Origin: Vulcanimicrobiota bacterium | GTDB lineage: Bacteria > Vulcanimicrobiota > Vulcanimicrobiia > Vulcanimicrobiales > Vulcanimicrobiaceae | NCBI GenBank assembly: GCA_963771525.1 | Contig: CAVYTL010000001.1 | Location: 202,457 to 266,456, forward strand | DNA: 64,000 nt | Reading direction: 5' to 3' | Shown: in pieces, positions 1 through 64,000 of the stretch | Layout: each line of letters opens with the position of its first letter | Numbering within the stretch: position 1 is the stretch's first letter | The notes under the pieces: generated by a model | Told to the model about the DNA's origin: nothing | Database searches by the model: none | The model's input: the letters and a program-made list of their open reading frames with translations, nothing else | Position numbers and translations under genes: made by a program

Positions 1-2
1 CG

Positions 3-230
3 GAAGCCGCGGCGCGCATTCGCGCGGTGCTTTCCGCGGGGCGCGTGCCGCTCGACGAGTCGGTTTCCGTACGCATCGAGCGCGCGGCCGATCCGGCCGA
101 GTGGCGCGCCGCGTTACCCCCGGACGTGCGCGTCGTCGTCGCCGAAGGCCACGAGCGCGACGCATTTGCCGGCCTGCCGCGAACGTCCGCCGCGGGAATC
201 GCGGCGCTGCTGGAGCCAGCGCTGCGATGA
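3..230 (+). CDS. Hypothetical protein, 3' end only (runs off window start)
   Basis: Open frame from the window edge to TGA at 228-230, which overlaps the next ATG (ATGA coupling). Confidence 0.5.
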   Translation, partial: EAAARIRAVLSAGRVPLDESVSVRIERAADPAEWRAALPPDVRVVVAEGHERDAFAGLPRTSAAGIAALLEPALR

Positions 231-2173
231 GATTCCACCGCACGCACGTGCTGCTCGCGCCGTGGAGCACCGGCGCGCCGGTCCTCGATGCTGCGCGGCT
301 CGCCGCCGTACGGATCGAGCCGGTGCGCCGTCAGCGCCGAACGGCGCTGGTCCTCGACCTGTGTCTCGCGGACGGCGCGGCGCTCACCGTGATCCCGACG
401 GTGCTGGTCGACCCCGCCGTTGTCGTCGACCGCGACCGCGATCCGCTCGTGTTCCCGCACAGCACGCCCGGAGGCGATGCGTTCGCGTGCGCGCTCGCGG
501 AACGCGTGCTGCCGCACCTCGAACGCCTCGTGCTCGGCGGCGGTCCGATCGCGGAGCACGTCGCGCGCTTCGCGCCGGCACCGGCGTTCGACGCGGCGCG
601 CGCCGCCGGATGCTTCGGCGCGGCGCTGTTGCGAGACACGCTCGCGCGCCTCGCGCCGTACCGGTACGCGCGCCGGTTCGTGCGCGGGCGCAGCGTCCGC
701 ATCGACGCCCCGGACGCGCTCGGCGGATGGCGCATGCTGCACGACGCGGCCGCGGTGGGCGTCGTCCCCCGGCGCCGGAACGCCGTGGAGCGCGCTTGGT
801 ACGGCGAAGCGCCGGACGCCTCGGCGCGCGCCGACGTCGCGATCGTCGGACGCGACGCGGAGGCGGGTGACGCCGCCTGCGTCGTGCGCCTCGATGCCGA
901 CGCCGGGACGTGGAGCGGGCCGTTGTTCGATGTCGTCGATCCGCTGCCGCTCGACGTCGCGATCTCGTTCGATCCCGCCGAAGGGCCGGCACGGCGGTGG
1001 TTCGCCGTCGAGCGCGTCCCCGAACTCCCGCAGCCGCCCGGCGCGAGCGCGACGTCCGGCGGCGGGACGTCGAGCGGGCGGATCGCGGTCGTGCTCGGAC
1101 GCAACGATGCGGCGCGAGCGCCGTCCGCGGACACCGACGAAGCATCGGCGCTCGTCGCCGCGCTGCGCGGCGAAGGCTTCGATGCGCAGGTGCGCGCCGC
1201 CGCCGCGGCGGTCGACGGCGTCGACCTCGTGCACGTGCTCGGGGTGCGTGACGGGACGCTCGCACGCGGGGCCGTCGACGCGGCGCGTCGCGCCGGCGTG
1301 CCGGTCGCGGTGCACGCCTATCACGAAGATGCGGACGGCGGCGGCTGGTGGGGTGCCGGCGTGACGCGCCACTGCTTCGAGTACGGCTCCGACGACCGCG
1401 ACGTCGTGAGCTATCTCGCCATGCTCGCGCGGCGCGCCGTCGCGGTCGGCGATGCGCGCGGCGACGTTCCGTACGCCCCGCCCGGCGCCGCTCTCGACGA
1501 CGCGCACGCCGCGCTGCGCGACGCTTCGGTCGTGTTCGCGGCCACGGAAGAAGAGGCCGGCGCGATTCGCCGCCGCACCGGGCGGGCGGGACCGATCGAG
1601 GTCGTTCCGCCCGTCGTGCCGCCGCGGGATGCGGAGGCGGTCGCCGCGCTCGCTGGGACCGACCCGTTCGTTCTCGCGCACGCGCCGATCGGGCCGGTCG
1701 GCAACCAGCTGCTGCTCGCGCGGTGCGCGGCGGACGCGGGTGTGCCCCTCGTCCTCACCGGTCCCGTCGTCGACGCATCGTATCTCGAGCGCGTGCGCGA
1801 GTTCGGCGGCGCCGATCTCGTCGTGCTTGCCGGCGAACCGCCGCCCCGTGTCGCCGCGGGGCTCCGCGCGGCCGCGGCGGTCGTCGCCGACGCCGCATGG
1901 CTCGGGGACGGGGGCGCCCGGCTCGCCGCGGCCGCGCTCGCCGGCGCGCTCCTCGTGGTTTCCGACCGCCGCCCCCTCCGCGTGCCGGCGCCGGCGCCGC
2001 GCCGGTTCGACCCGGCTGACGCGGGCGCGCTCGCGCGGGCGCTCGGCGAGGCCTGGGACGAGGCGCTCCGCTCCCCTCGCCGCGCGACGCCGGACGAAGC
2101 GGAGGGGTTCACGGCGGCGGCGGCGCTGCGGGCGATCGTGCGGGGCTATGCGGGGGTCGCGGCCGCGCCGTGA
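227..2173 (+). CDS. Glycosyltransferase-like protein (divergent GT-B/GT4-like C-terminal half, unknown N-terminal half)
   Basis: ATG 227 coupled to upstream stop; C-terminal half has GT4-like segments (VDLVHV, IEVVPP, PFV...IGPVGNQLLL, VPLVLTG, RFDPADAGALARAL); next to flagellar genes. Confidence 0.6.
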   Translation: MRFHRTHVLLAPWSTGAPVLDAARLAAVRIEPVRRQRRTALVLDLCLADGAALTVIPTVLVDPAVVVDRDRDPLVFPHSTPGGDAFACALAERVLPHLERLVLGGGPIAEHVARFAPAPAFDAARAAGCFGAALLRDTLARLAPYRYARRFVRGRSVRIDAPDALGGWRMLHDAAAVGVVPRRRNAVERAWYGEAPDASARADVAIVGRDAEAGDAACVVRLDADAGTWSGPLFDVVDPLPLDVAISFDPAEGPARRWFAVERVPELPQPPGASATSGGGTSSGRIAVVLGRNDAARAPSADTDEASALVAALRGEGFDAQVRAAAAAVDGVDLVHVLGVRDGTLARGAVDAARRAGVPVAVHAYHEDADGGGWWGAGVTRHCFEYGSDDRDVVSYLAMLARRAVAVGDARGDVPYAPPGAALDDAHAALRDASVVFAATEEEAGAIRRRTGRAGPIEVVPPVVPPRDAEAVAALAGTDPFVLAHAPIGPVGNQLLLARCAADAGVPLVLTGPVVDASYLERVREFGGADLVVLAGEPPPRVAAGLRAAAAVVADAAWLGDGGARLAAAALAGALLVVSDRRPLRVPAPAPRRFDPADAGALARALGEAWDEALRSPRRATPDEAEGFTAAAALRAIVRGYAGVAAAP

Positions 2174-2180
2174 CGCGTCC

Positions 2181-2208
2181 TAAATCCCCCCGGAAGGGCG
2201 TCCGATAG
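2181..2208 (+). promoter_or_regulatory. sigma28 (FliA/SigD)-type promoter
   Basis: TAAA(2181-2184)-N16-TCCGATAG(2201-2208) matches TAAA-N15/16-GCCGATAW and lies directly upstream of flaG-fliD-fliS. Confidence 0.8.
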
Positions 2209-2234
2209 TCGAGATGAGGAGGGTTTCGACGAAC

Positions 2235-2576
2235 ATGGACGTTCATTCGATCGACGCGACGCTGCCCGCGAGCAGCGCAGCCGCGTCGTCTGTCGGCACG
2301 CTGCAGGCATTTCCGGCGAGCGCGGACTCGCCGAAGACGGCGGCGGCGCCGCCGCATGCGGACGACGGCACGCTGCACGAGGCGCTCTCTCAACTCGTGG
2401 GTGGCGGGTCGAAGGTGTCGGTTCAGTACAAGGTCATCGAGCCCAACGAGATCGTCACGGTGTTCACCAACGCCGAGACCGGTCAGGTCATCACGCAGTT
2501 TCCGTCCGAGGCGATGGTGCAGATCGCGCAGTTCTTCAACAAGCTCGCCGGCGCCGTCGTCGATCGGACCGCATAG
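2235..2576 (+). CDS. flaG: FlaG-family flagellar protein
   Basis: GAGGAGG RBS before ATG 2235; C-terminal V..NAETGQVITQFPSE...GAVVDRTA FlaG pattern; precedes fliD. Confidence 0.75.
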   Translation: MDVHSIDATLPASSAAASSVGTLQAFPASADSPKTAAAPPHADDGTLHEALSQLVGGGSKVSVQYKVIEPNEIVTVFTNAETGQVITQFPSEAMVQIAQFFNKLAGAVVDRTA

Positions 2577-2579
2577 CAC

Positions 2580-4625
2580 GTGAGCGGCATCGGTTCGGCC
2601 CAGACCTCGTCGAGCTCGGGATCGAGCGGAAGCAACGTGCAGTACGGCACGAACGTTCCGCCGATCTCGTTCCCGGGCATCGCGTCCGGCATCGACTACA
2701 ACTCGATCATCGACAAGTACACCTCGCTGACGCTGGCGCAGGAGACGCCGCTTCAGAATCAGGTCACCTCGCTGAACGCGCAGCAGGCCGAGCTGCTCAA
2801 GATCCAAGACCTGCTCGCGAAGTACCAGGACACGTTCCAGGCGATCAGCGATCCGTCGAACTTCAACGCGACGACGCCGACGTCGTCGAACGGCACGGCG
2901 ATCGCCGCAGCGTCCGAGTCGGGAGTCGTCGCGACGCCGGGCAGCTACGTCATCGATCAGGCCAGCCTCGCGACGGCGACCCAGTTCACGAACGACCCGG
3001 CGGCGAACGGCGCGTTCAGTCAGACGGCGACGCTGGTGAACGCGGGCGCCTCGATCACGCCGAGCAACGGTTCGGCAACGACGGGCCTGATCACGATCAA
3101 CGGCCTGCAGCTCTCGTACGACGTCAACTCGACGACGCTCCAGAGCTTCATCACGACGAACGCCGCCGCGCTTTCGTCCGTCGGCGTGACGATGACCTAC
3201 AACGCCGCGACGCAGCAGGTGACGGTCTCTTCGACGCGCCCGCTCACGCTCGGCTCTGCGAGCGACAGCGGAAACCTGCTGTCCGTGCTCAAGCTCGATA
3301 CGGCGCAAATCACGCAGGGCGGCGGCACCTACACCGCGACCAGCACGTCGGCGATCGGCGGCATCAACGTCGGCGCGGTGTTCGATACGGGCCAGAACGC
3401 CGGCTTCGCGACCGCCGTCACGAGCGGCGAGTTCTCGATCAACGGGGTCGCATTCAAGGTCGACAGCACGACGAACAACTTGAACGACGTGCTGCAGGAG
3501 ATCAACGGGTCGTCCGCCGGCGTGATCGCGACCTACGATCAAGCCAACGACCGCATCGTGTTGACCGCGAAGGCCGACGGTCCACAGGGCATCACGCTCG
3601 GCTCCAGCGGCGACACGTCGAACTTTCTTCAGGCTGCCGGCTTTCTGGCGAACGCCACGCAGCCGAACCAGCTCAGCGCCGGCGCGACCGAGCAGGTCGG
3701 CAGCGCGGCGAAGATCGTGTACACGGACGCCGCCGGCACGCAGCACACGGTGTTCAGCAACAGCAACACCGTCACGAACGTGGTCCCGGGCGTCAGCCTG
3801 ACGCTGAAGCAGGCCGTCGACGGCACGACGATCGTGCCGGTCACGATCAGCGTCGCGCAGGACAGCACGGCGCTGCAGACCGCGATCAACAACTGGGTCA
3901 CCGCGTACAACGCGGTGATCGACGAGATCAACACCGCCACCCAAGCGCCCGTCGTCGGAACGTCGACGAACTCGTCGACCGGACAAACGACCGGGACGCA
4001 GCTGACCGGCGGCGGCGTGCTGTTCAACAACCAAGAAGTGATGGACATCAAGGACCAACTGGTCAGCTTGGTGTCGGGCTACTTGAACACGGGCTCGTCG
4101 TCGTACAATTCCCTCTCCTCGATCGGCCTCTCGCTCGACAACTCGTTCACGCAAGGCCAGGCGACGTCCGACGACAGCTCCGACACCGCGTCGCAGACGT
4201 CGGTCCAGCAGCAGCAGTTCGACGGCACCAGCGGCCGGCTGCAGGGGCTGGACGTCTCGGCGCTGACGAGCGCGCTCGCCGCGGACCCGAACGCCGTCTC
4301 CGCGCTGTTCACCGGTCAGAGCAGCGTCGTCACGCAGATGGGCGCATACCTGACCACGGTCGCCGGGCTGCCGACGCAGCTCACGAACGGAATCGCGGGG
4401 ACGATTCCGACGCAGTCGCTGCTCGCGACGCTGCAGTCGGAGAACCAAGACGAGATCAGCTCGCTGCAGCAGCAGATCACGCTCGTTACCAATCAGGCCA
4501 ACATGCAAGCGGACCAGCTGCGCCAAGAGTTCACCAACAGCGAGACGCAGATCGCGCAACTGCAGGCGATGCAGGGCTCGCTCGGCGCGCTCGGCATCAC
4601 GACGTCGAGCTCCTCTAGCGGATGA
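2580..4625 (+). CDS. fliD: Flagellar filament cap protein FliD (HAP2)
   Basis: N-terminal GIASGID motif, VVPGVSLTLK, WVTAYNAVID, LSSIGLS, C-terminal coiled coil; between flaG and fliS. Confidence 0.93.
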   Translation: MSGIGSAQTSSSSGSSGSNVQYGTNVPPISFPGIASGIDYNSIIDKYTSLTLAQETPLQNQVTSLNAQQAELLKIQDLLAKYQDTFQAISDPSNFNATTPTSSNGTAIAAASESGVVATPGSYVIDQASLATATQFTNDPAANGAFSQTATLVNAGASITPSNGSATTGLITINGLQLSYDVNSTTLQSFITTNAAALSSVGVTMTYNAATQQVTVSSTRPLTLGSASDSGNLLSVLKLDTAQITQGGGTYTATSTSAIGGINVGAVFDTGQNAGFATAVTSGEFSINGVAFKVDSTTNNLNDVLQEINGSSAGVIATYDQANDRIVLTAKADGPQGITLGSSGDTSNFLQAAGFLANATQPNQLSAGATEQVGSAAKIVYTDAAGTQHTVFSNSNTVTNVVPGVSLTLKQAVDGTTIVPVTISVAQDSTALQTAINNWVTAYNAVIDEINTATQAPVVGTSTNSSTGQTTGTQLTGGGVLFNNQEVMDIKDQLVSLVSGYLNTGSSSYNSLSSIGLSLDNSFTQGQATSDDSSDTASQTSVQQQQFDGTSGRLQGLDVSALTSALAADPNAVSALFTGQSSVVTQMGAYLTTVAGLPTQLTNGIAGTIPTQSLLATLQSENQDEISSLQQQITLVTNQANMQADQLRQEFTNSETQIAQLQAMQGSLGALGITTSSSSSG

Positions 4626-5047
4626 CCGTCACCGGCGCGAACCTGCGCTACCTCGAAGCCTCCATCACGTCCGCGAGCCCCGAGGAGCTGATCATCCGCG
4701 TCTACGACGCGCTGCTGCTCTTCGCGCGCCAGGCGATCGACGTCATGGAGAACCGTCCCGCCGACATCCAGTCGCGCCACGACCTGCTGCGCCGCGCGCA
4801 GCGCGCGTGCGCGCTGCTGATGGGATCGCTGAAGCTCGACATCGACAGCGAAATCCCCGGCAACCTGTTCCGCATCTACGAGTTCTGGCACCACCAGCTG
4901 GTCGCTGCGAACATGCACGGCGACCCGCAGAAGGTTCGCGACCTGCTGCCGCTGATCGCCGGCATGCGCGAGACCTGGGTCGAGGCGATCAAGCGGTATC
5001 GGGCACTCGGAGTGCCCGGCGCCGAGTTCAGTGCCGTCGTCTGCTGA
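4622..5047 (+). CDS. fliS: Flagellin export chaperone FliS
   Basis: YLEASITSASPEELIIRVYD, NLFRIYEF, L..MRETW motifs; ATGA-coupled to fliD. Confidence 0.92.
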   Translation: MTVTGANLRYLEASITSASPEELIIRVYDALLLFARQAIDVMENRPADIQSRHDLLRRAQRACALLMGSLKLDIDSEIPGNLFRIYEFWHHQLVAANMHGDPQKVRDLLPLIAGMRETWVEAIKRYRALGVPGAEFSAVVC

Positions 5048-5411
5048 TGCGGCGCGCGCCGCGGTTGCGCGCACCATCGTCGCGCTGGAACGTGCGTGCC
5101 TCGACGCCGACGCGGCGTTCGTCGAGCGGCGCTGGCCCGACGTGCAGTCGGCGCTGCGCGCGCAGGTCACGCTGACCGCCGAGCTCGGGCGGCTTTTCGC
5201 GGACGAGCCCGACGTGGCGCCGCCGCAGGACGCCAAGGTCGCGCGCCGCGTGCAGGGCGTGTACGCGTACCGTGAAGAGCAACTGCGGCGCATGCGCGCG
5301 TACCGCGACGACGTGCGCGAACGCTTGCACACGATCGGCAAGATCAACGCGCTCTCGCGCAGCATCGGCCGCCGCGTCCAGCGGATGGGCGTCGTCGACG
5401 GTCAGTTCTAG
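5031..5411 (+). CDS. Small helical flagellar protein, FliT-like by position
   Basis: 126-aa helical ORF overlapping the end of fliS; fliD-fliS-fliT order. Confidence 0.6.
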   Translation: MPSSADAARAAVARTIVALERACLDADAAFVERRWPDVQSALRAQVTLTAELGRLFADEPDVAPPQDAKVARRVQGVYAYREEQLRRMRAYRDDVRERLHTIGKINALSRSIGRRVQRMGVVDGQF

Positions 5412-5420
5412 ACCGCCGCG

Positions 5421-6194
5421 TCACCTCGCCGCGAAGAGGAGCGTCGTCTCGAACGGTTCGTGACGCTCGCCCGCCCGCGCGACGGCCTCGTCGAACGCAA
5501 CCAGCGCCGTGCGCTCGCCGCGTAGCACGATCATGCGCAGCCGGTTCGTCTCCGCGTCGTCTTCCCACCGGGCCGGCGCCGTCGCACCCGACGCGCGGTC
5601 GTAATGCGCGGCCCGCACCCCCGCGTGCAGCAGCACGCGCGCGCCGCTCGCGCGCAGCCGCTCGCAGAGCAGATAGTCTTCGTCGCACTGCCGCACGACG
5701 CGCGCGGCGGGATCGACGTAGAGGTGCGCGGCGAAGTACGGGCGCGTCAGCGCGCGCAGCGCGCTCACGCGCAGCACCACGCAGCCGAAGCCGACGCCGT
5801 CGACCTCGCTGACGGCGCCGGCGGTGAACGCCGGAATCGCGGCGCTCGTCGTGTCGCCGGAGTTCCAGCGCGCGACCGCCATCGGTCGCGCGGAGTCGCG
5901 GCTGTAATACAGCGCGCCGGCGATGGCGGCGGAAGGCTGCGCTTCCAGCGCCGCGACGAGCAGTTCGAGGGCGTCGGCCGGCGCGACGATGTCGTCGTCG
6001 ATCATCGCGAGCAGGTCGAATCCGCGGTCGAGCGCGTCGCGCACGATCATCTCGCGCTGCGCGGGCACGAAGTTGCCGCTCCACACGAGCCGGTCCGCTT
6101 CGCCGACGCTCGCGGGCAGGCGCAGCGCGGCAAGGGCGTCGAGAAACGGCCGCGCGGGCGACCCGCCCGTCGGGACGCCGATCAGGAGCTTCAC
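5421..6194 (-). CDS. GT-A fold glycosyltransferase (family 2-like)
   Basis: GTG 6194 overlaps upstream stop; LLIGVPT, MIDDDIV (DxD), VDGVGFGCVVL, EDYLLCERL. Confidence 0.8.
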   Translation of the reverse strand: MKLLIGVPTGGSPARPFLDALAALRLPASVGEADRLVWSGNFVPAQREMIVRDALDRGFDLLAMIDDDIVAPADALELLVAALEAQPSAAIAGALYYSRDSARPMAVARWNSGDTTSAAIPAFTAGAVSEVDGVGFGCVVLRVSALRALTRPYFAAHLYVDPAARVVRQCDEDYLLCERLRASGARVLLHAGVRAAHYDRASGATAPARWEDDAETNRLRMIVLRGERTALVAFDEAVARAGERHEPFETTLLFAAR

Positions 6195-7924
6195 CGAACG
6201 GCTTCGCGCAGCGCGGCGACGAGCGCGCGGCCCGCCTCGTGGAGCGTCGGATCGTCGGCCGTCAGCGGATCGTAGCCGCGGTCGACGGCGCGCCGGACGG
6301 TCACGCGCATCAGCCACGCGCCTGCGGCGACGCGGTACGCGGCGAGCGCGTCGCGCACGACGGCGGTCGCCTCGTACGGCGCCCCGTCGACGGCGCGCGG
6401 CGCGACGGCGAGCAGTACCTGCGCGCCGCGCAGGAACGGATCGGGCAGATTGCGCGCGAGCAGGTTGCGCAGCGCTTCGAGGTCGCGCGCGTCGAAGCGC
6501 GCGACGAGCAGCGCGCCTTCGTACGGGATCTCTTCGTGCGCGGCAGTCGCCCCGGGCGCGATCAGCGCGAGCGTCTCCGCCGTCACGACCGGCGGCGTCG
6601 GCCGGTTCATCCGCGCCGCGACGAGTGCACGCGGCAGCGCCGCCGCGACGGATCGCGCGAAGGCGGAGACGCCGAGTGCGCGCCCGAGCGGGCCGTCCGC
6701 CGCGGCGATCGACGACAGGAGCGCGAGCGCCGCGAGACCGTGGGGCACGGCGCCGATGAAGACGCGCTCGAGCGCACGGACCTCGTCCGCGTCGAGCACG
6801 CGCGCGAGCACGGCCGGCTCGGGCGGGGCGAGGGGCTCCGCCGCCGGCTCGGGCTCGGGCGCGACCTCCGCCGCTTCGGCCTCGCCTTCATGCGACGCGG
6901 CCGCGGCGAGGTGTTCCGCGGCTTGCGGCTCGCCCGCGAGCTCCGGCTCGGGCCCCCGCTCCGGCTGCGGCGGGCTCGGTTCGAGCTCGGCCTCAGGCGC
7001 CGCCTCGAGCTCGTCCTCGGCTTCCGCTGCGGCCGGCTCCGGCTCGGGGACGGGCTTCTGCGGCGGCTCGGGCTCGCGCGCTGCCGGCTCCGGCTCCGGC
7101 GCCGCTCGAGGAGGCTCGGGAGCCGGCTGCGGCGCGATGAGGTGCGCCGGGAGCTTGAAGCTGGGGGGTGCGGCCAGCACGGGCCATTCCGCGGTATCCG
7201 GCTCGAGCGCAGCGGCCGCCCGCGCGACCTCGGGCTCGGGCAGCGCCGGCTCGCCGACGACGACGTCGACGGCGTGCACCGGTTCCGCGGCCGCCGCCGC
7301 GTCGTCGTCCGCCGACTCTCCGGCTTCGAGCTCGAAGAACGGCCGGGGTGCGTCGAATGCGGCGTGCCCTTCGCGGCGCGTGAGCCGCAGCGCGGGCCCG
7401 CTCACGGCCGGCACGCCGGGCGAGGCCGCATGCGCCGACACGTCGAGCGCCTCCGTGCCCGGTTGCACGCGGATGGTGAACCGCAGGCGCACGAAGCTCG
7501 CCGCGGGGATCGTGCCGATGCGCAGGCCTTCGGCCAGGAGCGCGTCGCCGTCGACGGCGACGTCGTCGCGCGTGAAGGAGCCGGCGATCGGATCGGCGCC
7601 GGGCGGTACCGAGACGCGCACGGTGACGTCGTCGGCGTCGGTGTCCCCGTCGTCCGCGATCTCGACGACGACCGTGACGACGGCACCGGGGATCAGCCCG
7701 TGGTTCGGTCGCGCATCGACGACGAGCCGCAGCATGGCGCCGCGCGGCGTGGCGAGCGGCACGCCGTCGCCGAGCATCGACTCGGGGCCGAAGCGCGCCG
7801 GCATCGCCGACGGCGGGCTCACCGGGGGCGCGAGGCCGAGCTCTTCACGACGGCGGCGTTCGAGAAGCCGCGTGTCCGCGTTGCGGTCGAACAGCTCGTC
7901 GAGGTCGACCTCGCGCGGCGTCAT
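6191..7924 (-). CDS. Hypothetical protein: DUF11/Ig-like domain, Pro/Glu-rich linker, helical C-terminal domain
   Basis: ATG 7924 coupled to the ATPase stop; PGAVVTVVVEIADDGDTDADDVTVRVSVPPG resembles DUF11; PEPEP low-complexity tract at about 6830-7330. Confidence 0.7.
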   Translation of the reverse strand: MTPREVDLDELFDRNADTRLLERRRREELGLAPPVSPPSAMPARFGPESMLGDGVPLATPRGAMLRLVVDARPNHGLIPGAVVTVVVEIADDGDTDADDVTVRVSVPPGADPIAGSFTRDDVAVDGDALLAEGLRIGTIPAASFVRLRFTIRVQPGTEALDVSAHAASPGVPAVSGPALRLTRREGHAAFDAPRPFFELEAGESADDDAAAAAEPVHAVDVVVGEPALPEPEVARAAAALEPDTAEWPVLAAPPSFKLPAHLIAPQPAPEPPRAAPEPEPAAREPEPPQKPVPEPEPAAAEAEDELEAAPEAELEPSPPQPERGPEPELAGEPQAAEHLAAAASHEGEAEAAEVAPEPEPAAEPLAPPEPAVLARVLDADEVRALERVFIGAVPHGLAALALLSSIAAADGPLGRALGVSAFARSVAAALPRALVAARMNRPTPPVVTAETLALIAPGATAAHEEIPYEGALLVARFDARDLEALRNLLARNLPDPFLRGAQVLLAVAPRAVDGAPYEATAVVRDALAAYRVAAGAWLMRVTVRRAVDRGYDPLTADDPTLHEAGRALVAALREAVR

Positions 7925-8886
7925 CGCAGGCGGAAGGCCTCCAGCCAGGGCAGCCACCAGCTCCGCGCGCGTGCCGCGGCGGCGGGTGCGGCCGGTTCCG
8001 CGACGGCGCCGTTCGTCGCCGCGACGCTCTGCGGCAAGCCGGCCGCGGCGGCCGGCGCCGGCGTTACGGCGAGACCGCGAATGCGCGCGGCGGCTTCCGC
8101 GTCGGTGCGCGTCGCGCGCGGCCGGCTGAACGCGGCCGCCTCGCGCAGCGTCGCGTGCGCCAGCGTGAGGAGCCGCCGGGGCGTGCCGCCGGCGGCGCAC
8201 GCGATCGCATCGAGCACCTCGTCGTCGAACACCGCCGTGAGCTGCACGTCGCCCGCGCGCGCGATGCGGTATGCGATCAGCGCGCGCGCTTCGTTGTCGT
8301 CGAGTGGGCCGAGCTCGTACCATTCGTCGACACGGTCCGCGAGGTTGCGGCGCGCCTCGACGCGCGGCCGCAATTCGCTCTGGCCGAACAGCACGATGTT
8401 GAGGAGCTTGCGCTGCGGCACGTCGTAGTTCAGCAGCAGGCGCAGCACCTCGAAGATGTCGTCGCTCGCGTTCTGCGCTTCGTCGACCAGGAGCGCGATC
8501 GTGAGGCCGTCGAGCACCGCGGCGTCGTACAGGTAGTTCTTCAGCGCGTTCTTCAACGCGGCCGGCGAGCGCGGGGGAAGCGCGAGGCCGAACGAGCGCG
8601 CGACGCCGAGCAGGAACTCCGTCTCGGTTGCGAACGACGGGTCGAGGATCTTGCCGAGGCGCACGTCGTCGCGTCCGAGCAGCTCGCGCTCGGTCTGCGC
8701 CATCAGGCTCGTCTTTCCGGTGCCGGGCTCGCCGACGACGATCTGCAGCCCGCGCGACTCGAGCACGCCGCCGACGAGGCGGTCGCGAGCGCGCGCGAGG
8801 GCCGGCGTCGTCCGGTAGAAGTGCGGATCCGCAGTGTCGAGGAACGGATCGCGCTCCAACCCGAAGTGCCGGTAATACGGGGTCAT
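7921..8886 (-). CDS. ExeA/GspA-family AAA ATPase
   Basis: YYRHFGLERDPF N-terminus, Walker A GEPGTGKT, Walker B LLVDEAQ, IVLFGQSEL, GTPRRL. Confidence 0.9.
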   Translation of the reverse strand: MTPYYRHFGLERDPFLDTADPHFYRTTPALARARDRLVGGVLESRGLQIVVGEPGTGKTSLMAQTERELLGRDDVRLGKILDPSFATETEFLLGVARSFGLALPPRSPAALKNALKNYLYDAAVLDGLTIALLVDEAQNASDDIFEVLRLLLNYDVPQRKLLNIVLFGQSELRPRVEARRNLADRVDEWYELGPLDDNEARALIAYRIARAGDVQLTAVFDDEVLDAIACAAGGTPRRLLTLAHATLREAAAFSRPRATRTDAEAAARIRGLAVTPAPAAAAGLPQSVAATNGAVAEPAAPAAAARARSWWLPWLEAFRLR

Positions 8887-8942
8887 CCGGCCCGGGCACT
8901 TCGGCACGCCGGCGGCGCGTCTCTGCCGGCAGGCAAGCGGCT

Positions 8943-8969
8943 TCGGGAAGCGGCCCGGTCTGCCGATAT
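8943..8969 (+). promoter_or_regulatory. Possible sigma28-type promoter for rfbF
   Basis: Exact GCCGATAT -10 at 8962-8969; -35 is poor (TCGG at 15-nt spacing). Confidence 0.4.
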
Positions 8970-9009
8970 GTAACAGGATGCACAGTGTCCCCGCGCGGTG
9001 GGGCGCCCG

Positions 9010-9783
9010 GTGAAGGCCGTCATCCTCGCCGGCGGCCTCGGCACGCGGATCAGCGAGGAGACCACGACGCGCCCGAAGCCGATGATCGAGATCGGCGGGC
9101 GCCCGGTGCTCTGGCACATCATGAAGACGTACTCCGCGCACGGCATCAACGATTTCGTCGTGTGCTGCGGCTACAAGAGCTACGTCGTGAAAGAATACTT
9201 CGCGAACTACGCGCTGCACGCGTCCGACGTGACGTTCGACATGCGCGACCGCTCGATGCGCGTGCACAACTCCGCGGTCGAGCCATGGTGCGTGACGCTG
9301 GTCGACACCGGCGACGAGACGATGACGGGCGGCCGTCTGCGCCGCGTGCGCGACTACCTGGACGGCGAGCAGACGTTCTGCTTCACGTACGGCGACGGTC
9401 TCTCCGACGTCGACGTGCGCGCTTCGATCGCGCACCATCAGTCGTCCGGCGCGATCGCGACGATGACGACGGTGCAGCCCCCGGGCCGCTTCGGTGCGGT
9501 GCGGCTCGAAGAGGCGAAGATCGTCGCGTTCGACGAGAAGCCGCAGGGTGACGGCGCCTGGATCAACGGCGGGTACTTCGTGCTCTCGCCCGGCGTGTTC
9601 GACTACCTCGCCGGCGACGACACCATCTGGGAACGGGACCCGCTGGAACGTCTCGCCGCCGGCGGCAAGCTCTCGGCTTTCGTGCACCGCGGCTTCTGGC
9701 ATCCGATGGACACGCTGCGGGACAAGACGCTGCTGGAGGATCTGTGGTCGAGCGGGCGGGCGCCCTGGAAGGTCTGGGCGTGA
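9010..9783 (+). CDS. rfbF: Glucose-1-phosphate cytidylyltransferase
   Basis: [55 protein letters not shown]. Confidence 0.96.
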
Positions 9784-11594
9784 ACGACGCCGCGCACGCG
9801 CCGCTGATCTCGGTGCTGATCCCGAACTACAACTACGCCAAGTACGTCGGCGCGGCCGTCGAGAGCGCGTTGGCGCAGACGTATCCGAACGTCGAGGTCG
9901 TCGTCTCCGACAACTGCTCGACCGACGGCGCGTGGGAGCTGCTGAACGAGCGCTTCGGCGAGCATCCGCGCGTGCGGCTGAACCGGAACGCGACGAACAT
10001 CGGGATGGCGCGCAACTTCGACCGGCTCCTGGAGCTCGCGCGCGGCGAGTTCGTGCTATGCCTCTCGTCCGACGACTTTCTGCTGCCTCCGCATCTCGAG
10101 CGCCTCGCGGAAGGCTTCCGCCGCGACCCCGCGCTCGACGTCGTGTGGTGCAACGCGTACTTCGCGCGCGAGGACGGCACCGTGTACGCCACGCGCGCGC
10201 TCCCCGGGGAGTTCCCGGTGTCGTACAGCGACGCGCGCGACGAGCTCGTCGAGAACTTCACGACCGTCTGTCCCGTCTGCTTTCCGTGCGCGCTCTTCAA
10301 GCGCGCGACGCTGCTCGAGCCCGGGATGTGCGGCGATCCGGTCAACGGCCAGGATGCGCGCGACTGGGAAGTGATCATCCGGCTCGCGCTCGCCGGCAAG
10401 CGGTTCGCCTACATCGCGCAGCCGAGCATGGCGATCCGGCTGCACGGCGATCAGTTCAGCGGCGACCTGTACCACCGGACCGGCCGCAACGTGATCGACT
10501 TCGCCTCCTACGTCGAGCGCTACATGGACCATCCCGGGTTCGTGCGACGCATGCGCGGGCACGAGGCGTACGTCGCGCGGTTTCTACGCTCGCTCGTCGC
10601 GGGCGCGGTGCATCGCAACGCGGGAGTATCGCCGTTCGACGCCGCGCAGGACGCGTGGTTCGCGGCGCTCGCCGCACGCCTCGATGCGCGCGGCGCCGCC
10701 TACGAGCCAGCCCGCGTGCGCGAGTCGAAGATCAGCGTCGTGATGCAGACCGCGGGCTCCCCGCGCCCGCTGCTCGACGCGCTCGATTCGCTCCGCGCGC
10801 AGACGTTCGCGAACTGGGAGGCCGTCATCGTCGATCACGGCCGGATCGACTGCGAGGCCCTGCTACGCGCGCACCCGGCCTGGCCGCGCACGTCGTACGT
10901 GCGGCTTCCGGCGCCGGTAACCGTCGGCGCCGCGCGCAACCTCGCCCTGCGCATGGCACGGGGCGAGTATCTCGCATTCCTCGATCCGGACAATCGCTTC
11001 GCGCCGGAGCACCTGCAGTCGGCCGTCGATGCGATCGTGCGCTCGGGCGCGGTGGCGACGTTCGCCGGTTCGCGCCTCGTCGTCGAACGCACGGATGCCG
11101 TCGCGCTCTCGCCGGAGCGCATCGGCGACGCGCCCTACGGCGGCGGCGAGCCGGATCTCGCGCGGCTGACCGTCGCGCACGCGATCCCGCTCGACGCCTT
11201 CGTCATCTATCGCGGCGCGCTCGCGCGCACGGGCACGTTCAACGCGAGCGTTCCGTCGCTGGACGATTGGGACTTCGCCATGAACCTCGCGCGCGCCGTG
11301 CGCTGCGTCCCGACGGGCGACATCACGCTCGACGTCGTCGCGCGCCTCGACCTCGCCGCGCAGCGGCTCGCGGCATCCTATCCGTCGTATCTCGTCGTGC
11401 TCGATGCGCTCTATGCGGCGCATCCGGTCGACGCCGCGCTCGCGGACGCGCGCGCCGGCCATCGCGCCGCGGTCGCCGAGGCGCTCGGCGCGGCAGGCGA
11501 CTGGGTGCGCGAACCGCGCGGGCTCGTCGCGTTCATGCACGCGCTCGCCGGCCGCGCCGGCGCGGCGCCGTTGCGCCTCGCTCAGCCCGCGTAA
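9780..11594 (+). CDS. Glycosyltransferase with two tandem family 2 domains
   Basis: [21 protein letters not shown], then [26 protein letters not shown]; GTGA-coupled to rfbF. Confidence 0.9.
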
Positions 11595-12631
11595 GCGTTC
11601 AGGTCGCGCTCGACGAGGCCCTCGACGTCCTCGCCGGCGAGGAAGTCGCGATACCATGCGGCCGTTGCGTCGACCGCGCGCGGCGCGTCCCATTGCGGCG
11701 CCCAGCCGAGCTCGGCCCGCGCGCGCGACGAGTCGACGGCGAGGACCGCCGTCTCGTGCTCCGGCGCCGGTTCGACGCGAATCGCGTCGAACGGGTTCGC
11801 GCCGAGCGCGCGCACGAAGCGCTCCGCGACGTCGCGCACGCGCAGCGCCGCATCGGGCCCGAAGTTGTAGGCGGATGACGGCGCGCGGTTCGCCGCGAGC
11901 GCGCGCGCGAGCGTGACGTAGCCGTGCAGCGGGTCGAGCACGTGCTGCCACGGGCGGATCGCGTCGGGGCGGCGCAGCACGAGCGGCGCGCGCGACGCGA
12001 ACGCGCGGAACGCGTCCGGCACGAGCCGGTCGGGCGCGAAGTCGCCTCCGCCGATCACGTTGCCGGCGCGGGCGGTCGCGACGCGCGGCGCATCGGCCGA
12101 TGCGAAGTACGCGGCGCGGTAGGTCTCGACGACGAGCTCGGCCGCGGCCTTGCTGCCCGCGTACGGGTCCGCGCCGCCGAGCCGGTCGTTCTCGCCGTAG
12201 CCCGCGTCGCGCGGACGGTCCGCGTAGACCTTGTCGCTCGTCACGACCACGACGTTCTCGACGGACGCGGTGCGGCGGACCGCTTCGAGGAGATGGACCG
12301 TCCCCATCACGTTCGTCGCGTACGTTTCGACGGGCTCGGCGTAGCCGCGCCGCACGAGCGCCTGCGCGGCGAGATGGAACACCGTCGCCGGACGAGCGGC
12401 GGAGAGGGCGGCTGCGAGCGCGCCGGCCTCGCGCACGTCGACCATGCGCTGGTCGACGTGCCGTGCGTACGGAGCCGCTGCCCAGAGGCTCGGCTGCGTG
12501 TCGGGCGGCAGCGCGACGCCCGCGACGCGCGCGCCGAGCCGCAGCAGCAGCGCGCAGAGCCACGTGCCCTTGAAGCCCGTATGCCCCGTGACCAGGACCC
12601 GGCGCCCGCGCCAGAAACCGGCGTCAGCCAT
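11582..12631 (-). CDS. rfbG: CDP-glucose 4,6-dehydratase
   Basis: FWRGRRVLVTGHTGFKGTWL, HLAAQALVR, TSDKVY, DPYAGSK, RAGNVIGGGD, RPWQHVLDPL. Confidence 0.96.
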   Translation of the reverse strand: MADAGFWRGRRVLVTGHTGFKGTWLCALLLRLGARVAGVALPPDTQPSLWAAAPYARHVDQRMVDVREAGALAAALSAARPATVFHLAAQALVRRGYAEPVETYATNVMGTVHLLEAVRRTASVENVVVVTSDKVYADRPRDAGYGENDRLGGADPYAGSKAAAELVVETYRAAYFASADAPRVATARAGNVIGGGDFAPDRLVPDAFRAFASRAPLVLRRPDAIRPWQHVLDPLHGYVTLARALAANRAPSSAYNFGPDAALRVRDVAERFVRALGANPFDAIRVEPAPEHETAVLAVDSSRARAELGWAPQWDAPRAVDATAAWYRDFLAGEDVEGLVERDLNAYAG

Positions 12632-13175
12632 GGACGTCACGGCGACCGGTCTCGAGGGCGTGCGGCACATCCGGCTTGCGCCCGCGCGCGACGCGCGCGG
12701 CTGGTTCGCGCGCACCTTCGACGCCGCCGCATTCGGCGCGCAGGGTCTCGTCACGTCGTGGCCGCTGCACGCGGAGGCGTGGAACGAACGTGCGGGCACG
12801 ATCCGCGGCCTGCACTTGCAGCGCCCGCCGTACGCCGAGGTGAAGATCATTCGCTGCACGCGCGGCACGGTGTACGACGTGCTGCTGGACGTCCGGCGCG
12901 GGTCGCGCACGTTCGGGCGCTGGGAGGCCTTCGAGCTGCGCGCGGACGACGCGGTCGCGCTCTACGCGCCGGCCGGGATCGCGCACGGCTACCAGTCGCT
13001 CACCGACGACGCGACGCTGCATTATCTGATCTCGGAACCGTACGCGCCCGACGCGGCGATCGGATACCGGTACGACTCGCCGGCGCTCGGCATCCCGTGG
13101 CCGCTGCCGCCGGGAATCATCTCCGAGCGCGACCGCGCGCTGCCGCGCTTCGATCCGTCACGCGTCGATGCGTAG
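12630..13175 (+). CDS. rfbC: NDP-4-keto-6-deoxyhexose 3,5-epimerase (RmlC/RfbC family)
   Basis: DARGWFAR, GTIRGLHLQ, KIIRCTRG.VYDVLLDVR, GIAHGYQSL, LGIPWP..ISERD. Confidence 0.93.
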   Translation: MDVTATGLEGVRHIRLAPARDARGWFARTFDAAAFGAQGLVTSWPLHAEAWNERAGTIRGLHLQRPPYAEVKIIRCTRGTVYDVLLDVRRGSRTFGRWEAFELRADDAVALYAPAGIAHGYQSLTDDATLHYLISEPYAPDAAIGYRYDSPALGIPWPLPPGIISERDRALPRFDPSRVDA

Positions 13176-14504
13176 CTCGGGGATCGCGAGCACGAAGCGC
13201 CCGCCCCAGCCGCGCACGTCGTCGAGCTCGGAGCGGATCTCCGCTTCGACGTTCCAGGGGAAGATCACGACGTAGTCCGGGTGCTCTTCGCGGATTCGCT
13301 CCGGGGCGACGATCGGAATGCGCACGCCCGGGATGAGGTGCTGCTGCTTGTGCGGGCTCTTGTCGGCCACGTACGGCAGCAGGTCGGCGCGCACGCCGGC
13401 GTAGTTCAGGAGCGTCGTCGCCTTGGCCGCGGCGCCGTAGCCGGCGACGCGCATCCCGCGGTGCTTCGCGTCGATCAGGAACGCGACGAAGTCGTCCTTG
13501 ATGCGCGCGACGCGCTCGCCGAACGCGGCGTACGTCGCCGGATCGTGCAAGCCGGCGGCGCGCTCGGCGGCGGCGATGCGCGCGACGCTCGCGTCGGCGG
13601 CGCGCGAGCCGCGCGGCGCGACGAACACCCGCAGCGACCCGCCGTGCGTCGGTAGCTCCGCGATCTCGACGATCTCGAGGCCGTGGCGCGCGAACAGCGG
13701 TGCCAGCGCGATCGTCGAGAGGTACGAGAAATGCTCGTGGTAGATCGTGTCGAACTGCGTGCCGGCGACCGTGCGCAGCAGGTGCGGAAACTCGAATGTC
13801 GCCATGCCGTCGGCCGCCAGCAGCTCGGCGAAGCCGCCGACGAAGTCGTTCAGGTCCGGAACGTGCGCGAGCACGTTGTTGGCGACGATCAGGTGGGCCG
13901 CGCCGGACTGCGCGCGAACGCGCTTCGCGAGCGCGACGCCGAAGAACTCGTCGATCGTCGGAACCCCGGCCGCGCGCGCGACCGCCGCGACGTTGCTCGC
14001 CGGCTCGATCCCGAGCGCGTCGACGCCGCGCGCGACGAACCCGCGCAGCAGGTAGCCGTCGTTGCTCGCGACCTCGACGACACGCGAGCCGGGTCCGATG
14101 CCCCGCCGCGTCATCTCCTCGACGTAGGCCTCGGCGTGCGCGAGCCACGTCGTCGAGTATGACGAGAAATAGCGGTAGTCGCGGAAGAGCTCGTCCGGCG
14201 CCGCGAAGACGTCGAGCTGCACGAGGCTGCAGCGCGCGCAGACGTGCGCGTGCAGCGGGTAGAGCATCTCGCCGGAAACCACGGCGCTCGGCGGCGTCAG
14301 GGCGTTCGACGGCGGCGAGAGCCCCAAGTCGACGACGCTGCGCAGATCGGCGCAGCCGCACGCGCGGCACACGAACGCCTCGCTCTGGTCATCCTGAGCT
14401 CGTCGAAGGGCCTGAGCTCGTCGAAGGGCCGTGTCATCCTGGGTCGCTCGCACGGAGGTGTCGTCATCCTGAGCTCGTCGAAGGGGCGAGAACCACGCCA
14501 TCAT
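13158..14504 (-). CDS. NDP-sugar C-methyltransferase (Zn-binding N-terminus, class I SAM domain)
   Basis: CRAC..VDLG..PPSN, C..CSLVQL, VEVASNDGYLL, FDTIYHEHFSY, HGGSLR, GYGAAAK; start is ATG 14504/14501 or GTG 14372. Confidence 0.92.
   Translation of the reverse strand: MMAWFSPLRRAQDDDTSVRATQDDTALRRAQALRRAQDDQSEAFVCRACGCADLRSVVDLGLSPPSNALTPPSAVVSGEMLYPLHAHVCARCSLVQLDVFAAPDELFRDYRYFSSYSTTWLAHAEAYVEEMTRRGIGPGSRVVEVASNDGYLLRGFVARGVDALGIEPASNVAAVARAAGVPTIDEFFGVALAKRVRAQSGAAHLIVANNVLAHVPDLNDFVGGFAELLAADGMATFEFPHLLRTVAGTQFDTIYHEHFSYLSTIALAPLFARHGLEIVEIAELPTHGGSLRVFVAPRGSRAADASVARIAAAERAAGLHDPATYAAFGERVARIKDDFVAFLIDAKHRGMRVAGYGAAAKATTLLNYAGVRADLLPYVADKSPHKQQHLIPGVRIPIVAPERIREEHPDYVVIFPWNVEAEIRSELDDVRGWGGRFVLAIPELRIDA
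14388..14485. repeat. Cluster of GTCATCCTGAGCTCGTCGAAGGG repeats (2 full, 2 partial)
   Basis: Full copies 14388-14410 and 14463-14485, partial copies 14411-14428 and 14433-14441; translated as LRRAQDD in the methyltransferase frame. Confidence 0.92.
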
Positions 14505-14508
14505 GCGG

Positions 14509-15675
14509 TTACGCGAAGAACGAGCGCACGCCGTCGATCACGCGCTCGATCGACCGCTCCGCCATCAGCGAGTGCAGCGGCAGCGTCATGACCTCGTCGA
14601 CGACGCGCTCCGTCACCGGCATCGGCGAACGCCGTGCGGAGGCGAAGTACGTGTGCCGGTGCACGGGGACGAAGTGGATGCCGACGTCGACCCCGCGCGC
14701 GCCCAGGTGCGCGATCAGCGCCTCGCGCGCGCCGGCCGGCACGCGCAGACTGTAGATGAAGGGCGAGACGTCCGCATAGTCGCGACGAAGCACGCGGACG
14801 TCCGGTAGCTCGTCGAACGCCGCGGAGTACCGCGTGCACACCGCGCGGCGGCCGGCGATGAACTCGTCGACGCGCTTGATCTGCGAGACCCCCACGCTCG
14901 CCATGACGTTGGTGAGGTGGTACCGGAAGCCTTCGGAGACGACGTCGTAGTCCCACGCGCGCTTGTTCTGATAGCGCAGGGTCGTGTCTTTGTCGACGCC
15001 GAGCAGCCGCAGGTGCTGCAGGCGCTCGAACTCCTCGCGGTACGGCGTGACGACGCAGCCGCCGTCGATCGACGTGATGATCTTGACCGGATCGAAGCTG
15101 AAGAACTGGACGTCGCCCGCCGCGCCGACGCGCTCGCCGTCCACCGTGCTGCCGAACGCATGACACGCATCCTCGATGACGCGCAGGCCGCGGCGGCGCG
15201 CGAGCGCGTAGACGTCGCCGATCGCACAGGGGACGCCCGAGAAGTGCAGCGGCACGATCGCCTTCGTGCGCGGGGTGATCAGCGTCTCCGCGCACGCGAC
15301 GTCGATGCCGAGATCGGCCTCGCGGATGTCGCACATGACGACCTCCGCGCCGGTGGCACGGATCGCCTGATGGTCGGCGACGTAGTTGAACGAGGGCGTG
15401 ATCACTTCGTCGCCGGGCCCGATCCCCGCGGCGAGCAGCGCGATGTGCAGCGCCGACGTGCCGGTGTTCGTCGCAACGACGAACCTGTCTTGGAGTCCGA
15501 GATAGCGAGCGATCCGCTCCTCGAAGTCTTTCGTCGTGGCGCCCATGCCGAGCCATCCGACGTCGAGCGCGTCGGTCAGATGCTTGAGCGTATCGACCCC
15601 GATGTACGGGACGAACACGGGCACCCGATCGTCCGACGACGCCGGCGTGACCGGGGCGCGGTCGAGGACGTTCAT
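14509..15675 (-). CDS. DegT/DnrJ/EryC1/StrS PLP-dependent sugar aminotransferase
   Basis: NTGTSALHIAL, GPGDEVI, IEDACHAFG, FSFDPVKIITSIDGG (PLP lysine). Confidence 0.95.
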   Translation of the reverse strand: MNVLDRAPVTPASSDDRVPVFVPYIGVDTLKHLTDALDVGWLGMGATTKDFEERIARYLGLQDRFVVATNTGTSALHIALLAAGIGPGDEVITPSFNYVADHQAIRATGAEVVMCDIREADLGIDVACAETLITPRTKAIVPLHFSGVPCAIGDVYALARRRGLRVIEDACHAFGSTVDGERVGAAGDVQFFSFDPVKIITSIDGGCVVTPYREEFERLQHLRLLGVDKDTTLRYQNKRAWDYDVVSEGFRYHLTNVMASVGVSQIKRVDEFIAGRRAVCTRYSAAFDELPDVRVLRRDYADVSPFIYSLRVPAGAREALIAHLGARGVDVGIHFVPVHRHTYFASARRSPMPVTERVVDEVMTLPLHSLMAERSIERVIDGVRSFFA

Positions 15676-15707
15676 GCTATTGCTGCGGGCCTCCGTTGAC
15701 GATTACT

Positions 15708-15735
15708 GTATCGGTGAGCGATATCGCCGGCTTGA
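15708..15735 (-). promoter_or_regulatory. sigma28-type promoter for the aminotransferase unit
   Basis: Minus strand TCAA(15735-15732)-N16-ACCGATAC(15715-15708), same spacing as the flaG promoter, 32 nt before ATG 15675. Confidence 0.6.
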
Positions 15736-15737
15736 GC

Positions 15738-16496
15738 GTGCCCCGCGGTGAGGCGGCGACGGATCCGCACGATCCGAAAGACGGCGCACTGCTGCGCCGC
15801 ATGGGCGCCGATCCCGAGGTGCGCGCCGCGTGGAAGCGTGCGCTGGACGTGATCGCGCCGTACCGGTACGCCTACAACTGGTCGTGGCTCGGACGTCCGG
15901 CGATTCAGTTTCCGCAAGATCTGATGGCGTTCCAGGAGATCATCTGGCGCACGCGCCCCGATGTCGTCGTCGAGACCGGCATCGCGCACGGCGGCTCGCT
16001 CGTGTTCTCGGCCTCGATGCTGGAACTGCTCGGCGGCGAGCGGGAGGCGATCGGCGTCGACATCGACATCCGCCCGCACAACCGGGCAGCCATCGAGGCG
16101 CACCCGCTCGCGCACCGCATTCGCATGATCGAAGGATCGTCGGTCGATCCGGGCACCGCCGCGCGCGTCCGCGAGCGCGTCGCCGGCCGCACCGCGATGG
16201 TGATCCTCGACTCGAACCACACGGCCGAGCACGTCGCGCGCGAGCTCGACCTCTATGCGCCGCTCGTGCGCCAAGGGCTCTTTCTCGTCGTGATGGACAC
16301 GGCGGTCGAGTACGCGGACGCCGCGGCGATCGTCGACCGCCCGTGGGGTCCCGGCAACAGCCCGATGACGGCCGTCGACGCGTTCCTCGCGCGGGAAACT
16401 CGCTTCGTCATCGACGAGGAGTACGACGCGAAGCTGCTGTTCACGGTCGCGCCGCGCGGCTATCTGCGCGCGCTCGGCGACGCCGACCGCGCGTGA
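15738..16496 (+). CDS. CmcI (cephalosporin hydroxylase)-family methyltransferase
   Basis: YAYNWSWLGRPAIQFPQD, RPDVVVETGIAHGGS, ILDSNHT.EHV, PWGPGNSP; start uncertain (15696, 15714 or 15738). Confidence 0.92.
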   Translation: MPRGEAATDPHDPKDGALLRRMGADPEVRAAWKRALDVIAPYRYAYNWSWLGRPAIQFPQDLMAFQEIIWRTRPDVVVETGIAHGGSLVFSASMLELLGGEREAIGVDIDIRPHNRAAIEAHPLAHRIRMIEGSSVDPGTAARVRERVAGRTAMVILDSNHTAEHVARELDLYAPLVRQGLFLVVMDTAVEYADAAAIVDRPWGPGNSPMTAVDAFLARETRFVIDEEYDAKLLFTVAPRGYLRALGDADRA

Positions 16497-16996
16497 CGGC
16501 GTGCCGCGCGCCGCGCGATGACGACGTTCACGCGCTCACGGCGATCAGGAACGACCTGCCGACGCAGTACAAGCTTCTCGCGGACCCGCGGCCGAACAGC
16601 GAGGACGACGTGCGCGCGTGGATCGCGCGCCGGACGAACGACGCGGCCGCCCTGTTCTGGGTCGTCGCGGACGACAGGGGCACCGCCGTCGGGTACGCGC
16701 AGATCGTCGACATCGACGTGCGCAGCCGTCACGGACGATTGGGGATCGCGCTCGGCACCGCGCACCGGGGTCGCGGCCACGGGCGCGCCGCGCTCGCTCA
16801 CGTGCTCGCCGCCGCGAGCGCGGACGCGCGGCTCGACAAGCTCGTGCTCCACGTCGCGGCGGACAACGTGAGCGCGCACGCGCTCTACCGCAAGGCCGGC
16901 TTTCGCGACGTCGGCGTGCTCGCGCGACACTACCGCGCGGGCGACGGGTGGCACGACGTCGCGATCATGGAGCGCTTCGTGAAGGACGTCGCGTGA
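16493..16996 (+). CDS. GNAT N-acetyltransferase (RimL/PseH-like)
   Basis: HRGRGHGRAA acetyl-CoA motif, N..A.ALYRKAGF; coupled at both ends. Confidence 0.88.
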   Translation: MTACRAPRDDDVHALTAIRNDLPTQYKLLADPRPNSEDDVRAWIARRTNDAAALFWVVADDRGTAVGYAQIVDIDVRSRHGRLGIALGTAHRGRGHGRAALAHVLAAASADARLDKLVLHVAADNVSAHALYRKAGFRDVGVLARHYRAGDGWHDVAIMERFVKDVA

Positions 16997-17727
16997 AGAC
17001 GGTCGTCATCATGCAGCCGCAGTTCTTTCCGTGGCGCGGGCTCTTCGAGCAGATTCGCCTCGCCGACGAGTTCGTGCACCTCGACGACGCGCAGTTCCAG
17101 AAGGGCGGCTTCACCAACCGCGTGCAGATCAAGACCGCCTCCGGCCCGGCATGGCTCACCGTGCCCGTGCTGCGGTCCGGCCGCTTGCCGCCGATCGCCG
17201 AGGTCGAGATCGACTACCGCACGGACTGGCGCGCGAAGCACGCGCGCACGATCGCGATGAGCTACGCGCGTGCGCCCTTCGTGCGCGCCGCGCTCGCGAT
17301 CGTGGAGGACGTGTACGCGGCGTCGCCGCGCACGATCGCCGACCTCGACATCGCGGCGCTCGAGCGCTGCTGCGCCGAGCTCGGCCTGCGACCCGCGTTC
17401 AGCCGGGCATCGTCCACGCCCGTCGCGGGCGCGAAGACCGAGCGCGTCCTGGAGTTGCTGCGCCCGCGCGGCGCGACGCGCTACGTCACCGGCCTGGGCG
17501 CCCTGCGGTATCTGGACGAGCCGCTGCTCGCCGCTGCGGGCATCGACGTGCGCGTGATGGCGTACACGCGCCGGCCGTACGCGCAGCTCCACGGCGCCTT
17601 CGATCCGCACGTGTCGGTCCTCGACCTCATCGCGAACCTCGGCGGCGCCGCCGCCGGCGCGCTCGATTCGCCCGCCATCGCGTGGCGCGATGCCGTCGCG
17701 GCAAGCGCCGGAGCGCTCGCGTCGTGA
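16993..17727 (+). CDS. WbqC-family protein
   Basis: IMQPQFFPWRG, DEFVHLDDAQF, NRVQIK..WLTVP, YAQLHGAFDPHVSVLDL. Confidence 0.92.
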   Translation: MKTVVIMQPQFFPWRGLFEQIRLADEFVHLDDAQFQKGGFTNRVQIKTASGPAWLTVPVLRSGRLPPIAEVEIDYRTDWRAKHARTIAMSYARAPFVRAALAIVEDVYAASPRTIADLDIAALERCCAELGLRPAFSRASSTPVAGAKTERVLELLRPRGATRYVTGLGALRYLDEPLLAAAGIDVRVMAYTRRPYAQLHGAFDPHVSVLDLIANLGGAAAGALDSPAIAWRDAVAASAGALAS

Positions 17728-18599
17728 AGTTCGATGCCGAGGTGGTATCGCTGGTGCGCGAGTCGTTCCACGCCGACGGTTTCGTCGTGCTGCGCGGCTG
17801 GCTCGACCTGGCGACGCACGTCGCGCCGCTGCAGCGCGAGCTCGGCATGCTGATCGAGCACGCGGCGCGGGCCTGCGGCGCGCGCTTCACCGCGCCCGAC
17901 GACCCGGCGGAGTTCGACCGCGGCTACCTCGATCTCGTCGCCGCGCACCCGGACGTGCAGCCGCTGGTGTACGACAACGCCAAGAACCTCGTGGCGTTGC
18001 AGCGGCTGATCGTGAGCGAGCCGTTGGCGGACCTGTACCGCACGCTGCGCCGCACGCAGCTCGCCGGCACGGCGCCCGGCGCGAACGGCGTCCGTATCGA
18101 CCGGCCGGGCGACGACCGCCGGCTCGCGCCGTGGCATCAGGAGTTCCAGTACCAATTCCGCAGCCTGGACGGTGTGACGTTCTGGATGCCGCTCGTCCCC
18201 GTCACGGACGAGATGGGCCCCGTCGTGCTCGCGCGCGGATCGCATCGAGGCGGCGTCGAGCCGCTCGTCGACACGTCCGGCAGCGGCGAAGCCGACATGG
18301 CGTCGGGCGCGTACGGCGCGCTGCGGCTGGAGGATGAGGCGACGATTCCGGAGCGGTACGAGCTGTGCGCGCCGCGCTCGGAACCCGGCGACGTGTTCGC
18401 GTTCGACTTCCTCACGTTGCACGCGTCGGGCGCGAACGTCGGCACGCGGGCCCGGTGGACCGTGCAGATTCGCTACTTCAACTTCAGCGACTCGTACGGC
18501 GCGCAAATCCGCTGGATGGGCGGGGTCAAGCACGGCACGTCGCTCGCCTCCGCGAACGCGCTGCTCGCCGAAGCGCGCGCCGCGGCGCTCGCGCGATGA
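17724..18599 (+). CDS. Phytanoyl-CoA dioxygenase (PhyH)-family Fe/2OG oxygenase
   Basis: FHADGFVVLR, PWHQE, TFWMPL, GSH, PGDVFAF..TLHASGAN..RW. Confidence 0.88.
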   Translation: MKFDAEVVSLVRESFHADGFVVLRGWLDLATHVAPLQRELGMLIEHAARACGARFTAPDDPAEFDRGYLDLVAAHPDVQPLVYDNAKNLVALQRLIVSEPLADLYRTLRRTQLAGTAPGANGVRIDRPGDDRRLAPWHQEFQYQFRSLDGVTFWMPLVPVTDEMGPVVLARGSHRGGVEPLVDTSGSGEADMASGAYGALRLEDEATIPERYELCAPRSEPGDVFAFDFLTLHASGANVGTRARWTVQIRYFNFSDSYGAQIRWMGGVKHGTSLASANALLAEARAAALAR

Positions 18600-19792
18600 G
18601 CGTCGCGCTCGCGACGGCGTGCCTGGTTTGCGGCGCGCCGAGCGGCGAACCGGCATACCGGCACGACGGCGCGCTCTCGATCTCGTCGACCGCGCGCCCG
18701 ATCGCGGTGCCGACGGTCGTCTACGCCTGCGGCCGTTGCGGACACGTTCAGACCCCGCCGGTCGAAGACATCGGCGCGTACTACGACCGCGCGTACAACG
18801 TGCACCTCGAGAGCGACGACGCGGACGATCTGTACGACGTGTGCGACGGCCTCCCGGTCTATCGCGCGCAGCACCAGGCGAACGTCGCGCTCGCGAAGCT
18901 CGCACTCCCGCGGGGCGCGTCGGTGCTGGACTACGGCTGCGGCAAAGGGATGACGCTGCGCGCGATGCTCGCGTCGCGCCCGGATCTCGACGGCGCCGTC
19001 TTCGACGTCAGCGACGCGTACCGTGACGCGTGGGATGCGTTCGTGCCGCGCGAGCGTCAGGCGACGTTCGAGCCGTCTGCCGACTGGCACGAGCGGTTCG
19101 ACGCGGTGCTCTCGTTCTTCGCGCTCGAGCACGTCGCGCAGCCGCGCGCTTTCCTCGCCCGCACCCGGACGCTGTTGAAGCCGGGCGGAACGTTCTACCT
19201 CACGGTGCCGAACGTGCGCCGCAACGCGGGCGACTTCATCGTGGTGGACCACGTCAACCACTTCATGCCGACGTCGCTGCAGCTGCTGTTCGCACGCGAA
19301 GGCTTCACCGAAGTCCGCATCGACGAAGAGTCCCACGCCGCAGCCTACGTCGTCACCGCCAAAGCCGGGCCGCTCCGTCATCCCGAGCCCAAACCGTGTC
19401 ATCCTGAGCTTGTCGAAGGGCGCGCCGTCGCGCCCTACCTCGCGGAAGCGCGCGCGCTCGCGGCGTTCTGGACGAACGCGGGCGCAGCGGTGCAGACGTT
19501 CGAGCGCGACGTCGCGCGCGGACGCCGCAGCGCGATCTACGGCAGCGGCTTCTACGGGGTGTTCATCGCGAGCCGCCTGGCCGACCGCTCGCGCGTCGCC
19601 TACTTCCTCGACCGCAACCCGCACCAGCAGGCGAAGCGCATCTTCGACCGGACGGTGATCGCTCCGGACGCGCTCGGCGACGACGTCGAGGTCGTGTACG
19701 TCGGCCTCAATCCGGCGAACGCCCGAACCATCGCCGCCGGCGTCGCATCGCTCCACCGGCGCCCGCGCGAGCTGTTCTTGCTTCGCGGCTAG
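18596..19792 (+). CDS. Class I SAM-dependent methyltransferase with CxxC N-terminus
   Basis: CLVC..CGRCGHVQ, VLDYGCGKG, LEHV, LKPGG..LTVPN, DHVNHF. Confidence 0.88.
   Translation: MSVALATACLVCGAPSGEPAYRHDGALSISSTARPIAVPTVVYACGRCGHVQTPPVEDIGAYYDRAYNVHLESDDADDLYDVCDGLPVYRAQHQANVALAKLALPRGASVLDYGCGKGMTLRAMLASRPDLDGAVFDVSDAYRDAWDAFVPRERQATFEPSADWHERFDAVLSFFALEHVAQPRAFLARTRTLLKPGGTFYLTVPNVRRNAGDFIVVDHVNHFMPTSLQLLFAREGFTEVRIDEESHAAAYVVTAKAGPLRHPEPKPCHPELVEGRAVAPYLAEARALAAFWTNAGAAVQTFERDVARGRRSAIYGSGFYGVFIASRLADRSRVAYFLDRNPHQQAKRIFDRTVIAPDALGDDVEVVYVGLNPANARTIAAGVASLHRRPRELFLLRG
19376..19420. repeat. GTCATCCTGAGCTTGTCGAAGGG repeat plus a degenerate half copy, in frame
   Basis: Full copy 19398-19420, partial 19376-19388; translated RHPEPKPCHPELVEG. 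Confidence 0.9.
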
Positions 19793-20640
19793 GGGCGCAC
19801 GTCACCGCCGGCGGATTCGGTGCGTGCGAAATCCGGGAGGGACTCGATGCGGCCGCGCCACCGCAGCGCTTCGACGTCGTCGAACAGCGGGATGTCGCTG
19901 CGCAGCGTCGCGAGCGTCCGAAAGAGCAACGCGCGGTCGTGGTCCCGCCGTAAGACGTCCGCCAACCTGGCCGTGCCCGCGACGTTGACGTTCCACGCGC
20001 GGGGATCCGCCGGAACGGTCTCGATGTGGCCGTATCGCGCGAGGACCGCGGCCGCGGATTTCGCGCCCCATCCGGGTAAGCCCGGAAACCCGTCGGCCGC
20101 GTCGCCGACGAGCGCCAGATAGTCCGGAATGCTCGCCGGCGGCACGCCGAACTTCGCGAAAACCCCCGCTTCGTCGAAGAACGTGCGCGTTCGCCGGCTG
20201 AGCTGCACGACGCGCGTCCCGCTCACGCACTGCGCGAGGTCTTTGTCCGGCGTGCAGATCACGACGCGCTCGACCCGCGGATCCGCCGCCGCGATCGCAG
20301 CGGCCGACGCCAGCGCGTCGTCCGCCTCGAACTCGACCATCGGCCACAGCGCGATGCCGGCCTCGGCCAGCGCCGCTTCGAGCAGCGGAAACTGTGCGAG
20401 CAGCGCCCGGTCGACGCCCGCGCCCGTCTTGTATCCCGGCCAGAGCGCGTTGCGGAAAGACTCGATGACGTGATCGGTCGCGACGCCGACGTGCGTCGCG
20501 CCGTCGCGAAAGAGCGCGCGGATCGAGGCCAGCACGCCGCGCACCGCCGCGATCTCGCGGCCCTGCGCATCCTGTGCCGCCGGCAGCGCGTAGAAGTGTC
20601 GAAACAGCTCGTACGTGCCGTCGACGACGTGAACGATCAC
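19789..20640 (-). CDS. Stand-alone 5'-3' exonuclease / flap endonuclease
   Basis: VVDGTYELFR, EADDAL, DKDLAQ, H3TH DYLALVGDAADGFPGLPGWGAKSA. Confidence 0.92.
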   Translation of the reverse strand: MIVHVVDGTYELFRHFYALPAAQDAQGREIAAVRGVLASIRALFRDGATHVGVATDHVIESFRNALWPGYKTGAGVDRALLAQFPLLEAALAEAGIALWPMVEFEADDALASAAAIAAADPRVERVVICTPDKDLAQCVSGTRVVQLSRRTRTFFDEAGVFAKFGVPPASIPDYLALVGDAADGFPGLPGWGAKSAAAVLARYGHIETVPADPRAWNVNVAGTARLADVLRRDHDRALLFRTLATLRSDIPLFDDVEALRWRGRIESLPDFARTESAGGDVRP

Positions 20641-20738
20641 CGCGCTTGCTTGCGACTTCACCCCGCACGCTTCCCGGTCGCCTGCTCGCACCGGCGGCCC
20701 ATCATGCGCGTCGCGAACTTCTATCCCGACGCCCGCCG

Positions 20739-20747
20739 TGCTATAAT
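20739..20747 (+). promoter_or_regulatory. sigma70/A extended -10 promoter of rpsB
   Basis: TGcTATAAT in GC-rich context about 115 nt upstream of rpsB. Confidence 0.8.
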
Positions 20748-20863
20748 CCCGGGGTTGCCCCGGGCTCCGGGGACCACTTCACCCGGCCGGAGGCCGGGGG
20801 CGAATGCGCTCATCACGGCGCCACGGACGGCGGCCGCGGGCTCAGAGAGGAACCATCACCATC

Positions 20864-21625
20864 GTGGCATCGGGCGTCACCATGCGCGCTCTTCTGGAGG
20901 CGGGAGTCCACTTCGGACACCAAACGCGCCGCTGGAATCCGAAGATGAAGCCGTACATCTTCCAGGAGCGGAACGGCATCTACATCATCGACCTGTCCAA
21001 GACGCTGTCGATGTTGAACCAGGTCTACGACGCGGTGAAACAGATGTCGCGCGAAGGACGCGTCATTCTGTTCGTCGGCACCAAGAAGCAGGCTCAGGAC
21101 GTCGTGCGCGAAGAGGCGGAGCGCGCCGGTACGTTCTACGTCAACCAGCGCTGGCTCGGCGGCACGCTGACCAACTTCGCGACGATCCAGAAGCGCATCA
21201 CGCGTCTGCGCGAGCTCGAGGGCATGCGTCAGCAAGGCACCTTCGACTTACTTCCCAAGAAGGAAGTCGCGCGGCTCACCGACGAGCTCGAGAAGCTCGA
21301 GAAGTTCCTCGGCGGCATCAAGGACATGCACCGTCTGCCGGACGCGATGTTCATCGTCGATCCGAAGAAGGAGCGCATCGCGGTCGCCGAGGCGCAGAAG
21401 CTGAAGATCCCGATCATCGCGGTGATCGACACGAACTGCGACCCGGACGAGATCAACTACGCGATCCCGGGCAACGACGACGCGATCCGCAGCGTCCGGC
21501 TCATGGTGTCGACGATCGCGAACGCGATCGTCGAAGGCAAGACCGAGACCGAATCCGCGTACGACGCGGCCGACTACGACCAGCAGTACGCCGAGCTCGC
21601 CGAGCCGGAACCCGTCGGCGCCTAA
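20864..21625 (+). CDS. rpsB: 30S ribosomal protein S2
   Basis: [44 protein letters not shown]. Confidence 0.99.
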
Positions 21626-21652
21626 CCCGACACGTCAGCGAACAGAAGACGA

Positions 21653-22264
21653 GTGGAAACCACCGCAGCCTACAAACCGACGGCGGACGAGATCAAGCGC
21701 CTGCGCGAGGAGACCGGCGCCGGCATGTCCGACGTGCGCAACGCGCTGATCTGGGCGAACGGCGACGTCGAGCGCGCGAAGGCGCGGCTCGGCGAGCTCG
21801 GTCAGGCCAAGGCCGAGAAGAAGGCGGAGCGTTCGGCGAACGAAGGCCTCGTCGGCTCGTACATTCATGCCGGGGGCAAGATCGGCGTCCTCGTCGAGCT
21901 CAACTGCGAGACGGACTTCGTCGCGCGCAACGAGCGCTTCAAGGAGCTCGTGCGCGACGTCGCGATGCACGTCGCCGCGATGTCCCCGCAGTACCTCGAA
22001 CGCGCGGCCGTCCCGGAGAGCGTTCTCGCCGAGGTGAAGGCGGAGCTCGAGAAGACCGTGCCGCCCGGCAAGCCGCCCGAGGTCGTCGAGAAGATCCTCT
22101 CCGGCAAGCTGCACAAGTGGTACGAGGAGCACACGCTGCTCGAGCAGCCGTTCGTCAAGGACGACTCGCAGACGGTCGGTGAGCTCGTGAAGAGCGTGTC
22201 CGGCGTGCTCGGCGAGAAGCTCGAGGTCCGCCGCTATGTGAAGTTCGCCCTGGGCGACGAGTAG
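21653..22264 (+). CDS. tsf: Translation elongation factor Ts (short form)
   Basis: IKRLREETGAG, EGLVGSYIH, ELNCETDFVA, LLEQPFVKD. Confidence 0.98.
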   Translation: METTAAYKPTADEIKRLREETGAGMSDVRNALIWANGDVERAKARLGELGQAKAEKKAERSANEGLVGSYIHAGGKIGVLVELNCETDFVARNERFKELVRDVAMHVAAMSPQYLERAAVPESVLAEVKAELEKTVPPGKPPEVVEKILSGKLHKWYEEHTLLEQPFVKDDSQTVGELVKSVSGVLGEKLEVRRYVKFALGDE

Positions 22265-22269
22265 CGCCC

Positions 22270-22293
22270 CGGGGCGACCCGTGCCCCGTTCTT
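22270..22293 (+). terminator. Possible intrinsic terminator after tsf
   Basis: CGGGGC-N7-GCCCCG hairpin followed by TTCTT. Confidence 0.45.
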
Positions 22294-22380
22294 CATGTCT
22301 GCCTCGTTGTGCTGGGTAAGAACGCGTGCTAAGCTGGGGACCCCTCGGTGGCGGTGGCGGTGGCGCGGGAGGCTCGGGGC

Positions 22381-25300
22381 ATGGCCGATATCGACGTCCT
22401 CATGGTGACGGACGGTTCGCGTTTCAACTTCGGAACGCAGCCGCCGGTGAGCAACCCGGACTTCTTCGGGCTCAGCGCGATCGTCGCGGCGCTTCGCGGC
22501 AGCACGACGCCGACGATCAACGTCGACACGGCGCACCGCCGGGGCGCAACCTTCTCGGCCGCCAACAATCCCGACCCGTCCAACACGCTGTGGGTCGACA
22601 CGTCGGTGAACCTGACGTATTCGGGCGACTTCCTGTTCACGAGCATCGAGCTCGAACAGTACGACGTCATCTGGCTGATCGGCGACGAGGGGTACAACGG
22701 AGGCGCGCTCGGCACGACCGCCGACAAGAAGCTCGGCAGCGCGGAATGGACGGCGCTCGCGACGTTCATGCAGCAAGGCGGCGGACTCTTCGCGGTCGGC
22801 GATCACGACGGCATCGGACAGTACATGTGCGGCATGCTGCCCCGCGTGCGCGTCATGCGGCGGTGGTTCTTCTCGACGAATTTCGACAGCGACCCGACGT
22901 TCGCGCAGTTCGTGCCGAATTGGTCGTCGGTCGGCACGGCGACGAGCACCTCCGGAACCGATCGCTTCGACACGCTGCAGCCGGACAGCCTCGACGGCAA
23001 CTTCTACTTCGTCGATCAGTCCGATCCGATCCCGCAACCGCTCAAGACCGGCACCGGCGCGCTCTTGTCGGCGTCGGGCACGATTCATTCGGTCCTGCGC
23101 GCGATGGACGGCACGACGATCGCGAACTTCCCCGATCACATGCACGAGGGCGAGGCGACCGATTTCGCCTCGGTCTCGTCGGGCGTGCCGTTCGAGCCCA
23201 ACGACAGCCACGGCAATCCCAACGCCGTCGCGTACACGAACGCGTTCTTCGTCGAGGTCGTGCCGTCGAGTCAGGCCGGATCGTTCGTCGAGTTCCCCAT
23301 CGCCGGCGGGTTCCAGCCGCAACCGGAGGTCGTCGCGTACGGCACCGACTCCGGGCACGGGACGTACCTTCAGGGAGATGGGCCGCCCAGCCCGCCCTCG
23401 TTGAATCCGTCCAACCCGAAGACGCGCGGCGTGCTGAGCGTCTACGACGGATACGCGGCCGGCGTCGGCCGCGTCATGACCGGATCGACCTTCCACCACT
23501 ACATGAACAAGAATCTGGTCGGCGACCCACTGACCCAGTCGACGACGCCCGGTGTCGGGCCGACCGGCTCGAATCTCGGCTTGCAATTGCCGGACTTCGA
23601 CGGCTCGGACCCGAGTCAGCCGTCGGCGATCTCGTCGTTCTACATCAACGCCGTCACCTGGCTCGCACGGCCGCGGCCGAACTTCTACTTCCTGACCGCG
23701 AAGAACACGTTCGGCAGCGACGAGTCGCAAGACGGCGGGATCTTCTCCGATGCATTCTACGTGGTGCTCGAGGGCTTCGCCCCCAGCGTCGTCGGCAACC
23801 CGGCGATCGCACTGTCCGGGCCGTTCAAGGACACGCTGGCGACGTTCCAGCAGCAGACGGCGATCTTCAGCGGCAGCGCGACGACGCCTCAGCGCATTCT
23901 CTTTCCTTTCACCGTCTCGTCGATTCCGGCCGGAGCGTTCCCCGCTCCGACCCAGCCGCCGAAGACGCTGGTGCTCGAAGCGGGACTGACGGTGGGCACG
24001 ACCCCGTTCGCGTGTGAGGCGCTCTTCGAGCTGATCCCCGGCGCGGATCCATTCTTCACGAACGTCGACCCGACCGTCGACAACGAGTTCTATTTGAGCG
24101 AGGACCTGCGCGTCGTTCAGGTCACGCCGGGCTTTCTGCCGATACCGTTCGGGCTGACGTTCCCGTCGGGTCCGGACGCGGGGTTCATCTTCGTTCAATC
24201 GCTGCTGGCCTATCTGAACGATGCCGGCAACGGCTTCCGCACGCAGGGCGGTGCGGATCCGTTCGCGACGCTCGCCGAGCACAACGACCTGACCGAAGCG
24301 TCGTCGATCGTGCCGAGCGTGCTCGTTTTCCCGAACGTCCTCCCGAGTTACAACTTCGCGATCGCGCGCGTGCGCATTCGCGGAAGCGCCCCCGCCACCG
24401 ACGTGCGCGTGTTTTTCCGCATGTTCGCGACACAGACGAACGACACGGACTACGCGCCGGAGACGACGTACTTGAGCGTGCCGGACGCGGCCGGCCTGCC
24501 CAACTGGCCGCTGCCGGGCACCGGTGGTACGAGCTTCCCGTTCTTCGCCTCGGCCGGCGGGCCCGCGACCGACTACCCGGGGCCGAACGAGCAGTCCTCG
24601 ATCGCCGGAGACGGCTCGCAAAACGAGACGTGGACGTATTTCGGCTGCTATCTGAACGTCTACGACATGCCGGCGTCGACGTTCCCCGGCACGCATCATT
24701 GTCTGGTCGCGCAGATCGCGTACGACGCGGCGCCGATCGTGAACTCGAACGGCATCACCCTCAGCCCGGAGAACTCGGACAAGCTCGCGCAGCGCAACAT
24801 CCAGATCACGCCGTCCGGGAATCCAGGCGGGCCGCTCGCGCATCGCGTTCCGCAAACGTTCGACCTTCGGCCGAGCGTGCGCAGCACCGCCAAGCTCGGC
24901 TCGCTCGCCGGATATCCCGACGAGCTCATGATCGACTGGGGCCGCATCCCGGCGGGCAGCGTGGCGAGCATCTACTGGCCGCAGGCGCCGGCGTCCGAGA
25001 TCGTGCGACTGGCGATACTGCTCTATGCCTCGGACGGTTTTTCCGTCGTGGACGAGCACACCGTGCGGTTCTCGGTCGCGAACCGCACGACGTACGTTCC
25101 GATTCCGTTCGGCACCGGGCCGAACTTCGCGGGTCTCTTGACGATCGATCTTCCCGAGGGCGTGAAGAAGGGAGGGGAGTTCGAGGTCGTGGTTCGGCGC
25201 GTGCGCACGCGCGGCACGCCGCAACACCCGACGAATGCGCCGGCGCAGATCGACGCGCGCGCCGTGCGCGGCTCGACCCCGCGCGACTGGCGCTATGTCG

Positions 25301-25785
25301 TCGGCACGTTCCAGGTCACGATTCCCGTCTCCACCGAAGAGACGCTGCTGCTTCCCGAAGAGAACACGCTGGCGATCATGAAGTGGCGGCTCCAGCATAC
25401 GGCGGCGACGAGTCGCTGGCATCCGGTTCTGGAACGCTATGTCGCGTACTTGGCAGGCCGCGTCACCGGATTCGGCGGCGATCCCGGGACGATCGTTCCG
25501 TCGCCGACCGGGGTCCCGTTGAGGCCGGGAAAACCATCCGGGCCGGGTGCGCCCGGCCGAGCGTGGGAGGAGTGCACCGGCAAGGTGTGCGAGGTGATCT
25601 TCGACTGCTTCGGCGACTTCGAGGGCTTCGTGCTCGACACGTGCTCGGCGAGACAGCGCTTCTTCTCGCGCGAAAAGCAAATCGGCACGCTCGTGCTGCG
25701 CGCGTGCAAGGAGCGATTCGTTCTTTCGGTCTTCTTCGCGCCCGGGGGCGAGCGGCGAATCCGCCGGCTCGTCGTGCGAGAGTAG
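22381..25785 (+). CDS. Large multidomain hypothetical protein (1134 aa)
   Basis: GGAGG before ATG 22381; normal protein composition; GATase-like segment DVIWLIGD..FMQQGGGLFAVGDH; His-rich motifs PDHMHEGE, STFHHY, HHCLVAQI. Confidence 0.85.
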   Translation: MADIDVLMVTDGSRFNFGTQPPVSNPDFFGLSAIVAALRGSTTPTINVDTAHRRGATFSAANNPDPSNTLWVDTSVNLTYSGDFLFTSIELEQYDVIWLIGDEGYNGGALGTTADKKLGSAEWTALATFMQQGGGLFAVGDHDGIGQYMCGMLPRVRVMRRWFFSTNFDSDPTFAQFVPNWSSVGTATSTSGTDRFDTLQPDSLDGNFYFVDQSDPIPQPLKTGTGALLSASGTIHSVLRAMDGTTIANFPDHMHEGEATDFASVSSGVPFEPNDSHGNPNAVAYTNAFFVEVVPSSQAGSFVEFPIAGGFQPQPEVVAYGTDSGHGTYLQGDGPPSPPSLNPSNPKTRGVLSVYDGYAAGVGRVMTGSTFHHYMNKNLVGDPLTQSTTPGVGPTGSNLGLQLPDFDGSDPSQPSAISSFYINAVTWLARPRPNFYFLTAKNTFGSDESQDGGIFSDAFYVVLEGFAPSVVGNPAIALSGPFKDTLATFQQQTAIFSGSATTPQRILFPFTVSSIPAGAFPAPTQPPKTLVLEAGLTVGTTPFACEALFELIPGADPFFTNVDPTVDNEFYLSEDLRVVQVTPGFLPIPFGLTFPSGPDAGFIFVQSLLAYLNDAGNGFRTQGGADPFATLAEHNDLTEASSIVPSVLVFPNVLPSYNFAIARVRIRGSAPATDVRVFFRMFATQTNDTDYAPETTYLSVPDAAGLPNWPLPGTGGTSFPFFASAGGPATDYPGPNEQSSIAGDGSQNETWTYFGCYLNVYDMPASTFPGTHHCLVAQIAYDAAPIVNSNGITLSPENSDKLAQRNIQITPSGNPGGPLAHRVPQTFDLRPSVRSTAKLGSLAGYPDELMIDWGRIPAGSVASIYWPQAPASEIVRLAILLYASDGFSVVDEHTVRFSVANRTTYVPIPFGTGPNFAGLLTIDLPEGVKKGGEFEVVVRRVRTRGTPQHPTNAPAQIDARAVRGSTPRDWRYVVGTFQVTIPVSTEETLLLPEENTLAIMKWRLQHTAATSRWHPVLERYVAYLAGRVTGFGGDPGTIVPSPTGVPLRPGKPSGPGAPGRAWEECTGKVCEVIFDCFGDFEGFVLDTCSARQRFFSREKQIGTLVLRACKERFVLSVFFAPGGERRIRRLVVRE

Positions 25786-25887
25786 GGCCGCCGAAGCCCG
25801 GCTTGCCGGGCGAGCGGTCCGGCCGGCACCATGCGTGCCGACGGGCGGGGCGGTGCGTCCGGGGCGCATCGCGAAGCCCGCCCCCCG

Positions 25888-26643
25888 ATGCCCGCGCCCG
25901 CCTACGAACGCGTTCTCCTCAAGCTGTCCGGCGAGGCGTTCGCCGGGCGCGGCGGCAGCGTCGACATCGACACGACCACCGCGATGGCGCGCGAGATCGC
26001 GGCCGTGCACGCCGACGGCGTCACGACCGCGGTCGTCGTCGGGGGCGGCAACATCTGGCGGGGCAAGGTGCACGAAGCGGCCGGGATGGAGCGCGCGACC
26101 GCGGACTACATGGGCATGCTCGCGACCGTGATCAACGCGCTCGCGCTGCAGGACGCGCTCGAGAGCATCGGGGTGCAGTCGCGCGTGCAGACGGCGATCG
26201 CGATGAACGCGATCGCCGAGCCGTACATCCGGCGCAAGGCGATCCGCCATCTGGAGAAGGGCCGCGTCGTGATCTTCGCGGCGGGCACCGGCAACCCGTA
26301 CTTCACGACGGATACGACGGCGGCGCTGCGCGCGGTGGAGATCGGCGCGCAGGCGATCCTCAAGGCGACGAAGGTCGACGGCGTGTACAGCGCCGATCCG
26401 TTCAAGGACCCCTCGGCGACGCGCTTCACGCAGCTCGACTATCTGCGCGTGCTGGAGCTCGGTCTCGAGGTGATGGACTCCACCGCGCTGACGCTGTGCA
26501 TGGACAACGCCCTGCCGATCGTGATCTTCGACATGAACGTGCCGGGCAACATCCGGCGCGTCGTCATGGGCGAGACGATCGGCACGACGGTCTCACGGAG
26601 TGCGGCGCGCCTCCGCGGCGAAGAGGTCGGCCATGCTCGATGA
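25888..26643 (+). CDS. pyrH: Uridylate kinase
   Basis: [39 protein letters not shown]. Confidence 0.99.
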
Positions 26644-27190
26644 CGTCTACCGCGACACCGAAGCGCGCATGAAGAAGGCGGTCGAGGCGACCACCAGCGA
26701 CTTCGCCTCGATCCGGACCGGACGCGCCTCGCCGGCGCTCCTCGACCGCATCCAGGTCGAGGCGTACGGCTCGACGCAGCCGCTGAAGGCGGTCGCGAGC
26801 GTGAACTCGCCCGACGGACGGTCGCTGCTCGTGACCGCGTTCGACAAGAGCGTCGTCGGCGCGATCCGCAAGGCGATCGAGACGAGCGATCTCGGGCTGA
26901 ACCCGAACGTCGACGGCGCCGCGATTCGCCTGTCGATCCCGCCGCTCACCGAAGAGCGGCGCAAAGACCTCGTCAAGCTGATCAAAAAGAAATCCGAAGA
27001 GCACAAGGTCGCGGTGCGCAACGTCCGGCACCACGGCAACGATCAGGTCAAGGAGCTCGCGAAGAAGGGCACGATCACCGACGATCAGATCAAGCGCGCC
27101 ACCGAACAGATCCAGAAGCTCACGGACAAGTACGTCAAGCAGATCGACGACCTCGTCCTCGGCAAGGAGAAGGAGATAATGGAAGTCTAG
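26633..27190 (+). CDS. frr: Ribosome recycling factor
   Basis: [32 protein letters not shown]. Confidence 0.99.
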
Positions 27191-27402
27191 TGACTTCCGC
27201 GCCGGACGATCTCGTGATGCTCCCTTGGCGCCGCGCCCTCGCGAAGCTCGGCGACCGTCCCGTCCGTTTCCGCGTGCTCGCCCCGCCGTTTCCCGCCGCA
27301 GGCGTCGGCGTTCTGCGCGCGCTGCGCGTCGGCGCCCTCGAGGGTGCACACGACGGCGCGTGGGAACTGCTGGCCGGCTACGATGGCTACCAGCGCCTCT
27401 GA
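27190..27402 (+). CDS. Small hypothetical protein between frr and uppS
   Basis: 70-aa ORF filling the gap, overlapping the frr stop and the uppS start. Confidence 0.55.
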   Translation: MTSAPDDLVMLPWRRALAKLGDRPVRFRVLAPPFPAAGVGVLRALRVGALEGAHDGAWELLAGYDGYQRL

Positions 27403-28120
27403 GCTGCGCGCGCTCGAGCGCGCCGCGTTGCCGCGTCACGTCGCGATCATCATGGACGGAAACCGCCGCTGGGCGCGCGCTCGCCGGCTGCCCGCGATCG
27501 AGGGCCACCGCCGCGGGATCGTCGCGCTGCGCGAGATCGTGCGCGCGGCGAGCGACTGGGGCATCCCGATGCTCACCGTCTTCGGCTTCTCGACGGAGAA
27601 CTGGAAGCGCGACAAGACCGAGATCTCGCTGCTGCTCGACCTGTGCGTCTACTTCGCGCGCACGGAGCTCACGGAGCTCTGCCGCAACGACGTCCGCGTG
27701 CGCATCATCGGGCGCTACGAACAGCTGCCGCGCGCGTCGAAGGACGCGCTCGACGGGCTGGTGGCGCAGACGGCGAACAACCGAGGTCTCGTGCTGAACC
27801 TGGCGGTGAACTATTCCGCGCGCAGCGAGGTGCGCGACGCCGTCGTGCGGATGATGCGCGACGTGCAGGAAGGCGCGCTCGACGCCGCCGCGATCGAGGA
27901 TGATACGCTGGCGGCCTATCTGAGCACCGCCGGCATGCCGGATCCGGACCTGCTGGTTCGGCCCGGCGGCGAGTCGCGGCTGTCGAACTTTCTGCTGTAC
28001 CAGGTGGCGAACGCGGAGCTCGTGATGCGCGACGCGTTCTGGCCCGACTTCGACCGCGACGCCTTCGCGGGAGCGATCGCCGAGTTCCAGGCGCGCCGCC
28101 GCGCGCGCGGCGAGGCATGA
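27383..28120 (+). CDS. uppS: Undecaprenyl diphosphate synthase
   Basis: PRHVAIIMDGNRRWA, FSTENWKR, DPDLLVR..GESRLSNFLL, WPDF. Confidence 0.97.
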   Translation: MATSASELRALERAALPRHVAIIMDGNRRWARARRLPAIEGHRRGIVALREIVRAASDWGIPMLTVFGFSTENWKRDKTEISLLLDLCVYFARTELTELCRNDVRVRIIGRYEQLPRASKDALDGLVAQTANNRGLVLNLAVNYSARSEVRDAVVRMMRDVQEGALDAAAIEDDTLAAYLSTAGMPDPDLLVRPGGESRLSNFLLYQVANAELVMRDAFWPDFDRDAFAGAIAEFQARRRARGEA

Positions 28121-28998
28121 CGACGACCGCGGCGTCCGCCACGCCGGCCGCATCGGCGCAGGCGCCGAAGAAGAAGCCGGCCGTCGGCGTCCGCCGCGTC
28201 GTGATCGGCCTGATGCTGGCGGCCGTAGGGTTCGGCGCGCTCGCATGGGCACCGGCGTTCACCGTCTTCGTCCTGCTCGCGGCATCCGGCTGCACGTACG
28301 AGCTCGCCGGCCTTTCGACGCGTAAGGGCACCGCGCTCGTCCTGCCCGTCGCGATGGCGGCGGTGTGGGCCTACGTCCTGCTCACGCACTTCGGGCTGAT
28401 CCACCGCTACGAGGGCATTCTGCTCGCCGGAACCGTCATCGTGGCGCTCGCGACCGCAACCTTCACCGCTTCGTCCGGCTACCTCGCGCGCAGCGGCTAC
28501 ACGCTGCTCGGGGTGCTCTACATCGGTAAGCTGCTCACGTACTTCATCGCGATCCGCGCGCTGCACGACGGCGTGCTGTGGACCGCGTGGGTCATCGTGC
28601 TGATCGCATTCACCGACATCTTCGCGATGCTCGTCGGCAGCGCGCTCGGCCGCCATCAGCTCACGCGGCTCTCACCGAAGAAGACGGTTGAAGGCGCCGT
28701 CGGCGGGCTCATCGCCGCGCTCGCCGCCGGCGCCGCGATCGCGTTCGTACCCGCGCTGCACCTGACGTGGTGGCAGGGCATGATCGTTGCGGCGATCACC
28801 TCGATCGCCGCGCAAGCCGGCGACCTCGTCGAGAGCGCGCTCAAGCGCGACGCCGACGTGAAGGATGCCGGCTCCCTGATCTCCGGCCACGGCGGCGTCC
28901 TCGACCGCTTCGACTCGTTCATCTTCGGCGGCGTCGCATTCTACTTCGCGCTGTACCTGATCGGCGTCATCACCGAAAACCGCCTGGTGGGAACGTAG
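28117..28998 (+). CDS. cdsA: Phosphatidate cytidylyltransferase
   Basis: SPKKTVEG, GDLVESALKR..KDAG..GHGGVLDRFDS; multiple TM segments. Confidence 0.96.
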   Translation: MTTTAASATPAASAQAPKKKPAVGVRRVVIGLMLAAVGFGALAWAPAFTVFVLLAASGCTYELAGLSTRKGTALVLPVAMAAVWAYVLLTHFGLIHRYEGILLAGTVIVALATATFTASSGYLARSGYTLLGVLYIGKLLTYFIAIRALHDGVLWTAWVIVLIAFTDIFAMLVGSALGRHQLTRLSPKKTVEGAVGGLIAALAAGAAIAFVPALHLTWWQGMIVAAITSIAAQAGDLVESALKRDADVKDAGSLISGHGGVLDRFDSFIFGGVAFYFALYLIGVITENRLVGT

Positions 28999-29045
28999 GT
29001 GAGGGTGATGGAGCGAGCGCAGCGGTGCGGTGCCTGGTCGCCGGA

Positions 29046-30182
29046 ATGAAGTGCGTCGCCATTCTCGGCAGCACGGGGTCGATCGGGCGTCAGGCGCTGG
29101 ACGTCGTGGCGCGCCATCCCGATCGCTTCGAAGTCGTCGCGCTCGCCGCCGGGAAGAACGTCGAGCTGCTCGCCCAGCAGGTCGAACGGTTCCGTCCGGG
29201 CGTCGTCGCGGACGCGCGCGACGGCGCGCCGGGCTTGCACCGCGTCGCCTGCGAGAGCGGCGCCGACATCGTGCTCGCCGCGACCGACGGCGCCGTCGCG
29301 TTCGATGCGGTCTTCGCCGCGGTCGACCGCGGCATCGACGTCGCGGTCGCCAACAAGGAGCTGATCGTCGCGGCGGGCGAGCTGCTCGTCGCGCACGCCG
29401 CGCGCAGCGGCGCGCAGCTGCTGCCCGTCGACTCGGAGCACTCCGCGATCTTCCAGTGCCTGCACGGCGCGCCGCCCGATCGCATCGCGTCGATCATCAT
29501 CACGGCGTCGGGCGGACCGTTCTGGAATGCCTCGCGCGAGACGATCGAGCGCGCGACGCTGCAGGATGCGCTGGCGCACCCGACGTGGCGAATGGGCGTG
29601 AAGAACACGATCGACTCGGCGACGCTGATGAACAAGGGCCTCGAGGTCATCGAGGCCGCGAAGTGGTTCGCCGTGCCGGGCGAGTGCGTGCACGTGCTCG
29701 TCCACCGCACGTCGGTCGCGCACGGCTTCGTCGTCTTCACCGACGGCAACGTCCTCGGACAGATCGCCGCCCCCGACATGCGGCTGCCGATCGGCTACGC
29801 GCTGGCCTACCCCGACCGGCTCGACGACCGCCCGCTCAGCGACGACGCGATCGAAGCCCTCGGGGGCGAGCGCGGCGCCCCCGCCACGGCACTTGGGTTC
29901 GAGCGGCCCGATCTCGAGCGATTCCCGTGCCTGCGGCTCGCCTACGAGGCGCTGGCGGCCGGGGGAACCGCGCCCGCGGTGCTCTCGGCGGCGAACGAGG
30001 TCGCCGTGGCGGCCTTCGTGGCGGGCGAGATCCGGTTCGGAGACATCCCCTCATGCATCGAAACGGTGCTCCAACGGGTCGATACGAACAATGTGAGCCT
30101 CGACGCCGTACGCCGGGCGGACCGGGAGGCGCGAGACGCCGCGCGCGCGTTCATCGTTGACCGTATGACCGCGAGGCCCTGA
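29046..30182 (+). CDS. dxr: 1-deoxy-D-xylulose 5-phosphate reductoisomerase
   Basis: ILGSTGSIG, ANKE, PVDSEHSAIFQC, TASGGPF, DSATLMNKGLE. Confidence 0.98.
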   Translation: MKCVAILGSTGSIGRQALDVVARHPDRFEVVALAAGKNVELLAQQVERFRPGVVADARDGAPGLHRVACESGADIVLAATDGAVAFDAVFAAVDRGIDVAVANKELIVAAGELLVAHAARSGAQLLPVDSEHSAIFQCLHGAPPDRIASIIITASGGPFWNASRETIERATLQDALAHPTWRMGVKNTIDSATLMNKGLEVIEAAKWFAVPGECVHVLVHRTSVAHGFVVFTDGNVLGQIAAPDMRLPIGYALAYPDRLDDRPLSDDAIEALGGERGAPATALGFERPDLERFPCLRLAYEALAAGGTAPAVLSAANEVAVAAFVAGEIRFGDIPSCIETVLQRVDTNNVSLDAVRRADREARDAARAFIVDRMTARP

Positions 30183-30191
30183 TCGGAGACC

Positions 30192-31301
30192 ATGACCGCC
30201 GAACGCATCCTCGTCTACTTGCTGACGCTCTCCGTTCTGGTCGTGCTCCACGAGTACGGGCACTTTCTGATCGCGCGGCGGAACGGCGTGCGGGTGACGG
30301 ACTTCGCGCTTGGTTTCGGGCCCACGATCCTGAAGTGGACGTCGCCGCGCAGCGGGACGGTGTACCGCTGGAACGTCTTCCCGATCGGCGGCTACTGCCA
30401 GATGAAGGGCGAGGACGGCAAGTCGACCGAGGCCGAGCAGCAACGCGAGTTCCGCAGCGGCGCCGAGCTCGATCCCGACAACTTTCAGGCGAAGCGGCCG
30501 CTGCAGCGGCTGGCGATCGTCATCGCCGGCCCGATCGCGAACTTCATCGTCGCGCTCGCGCTGTTCTTCGCCGTCGGCCTCGCCTTCGGGGTGCAGAGCG
30601 AGCACCCGACGCTCGTCATCGGATCGCTGCAGAAGGGCGCCGTCGCCGAGCACGCCGGCCTGTTGCCCGGCGACCGTATCGTGAAGGTCAACGGCGTCGC
30701 GATGACGTCCGGCGACCAACTCGTCAGCCTCATCCACGGATCGGCCGGCAAGCTGCTGCACGTCGTGTACGTGCGCGGCGGCAAGGCGCACGACATCGCC
30801 GTCACGCCGAAGCTCTCGCCGAGCCCCGACGGCACGATGGAAGGCCACCTCGGCTTCTCGCCGGTGTTTCCGACGGCCGAGCGCTGGAACGCGGTCGCGG
30901 CGGCCTCGCAGGCGTGGTCGCGGTTCAGCGGCACCGTGACGGCGACGTTCGGCGCGCTCGGCGGCTTGGTGACGCACCCGGCCGCGGTCGCCGGACAGTT
31001 CCAAGGTCCGATCGGCATCGCGCGCACGTCGATGGCGGTGCAAGCGCTCGGCATCGCGCCGTTCCTCTCGCTTGCGGCGCTGATCTCGATCTCGCTCGGC
31101 ATCCTCAATTTGCTGCCGATTCCGGCGCTCGACGGCGGACGCGCGATGTTCATCCTCGTCGAGATGCTGCGCGGAAGGCCCGTTGATCCCGAAAAGGAAG
31201 CGCTCGTGCACGTCGGCGGGTTCGCGTTTCTCATCGTGCTGATGATCGCCGTCTCGTTCCACGACGTCTCCGCCGCCATCGCAGGACACAGCGCGTTCTA
31301 A
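30192..31301 (+). CDS. rseP: RseP-type site-2 metalloprotease with PDZ domain
   Basis: HEYGH, AGPIANF, PDZ (AGLLPGDRI), NLLPIPALDGG. Confidence 0.95.
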   Translation: MTAERILVYLLTLSVLVVLHEYGHFLIARRNGVRVTDFALGFGPTILKWTSPRSGTVYRWNVFPIGGYCQMKGEDGKSTEAEQQREFRSGAELDPDNFQAKRPLQRLAIVIAGPIANFIVALALFFAVGLAFGVQSEHPTLVIGSLQKGAVAEHAGLLPGDRIVKVNGVAMTSGDQLVSLIHGSAGKLLHVVYVRGGKAHDIAVTPKLSPSPDGTMEGHLGFSPVFPTAERWNAVAAASQAWSRFSGTVTATFGALGGLVTHPAAVAGQFQGPIGIARTSMAVQALGIAPFLSLAALISISLGILNLLPIPALDGGRAMFILVEMLRGRPVDPEKEALVHVGGFAFLIVLMIAVSFHDVSAAIAGHSAF

Positions 31302-31302
31302 G

Positions 31303-32457
31303 ATGCTCCGCCTCCGCCGCCTGACGAAGCCCGTGCTGCTCGAGAACAAGTCGAGCTGGTCGAAGGACGCCAAGAAAGTCTGGATCGGCGGCGATCATCC
31401 GATCGCGGTGCAGTCGATGACCACGACGGATACCGCCGACGTCGACAAGACGCTCGAGCAAGTCTATGGGCTCGCGATGGCGGGCTGCGAGATCGTGCGC
31501 GTGACGTGCCAGGATGCGAAGGACGCGGCGGGACTGCCGGCGATCGTCGCGCGCTCGCCGGTGCCGATCGTCGCCGACGTGCACTTCGATCATCGCATGG
31601 CGTTGGCGGCGATCGAGGCCGGCGTCGCGAAGCTGCGACTGAACCCGGGCAACATCACCGATCCGGTGAAGACGCGCGAGGTCGTGAAGCTTGCGGTCGA
31701 GCGCGGCACGCCGATCCGCATCGGCGTCAACATGGGCTCGCTCGCGCGCGATCTCGAGGAGAAGCTCGGACACACGCCGGAGGCGCTCGCCGCCTCCGCG
31801 CTGCGTCACGTCGACATCCTCGAAGAGCTGGGCCACACGGACATCATGATCTCGGTCAAGGCGCACGACGCCGTCACGACGATCTACGCGTACCGGCTGC
31901 TCGCGAAGCAGCTCGACGAACGCGGCACGCCGTACCCGCTGCACCTCGGCGTCACCGAAGCGGGGCTGCCGCGCGACGGAACGATCAAGTCGTCGATCGG
32001 GCTGGGGGTGCTGCTGTTCGAGGGAATCGGCGACACGCTGCGCGTTTCGCTGGCGGCCGATCCGGTCGAGGAAGTCCCGGTCGCCTGGGGCATCCTCAAG
32101 GCGCTCGGGCTGCGCGAGAAGGGCTTCGACATCACCGCCTGCCCGTCGTGCGGCCGCGCCGAGATCGAGGTCGTCAACCTCGCCCGCATGGTCGAGGCCA
32201 TCGCCAAAGAGTACACGGCGCCGGTCAAAGTCGCGGTGATGGGCTGTGTCGTCAACGGCCCAGGCGAGTCCAAGATGGCCGATGTAGGAATAGCAGGGGG
32301 CAAAGGCAAGGGGGCGATCTACCGCAAGGGCGAGCTCGTCGGTACCTTCGCCGAAGCCGATCTGCTGGGACGCCTCCGCCGAGAGATCGAAAACGTCATC
32401 GAGGAACAGTATCCGGACTACCTCCACGAAATTCACCGTGAGCCGACCGCCGTTTAG
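31303..32457 (+). CDS. ispG: HMBPP synthase IspG
   Basis: PIAVQSMT, RLNPGN, PLHLGVTEAG, GIGDTLRVSL, CPSCGR, MGCVVNGPGE. Confidence 0.98.
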   Translation: MLRLRRLTKPVLLENKSSWSKDAKKVWIGGDHPIAVQSMTTTDTADVDKTLEQVYGLAMAGCEIVRVTCQDAKDAAGLPAIVARSPVPIVADVHFDHRMALAAIEAGVAKLRLNPGNITDPVKTREVVKLAVERGTPIRIGVNMGSLARDLEEKLGHTPEALAASALRHVDILEELGHTDIMISVKAHDAVTTIYAYRLLAKQLDERGTPYPLHLGVTEAGLPRDGTIKSSIGLGVLLFEGIGDTLRVSLAADPVEEVPVAWGILKALGLREKGFDITACPSCGRAEIEVVNLARMVEAIAKEYTAPVKVAVMGCVVNGPGESKMADVGIAGGKGKGAIYRKGELVGTFAEADLLGRLRREIENVIEEQYPDYLHEIHREPTAV

Positions 32458-32929
32458 CGCCAAAGCGCTCGTCCCGAACGGACGACTGATCGTAGCGACC
32501 GCCGTTGCCGCCCTGGTAGCGTCGCTCTCGCTCGCGCTGTCGACTCCGGCGACGATCAGCGTCGACGGCCAGCGTCTCGCCTCGGACGTTCCGCCGGTCA
32601 CGTCCCCGAACGGGACGTTCCTGCCGCTGCGCGCCGTCGCCGACGCCGCGGGCGCACAGACCACGTTCGATCCGCCGTCGGGCGCGATCACCGTTCGCCG
32701 CGGCACCGACGCCCTCACGATGCACGTCGGCACGCGCGAAGCCGTCCTGAACGGCCGCCGCGTCGCGCTCGCGCACGCGCCCTTCACCGTGCGGGGCCGC
32801 GTCATGGTCGCCGACACGACCGTCGCGAACACGTTCGCCTCCACCGTCCGCTTCGATGCGAAGCACGGGCGCGTCATCGTCCGCACCCCGGGCGTGGTGG
32901 TTGCGGGCGCGGCCGACGACGAGCCTTAG
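32438..32929 (+). CDS. Secreted copper amine oxidase N-terminal (stalk) domain protein
   Basis: N-terminal hydrophobic segment; ISVDGQ..DVPP..NGTFLPLRAVA, APF..RGRVMV. Confidence 0.8.
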   Translation: MSRPPFSAKALVPNGRLIVATAVAALVASLSLALSTPATISVDGQRLASDVPPVTSPNGTFLPLRAVADAAGAQTTFDPPSGAITVRRGTDALTMHVGTREAVLNGRRVALAHAPFTVRGRVMVADTTVANTFASTVRFDAKHGRVIVRTPGVVVAGAADDEP

Positions 32930-32965
32930 GCTCGGCCCGACCTCCGCCGCTTGAGGCGGTGGGGA

Positions 32966-33113
32966 GGGCGCGGAGCGGCGCGCGGTGCTGCTGCGGGCAC
33001 GCTCCCTGCGCGCATCCTGCGCTTCGGTCGCTACGCGCTCCGTCGCTCTCGCGCATCCTGCGCTCCGCGACTTCGCGAGTGGCCGCCGCAGGACCGCGCG
33101 CCGCTCCGCACCC
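32966..33113. repeat. Intergenic 148-bp inverted-repeat element with an internal 15-bp direct repeat
   Basis: Imperfect arms of about 37-39 bp (32966-33004 and 33077-33113); CGCGCATCCTGCGCT at 33009-33023 and 33050-33064. Confidence 0.75.
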
Positions 33114-33239
33114 GGCACGATCGTTGAGCTGCGGTCGACCCTCGCGGCATTGCACGGCGGCCTCGGGCTGCAACGCGCTGCGTGATCTGCCGGGTGCGGT
33201 GGACTATCGGCAGATTGAGATGCTGCTTCGGAACGACGG

Positions 33240-33476
33240 TTGGACTTCTGGTTCACTGCCGGGATCATGATGCTCGCGGCAGATGCCGCGCTGTACGTCT
33301 GGGTCGGACAGGCCGGTGTCGGCGGCGATATGCTGATGATCGCGTTGATCGTGGTAACCATCGTAGCGGCGGCAGTCGGGGTTGGCGCCGGTGTGACGAA
33401 CCTGCTCGTGCGCTTTCGGCTCGATTCGGGTCCGCAGAGTGTTTGCCGGCGAAGCAATCATCGATCTTGTCAGTAG
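33240..33476 (+). CDS. Possible small two-TM membrane protein
   Basis: 78-aa ORF with two hydrophobic stretches; TTG start, no clear RBS. Confidence 0.35.
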   Translation: MDFWFTAGIMMLAADAALYVWVGQAGVGGDMLMIALIVVTIVAAAVGVGAGVTNLLVRFRLDSGPQSVCRRSNHRSCQ

Positions 33477-33624
33477 CGGCCGCGGCGGAAGCGGCAAGCA
33501 AACAGCATCCACGTCGTATTCGAGCGTCATGGTCCGACGGTTGCGGGCTCGGCCTTCGACCGCCCGCTCGGTGTCGCCGCGTCGGTTAAGGGTACGCGGT
33601 CGTAACCCGCCGAGGACACGACAT

Positions 33625-34233
33625 TTGCATTCGAAGCTGACGCGCCGCCGCTTTTTGGTGCGGGCGGCGCTTCCGACCATCGCGCTCGGAATGGAGATCG
33701 GTGCGCCGCGGCTCGCGCGCGCGGCGGCGAGCGTCGTCGCCGTCACCGTCGTGCCGGCGCGCGGGCCCGCGCCGATTCCCGTCACGCTCGCGGTGAACGG
33801 GCAGCAGCATCGCCTGGAGCTCGAGCCGCGCGTCACGCTGCTCGACGCGCTGCGCGAGCGGCTGCAGCTGACCGGCACGAAAAAAGGCTGCGATCAGGGC
33901 CAGTGCGGGGCGTGCACCGTGCTCGTCGACGGGCGGCGCGTCAATTCGTGTCTCACGCTCGCCGTCGCGGTCGAAGGCAAGCACGTCACGACCGTCGAGG
34001 GGCTGGCGCGCGGGAATGCGCTGCATCCGGTGCAGCAGGCGTTCATCGACAAGGACGCGTTCCAGTGCGGCTACTGCACGCCCGGACAGATCTGCTCGGC
34101 GGTCGGGCTGCTGAACGAGAAGCGCAGTCTCGGCTCCGCCACCGTGCGCGAGTACATGAGCGGCAACATCTGCCGCTGCGGCGCCTACACGAATATCGTC
34201 GCGGCGGTGCAGCAGGCCGGAGGGCACGCCTGA
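33625..34233 (+). CDS. 2Fe-2S subunit of xanthine dehydrogenase-family oxidoreductase with Tat signal (PaoA/YagT-like)
   Basis: GAGGA RBS, TTG 33625, TRRRFL twin-arginine motif, GTKKGCDQGQCGACT, QCGYCTPGQ, GNICRCG. Confidence 0.93.
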   Translation: MHSKLTRRRFLVRAALPTIALGMEIGAPRLARAAASVVAVTVVPARGPAPIPVTLAVNGQQHRLELEPRVTLLDALRERLQLTGTKKGCDQGQCGACTVLVDGRRVNSCLTLAVAVEGKHVTTVEGLARGNALHPVQQAFIDKDAFQCGYCTPGQICSAVGLLNEKRSLGSATVREYMSGNICRCGAYTNIVAAVQQAGGHA

Positions 34234-35219
34234 TGCGGCCGTTCGCCTACGCGCGCGCCGCGAACGCCGGCGATGCGGTCGCGACGCTCGCGCAGCATCC
34301 GCGCGGCGCGTTCCTCGCCGGCGGGACGAACATCGTCGATCTCATCAAGGTCGACGTCGCAATGCCCGACACGCTTATCGATATCAACGCGCTGCCGCTC
34401 GCGTCGATCGCCGCCGAGCGCGACGGACGCATACGCATCGGCGCGCTCGCACGCATGTCCGACACCGCGGACCATCCGCTCGTCGCGCGCGGCGCTCCCG
34501 TGCTCTCGCAGGCGCTGAACCTGTCCGCGTCGCCGCAGCTGCGCAACATGGCGTCGATCGGCGGCAACGTGCTGCAGCGCACGCGCTGCGCATACTTCCG
34601 CGATGTCTCGCAGCCGTGCAACAAGCGGCGCAACGGCGAGGGCTGCAGCGCGATCGGCGGCGACGACCGCAAGATGGCGATCCTCGGCGCGAGCGAGAAG
34701 TGCATCGCGACGCACCCTTCGGACTTCGCCGTCGCGATGCTCGTGACGGACGCGACGATCCACATCCACGGCCCGAACGGCGACCGTACGACGCCGTTCC
34801 TCGGCTTCCACCGGCTCCCGGGCGACGATCCGACGCGCGACACGAACCTCGCGGCGGGCGAGCTGATCGTCGCACTCTCGTTCGCGCCGAGCGCGCTGAC
34901 GCGGCACTCCGCATACGTCAAGGTGCGCGACCGGGCGTCGTACGAGTTCGCGCTCGTCTCCGCGGCAGCCGGCATCGACGTGCGGAGCCGCACCGTGCAC
35001 GACGTGCGCATCGGGATCGGCGGCGTCGCGCACGCGCCGTGGCGCGCCAAGGTCGCCGAAGCGGCGCTGGTGGGCAAGGCGCCGACCCCCGACGCCTTCG
35101 GCGCGGCGGCCGATGCGGAGCTGCGCGCGGCGAAGCCGCAGCGGCTGAACGGGTTCAAGCTCGCGATGGCGCGCGCCGCGATCGTTCGCGCGCTCGCCGC
35201 GGCAGGGGCGGCGGCATGA
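34233..35219 (+). CDS. FAD-binding subunit (PaoB/YagS-like)
   Basis: FLAGGTN, ASPQLRNMASIGGN, Cys insert RCAYFR..CNKR..GC..C, KVRDRASYEFA. Confidence 0.93.
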   Translation: MRPFAYARAANAGDAVATLAQHPRGAFLAGGTNIVDLIKVDVAMPDTLIDINALPLASIAAERDGRIRIGALARMSDTADHPLVARGAPVLSQALNLSASPQLRNMASIGGNVLQRTRCAYFRDVSQPCNKRRNGEGCSAIGGDDRKMAILGASEKCIATHPSDFAVAMLVTDATIHIHGPNGDRTTPFLGFHRLPGDDPTRDTNLAAGELIVALSFAPSALTRHSAYVKVRDRASYEFALVSAAAGIDVRSRTVHDVRIGIGGVAHAPWRAKVAEAALVGKAPTPDAFGAAADAELRAAKPQRLNGFKLAMARAAIVRALAAAGAAA

Positions 35220-37408
35220 TCGGCGCACCGCAGCCGCGCGTCGACGGGCGCGCGAAGGTCACCGGTGCGGCGAAGTACGCGTACGAGGAACCGGTTCCGA
35301 ACGCCCTGTACGCCGTAATGGTCACGAGCACGATCGCGGCCGGCCGCGTCAGCGCAATCGATGCGTCCGAGGCGCAGCGGCTGCCCGGCGTCGTGACGGT
35401 GCTGACGCACGAGAACGCGCCGCGGGTGAACGCCGACGCCGCGGACCGCAAGCTCAAGGTGCTGCAGGACGCGACGGTCTTCTACGACCGGCAGCCGGTC
35501 GCGCTCGTCGTCGCCGACACCTTCGAGCACGCCGTCGACGCGGCGTCCCGCGTGCACGTCGCCTACGACCGCGCGCAGGCCGCGGCGACGATGGAGTCGC
35601 CCGGCGCGGTCGAGTACACGCCGCAGAGCGCGAACCGGAACCCGCCGGACACGTCGCGCGGCGACTTCGATACCGCGTTCGGCTCCGCGCCGGTGAAGCT
35701 CGACAACCGCTACATCACGCCGACCGAATTCCACAACCCGATGGAGCCGCACGCGGCGCTCGCGATCTGGGAGGCAAACCGCCTGACGCTCTACGACGCC
35801 GCGCAGGGCGTCTTCTCCCGGCGCGCGAGCATCGCGAAGGTGTTCGGCATCCCCGAGTCCGACGTGCGCGTCATCGCGAAGTTCGTCGGCGGCGGGTTCG
35901 GCTCGAAGGGCGGGACGAACCCGCACCACGCGCTCGCCGCGATGGCGGCGAAGGCCCTGAATCGTCCGGTGAAGCTCGTCCTCACCCGACCGCAGATGTT
36001 CGGCGGCTTCGGCAACCGGCCGCGCACCGAGCAGCGCCTGCGCATCGGCGCGGACCGCAGCGGCAAGCTGGTCGCGCTCGCGCACGACTCGCGCAGTCAG
36101 GCCTCCCGCTACGACGATTTCATCGAGAACACCGCCGTCATCTCGCGCATGCTGTATGCCGTCGAGAACCAGATCACGACGCACCGCGGCGTCCGGCACG
36201 ACGTCGTCACGCCGACGTACATGCGCGCGCCCGGCGAGTCCAGCGGCTCGTTCGCGCTGGAGTCGGCGATGGACGAGCTGGCGTACGCGGTGAACGTCGA
36301 TCCGGTGCAGCTCCGGCTGATCAACTATGCCGAGAGCGATCCCGAAGAGAAGAAGCCGTGGTCGTCCAAGTCGCTGCGCGCGTGCTACGAGCAGGGCGCG
36401 GCGCGCTTCGGCTGGTCGCGGCGCACGCCCGAGCCGCGGTCGATGCACACGCCGGACGGGCTGCTGGTGGGGTACGGCATGGCGTCCTCGACGTATCCCT
36501 CGAACCGCTCGTCGGCATCGGCGTCGGCGACGCTGCACGCGGACGGGACGGCGTACGTCACCAGCGGCGGCGTCGACATCGGAACCGGCGCGTACACCGC
36601 GTTCACGCAGGTCGCCGCCGAGGCGATCGGCATGCCGGTCGAGCGCGTGCGCTTCGACCTCGGCGACACGACGATGCCGCCGGCGCCGCAGGCGGGCGGG
36701 TCGCAGCTCACCGCGAGCGTCGCGAACGCGGTGCACGACGCCGGAATCGCGCTGCGCCGCCGCATCGGCGCGCTCGCGAGCGCCGATCCGCGTTCGCCGC
36801 TGCGCGGGCGCGCGTTCGAGGCGCTCGGTTTCGCGGACGGCCGCGTCTTCGTGCGCGCGCAGCCGTCGGCGGGCGAGACGTTCGTGGAGGTTCTCCGGCG
36901 CGCCGGACAAGGATCGGTCAGCGCGCGCGCGGACGTCGAGCACGATCGGGGGCAGAAGGCACCGTACTCCTCGCACGCGTTCGGCGCGCATTTCGCCGAG
37001 GTGCACGTCGACCCGGATTTCGGCACGGTTCGCCTCGCGCGCATGGTCAGCGCGTTCGCGGCGGGTCACATCGTCAACGCGCGCACGGCGCGCAGCCAAT
37101 TCCTCGGCGGAGCGGTCTGGGGCGTTTCGATGGCACTGCACGAGGAGGCCCGCATCGACGAGCGCACCGGGCGCTACATGAACGCCAACCTCGAGAGTTA
37201 CCTCGTTCCGGTCAATGCCGACATCCCGGCGGTCGACATCATCCTGGTCGACGAGCACGACGAACACGTGAACCCGCTCGGCATCAAGGGGATCGGTGAG
37301 ATCGGGAACGTCGGCAGCGCGGCCGCCGTCGCGAACGCGGTGTACCACGCGACCGGCAAGCGCGTGCGCGACCTGCCGATCACGCCGGAGAAGCTGCTGG
37401 CGGGCTGA
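35216..37408 (+). CDS. Molybdopterin-binding subunit (PaoC/YagR-like)
   Basis: KVTGAAKYA, HNPMEPH, VGGGFGSK, MRAPGE, DIGTG, KGIGEIG. Confidence 0.95.
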   Translation: MIGAPQPRVDGRAKVTGAAKYAYEEPVPNALYAVMVTSTIAAGRVSAIDASEAQRLPGVVTVLTHENAPRVNADAADRKLKVLQDATVFYDRQPVALVVADTFEHAVDAASRVHVAYDRAQAAATMESPGAVEYTPQSANRNPPDTSRGDFDTAFGSAPVKLDNRYITPTEFHNPMEPHAALAIWEANRLTLYDAAQGVFSRRASIAKVFGIPESDVRVIAKFVGGGFGSKGGTNPHHALAAMAAKALNRPVKLVLTRPQMFGGFGNRPRTEQRLRIGADRSGKLVALAHDSRSQASRYDDFIENTAVISRMLYAVENQITTHRGVRHDVVTPTYMRAPGESSGSFALESAMDELAYAVNVDPVQLRLINYAESDPEEKKPWSSKSLRACYEQGAARFGWSRRTPEPRSMHTPDGLLVGYGMASSTYPSNRSSASASATLHADGTAYVTSGGVDIGTGAYTAFTQVAAEAIGMPVERVRFDLGDTTMPPAPQAGGSQLTASVANAVHDAGIALRRRIGALASADPRSPLRGRAFEALGFADGRVFVRAQPSAGETFVEVLRRAGQGSVSARADVEHDRGQKAPYSSHAFGAHFAEVHVDPDFGTVRLARMVSAFAAGHIVNARTARSQFLGGAVWGVSMALHEEARIDERTGRYMNANLESYLVPVNADIPAVDIILVDEHDEHVNPLGIKGIGEIGNVGSAAAVANAVYHATGKRVRDLPITPEKLLAG

Positions 37409-37456
37409 CGCCGGCGATCGTCGTTGCGATCGCCGCCGCGCACCGCCGCCGTGGGC

Positions 37457-39727
37457 TCAGTGGTGCGAATAGGGCGACGTGCCGGGGACGACTTCCACGA
37501 GCTGCATCATGCCGCGGTCCTCGTGGATGAGGATGTGGCAATGGATGACGTACTGGCCGGTGAAGTCGACGAAGCGGCTGCGCATCCGGAACCAGCCCGG
37601 CACCGTGATCGTGCAGGCGCCGTTGGTGCACGCGAGGGCGTACGGCTGCAGCTGCGGGCAGTTCGCCGGCGCGGTGCAGCTCACGGGTACGCCCTGCTTC
37701 CCGGTCGGGATCGCGAACGTGTCCCACCACACCCAGGGCGGCGGCAGCACGCGCGCATTGCACGGGACGAAGCCCGGCAGGTTCGGATCGAACGTGTTCG
37801 GGTTGTTCGGATCGATCGGACACGGCTGGCTCGCCGCGTTCGGCTGGAACAGCTCGAGGATCTGGAACGGGTTGATGTGGATGTGGAACGGGTGCTGCTT
37901 GTCGTTGGCCTGGTTCATCACGATCCACTCTTCCGCCGTGTTCAGGGTCATCGTCTGGTCGACGTGGTGGTCGTCGAACTTCTTGCCGTCGATCGTATTG
38001 CTTCCGGGCCCGAAGACCAGCTCGCGGCGCCGCCCGTGCACTTCGGCGCTCGTGATGTCGTTGAGGAACGACGGGAACGCCGGGAAGTTCGCGTTCGGGA
38101 TGAAGTCCATCGCGGGGCTCACCGCCGTGCCGCCGACCGCGACCGTGAGGAGCGCGCTCGGCGCTTCCGGGAACGCTCCGGACGGAGCGGCCGGCGCTGC
38201 GGTCTGCAGCAGCAGACCGTTGTTCGCGACGATGCACAGCGTGTAGTTGCCGGGTGAAGACGGCGCCTTCACGAGCAGGTCGGCGCGGTTGGCCGGCGCG
38301 AGGTTGAACTGCTTCCCGACCGCCCCGAACGTCGAGTAGTTCGCGACGTTGAGCTGCACGCCGTCCTGCGCGATCTGTCGCCATTGGACGCTCGGCGCGG
38401 GCGCCGGTGCGTTCGCGGCGTTGCACTGCGCGTTCCCCGGCTGCGTCGGCTTGAAATACGCGAACTGGACGCCGTCGCGCCACGCACCGTTGACGATGCG
38501 CCACATCTGCACCTCGCCGGGGCGCATCCCGACGAGCGGATCGATGCGTCCGTTCACCCAGAGGCGCGGGCGCTTGCCGGAACCGGGGCCGCCCGTCGGG
38601 TTGATCAGCGGGAACGGCGCGCTCGCGAGCTGCTCGATGATCAGCACGCGCTCGCGCAGCCCGCTCGCGTAATGGTGGTGCAGGTCGGTGTCGTACTGGC
38701 CCTGGATGATGAACGCGCCGACCATACCGTTCGCGACGTTGAGCGCCGTCGATCCGTGCTTGTGCGCGTGGTACCAGTGCGTGCCCGGCGACTGGCCCAT
38801 GCGCATCTTCGCCGGGTCGTACTTCGGCAGCGGGAAGCAGTACGGCGCCGCGCCGAGCTGATACTGCGGCCACAGGTGCGCCGCGATCTGCGCCTGATCG
38901 GCGGGCCACAGGCGCATGCTGGCCGGCAGCGTCCCGGGATGGCCCTGATACGGCACCGTGTTGTCGTACTGCTGGAGCAGCGACTTCTGCAGGTTCTGCC
39001 ACGCCAGCGGCATGTCGGTCCAGAGCTTCGGCGGCCCGTTCGTCTCGCAGCGCTGGAAGAACGCCGCGAGAATGGAGTCCGCGTTCGTTTCGGACGGCGT
39101 CAGGCCGGTCTTCGTGCGCAGCGCCGGACGGACGAAGATGAGAACGTTGTCCCCGGACGTGCTCGGCGTGGTATGCGTGCCGTGATAGTGAATGTTTGCG
39201 GTGCTCGAGCCGTGCAGGCAGTCCGGCATCGTGTCTTGCCCGGCGCTGCCCTGCTGCTGGCTGCCGACCGTGTACTGATCGCAGGCGCCCATCGTGCCGA
39301 CGTCGCCGCGGTCGAGCGCGAAGCCGAAATCGTTCACGTTCACTTCGTTGAAGAACGTGAGCTCGACGAGATCGCCGACGTTCGCGCGAAGCGTCGGCCC
39401 GGGCAGCGGATCCGGACCCGCCGGCCATTTGATCGGCCTCGCGGGATCCGTGCCCGAGTAGTACCGGATGAACTGCGTCGCGCAGCGGCTGTCGCCGGCC
39501 GGGCCCCACAGCGTGCGAATGCCGTCGCTCACGCGCACCGTGCCCTTGAGCTTGTGGGCGCCGTTGCTGGCGATCTCCGGCATCTCGAGCAGCGCTTGCT
39601 GCGTCGCTGGACACGGCACGACGTGCTGCGCGGCCTGCGACTCCGCGGGGACGCGCGCGCTGAAAGCGAGCCCGACGGCGCACACGACGACGGCCGACGC
39701 GGCGCGGGCGATCCGCAACGGCGTCAT
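37457..39727 (-). CDS. Secreted multicopper oxidase
   Basis: Signal peptide; copper motifs NIHYHG, HWYHAHKH, HPFHIH, HCHILIHEDRGMM. Confidence 0.95.
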   Translation of the reverse strand: MTPLRIARAASAVVVCAVGLAFSARVPAESQAAQHVVPCPATQQALLEMPEIASNGAHKLKGTVRVSDGIRTLWGPAGDSRCATQFIRYYSGTDPARPIKWPAGPDPLPGPTLRANVGDLVELTFFNEVNVNDFGFALDRGDVGTMGACDQYTVGSQQQGSAGQDTMPDCLHGSSTANIHYHGTHTTPSTSGDNVLIFVRPALRTKTGLTPSETNADSILAAFFQRCETNGPPKLWTDMPLAWQNLQKSLLQQYDNTVPYQGHPGTLPASMRLWPADQAQIAAHLWPQYQLGAAPYCFPLPKYDPAKMRMGQSPGTHWYHAHKHGSTALNVANGMVGAFIIQGQYDTDLHHHYASGLRERVLIIEQLASAPFPLINPTGGPGSGKRPRLWVNGRIDPLVGMRPGEVQMWRIVNGAWRDGVQFAYFKPTQPGNAQCNAANAPAPAPSVQWRQIAQDGVQLNVANYSTFGAVGKQFNLAPANRADLLVKAPSSPGNYTLCIVANNGLLLQTAAPAAPSGAFPEAPSALLTVAVGGTAVSPAMDFIPNANFPAFPSFLNDITSAEVHGRRRELVFGPGSNTIDGKKFDDHHVDQTMTLNTAEEWIVMNQANDKQHPFHIHINPFQILELFQPNAASQPCPIDPNNPNTFDPNLPGFVPCNARVLPPPWVWWDTFAIPTGKQGVPVSCTAPANCPQLQPYALACTNGACTITVPGWFRMRSRFVDFTGQYVIHCHILIHEDRGMMQLVEVVPGTSPYSHH

Positions 39728-40011
39728 GACGTCACCTGGATCGTGCCGCCGTGGTCGGCGGGCGTCAGCGAGTCGGCATACTTCAGCGTGGCGGCCGCGG
39801 TCGGGACGTACGTCGTCGACGACGAGTTCGCCGCGATCTGGTTCGCCATGTACGCGGCCGGCTTTCCGGGCGCGCCGGGCCAATGCGGCTTGTCATCGTC
39901 GTTGACCCAAATGATCTCATCGCCGACCTCGACCTTGGTCAGCGGATTCGGATCGTACGCGAAGCCGGGCGCGGTCGCCGACTTCTTGATGACGATCTGC
40001 CAAGTGAACAT
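39724..40011 (-). CDS. Small cupredoxin-fold-like protein
   Basis: AGGGGG RBS; FAYDPNPL..VEVGDEIIWVN.D..PH and GTIQV; ATGA-coupled to the oxidase. Confidence 0.7.
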   Translation of the reverse strand: MFTWQIVIKKSATAPGFAYDPNPLTKVEVGDEIIWVNDDDKPHWPGAPGKPAAYMANQIAANSSSTTYVPTAAATLKYADSLTPADHGGTIQVTS

Positions 40012-40155
40012 GCGCAAAGACCCCCTAGCGCAGCACGCCCGATCGAAGCTCGTCTTCCACCCCGAGCCGGACGAGGGCCTTACGGTCTGCGGCGGCGCAC
40101 ACCTTCCGGCCCCCGGCGCGCTGAACGTCCGCGCTTCCCGTCGAACGGCGCGCTC

Positions 40156-48351: not shown

Positions 48352-49815
48352 ATGGAACGGTCCCTCGAACGCATCCCGCCGAAGAGCGCAGACCTCTCGG
48401 AATGGTATCAGGCCGTGTGCTATCAGGCGCAGCTCGTCTCGCAGGCGCCGGTGCGCGGCTGCCTCGTGCTGCGGCCGTACGGCATGGGGCTGTGGGAGCG
48501 TCTGCAGTCCGAGCTGGATCGCCGGTTCAAAGAGACCGGCCACGAGAACGCGTACTTTCCGCTGCTCATCCCGGAGTCGCTGCTGATGAAGGAGGCGCAG
48601 CACGTCGAGGGCTTCGCGCCGGAAGTCGCGTGGGTCACGGAGGGCGGGTCGGAAAAGCTGACCGAGCGCCTCGCGATCCGGCCGACGTCCGAGGTCATCT
48701 TCGGCGTGATGTACGCGGAGTGGATCCAGTCGTACCGCGATCTGCCGATGCTGATCAACCAGTGGTCAAACGTGATGCGCTGGGAGAAGCGCACGCGTCC
48801 CTTCCTGCGCACGGCGGAGTTCTTGTGGCAGGAAGGCCACACCGCGCACGCGAGCGAGTCCGAAGCGGCCGAGGAAGTCGCGCGGATGCTCGAGGTGTAC
48901 CGCGAAGTCGCCGAAGACGTGTGCGCGGTTCCCGTGTACAAAGGCGAGAAATCGGCGTCCGAGCGGTTCGCGGGCGCGAACCACACGTACTCGATCGAGG
49001 CGCTCATGCCGGACGGGCGCGCGCTGCAGTCGGCGACGTCGCACGAGCTCGGGCAGAACTTCGCGCGCGCGTACGACATCACGTTCGCGGCCGAGGACCA
49101 GACGCAGCAGTTCGCGTGGACGACGTCGTGGGGAATGTCCTGGCGCATGCTCGGCGGTCTGATCATGACGCACGGCGACGACCGCGGGCTGCGCATCCCG
49201 CCGCGGATGGCGCCGACGGAGGTCGTGATCGTGCCGATCCCGCGCGGCGACACGGCGCGTCTCGACGCTGCGGCGCGCGACCTGTACCAGCGCTGCAAGG
49301 ATGCGGGTCTGCGGGTGAAGCTCGACGACCGTGCGGGGCAGTCGCCCGGGTTCAAGTTCAACGAGTGGGACATGCGCGGCGTACCGATCCGGCTCGAGCT
49401 CGGCAACCGCGATCTGGACGCCGGCGTCGCGACGCTCGTGCGGCGCGACCGCGCCGTGAAGGAGGAAGGGCAGAAGCAGCAAGTCCCGCTCGACGAGGTG
49501 ATCGCTTTCATTCCGCTCGTGCTCGAGCAGATCCAGCACAACCTCTTCGCGCAGGCGAAGACGTTCTTGCAGGATCACACGATCGCGACGCTCGACCGCG
49601 AGGAGTTCTTTCGCCTGCTGCGCGAGCGCGCCGGCATGATCGACGTACCCTGGTGCGGACGTCCCGAGTGCGAGGCGGCCGTCAAGGACGCGACGAGCGC
49701 GTCGACGCGCAACCTGCGGGCCCTTCGACAGCCTCAGGATGACGCGCGGGCGCCGGTGTGCGTGCCGTGCGGCGAACCGGCGCGGTACCAGGCCTATTTC
49801 GCGCAAGCGTACTAG
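48352..49815 (+). CDS. proS: Proline--tRNA ligase (eukaryote/archaea-like type)
   Basis: RPTSE, NVMRWE..PFLRTAEFLWQEGHT, TSWG, C-terminal Cys cluster and terminal AQAY; alternative TTG start 48346. Confidence 0.98.
   Translation: MERSLERIPPKSADLSEWYQAVCYQAQLVSQAPVRGCLVLRPYGMGLWERLQSELDRRFKETGHENAYFPLLIPESLLMKEAQHVEGFAPEVAWVTEGGSEKLTERLAIRPTSEVIFGVMYAEWIQSYRDLPMLINQWSNVMRWEKRTRPFLRTAEFLWQEGHTAHASESEAAEEVARMLEVYREVAEDVCAVPVYKGEKSASERFAGANHTYSIEALMPDGRALQSATSHELGQNFARAYDITFAAEDQTQQFAWTTSWGMSWRMLGGLIMTHGDDRGLRIPPRMAPTEVVIVPIPRGDTARLDAAARDLYQRCKDAGLRVKLDDRAGQSPGFKFNEWDMRGVPIRLELGNRDLDAGVATLVRRDRAVKEEGQKQQVPLDEVIAFIPLVLEQIQHNLFAQAKTFLQDHTIATLDREEFFRLLRERAGMIDVPWCGRPECEAAVKDATSASTRNLRALRQPQDDARAPVCVPCGEPARYQAYFAQAY
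49721..49743. repeat. Copy of the 23-bp repeat (reverse orientation) inside proS
   Basis: CCCTTCGACAGCCTCAGGATGAC, translated (A)LRQPQDD. Confidence 0.85.
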
Positions 49816-50341
49816 CGCGCTCGCGGCGCTCGTCGTCGTCCTGAGCTTCGGCTGTCCGCAGCGTCTCGACGCGTCGAACGGCGACCCCCGCGTGATCGGC
49901 CGCAGCTTCGGCGGCGATGTCGACACGGCGCGTCGCGTCGCATCGCGGCTGCTCGCGCGTCCGCTTGCGGCACAGCTCCTCCGCGTGCGGTGCGAGCGTT
50001 CGGGCGGTCACGTCGACTGCGGCCTGATCGTGTCGGGCACCAGGTTCCACCGCACGCTCGACCTCGCCGGCTGGAACGCGGAGATCGCGGGCTTGATCGA
50101 CGGTGCGTACGCCGCGGTCCCGGCGCTCGACGAGGTCGATTGCTGGGCGACGGTCCCGATCGATGCAGGCAAGGGAACCGTCGTCAGCGGCGACTTCGCG
50201 CAACCGACGACCGCCGACGTGTTCTCGATCACCATTCCGCGTGCGGCACGAGCGCGCGTGCGCTCTCGGCTCGCGGCCGGGACCGGCGTCTTCTGGGACC
50301 CGGCCTTTCACGCGTCGCTGTCGAAGGGGACGCGCGGATGA
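49739..50341 (+). CDS. Hypothetical exported protein (start uncertain)
   Basis: Fills the proS-peptidase gap; hydrophobic ALAALVVVLSFGC segment; stop coupled to next ATG. Confidence 0.6.
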   Translation: MTRGRRCACRAANRRGTRPISRKRTSALAALVVVLSFGCPQRLDASNGDPRVIGRSFGGDVDTARRVASRLLARPLAAQLLRVRCERSGGHVDCGLIVSGTRFHRTLDLAGWNAEIAGLIDGAYAAVPALDEVDCWATVPIDAGKGTVVSGDFAQPTTADVFSITIPRAARARVRSRLAAGTGVFWDPAFHASLSKGTRG

Positions 50342-51597
50342 TCCGAACGACGACGCTTCCGAACGGCCTGCGCGTGCTGACGGAGCGCATGACCCACGTG
50401 CGCTCGGCCACCGTGGGCGTATGGTGCGACGTCGGGTCGGCGTTCGAGCCGGCTGAGCGCCGGGGCATCTCGCACCTGCTCGAGCACATGGTCTTCAAGG
50501 GCACCGCGCGGCGTACCGCGCGCGACATCGCGGAGCAGATGGACGCCGTCGGCGGCGAGCTCAACGCCATGACGGACAAAGAGTCGACGTGCTTCTACGC
50601 GCACGTCGTCGACCGCCATCTGCCGCTCGCCGTCGACGTGCTGGCCGACATGCTGCAGTTCGCGCGCTTCGACGCCGACGATCTGTCGCGCGAGCGCGAG
50701 GTCGTGCTCGAAGAGATCAAGATGTACGACGACTCGCCGGCGGAGGTCGTCCACGACCGGTTCGCCCGCGCGCTGTGGCGCGGCGCGAACCTCGGCGATC
50801 CGACGATCGGCTTCGCGCACACGGTCCGCGCGATCTCGCGCGACGACCTGGTCGGCTGGCGTTCCGCGAGGTATGCGCCCTCGACCGTGTTCATCACGGC
50901 AGCCGGCAACGTCGATCACGACGCCGTCGTTCGACACGTCGAGGATGCGTTCGGCAGGTTCGGCGGCGACGCGCTGCCGCCGGGGCCCGAGCGCCCGCGC
51001 TTCACCGCGGCGATCGACGTCGCGATCGACGACACGGAGCAGGCGTACGTGCTGCTCGGCACGCCCGGCCTCGGCCTGCGCGACGAGCGCCGCTACACCT
51101 TCTCGGTGCTCGACACGATCCTCGGCGGCGGTATGTCGAGCCGGCTGTTCCAGAGCGTGCGCGAAGAACGCGGCCTGGCGTACGAGATCTCTACGTTCCA
51201 GCAGGGATACCGCGATGCCGGGCTGTTCGGGGTGAGCGCCGGCTGCACGCCCGAGCGCGCGCAGGAGTGCGTCGACGTCGTTTCGGCCGAGCTCGACCGC
51301 CTGCTGCACGATGGCGTGCGGGCCGAGGAGCTCGAGCGCGCGCGCGAGCACCTCAAGGGCAACCTCACCTTGGCACTGGAGAGCACGTTCAACCGCATGG
51401 CGCGGCTGGCGCGCAACCTGCTGGTCCACGGACGACAGATCGCGACGGAAGAGGTCGAGGCGCGCTTCGACGCGGTGAGCGCCGGTGAGGTCGACGCGCT
51501 CGCGCGCGATCTGCTCGCGCCGGCGCAGCGCGGCCTGTGCGTGCTCGGTCCCGTCGCGGTGCGGGGAGTACGGCTCCCCGGAGCTGCAGCCGCGTGA
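50338..51597 (+). CDS. M16 (pitrilysin)-family zinc peptidase
   Basis: TLPNGLRV, SHLLEHMVFKGT (HxxEH), LGGGMSSRLFQSVREERGLAY. Confidence 0.96.
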   Translation: MIRTTTLPNGLRVLTERMTHVRSATVGVWCDVGSAFEPAERRGISHLLEHMVFKGTARRTARDIAEQMDAVGGELNAMTDKESTCFYAHVVDRHLPLAVDVLADMLQFARFDADDLSREREVVLEEIKMYDDSPAEVVHDRFARALWRGANLGDPTIGFAHTVRAISRDDLVGWRSARYAPSTVFITAAGNVDHDAVVRHVEDAFGRFGGDALPPGPERPRFTAAIDVAIDDTEQAYVLLGTPGLGLRDERRYTFSVLDTILGGGMSSRLFQSVREERGLAYEISTFQQGYRDAGLFGVSAGCTPERAQECVDVVSAELDRLLHDGVRAEELERAREHLKGNLTLALESTFNRMARLARNLLVHGRQIATEEVEARFDAVSAGEVDALARDLLAPAQRGLCVLGPVAVRGVRLPGAAAA

Positions 51598-52451
51598 GCG
51601 GCGTCGTCAACGCGAACGTCGTGCTCGCCGTCGCGGCGAACTTGATCCCGCAGGCGATCGCGATCGGCGCGTACGCGGCGCGGTACGCGGGCGTCACGAC
51701 GCGCCGCATCGCGACGGCGATCTCGCTGTTCAGCCTGCTCGTGACCGCGAGCCGGCTGGCGGCGCTCTTCATGGTGCCCTCGCTCGGCGCGCTGGCCGAC
51801 GGCACGGCGAACGCCGCGCTGCGCGCGCACCGGACCGTCGTCTCGCCCGACGCGCTGCACGTGTTCGATCTGCAGATGCGCATCATCATCGCCGCCGGGT
51901 CGGTAGGCATCATCCTCGGCGCGCTGATCCTGCCGATGTTCCTCGCGGGGTTCACGCGCGGGATCGCCTCGTTCGAGCGGCGGGGCTCGATCCCGGCCGC
52001 GCTGACCCGGCTGCTCGATCCCTCGGTGATCGGATGGCTCTTCGCGCACCTGCGGCCGCGCCGGTTCTCGCTCGCGGACTTTCCGATCGCGCGCGTGCCG
52101 CGCACGCTGCTCATCTTCAACGTCGTGCTCTTCGCGGTGTACTCCGTCGGCGTCGTCGCGTCGTACTACGCGAGCGTAATCGACCTCGGCGCGCGCACCA
52201 CGGCGAGCGGGCTCTCCGGCCTCGTGAACGGAATCGGCACCGTCGCGTTCGCGCTCTTCATCGATCCGAACACGGCGCTCATCGTCGACCAGACCGTGCG
52301 GGACGAGCGCCCGCGGCAGGACGTGGCGGCCATGATCTTCTGGCTGATCGTCACCGCGTTCATCGGCACGCTGGTCGCGCAGCTCATTCTCTTCCCCGCC
52401 GCGGAGTACATCGCCGCGGTCGCGCACGTGTGGCCCCACGGCAAGCCCTGA
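51594..52451 (+). CDS. amj: Amj (DUF2837)-family lipid II flippase
   Basis: R.AGV.TRRIATAISLF..SR, RTTASGLSGLVNGIGT..FIDP, GTLVAQL..PAA. Confidence 0.8.
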   Translation: MSGVVNANVVLAVAANLIPQAIAIGAYAARYAGVTTRRIATAISLFSLLVTASRLAALFMVPSLGALADGTANAALRAHRTVVSPDALHVFDLQMRIIIAAGSVGIILGALILPMFLAGFTRGIASFERRGSIPAALTRLLDPSVIGWLFAHLRPRRFSLADFPIARVPRTLLIFNVVLFAVYSVGVVASYYASVIDLGARTTASGLSGLVNGIGTVAFALFIDPNTALIVDQTVRDERPRQDVAAMIFWLIVTAFIGTLVAQLILFPAAEYIAAVAHVWPHGKP

Positions 52452-52453
52452 TC

Positions 52454-53119
52454 GTGGACCGAACGCTTCGCATCGCGCTCCTGCTCCTCGCCGCGATCGT
52501 GCTTCCGCTGGGAACGAGCGGCTGTGCCGCCGACATCGCGCACTGGATCGTGAAGCAGCGCAACCACCAAGGCGACGTCGCGCTCGCGCACCGTAACTTT
52601 CCCGACGCGTCGGTGGCGTACCAGCTCGCGCTCAAGATCGAGCCGAAGAACCAGCACGCGCGGGACGGCCTGACGATCGTGCAGCTGCGCCTCGCGCAGA
52701 CGTTCTTCGCCGCCTCGAAGTTCGACGAGGCGATCGACGCGCTCGCCGTCGCGTCGCGGTACTCGCCGAAGGACGACCGCGTCGCGAGCCTGCGCAGCGA
52801 GATCGAGCAGGCTGAGATCAAGCGCGACATCGTCGTCTCGAACTACCCGTCGTACAAGGTCACCGGGCGGGCGCTCTCGCGCGCGTACGCGCAGCTCAAG
52901 ACGGAGAACGACGAGATCCTCCTCGCGCTGCACCGCTTCGACTACACCTACGACACCTCCGATCTCAGCGCGGCGATCCGCCAGAGCTATGCGCTCAACG
53001 AGGAGGTCGCGCGGCTCACGAGCCGCCTGCAGTTGTACCGCCAGCTGGTGGAGTTCGGCGTGCCGGAACACTCCACGGAGAACCTGGCGCCGCCTGCGAG
53101 CCTGCTGCCGCTGCCGTAG
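52454..53119 (+). CDS. TPR-containing putative lipoprotein
   Basis: Signal ending TSGC; TPR-like AYQLALKIEPKN..A. Confidence 0.7.
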   Translation: MDRTLRIALLLLAAIVLPLGTSGCAADIAHWIVKQRNHQGDVALAHRNFPDASVAYQLALKIEPKNQHARDGLTIVQLRLAQTFFAASKFDEAIDALAVASRYSPKDDRVASLRSEIEQAEIKRDIVVSNYPSYKVTGRALSRAYAQLKTENDEILLALHRFDYTYDTSDLSAAIRQSYALNEEVARLTSRLQLYRQLVEFGVPEHSTENLAPPASLLPLP

Positions 53120-53197
53120 CGCGCGTGCGGCGCGACTGCGGGCGCCACCGAACACGCCACGCCGCCGTGGGAGACGACCCTCGAGGACTGGTACGTC

Positions 53198-54891
53198 TCA
53201 CGTTGCCGCGCCGCACGGATCCGGGGTGATCTTCCAGTCGCGGCGCCAGTTCGCGTATGCGCCCGCCATCTCGCGTTTGCGGAACGCTCGCCAGCGATCT
53301 TCGGCGCCGGGCAGCACCTTCGCGGGGTCCGTCTCGTACACCGGCCACGCCGCCGCCGGGTCCGACACCGGGAAGCGCGAGAGCCAGCAGAAGAGCTCGA
53401 GGTTCGTCTGTTTCAGCCGAACGGGCTCGACGGCGATGAAGTAGCGCGCGCCCTTGCGGATCGCGCTCTGCTCGTCGAACGGCGTCCACAGGTGCGGGTC
53501 CTCTTCCCAGCCCTTGCGCCCGATCGTGTACAGGATCGAGGGATCGTAGTGCCCCATCACGACGAGCGCGCCCGGCGCGAGCATCGCGTCGAGCTGCTTC
53601 GCGCGCACGTAGTTCGCCTTGCTCCATCCGTAGTACGGCGCGATCTGCCGATACCCGATCAGCGCGGCGACGATCCAGAGAACCGCAACGCCGCCCGCGC
53701 GAACCGAAAGGCGACCAGCCGGCGCGGGCCATCGCTCGAACGCGGCCGCGCAGAGCCCTCCGATCAGCAGCGCCCCGAGCGGCAGCAGCAAGTAGAGATA
53801 GTAGTCGACGCGCTCGACCGTGACGACCACGTATGCGTACAGGAGTCCGCCGCCGAGCCATCCCCACAGCAGCGCGTTCGAGCGCGAGCGCAGCCGCGCG
53901 AAGCATGCGATCACCGCGAGCGCGAACGCGATCGGGCCGAGCATCGTCGTGGCGAGCATCACGAGCGCGCGCCCGAAGGCGACCGCTTTGAGCGCGAACA
54001 GATGCGGTGAGCCGAGCGCCCCGAGCAAGGACGGAACGACGTGCAGGCGCGTGATGCCGCTGGCCCAGTGCCACTCCGCGTGCGCGGACACGAAGCGGTC
54101 GTACGCGTACAGCGGCACGAACGCGACGGCGGCGAGCGCCCAGAGCTGCGGGCGCGCGAGCGTGCCGCGCACGCCGAAGCGCGCGAGCGCGCACGCCGCG
54201 ACGGGGATCGCCGCCGCGACGGCGACCGGCTTGGCGAGGAAGGCCGCCGCGAGCAGCAGCGCGGGCGCCCACCAGCCGCGCCACGCGGTGTCATCCTGAG
54301 CTCGTGTGTCATCCTGAGCTCGTGTGTCATCCTGAGCTCGTGTGTCATCCTGAGCTCGCGTGTCATCCTGAGCTTGTCGAGGATCCACCGCGCGCACGCG
54401 TACAGCGCGCACGTCATCAAGAACACCATCGCGGTGTCCGGCATGAACGTGCGGCTGTAGTACCACGCGCCGGGCAGGATCGCGTACGCGGCCGCGGCCG
54501 TGATGCCCGCGAGCGTACCGGGACGCCCGGCGAGCGGAAACAGCCAGCGCGCGAACGCGGCGACCACGGGAATCGTCGCGACGCCGAACGCGAGCGAGAT
54601 CAGGCGGCCGAAAATCTCGTGCACGCCGAAAAGCTTGTACAGCGACGCCGCGAGAAACGGGACGATCTGGAGCTCGAGCTCGACGTAGTTCGGCGGCGGA
54701 CCGTCGTAGTCGGTCTGCGGGAACAGCGGGTTGAACTGCAGCTGCGCGAAGTTGCGCGCGATCGCGGCCGTGTCGCCCTGACGCCAGCCCGGGTGATCGA
54801 AGATCGGGTCGTGGATACCCTTGAGGCGCAGTGCCGCGCCGACCGCGGTCACGCACAGCGTCGCGATCCAGAAGCGCCGCCCCTCGGTCAC
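53198..54891 (-). pseudogene. ArnT/PMT-like GT-C glycosyltransferase, frameshifted at about 54380 (may be a sequencing error)
   Basis: 5' half (WRQGDTAAIARNF, GRLIS, SRTFMPD) and 3' half (LAKP, HAEWHW, DYYLY) lie in different frames that meet at the tandem repeat. Confidence 0.8.
54288..54382. repeat. Five tandem 18-bp units GTGTCATCCTGAGCTCGT derived from the 23-bp repeat
   Basis: Units start at 54288, 54306, 54324, 54342 and 54360; last unit ends CTTGTCGAGG. Confidence 0.95.
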
Positions 54892-55328
54892 GGGACGGCC
54901 CGGAACGTCCAGTACTTGTTCACGAAGAAGTTGACGACGATGCCGGACACGGTCGCGCAGAACCACGTGCGGTGTCCGTGCCCGAGCAACGGCGCGACGA
55001 GCGTCGATACGATGAGGCCGACGAACAGCGCGAGCACGGAAACGCTCAGAAACTGCGCCGCCTCGCGGCCCGCGTGACCCGTCGAGCGGAACGTCCAAAC
55101 GCGGTTGAGGAAGTAGTTCGACACGCCGCCCGCGAGAAACGCGATCGAGTAGATCGCGTAGTACGGACCGGCCTTGGTCGCCGTCGGCCCGATCGCTTTC
55201 TGCAGCAGCGTGAAGATCACGAGGTTCACCACGAACCCGGACGCGCCGACGATGCCGAACTTCACGAACTGCCGCACGCCCCGGCGCTCCTTCACGCGCC
55301 GGAGCAGCTCGGAGGCCGGGGCACTCAC
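54888..55328 (-). CDS. GtrA-family flippase-like protein
   Basis: RQFVKFGIVGASGFVVN, SNYFLNRVWTFR, NFFVNKYWTF. Confidence 0.93.
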   Translation of the reverse strand: MSAPASELLRRVKERRGVRQFVKFGIVGASGFVVNLVIFTLLQKAIGPTATKAGPYYAIYSIAFLAGGVSNYFLNRVWTFRSTGHAGREAAQFLSVSVLALFVGLIVSTLVAPLLGHGHRTWFCATVSGIVVNFFVNKYWTFRAVP

Positions 55329-56863
55329 GCGACCCAGTACCAGTCCGCGAACAGCACGGTGAACAGCCCGAGCAGGGGCAGCGAGAACGCGACGTACGCG
55401 TTGCTGAACGTCGGGCGCGCGCCCCACAGCCCGAACAGGGCGAACATCGGGAAGAGCACGAGCGCGAACCGCTGCATGCTCATCAAGCTGCCCGTCGACA
55501 TCGGAATGAAGATCGAGAGCGCCATGTAGACGACGTACGACAGCCTCAGCCGCCGCACGCCGGCGACCAGCACGATCAGCATCAGCAGCGTGAACGCCAG
55601 CTCGAGCACCTCGTTCGCGACCGTCTGCGGCGCGTGCGCGTGCACCATCTTCGCGACGCTGTTCGCGACGGCGGTCCACGGCGGCGCGGCGTGCCGGCCC
55701 CAGTGCGCCTGCACGTGCGAGAAGCGCAGCGGGTCGCCGTTCAGCACCCAGAGGTACGCCATGTACGTCGCGAGCCCGAGCGGGACGAGCACCAGGCCGG
55801 CGAAGGGCTTGACGACGTCGTCGAACCAGTAGCGGAAGAACTCGCGCCCGCCTTCCTTCGCCGCAACGACCCATTCGATCAGCAGCGGAACGGCGAGCAG
55901 GACGCCTTCCGAGCGCGTCGAGGCCGCGAGGAAGCCGATCGCGCCCGCCATCAGCCAGCGCCGCTCGCGCATGTAATAGAACGACGCGACGGTCAGGAAC
56001 AGGAACAGCGACTCGCTGTAGACGGCCGAGAAGAAGATCGCCGTCGGGAAGATCGACACGTAGAACGCGGCGCGCTGCGCGACGTGGCGATTGTACTCGT
56101 GCTCGACCAGCTTGTAGAAGTAGAGCAGTGCCAGAAAACTCGCGGCGTTGGAGACGATGAGTCCCGCGGCGAGCTCCGAGCCCGTGAACGCGCCGAAGAT
56201 GCGGATGAGCAGCGGGTAGAGCGGGAAGAACGCGGCGTCGGTGCCCGAGTAACCGTTGCGCGCGATGCCGAGATAGTGCTCGGCGTCCCAGCGCCCCCAC
56301 ACGGCGAGCAGCGGGTTCGTCGATGCGGCGTAGTGGATACCGGGTCGCTGTCCGATCACCATCGCGGCGAGCTCGGCGATCGCGAGCAGCGGCAGTCGCG
56401 TCATGACGAACGTCAGGGCGACTTCGCGCACGGTGCGGTTGAACCGCGCGGCGATCGCGATCTTCGCGATCACGAACGCGGCGATCGCGAACGCAACCGC
56501 GCGGCCGGTGCCGTGTGCGCCGCTCGGCGCGAGCAGGGTCGCCCAGAGCAGCACGATCGGGGACCAGGAAACCGCGTCGAACCGCAGCGCCGCGATCTCG
56601 TCGACGCGCGCGCGCCGCGCGAAGTAACGCCCGTACGCGATCCAACCGGCGTAGACCCCGGCGATGCCGAGAATCAGCGATCCGACGAGCGTTACTTCGA
56701 GGAAGGCCGGACCGTGCGGCGCGTGCAGCGCGACGGCGTACCAGAGGAAGAAGCCGGTCGTGAGACCGGCGACGCCGACCGTCGCGACGGCCGGGCGCCC
56801 GACGGCGGCCACGAACGCGGCGGGTTTCGACCGGGCGGCCGATCCGGCGAGGGCGACTTCCAC
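55325..56863 (-). CDS. PIG-V/GT76-like polyprenol-phosphate mannosyltransferase (GT-C)
   Basis: RWDAEHYLGIARNGY..AFFPLYP, FPTAIFFSAVYSESLF, TRSEG, GDPL.F..QAHWGR. Confidence 0.9.
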   Translation of the reverse strand: MEVALAGSAARSKPAAFVAAVGRPAVATVGVAGLTTGFFLWYAVALHAPHGPAFLEVTLVGSLILGIAGVYAGWIAYGRYFARRARVDEIAALRFDAVSWSPIVLLWATLLAPSGAHGTGRAVAFAIAAFVIAKIAIAARFNRTVREVALTFVMTRLPLLAIAELAAMVIGQRPGIHYAASTNPLLAVWGRWDAEHYLGIARNGYSGTDAAFFPLYPLLIRIFGAFTGSELAAGLIVSNAASFLALLYFYKLVEHEYNRHVAQRAAFYVSIFPTAIFFSAVYSESLFLFLTVASFYYMRERRWLMAGAIGFLAASTRSEGVLLAVPLLIEWVVAAKEGGREFFRYWFDDVVKPFAGLVLVPLGLATYMAYLWVLNGDPLRFSHVQAHWGRHAAPPWTAVANSVAKMVHAHAPQTVANEVLELAFTLLMLIVLVAGVRRLRLSYVVYMALSIFIPMSTGSLMSMQRFALVLFPMFALFGLWGARPTFSNAYVAFSLPLLGLFTVLFADWYWVA

Positions 56864-56933
56864 GGTCCCGGTCGTTCCGCGCGCACTGCGTCGGTCGCCT
56901 GCATGGATCGCGGAACCGTCCCGGGCAAGCTAG

Positions 56934-58371
56934 GTGTCACAACTCACGGGGCAACCAGGGAGCAGCGTCATTCCGAATCGTTTCGATCTCATCGTCGTGG
57001 GCGCGGGCAGCGGCGGCTACGCGGCCGCACGCACGGCACGCGATCTCGGCGCGAACGTCGCGCTCGTCGATCGCGGTCCGCTCGGCGGGCTGTGCATCCT
57101 GCGCGGCTGCATGCCGTCGAAGACGCTCATCGCGACGGGCGACCTGCTGCACGCGATCCGGACGTCGGGCGAGCTCGCCGTACGCGCGGACGAGCCGCAG
57201 CTCGACTTCCGCGCGCTCGCGGAACGCAAGCGCCGCCTCGTGCAGGGCTGGGCGGACTACCGCGTCGCCGGGATCGAGACGTTCCCACTGTTCCGCGGCG
57301 ACGCATGGTTCGAGTCGGCGACGACGCTTCGCGTCGGGGACGACGTCCTGTACGCACCGCGGTTCGTCATCGCGACCGGAAGCAGCGTCGTGCCTGCGGC
57401 GGTGCCGGGTCTCGCGGAGGCGGGCTACATCGACAGCGACGCGGCGCTCGATCTGGAAGCGCCGCCGCGCTCCCTCGTCGTGCTCGGCGGCGGCTACGTC
57501 GGCTGCGAGCTGAGCCAGTTCTTCCACCGTGCCGGCGTGCCCGTGTCGATCCTGATCCGCTCCCAGCAGCTGCTGTCGGGCGAAGACCGCGACGTCGGCC
57601 TCGGCCTGACGGAATATTTCCGCGAAGAGGGCATCCGCGTCGAGAGCGGCGCGCAGGTACAGCGCGTCGTCGTACGAGACGGCATGAAGGTCGTGCAGTA
57701 CGCGCAGAACGGCGCCGAGCACGAGGTCTCGGCGCATGAGAATCTTCTACGCGCTCGGCCGCGTGCCGAACGTGTGCGACATGAATCTCGACGCGGCCGG
57801 TGTCGAACACCACGACATCACCGGCATCCCGGTCGACGACACGCTGCGCACCTCGAACCCCGACGTCTTCGCCGTCGGTGATGTGACCGGACGGTTCCCG
57901 CTCGTTCACGTCGCGATCCAGCAGGGCGAGATCGCCGGCCGCAACGCCGCGACCGGTGCGCGCGAGCGCGCCGACTACCGCATCTCGAAGACGCACACGA
58001 TCTTCACCGATCCGCAAGTCGCGGTCGTGGGCGAGACGGAGCGCGAGCTCGACGCCGCGGGCGTTCCGTACCTGAAAGCGTCGTACGCATTCGAAGAGCA
58101 TGGCAAGGCCGTCGCACTCGGCCGCACGCAGGGGTTCGTGAAGATGCTGGCGTCGCCGCAGGACGGCCGCATCCTCGGCGCGGCGATCCTCGGTCCTGAA
58201 GCGTCGGATCTGATCGAGCCGCTGATCGTCGCGATGGCGTACGGCGCGAGCGTGCAGGACTACGCGCGCATCCCGCACCTGCACCCGACGCTCGTCGAGA
58301 TCCTGACGTACCCGGCGGAGGAGATCGCCGAGCGCCTGCGCGCGATCCCGCCGCTCGCAATAGCGAAATAG
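56934..58371 (+). pseudogene. Dihydrolipoamide dehydrogenase-like flavoprotein disulfide reductase, +1 frameshift at about 57741 (may be a sequencing error)
   Basis: GAGSGG, GGLCILRGCMPSK, ATGS, LGGGYVG in one frame; GRVPN, FAVGD, FTDPQVA, HPTLVE in the next. Confidence 0.85.
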
Positions 58372-58372
58372 C

Positions 58373-59260
58373 GTGAAACTCAACACGGCGCTCGTGCAGT
58401 TCAAGCCGCGGAAGGGCGACGTCGCGGCCAACGTCGCGGCGATGCGCGATGTGTTCGCGCAGCTCGCGCCGAGCGCGCCCGACTTGATCGTGTTCCCGGA
58501 AGCCGCGCTGACGGGTTACTTCCTCGAAGGCGGCGTCTACGAGCTGGCCGTCGACGTGCCGACGATGGCGCAGCGCGTCGACGAACAGTGGCGCGCCGCC
58601 GGCGGCGGACGCGCGTGCGACGTGGTGATCGGATTCTACGAGAACGCGCGCGGGACGTTCCACAACAGCGCGATGTACGTCCGCTGCGGCGCGGCGGACG
58701 GGGTCCACGTCGTGCACGTGCACCGCAAGATGTTCTTGCCGACGTACGGCGTGTTCGACGAGGAACGGTTCCTCACGCGCGGGCGGCGGCTGTCGGCGTT
58801 CGAGACGCCGTTCGGAACGGCCGCGATCCTGATCTGCGAGGATGCGTGGCACGCGATCATGCCGACCGTCGCCGCGCTCAAGGGGGCGCGGCTGCTCATC
58901 GTGCCGAGCGCATCGCCTGGTCGCGGCTTGTGCGGCGGCGAGGAGCTCGAAAGCAACACGCGCTGGAAGATGCTGCTCGCATCCGCGGCCGCGGAGCACG
59001 GACTGTACGTCGTGTACGCCGGGCTCGCCGGCTTCGAGGGCGGCAAAGGGATGTCGGGCGGGACGTGCGCCGTCTCGCCGCGCGGCGACGTGCTGGAGTC
59101 GGCGGGGCCGCTCGAGGCGGCCATCGTCACGGTGCGGCTCGAGCCGCAAGAGGTCGATCTCGCGCGCGCAACGATCCCGCTGCTCGGCGACCTCTCGGCG
59201 GTGCTTCCCGATCTCTGGCTCGACGAGGAGATCCCCGTGGGCCGGCGGCTCGAAGAATGA
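58373..59260 (+). CDS. Nitrilase-fold amidohydrolase, probable glutaminase subunit of NAD synthetase
   Basis: E-K-C triad in FPEAAL, HRKMFLPTYGVFDE, ICED; ATGA-coupled to nadE. Confidence 0.88.
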   Translation: MKLNTALVQFKPRKGDVAANVAAMRDVFAQLAPSAPDLIVFPEAALTGYFLEGGVYELAVDVPTMAQRVDEQWRAAGGGRACDVVIGFYENARGTFHNSAMYVRCGAADGVHVVHVHRKMFLPTYGVFDEERFLTRGRRLSAFETPFGTAAILICEDAWHAIMPTVAALKGARLLIVPSASPGRGLCGGEELESNTRWKMLLASAAAEHGLYVVYAGLAGFEGGKGMSGGTCAVSPRGDVLESAGPLEAAIVTVRLEPQEVDLARATIPLLGDLSAVLPDLWLDEEIPVGRRLEE

Positions 59261-60114
59261 CGGCGACGGCGTACCGGATCATCGACGCGAAGCTCGACGA
59301 GCCGTCGCTCGCGATCGATCCCGCGCTGACCGCGCGCTGGCTGGAAGCGTTTCTGCGCGACGAAATGCTCGAGCGGCGCGGCGTCGGCAAAGCGATCCTC
59401 GGGCTGTCGGGCGGCATCGACAGCGCGCTTGTCGCGTACCTGTGTGCACGCGCGCTCGGGCCGGAGAACGTGTACGCGATCCGCATGCCGTACCGTACGT
59501 CGAGCCCCGACTCGCTGGCGGACGCGCAGCGCGTGATCGACGCGCTCGGCATCCGCGGCGAGACGATCGAGATCACCGGCGCCGTCGACGGCTACCTCGA
59601 GCGCGCGTCCGACGCGGACGCGCGGCGCAAGGGCAACGTGATGGCGCGCATGCGCATGCTGGTCCTGTTCGATCAGTCGGCGCGGCGGGGCGCGCTGCCG
59701 GTCGGCACCGGCAACAAGACGGAGCGTCTCATGGGCTACTTCACGTGGCACGCCGACGACACGCCGCCGGTGAACCCGATCGGTGACCTGTACAAGACGC
59801 AGGTGTGGGCGCTCGCGCGCCATCTCGGCGTTCCGCACGAGGTCGTCGACAAGCCGCCCAGCGCCGACCTCGAAGCGAACCAGACCGACGAAGGCGACCT
59901 GGGCATCACGTACGCGCTCGCCGACCGCATCTTGAACCTGATCCTGCTCGGCTACCGCGACGACGCGATCGTTGCGCGCGGGTTCGATCCGGCCGACGTG
60001 CGTCTCGTGCGCCGCCGCGTCGACTCGACGCATTGGAAGCGCCATCTGCCGACGACCGCGCTCGTATCGGCGACGGCGATCAACGAGTTCTACCTGCGTC
60101 CGGTGGACTTCTGA
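59257..60114 (+). CDS. nadE: NAD+ synthetase
   Basis: GLSGGIDSA, GNVMARMRM, GTGNKTE, PIGDLYKT, KPPSADL..QTDE. Confidence 0.97.
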   Translation: MTATAYRIIDAKLDEPSLAIDPALTARWLEAFLRDEMLERRGVGKAILGLSGGIDSALVAYLCARALGPENVYAIRMPYRTSSPDSLADAQRVIDALGIRGETIEITGAVDGYLERASDADARRKGNVMARMRMLVLFDQSARRGALPVGTGNKTERLMGYFTWHADDTPPVNPIGDLYKTQVWALARHLGVPHEVVDKPPSADLEANQTDEGDLGITYALADRILNLILLGYRDDAIVARGFDPADVRLVRRRVDSTHWKRHLPTTALVSATAINEFYLRPVDF

Positions 60115-60118
60115 CGCG

Positions 60119-60742
60119 ATGTCCACGGACGATCCGCTGCCGCCGAACGGCTTCTATCCGGTGAGTCTCAACCTCGTCGGACGGCGCTGCGTCGTGATCG
60201 GCGCCGACGATGACCGCGAAGCCGTCGAGAAGACGGCAGCGCTGCGCGAGGTCGGCGCGGACGTGCGCCGCATCGCGGACGGTTCGACGCTGCGCGACGA
60301 GGACGTCGCCGGCGCATTCTTCGTGATCTCCACGCCGCAGGACGAGGCGCTCTCGGCGCGGCTGCGCGCGCTCGCGGAGCGCCACCGCTTTTTGCTGTGC
60401 ACGATCGATCAGCCGCGCTACGGGTTCGTTGCGATGCAGGCGATCGCGAGCGCCGGCCCCGTGCGGATCGGCATCTCGACGGGCGGCGTCGCGCCGCGCG
60501 TCGGCCGGGCCTTGAAAGAAGCCCTGCAGCGCGCGCTCGACGCGAAGTTCGTGCGGTTCGTCGAGCGGCTCGCGGCGGAGAAGCGCCGGAACCGCACGCG
60601 CCTCGCCGGCGAGCCCGCGGCGCGCCGCGCCGCGATGATCGCGGCGGCCGAGGGCTTCGCGCTCGACGTGCGCGCGTCGTACCCGCCCTGGTTCGAGGAC
60701 GAGCTGCGCGACGGCGCGCCGCGCGAACGGATGGAGAGCTGA
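60119..60742 (+). CDS. Precorrin-2 dehydrogenase/sirohydrochlorin ferrochelatase-like (SirC/Met8p) protein
   Basis: YPVSLNLVGRRCVVIG, L...D.P, IGISTGGVAP. Confidence 0.78.
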   Translation: MSTDDPLPPNGFYPVSLNLVGRRCVVIGADDDREAVEKTAALREVGADVRRIADGSTLRDEDVAGAFFVISTPQDEALSARLRALAERHRFLLCTIDQPRYGFVAMQAIASAGPVRIGISTGGVAPRVGRALKEALQRALDAKFVRFVERLAAEKRRNRTRLAGEPAARRAAMIAAAEGFALDVRASYPPWFEDELRDGAPRERMES

Positions 60743-62007
60743 TGCCCTCGGTCGAGATCGTCACGATCGGAACCGAGATTTTGCTCGGCCACCTCGTCGA
60801 CACGAACAGCGCCTACGTCGCGCGCGCGCTCGCGGATCACGGCGTCGACGTCTACGCGAAGCATTCCGTCGGCGACAACGCCGACCGTCTCGCGGCGATG
60901 CTGGAAAGCGTGCTGAACCGCGCCGACGGCGCGATCACGACGGGCGGTCTCGGACCGACCGTCGACGATCTCACGAAGGACGCCGTCGCGCGCGCCGTCG
61001 GCGCGGCGCTCGATCTGCACGAGCCATCGCTGCGAGCGATCGAAGCGCGCTTTCGCGCGTTCGGGCGCACGATGACCGACAACAACCGCCGTCAGGCGTA
61101 TCTGCCCAAGGGCTGCGTCGTGCTCGACAACCCGCACGGCACCGCGCCCGGGTTCATTTCGCTGCGCGCCGACGGCAAGTTCGTCGCGTGCATGCCGGGC
61201 GTGCCGCGCGAGATGAAGCCGATGCTCGAGGAGAAGCTCGTCCCATGGCTGGTGCACCGGTTCGGCCTGCGTGAGGCGATCTACACGCGCACGCTGCACA
61301 CGGTCGGCATCGGCGAGTCGGAGCTCGACCGCCGCGTCGAAGATCTGTTCCGGACGCTCGAGAACCCGAAGATCGCGATGCTGGCACACGGATTTCGGGT
61401 GGACGTGAAGGTGATGGCGAAGGCGCGCAGCCGCGACGAAGCCGAGGCGCTGATCGCGCCCGTCGCATCGCAGCTGCGCGAGCGCATCGGCTCCGGTCAC
61501 TACGGCGACGACGACACGACGCTGGCGGGCGCGATCGTCGCGCGGCTGGCCGCGCACGGTCTCACGCTCGGCACCGCGGAGTCGTGCACCGGCGGAGCCG
61601 TCGCCGACGCGATCGTCGCGGTCGCCGGCGCCTCGTCCGCGTTTCGCGGTGCGATCGTCGCCTACGCCGACGACGTGAAGAGCGCGCTGCTCGACGTCCC
61701 CGACGCGACGCTGCGCTCGGCAGGCGCGGTGAGCGAGGGGACGGCCGTCGCGATGGCGCGCGGTGCGCGCGCGCGGCTTGGCGTCGACGTCGCGGTGTCG
61801 ACGACCGGCATCGCGGGACCCGACGGCGGGACGGCCGAGAAGCCGGTCGGGCTCGTGTGGTTCGCGCTCGCGTTCGGCGACGAGGTCGAGACGCGGCGCG
61901 TGACGTTTCCCGGCAACCGCGCCGACGTGCGCGATCGCGCAACCGTCGCGGCGCTCGGCTTGCTCTGGCGGCGGCTCGAGCGCGAAACGTCCGCCGCCGC
62001 GCGCTGA
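60742..62007 (+). CDS. cinA: CinA (MocF-like domain fused to NMN deamidase PncC)
   Basis: IGTEILLG..DTN, TTGGLGPT.DD.T, PGVPREM, AESCTGG, GAVS, TGIAGPDGG. Confidence 0.96.
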   Translation: MPSVEIVTIGTEILLGHLVDTNSAYVARALADHGVDVYAKHSVGDNADRLAAMLESVLNRADGAITTGGLGPTVDDLTKDAVARAVGAALDLHEPSLRAIEARFRAFGRTMTDNNRRQAYLPKGCVVLDNPHGTAPGFISLRADGKFVACMPGVPREMKPMLEEKLVPWLVHRFGLREAIYTRTLHTVGIGESELDRRVEDLFRTLENPKIAMLAHGFRVDVKVMAKARSRDEAEALIAPVASQLRERIGSGHYGDDDTTLAGAIVARLAAHGLTLGTAESCTGGAVADAIVAVAGASSAFRGAIVAYADDVKSALLDVPDATLRSAGAVSEGTAVAMARGARARLGVDVAVSTTGIAGPDGGTAEKPVGLVWFALAFGDEVETRRVTFPGNRADVRDRATVAALGLLWRRLERETSAAAR

Positions 62008-62097
62008 CCGGCTCCAGGAACGAGGACGGTGCGACCGAAACCGGTAAGGAACGCGCGGCTTTTGTGGCCGAGCGGTTCCGTGCTACGGGGATTTCGC

Positions 62098-64000
62098 ATG
62101 CGCTTCGGAGTGGGTGTTCTGGCCGCGATACTGCTCTCGACCGCGGTGGTCGCATGCGGAGGCGGAGGCGGCGGCGGCGGCACCGCAACCGGGGGAACCG
62201 TCCTGCCGACGCCGACGCCGCCGGTGCCCACGCCCACGGCGACGCCGAGCTCGTCGATCTCCTCGCTGAACGCAGGCGCCGCGCCGGCCTCGGCGTCCCT
62301 GGCCGCGATTGCCGCGGGACTGTCCGCAACCGCTGCCGTTCCGGCGTCGACATCCGGGTCCGGTACGATCGCGCTCGTCTTCAGCGCGTCGCCGTCGCCC
62401 GCGCCCGCTCTCCAAAGCATGGCGCGCGTACCGCAGAGCATCGGCGCGAGCGGCATCGCCGGAATCGCGTACGTCGCGTTCACGCCGAGCTCGACGATCG
62501 TATTCCCGAGCACACCGTCGTTCACGTTCACGGTCACCGGCACGACGCCGGTTCCGAATTCGAGCACGGGCTACGTCGCATTCTACGATCCGGGCTCGAC
62601 GTCGGGATGGACGACGCTGCTCGGTCCGGCGACGATCGGCGGCTCCGCGACGACGTGGACCTTCCCCGGCGCCTCGACTCCGCTCACCCTCAAGGGCGGG
62701 ACGACGTACGTCTTCGCGCTGTTCACCGCGGCCGGAGCCGTCGCCACGCCGACGCCGACGCCGACTCCATCGCCATCGCCGTCGCCGACTCCGGCACGCA
62801 CGCCGTCGCCGACACCCTCGCCCGTGGCGACCGCGACGCCGTCCCCCACCCCGACCGCGACGCCGACCGGAACGTCGTGTGCTGCGATACGGCACGTTGC
62901 GGGCGGGCGCCTCGCGCCGCGCGCCTCGGGCGGCATCGTCCCGAACCGGCTCTACGTCACGTACAAGGCCGGCGTGCGGAGCGCGGCGAGCGTCGAGCGC
63001 AACGCATCGGTCGTACGCGCGGTGGACTTGACGACCGCCGGCGTCGCGCACGAGGCGATCACGCTGGCGAGCGGCGCCGATGCAGCCGCGTTCGCGCAGT
63101 CGCTCGCGCGCGACGCCTCGGTGCAGAGCGTGAGCCGCATCCATTACCGCGGCATGCTCGCCGACGGCGTGGCCAACGACAAATATCTCGACAGCGTCGA
63201 CCAGTGGTACCTCTACAAGACGAACGTCGACGCGGGCGCGTGGGCGCTGACGCACGGCGGCAACGGCGTGTCGGTCGCCGTGATCGACACGGGCGTCGAC
63301 GAGACCAACCCGGACTTCGTGTTCGATTGGAAAGAGAGCGACGTGAACGGCGTGCGGACGACCGGCAACGGCAGCGTCCAAGACACGAACGGACACGGCA
63401 CGAGCACGGCCGGTTTCGCGACGGCGCAGACGAACAACACGTACGGCTTCGCGGGCGTCGGCTGGTCGACGCACCTGCAGGCGTACAAAATCTTCCCGGA
63501 CGCGACGGCCACCAGCGACTGTCAGGAGGCCGACACGGCCGACGAGGCGACCGCGATCAACGACGCCGTCGCGCACGGCGCGTCGGTGATCAGCCTGAGC
63601 CTCGGCTCGCCGCAGAGCTCCGGCAGCGATCCGGCCGAAAAGAACGCCGTCGAAGCGGCGATTTCGGCCGGCGTCACGGTCGTCGCTGCGAACGGCAACG
63701 AGTACGGCGACGGGACGACCGACGGCAACCAGTCGGACTATCCCGCCGCGTATCCGGGCGTCATCGCGGTCGGCGCATCGGCGGTCGGCACGCACAGCGC
63801 GAACGTGTACTCATCGATCGCCAACGAAACGGTCGCGAGCTACTCGAACTCGGGTCCGACGCTGGTCGCGCCGGGCGGCGATCCCGGCAGCGATCAGGGC
63901 AGCGACTTCTTGCTCTGGATCGAAGGCTACTCGACGACGACCGCGGCGTACCAGCCGGATCAATGCTCGGATTCCGGCGGCGTGTGCCGCGCGCTGTGGG
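62098..64000 (+). CDS. S8 subtilisin-like serine protease lipoprotein, runs off window end
   Basis: Absent from the ORF track (no stop). Lipobox VVAC then Gly run; Pro/Thr linkers; catalytic Asp VAVIDTGVD, His NGHGTSTAG, AANGN, PAAYPGVIAVGA. Confidence 0.9.
   Translation, partial: MRFGVGVLAAILLSTAVVACGGGGGGGGTATGGTVLPTPTPPVPTPTATPSSSISSLNAGAAPASASLAAIAAGLSATAAVPASTSGSGTIALVFSASPSPAPALQSMARVPQSIGASGIAGIAYVAFTPSSTIVFPSTPSFTFTVTGTTPVPNSSTGYVAFYDPGSTSGWTTLLGPATIGGSATTWTFPGASTPLTLKGGTTYVFALFTAAGAVATPTPTPTPSPSPSPTPARTPSPTPSPVATATPSPTPTATPTGTSCAAIRHVAGGRLAPRASGGIVPNRLYVTYKAGVRSAASVERNASVVRAVDLTTAGVAHEAITLASGADAAAFAQSLARDASVQSVSRIHYRGMLADGVANDKYLDSVDQWYLYKTNVDAGAWALTHGGNGVSVAVIDTGVDETNPDFVFDWKESDVNGVRTTGNGSVQDTNGHGTSTAGFATAQTNNTYGFAGVGWSTHLQAYKIFPDATATSDCQEADTADEATAINDAVAHGASVISLSLGSPQSSGSDPAEKNAVEAAISAGVTVVAANGNEYGDGTTDGNQSDYPAAYPGVIAVGASAVGTHSANVYSSIANETVASYSNSGPTLVAPGGDPGSDQGSDFLLWIEGYSTTTAAYQPDQCSDSGGVCRALW

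Follow-up and report, generated by a model that had tools for sequence, protein, structure and literature searches.

Results

Two opposing sugar operons with swapped last genes

How can two genes be transcribed that start inside each other on opposite strands, when each of them stands between the other one and the operon to which it seems to belong? This question is raised by rfbG and rfbC in a 64-kb window (the whole stretch of DNA that was analysed) from a soil Vulcanimicrobiota bacterium, in which two opposing sugar operons are interlocked within a flagellar island reaching from fliD to rpsB and have their last genes swapped (Table 1). Since the last genes are swapped past each other, transcription of each operon probably has to run antisense through a gene of the other. 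A flagellin gene and a GT2-TPR gene are located immediately upstream of the window, and GNAT, WbqC and PhyH genes follow downstream of cmcI. Gene order, strands and coordinates from rfbF to degT are those of the original prediction, and the 3′ overlaps with the convergent neighbours that it had listed (13 bp for GT2/rfbG and 18 bp for rfbC/C-methyltransferase) are borne out. Convergent overlaps are ordinary in this genome (26% of the convergent pairs of predicted genes). Co-directional genes split by an opposite-strand gene, the mark of a non-contiguous operon, are present on both strands in 13 species.

Table 1. Positions of genes and sequence elements within the window.
Feature	Position	Strand	Remark
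flaG, fliD, fliS with sigma28 promoter	2181..5047	+	flagellar context
sigma28 −10 of the plus unit	8962..8969	+	upstream of rfbF in 11/11 genomes with native rfbF
upstream ORF, 11 codons	8978..9013	+	starts 8 nt after the −10; 4-nt overlap with rfbF start
rfbF, glucose-1-phosphate cytidylyltransferase	9010..9783	+	TIGR02623 445 bits, cut-off 300
GT2 glycosyltransferase, two-domain	9780..11594	+	PF00535 in two stretches
rfbG, CDP-glucose 4,6-dehydratase	11582..12640	-	TIGR02622 402 bits, cut-off 278
rfbC, RmlC-family NDP-sugar 3,5-epimerase	12630..13175	+	PF00908 168 bits
overlap of both coding starts	12630..12640		11 nt in 12 species, 8 nt in one
SD-like site for rfbG	12645..12653	-	embedded in rfbC codons 6-8
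NDP-sugar C-methyltransferase	13158..14504	-	PF08484, PF08421, PF13489
degT, DegT/DnrJ/EryC1/StrS aminotransferase	14509..15675	-	PF01041 323 bits
candidate extended −10 promoter for cmcI	15675..15683	+	adjoins degT start
sigma28 promoter of the minus unit	15708..15735	-	TCAA, 16 nt, ACCGATAC; kept in 11/11 genomes with this degT type
cmcI, CmcI-like O-methyltransferase	15714..16496	+	PF04989; 38 bp head-to-head with degT
rpsB	20882		far border of the island; sugar genes between fliD/fliS and rpsB

RfbG exceeds the curated cut-off of its family and has intact NAD-binding GxxGxxG and YxxxK motifs. RfbC has the His/Lys/His/Tyr motifs; it scores 129 bits against TIGR01221, under the curated cut-off of 156, and thus falls outside the dTDP-specific RmlC equivalog. 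Its gene context suggests a CDP sugar as substrate, and the pathway would yield a C-methylated amino-6-deoxyhexose made on CDP. A literature search of incomplete coverage on this sugar product found nothing relevant. For the C-methyltransferase, ATG 14504 (in frame through a repeat array) and GTG 14372 are candidate starts. As in flagellin glycosylation islands, sugar and glycosyltransferase genes are linked to flagellin and fliD under flagellar promoters, and flagellin is the putative target of glycosylation.

The interlocked layout is conserved and of single origin

Thirteen species of a single Vulcanimicrobiota genus (the source and 12 others) and 3 independent metagenome contigs have rfbG(−) and rfbC(+) head-to-head, so that the layout recurs in related genomes, as a synteny check proposed with the original prediction had asked. 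The junction is shared despite only 60–75% protein identity among the species. More distant rfbG/rfbC pairs were co-directional in 23 of 23 cases (14/14 genome loci and 9/9 distant metagenome loci), in line with the earlier statement that these enzymes are normally encoded on one strand. In the rfbC tree all 13 species form one clade (support 97/92), and in the rfbG tree they form one clade together with genomes G010 and G020 (support 100/100). Sequence comparison indicates that the interlocked layout arose once, in the ancestor of the 13 species. Both genes are intact, with an uncorrected pN/pS of 0.44–0.50.

The two ATG codons that had been described as overlapping within CCATGG are present in the source genome (rfbG ATG at 12631-12629, overlap with the rfbC ATG at 12629-12632). 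No other of the 555 predicted divergent pairs in this genome has a 2-nt head-to-head overlap, and 2.9% of the pairs have a gap of zero or less; these counts come from a custom gene finder with noisy start calls. The 2-nt overlap was rejected as a conserved feature: at this position a start codon is missing from all 12 relatives, whose rfbG starts lie deeper inside rfbC, by 9 nt in 11 and by 6 nt in one. At the conserved position the source genome has a GTG (12640-12638), its ATG being genome-specific. The ancestral overlap, as judged from the aligned starts, is 11 nt.

It had further been claimed that neither gene has an evident ribosome binding site. This holds for rfbC, for which neither an SD nor the pairing of an A-rich word before the gene with the 16S tail exceeded the respective null (codon shuffles for the SD), and for rfbG of the source genome, in which the SD-like site is weak (−4.2 kcal/mol). 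It does not hold for rfbG of the relatives, which carry an SD-like site inside rfbC. The mean anti-SD energy of this site is −8.1 kcal/mol versus −5.9 kcal/mol in codon shuffles, the site is strong in several relatives, and a rare-codon scan puts the rare codon 7 of rfbC at rank 6 of 2281.

Conserved predicted sigma28 promoters are found at both ends

The inward-facing sigma28-like elements of the original prediction are present at 8962(+) and 15735-15708(−), and FliA is encoded in the genome (TIGR02479 255 bits, cut-off 190). The −35 of the rfbF promoter is poor in the source genome and variable among relatives. The degT promoter has a −35 of the TAAA/TCAA type (15–16 nt upstream) and straddles the start codon of cmcI, where a rare Leu codon preserves this −35 in 10/10 genomes. 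A −10 of the CCGATA type also precedes flaG, and variants precede fliC and flgM. Short upstream ORFs equivalent to the one before rfbF were seen by eye in G021 and G016, and in 8 relatives rfbF itself begins 7–9 nt after the −10 (leaderless-type).

In conserved-motif scans the two end promoters were the best matches (medians 14 and 15–19), while the best internal scores were 4.6–5.3 within anti-rfbG and at most 4.5 within anti-rfbC. Motif scans across the 13 species, with a motif sensitivity of about 30%, revealed no conserved promoter inside rfbG or rfbC, and no conserved −10 for a leaderless promoter was found directly before either gene. This negative result is weak, because only about 30% of the operon-leading genes in the source genome have a TANNNT or CCGATA motif within 100 nt. 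A rare-codon scan at the junction found no promoter motif, though it recovered overlapped stops and the −35 embedded in cmcI. No terminator-like site was found at either convergent junction (GT2/rfbG and rfbC/methyltransferase).

Related genomes link rfbC and rfbG to the distal operons

In the sister genus (G203/G155), at the same island position, a sigma28 GT2 operon ends with rfbC, which begins 7–15 bp after the gene before it and has a 17-bp overlap with the methyltransferase; no rfbG intervenes. Because the tail-to-tail rfbC/methyltransferase junction occurs in this genus without rfbG, an explanation by one inversion of rfbC was dropped. Two natural derivatives bring the separated genes together: on contig L149 an rfbC of this type lies 14 bp behind GT2, and in G010, a mosaic, an rfbG of this type lies 4 bp behind degT. 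G020 has no flagellin and nothing of the island except an orphan rfbG. Judged by gene order in the relatives, rfbC belongs to the rfbF-GT2 unit and rfbG to that of degT.

We lean slightly towards reciprocal non-contiguous operons, which would have formed when a reversed rfbG was placed before rfbC. The ancestor would have had two ordinary converging operons, (rfbF)-GT2-rfbC and degT-methyltransferase, whose tail ends met with no terminator between them. A single event in the ancestor of the 13 species, an inversion or insertion, may then have placed rfbG in reverse between GT2 and rfbC. The plus transcript would still end with rfbC but now traverse some 1.05 kb of anti-rfbG on the way, and rfbG would be reached by the minus transcript as it continues beyond the methyltransferase across some 0.52 kb of anti-rfbC. 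Later loss of spacers would have made all junctions overlap, so that the ribosome site of rfbG fell within the first codons of rfbC. The order of these events is suggested by comparison of present gene orders and is unproven, because the rfbC genes of G203/G155, close relatives of the 13, are unsupported as their sister group in the tree.

Both sigma28 transcripts would be induced together. Collision and cleavage by RNase III (encoded, score over the cut-off) of a duplex of at least 1.6 kb would therefore be likely to lower RfbG and RfbC relative to the products of the promoter-proximal genes. We favour the view that such a reduction would be tolerated in a locked layout rather than selected.

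The reciprocal reading of the original prediction is consistent with the conserved end promoters, the lack of a conserved internal promoter in the scans and the gene order; the low sensitivity of these scans and one genome, G042, weaken it. In G042 a 2.5-kb insert between GT2 and rfbG carries a plus-strand terminator-like hairpin, and rfbC behind it is intact, though this insert is AT-rich and contains −10-like words as well. A full-length Rho-like gene (410 bits, below the cut-off of 509) also speaks against read-through across rfbG and rfbC, which we infer from the gene order; Rho acts on long untranslated RNA. Avoidance of Rho sites was left uncounted: C/G in anti-rfbG is 0.97 versus 1.09 in co-directional orthologs, but this shift is confined to one clade and absent for rfbC. 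Translated antisense bridges were rejected as not conserved. Of 11 species, one has an open coupling frame with a start across anti-rfbC, another an open frame that lacks a start and a third a 4-step relay, and in the rest the frame is interrupted; no translated chain across anti-rfbG was found in the five genomes in which the analysis ran.

Internal promoters and other alternatives

Hidden internal promoters are a serious possibility that falls somewhat short of an even chance, given that only some 30% of operon-leading genes show a recognisable motif. One form of this, which we consider rather unlikely, is asymmetric: one gene would be reached by read-through and the other would use a promoter hidden in its neighbour, leaving one ordinary non-contiguous operon. 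The genus does embed promoters in neighbours. DUF2203/rapZ is another zero-gap head-to-head pair conserved across the genus, and in 30/30 genomes a rare Val codon maintains the −10 of DUF2203 that lies inside rapZ, with none for rapZ inside DUF2203. The terminator-bearing insert of G042 would fit an rfbC with its own start, and the unusually conserved rare codons 5 and 8 of rfbG place A at −4 and −13 of rfbC. However, these bases fit no sigma70 or sigma28 motif of the source genome, and gene order in the relatives links both genes to the distal operons.

It is also unlikely that the reciprocal pair was selected as such. Co-induced sigma28 transcripts would then each cross the other's last gene, the duplex would contain both ribosome sites, and the dose or a cell-to-cell alternation of RfbG and RfbC, and hence the flagellar glycan, would be set by collision or RNase III cleavage.

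Face-to-face promoters, each embedded in the other gene, with the outer operons stopping at the convergent junctions (a divergent excludon), are quite improbable. Most promoters of the source genome are unrecognisable by simple motifs, tight divergent pairs are numerous in it, the neighbouring degT/cmcI pair has such a build, and a reversed dehydratase-like gene in G203 has its own sigma28-like site. Yet embedded promoters leave a conserved footprint in this genus and none was seen across the 13 species, and the junctions have no terminators. As rfbG and rfbC are promoter-less internal operon genes in the relatives, two promoters would have had to arise.

A single long plus-strand sigma28 transcript from rfbF through anti-rfbG, rfbC, anti-methyltransferase and anti-degT into cmcI appears more doubtful still; it would extend the reciprocal operons rather than replace them, with an overlap spanning most of 6.7 kb. 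No terminator-like site was found after rfbC, and the extended −10 of cmcI is degenerate in the source genome and G021, where its last T is absent. Most relatives retain a good one, though, and conserved residues dictate the moderate sigma28-like words found in the methyltransferase. Finally, the locally mis-assembled inversion that had been raised as an alternative is refuted, as 12 other species and 3 independent metagenome contigs share the junction; this, together with the intact genes, leaves practically no weight for a recent non-functional inversion.

Discussion

In Staphylococcus aureus, menE-menC-MW1733-ytkD-MW1731 forms a non-contiguous operon, for which co-transcription, RNase III dependence and interference were demonstrated and in which the antisense gene has its own promoter (PMC7154746, PMC11034616); in a second men operon the antisense gene is menA from the same pathway (PMC11034616). 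The locus described here likewise has an operon split by an opposite-strand gene and a predicted full-length sense/antisense overlap. It differs in that the interruption is mutual, each operon being split by the other's terminal gene; the two starts overlap, neither gene shows a promoter of its own and one sigma factor would serve both units, all as read from sequence. Excludons have been described as giving mutually exclusive expression (PMC12288877, PMC7154746). Transcripts of neighbours would overlap here too, with one divergent and two convergent overlaps coinciding, but RfbG and RfbC are consecutive enzymes that are required together. In Dickeya dadantii the vfm locus is among 83 putative non-contiguous transcription units (PMC9239193); such units are common, and the long vfm unit also has, on the antisense strand, a gene from its own functional system, although it is one-sided. 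Co-directional rfbF-rfbG-C-methyltransferase-rfbC clusters comprise the same four enzyme families, which are here divided over both strands.

The non-contiguous operons known to us are one-sided and have been interpreted as a means of expressing genes in a mutually exclusive way. A literature search for a reciprocal case found nothing relevant; its coverage was incomplete and novelty is thus unproven. If our interpretation is true, full sense/antisense overlap would be compatible with co-expression of consecutive enzymes, the two-sided form would rely on opposing read-through from promoters of the same sigma factor, and an internal gene could flip and yet survive by read-through alone. The natural series of converging operons, interlocked form and two collapsed derivatives makes the model directly testable. 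For this phylum it would also mean that operon prediction from strand and distance fails, with at least one more conserved zero-gap head-to-head pair in the genus.

Gene content and conservation of the sugar cluster

The sugar cluster is flanked by flaG-fliD-fliS on one side and rpsB on the other; genes for flagellin and a GT2-TPR protein are found just upstream of the window. All six genes (rfbF, GT2 and rfbC on the plus strand, rfbG, the methyltransferase gene and degT on the minus strand) were recovered at the positions of the original prediction, as were the overlapping ATGs of rfbG and rfbC, the 3′ overlaps of 13 and 18 bp and the promoter-like elements at both ends. RfbF and RfbG exceeded the curated profile cut-offs, RfbC is an RmlC-family epimerase scoring below the dTDP-specific cut-off, and domain matches assigned the remaining two minus-strand genes to a sugar C-methyltransferase and a DegT aminotransferase. 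Active-site motifs are present in both RfbG and RfbC. The enzyme families suggest a C-methylated amino-6-deoxyhexose for flagellin as product.

The rfbG/rfbC head-to-head junction was also found in 12 further species of this genus (60–75% protein identity) and on three metagenome contigs, and this recurrence rules out a mis-assembly. Outside this layout the two genes were co-directional at every locus with both (14/14 genome loci, 9/9 metagenome loci), and the layout was not found in the other genera sampled in the family. The rfbC genes of layout-bearing species group in a single clade, as do their rfbG genes together with those of genomes G010 and G020, indicating that the layout arose once. 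Both genes are under purifying selection (pN/pS 0.44–0.50, uncorrected).

Coordinates of features in and around the cluster (window positions unless a locus is named; G numbers are genomes, G000 the one under study; L numbers are compared loci)
Feature	Position	Observation
Minus-strand trio	5421-8886	ExeA-like AAA ATPase, 577-aa unknown protein, GT2-like protein; kept in flagellar island across genera; conserved sigma28-variant −10 ~19 nt before ATPase start
ORF upstream of rfbF	8978-9013	Short, coupled to rfbF by 4-nt overlap; also in G021 and G016, differing in sequence and length (9–11 codons); rfbF itself at leaderless position in other species
Predicted transcript overlap	11582-13175	
Overlapping ATGs, rfbG/rfbC	12629-12632	
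REP-like repeat array	14388-14486	Between degT and methyltransferase core; frame from ATG 14504 stays open; single related copies at equivalent place in G014 and G059
degT/cmcI gap	15675-15735	Head-to-head, 38 bp apart; degT sigma28 promoter overlaps cmcI start codon, candidate extended −10 for cmcI abuts degT start, hence face-to-face promoters (cmcI one candidate)
G042 insert, GT2/rfbG junction	L044:6971-9427	AbiEii-like toxin gene, small partner, AT-rich DNA
G018 insert, GT2/rfbG junction	L031:9298-9744	Unknown 148-aa gene
DUF2203 gene/rapZ	L110:4427-5656; G000 C1:587424-588656 (outside window)	Head-to-head, 0–3 nt gap, in 30/30 genomes of the genus
Orphan rfbG, G020 (complete genome)	L037 ~10400	Adjoins rpsB; longest branch of its clade
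Interleaving in G203	L243:10991-14557	Independent; between rfbF and GT2 a dehydratase-like gene in reverse, head-to-head with GT2 at 38 bp; sigma28-like elements back-to-back

Start codons at the junction

The two ATGs overlap as predicted, but the position of the rfbG ATG (12631) holds no start in the relatives. Their rfbG starts 9 nt (11 relatives) or 6 nt (one) deeper inside rfbC, so the ancestral overlap is 11 nt; the genome under study has a GTG at the 9-nt-deeper position. The predicted lack of an evident ribosome binding site held for rfbC, which has no Shine-Dalgarno (SD) sequence, and for the genome's own rfbG, where the site is at null level, but not for rfbG of the relatives. Upstream of the conserved rfbG start, the minus strand of rfbC codons 6–8 forms a purine-rich SD-like site (mean −8.1 kcal/mol, against −5.9 for shuffled codons; the species are not independent). 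Rare codons rfbC 7 and rfbG 5 and 8 were within the top ten of 2281 positions, a ranking that also picks up stop codons lying in overlaps and the −35 element within cmcI. The rfbC start region is weakly folded in most species. Throughout the genome SD use is often weak, and leaderless starts and 4-nt coupling occur frequently; the genome-wide gap statistics derive from our own gene finder, with uncertain starts.

Origin of the layout

In G203 and G155 (sister genus) the same chromosomal position holds a sigma28-type GT2 operon ending in rfbC, which follows the gene before it by 7–15 bp and shares 17 bp with the methyltransferase gene of the degT operon; rfbG is absent between these two operons. 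The tail-to-tail junction thus exists without rfbG, with rfbC promoter-distal. The present layout would be reached most simply by placing a reversed rfbG between GT2 and rfbC, the order of events being limited by a tree that does not place G203/G155 as sister. Two derivatives have collapsed the interlocked arrangement: in the mosaic genome G010 an rfbG of the layout type lies 4 bp behind degT, and on contig L149 an rfbC of the layout type, with an ordinary SD, lies 14 bp behind GT2; such joining of neighbours would be expected from any deletion. G020, which lacks flagellin, still has its rfbG and, of rfbC, a relic of the first codons. The layout is physically locked, as each of the two genes overlaps a neighbour at either end; given this, and given two lineages without the layout, its persistence does not demonstrate a regulatory role.

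Promoters and proposed opposing transcripts

A sigma28 −10 element precedes rfbF in 11/11 genomes and degT likewise in 11/11, and both predicted end promoters gave the highest conserved medians in motif scans averaged over aligned species (14 and 15–19). FliA is encoded in the genome, and fliC, flgM and flaG have promoters of the same type. In the same scans no conserved promoter was found on the strand opposite rfbG or rfbC (medians ≤5.3). Moderate sites (~10) inside the methyltransferase gene coincide with conserved residues, and promoters there would still have to cross the opposite strand of rfbC. No terminator-like site was seen at either convergent junction.

These data partly support the original interpretation of reciprocal opposing transcripts, and we lean slightly towards a model in which each sigma28 transcript crosses the antisense strand of one gene to reach its own last gene. 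Against such read-through stand a Rho-like gene, the failure to find a conserved translated antisense bridge, and the G042 insert, which carries a plus-strand terminator-like hairpin ahead of an intact rfbC. A single hidden promoter, giving either rfbG or rfbC its own start, is unlikely, although the negative scan is limited by its sensitivity: only ~30% of operon-leading genes have a TANNNT or CCGATA motif within 100 nt, versus 8% of antisense coding controls. Besides the low medians, embedded promoters are visible elsewhere in the genus when present, as seen for degT across the cmcI start and for DUF2203, whose −10 is embedded in rapZ via a rare Val codon in 30/30 genomes (29/29 without the unpublished G044). 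A second unpublished genome, G036, underlies none of the results given here. The same evidence makes separate hidden promoters for both genes improbable.

For rapZ, a search within DUF2203 in these 30 genomes gave no conserved −10, which makes DUF1858 to rapZ-yvcK a candidate non-contiguous operon. Further tight head-to-head pairs with predicted starts on G000 C1 involve housekeeping-like genes identified by eye as der (22 bp), serA (19 bp), coaE (21 bp, with a two-way −10 palindrome), hisH, ispE and ftsY.

Judged from sequence, the rfbG/rfbC cluster is a candidate member of the non-contiguous operons and would function in their manner (PMC7154746, PMC11034616, PMC9239193, PMC12288877); among these, menA is a known case of an antisense gene of the same pathway (PMC11034616). 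It differs from known examples in its reciprocity, overlapping starts, lack of a visible own promoter and shared sigma factor; a limited literature search found no published reciprocal case. Under the opposing-transcript model the two RNAs would overlap over at least 1594 nt, and because an RNase III gene is present and one sigma factor would drive both promoters, the output of RfbG and RfbC would be expected to be damped.
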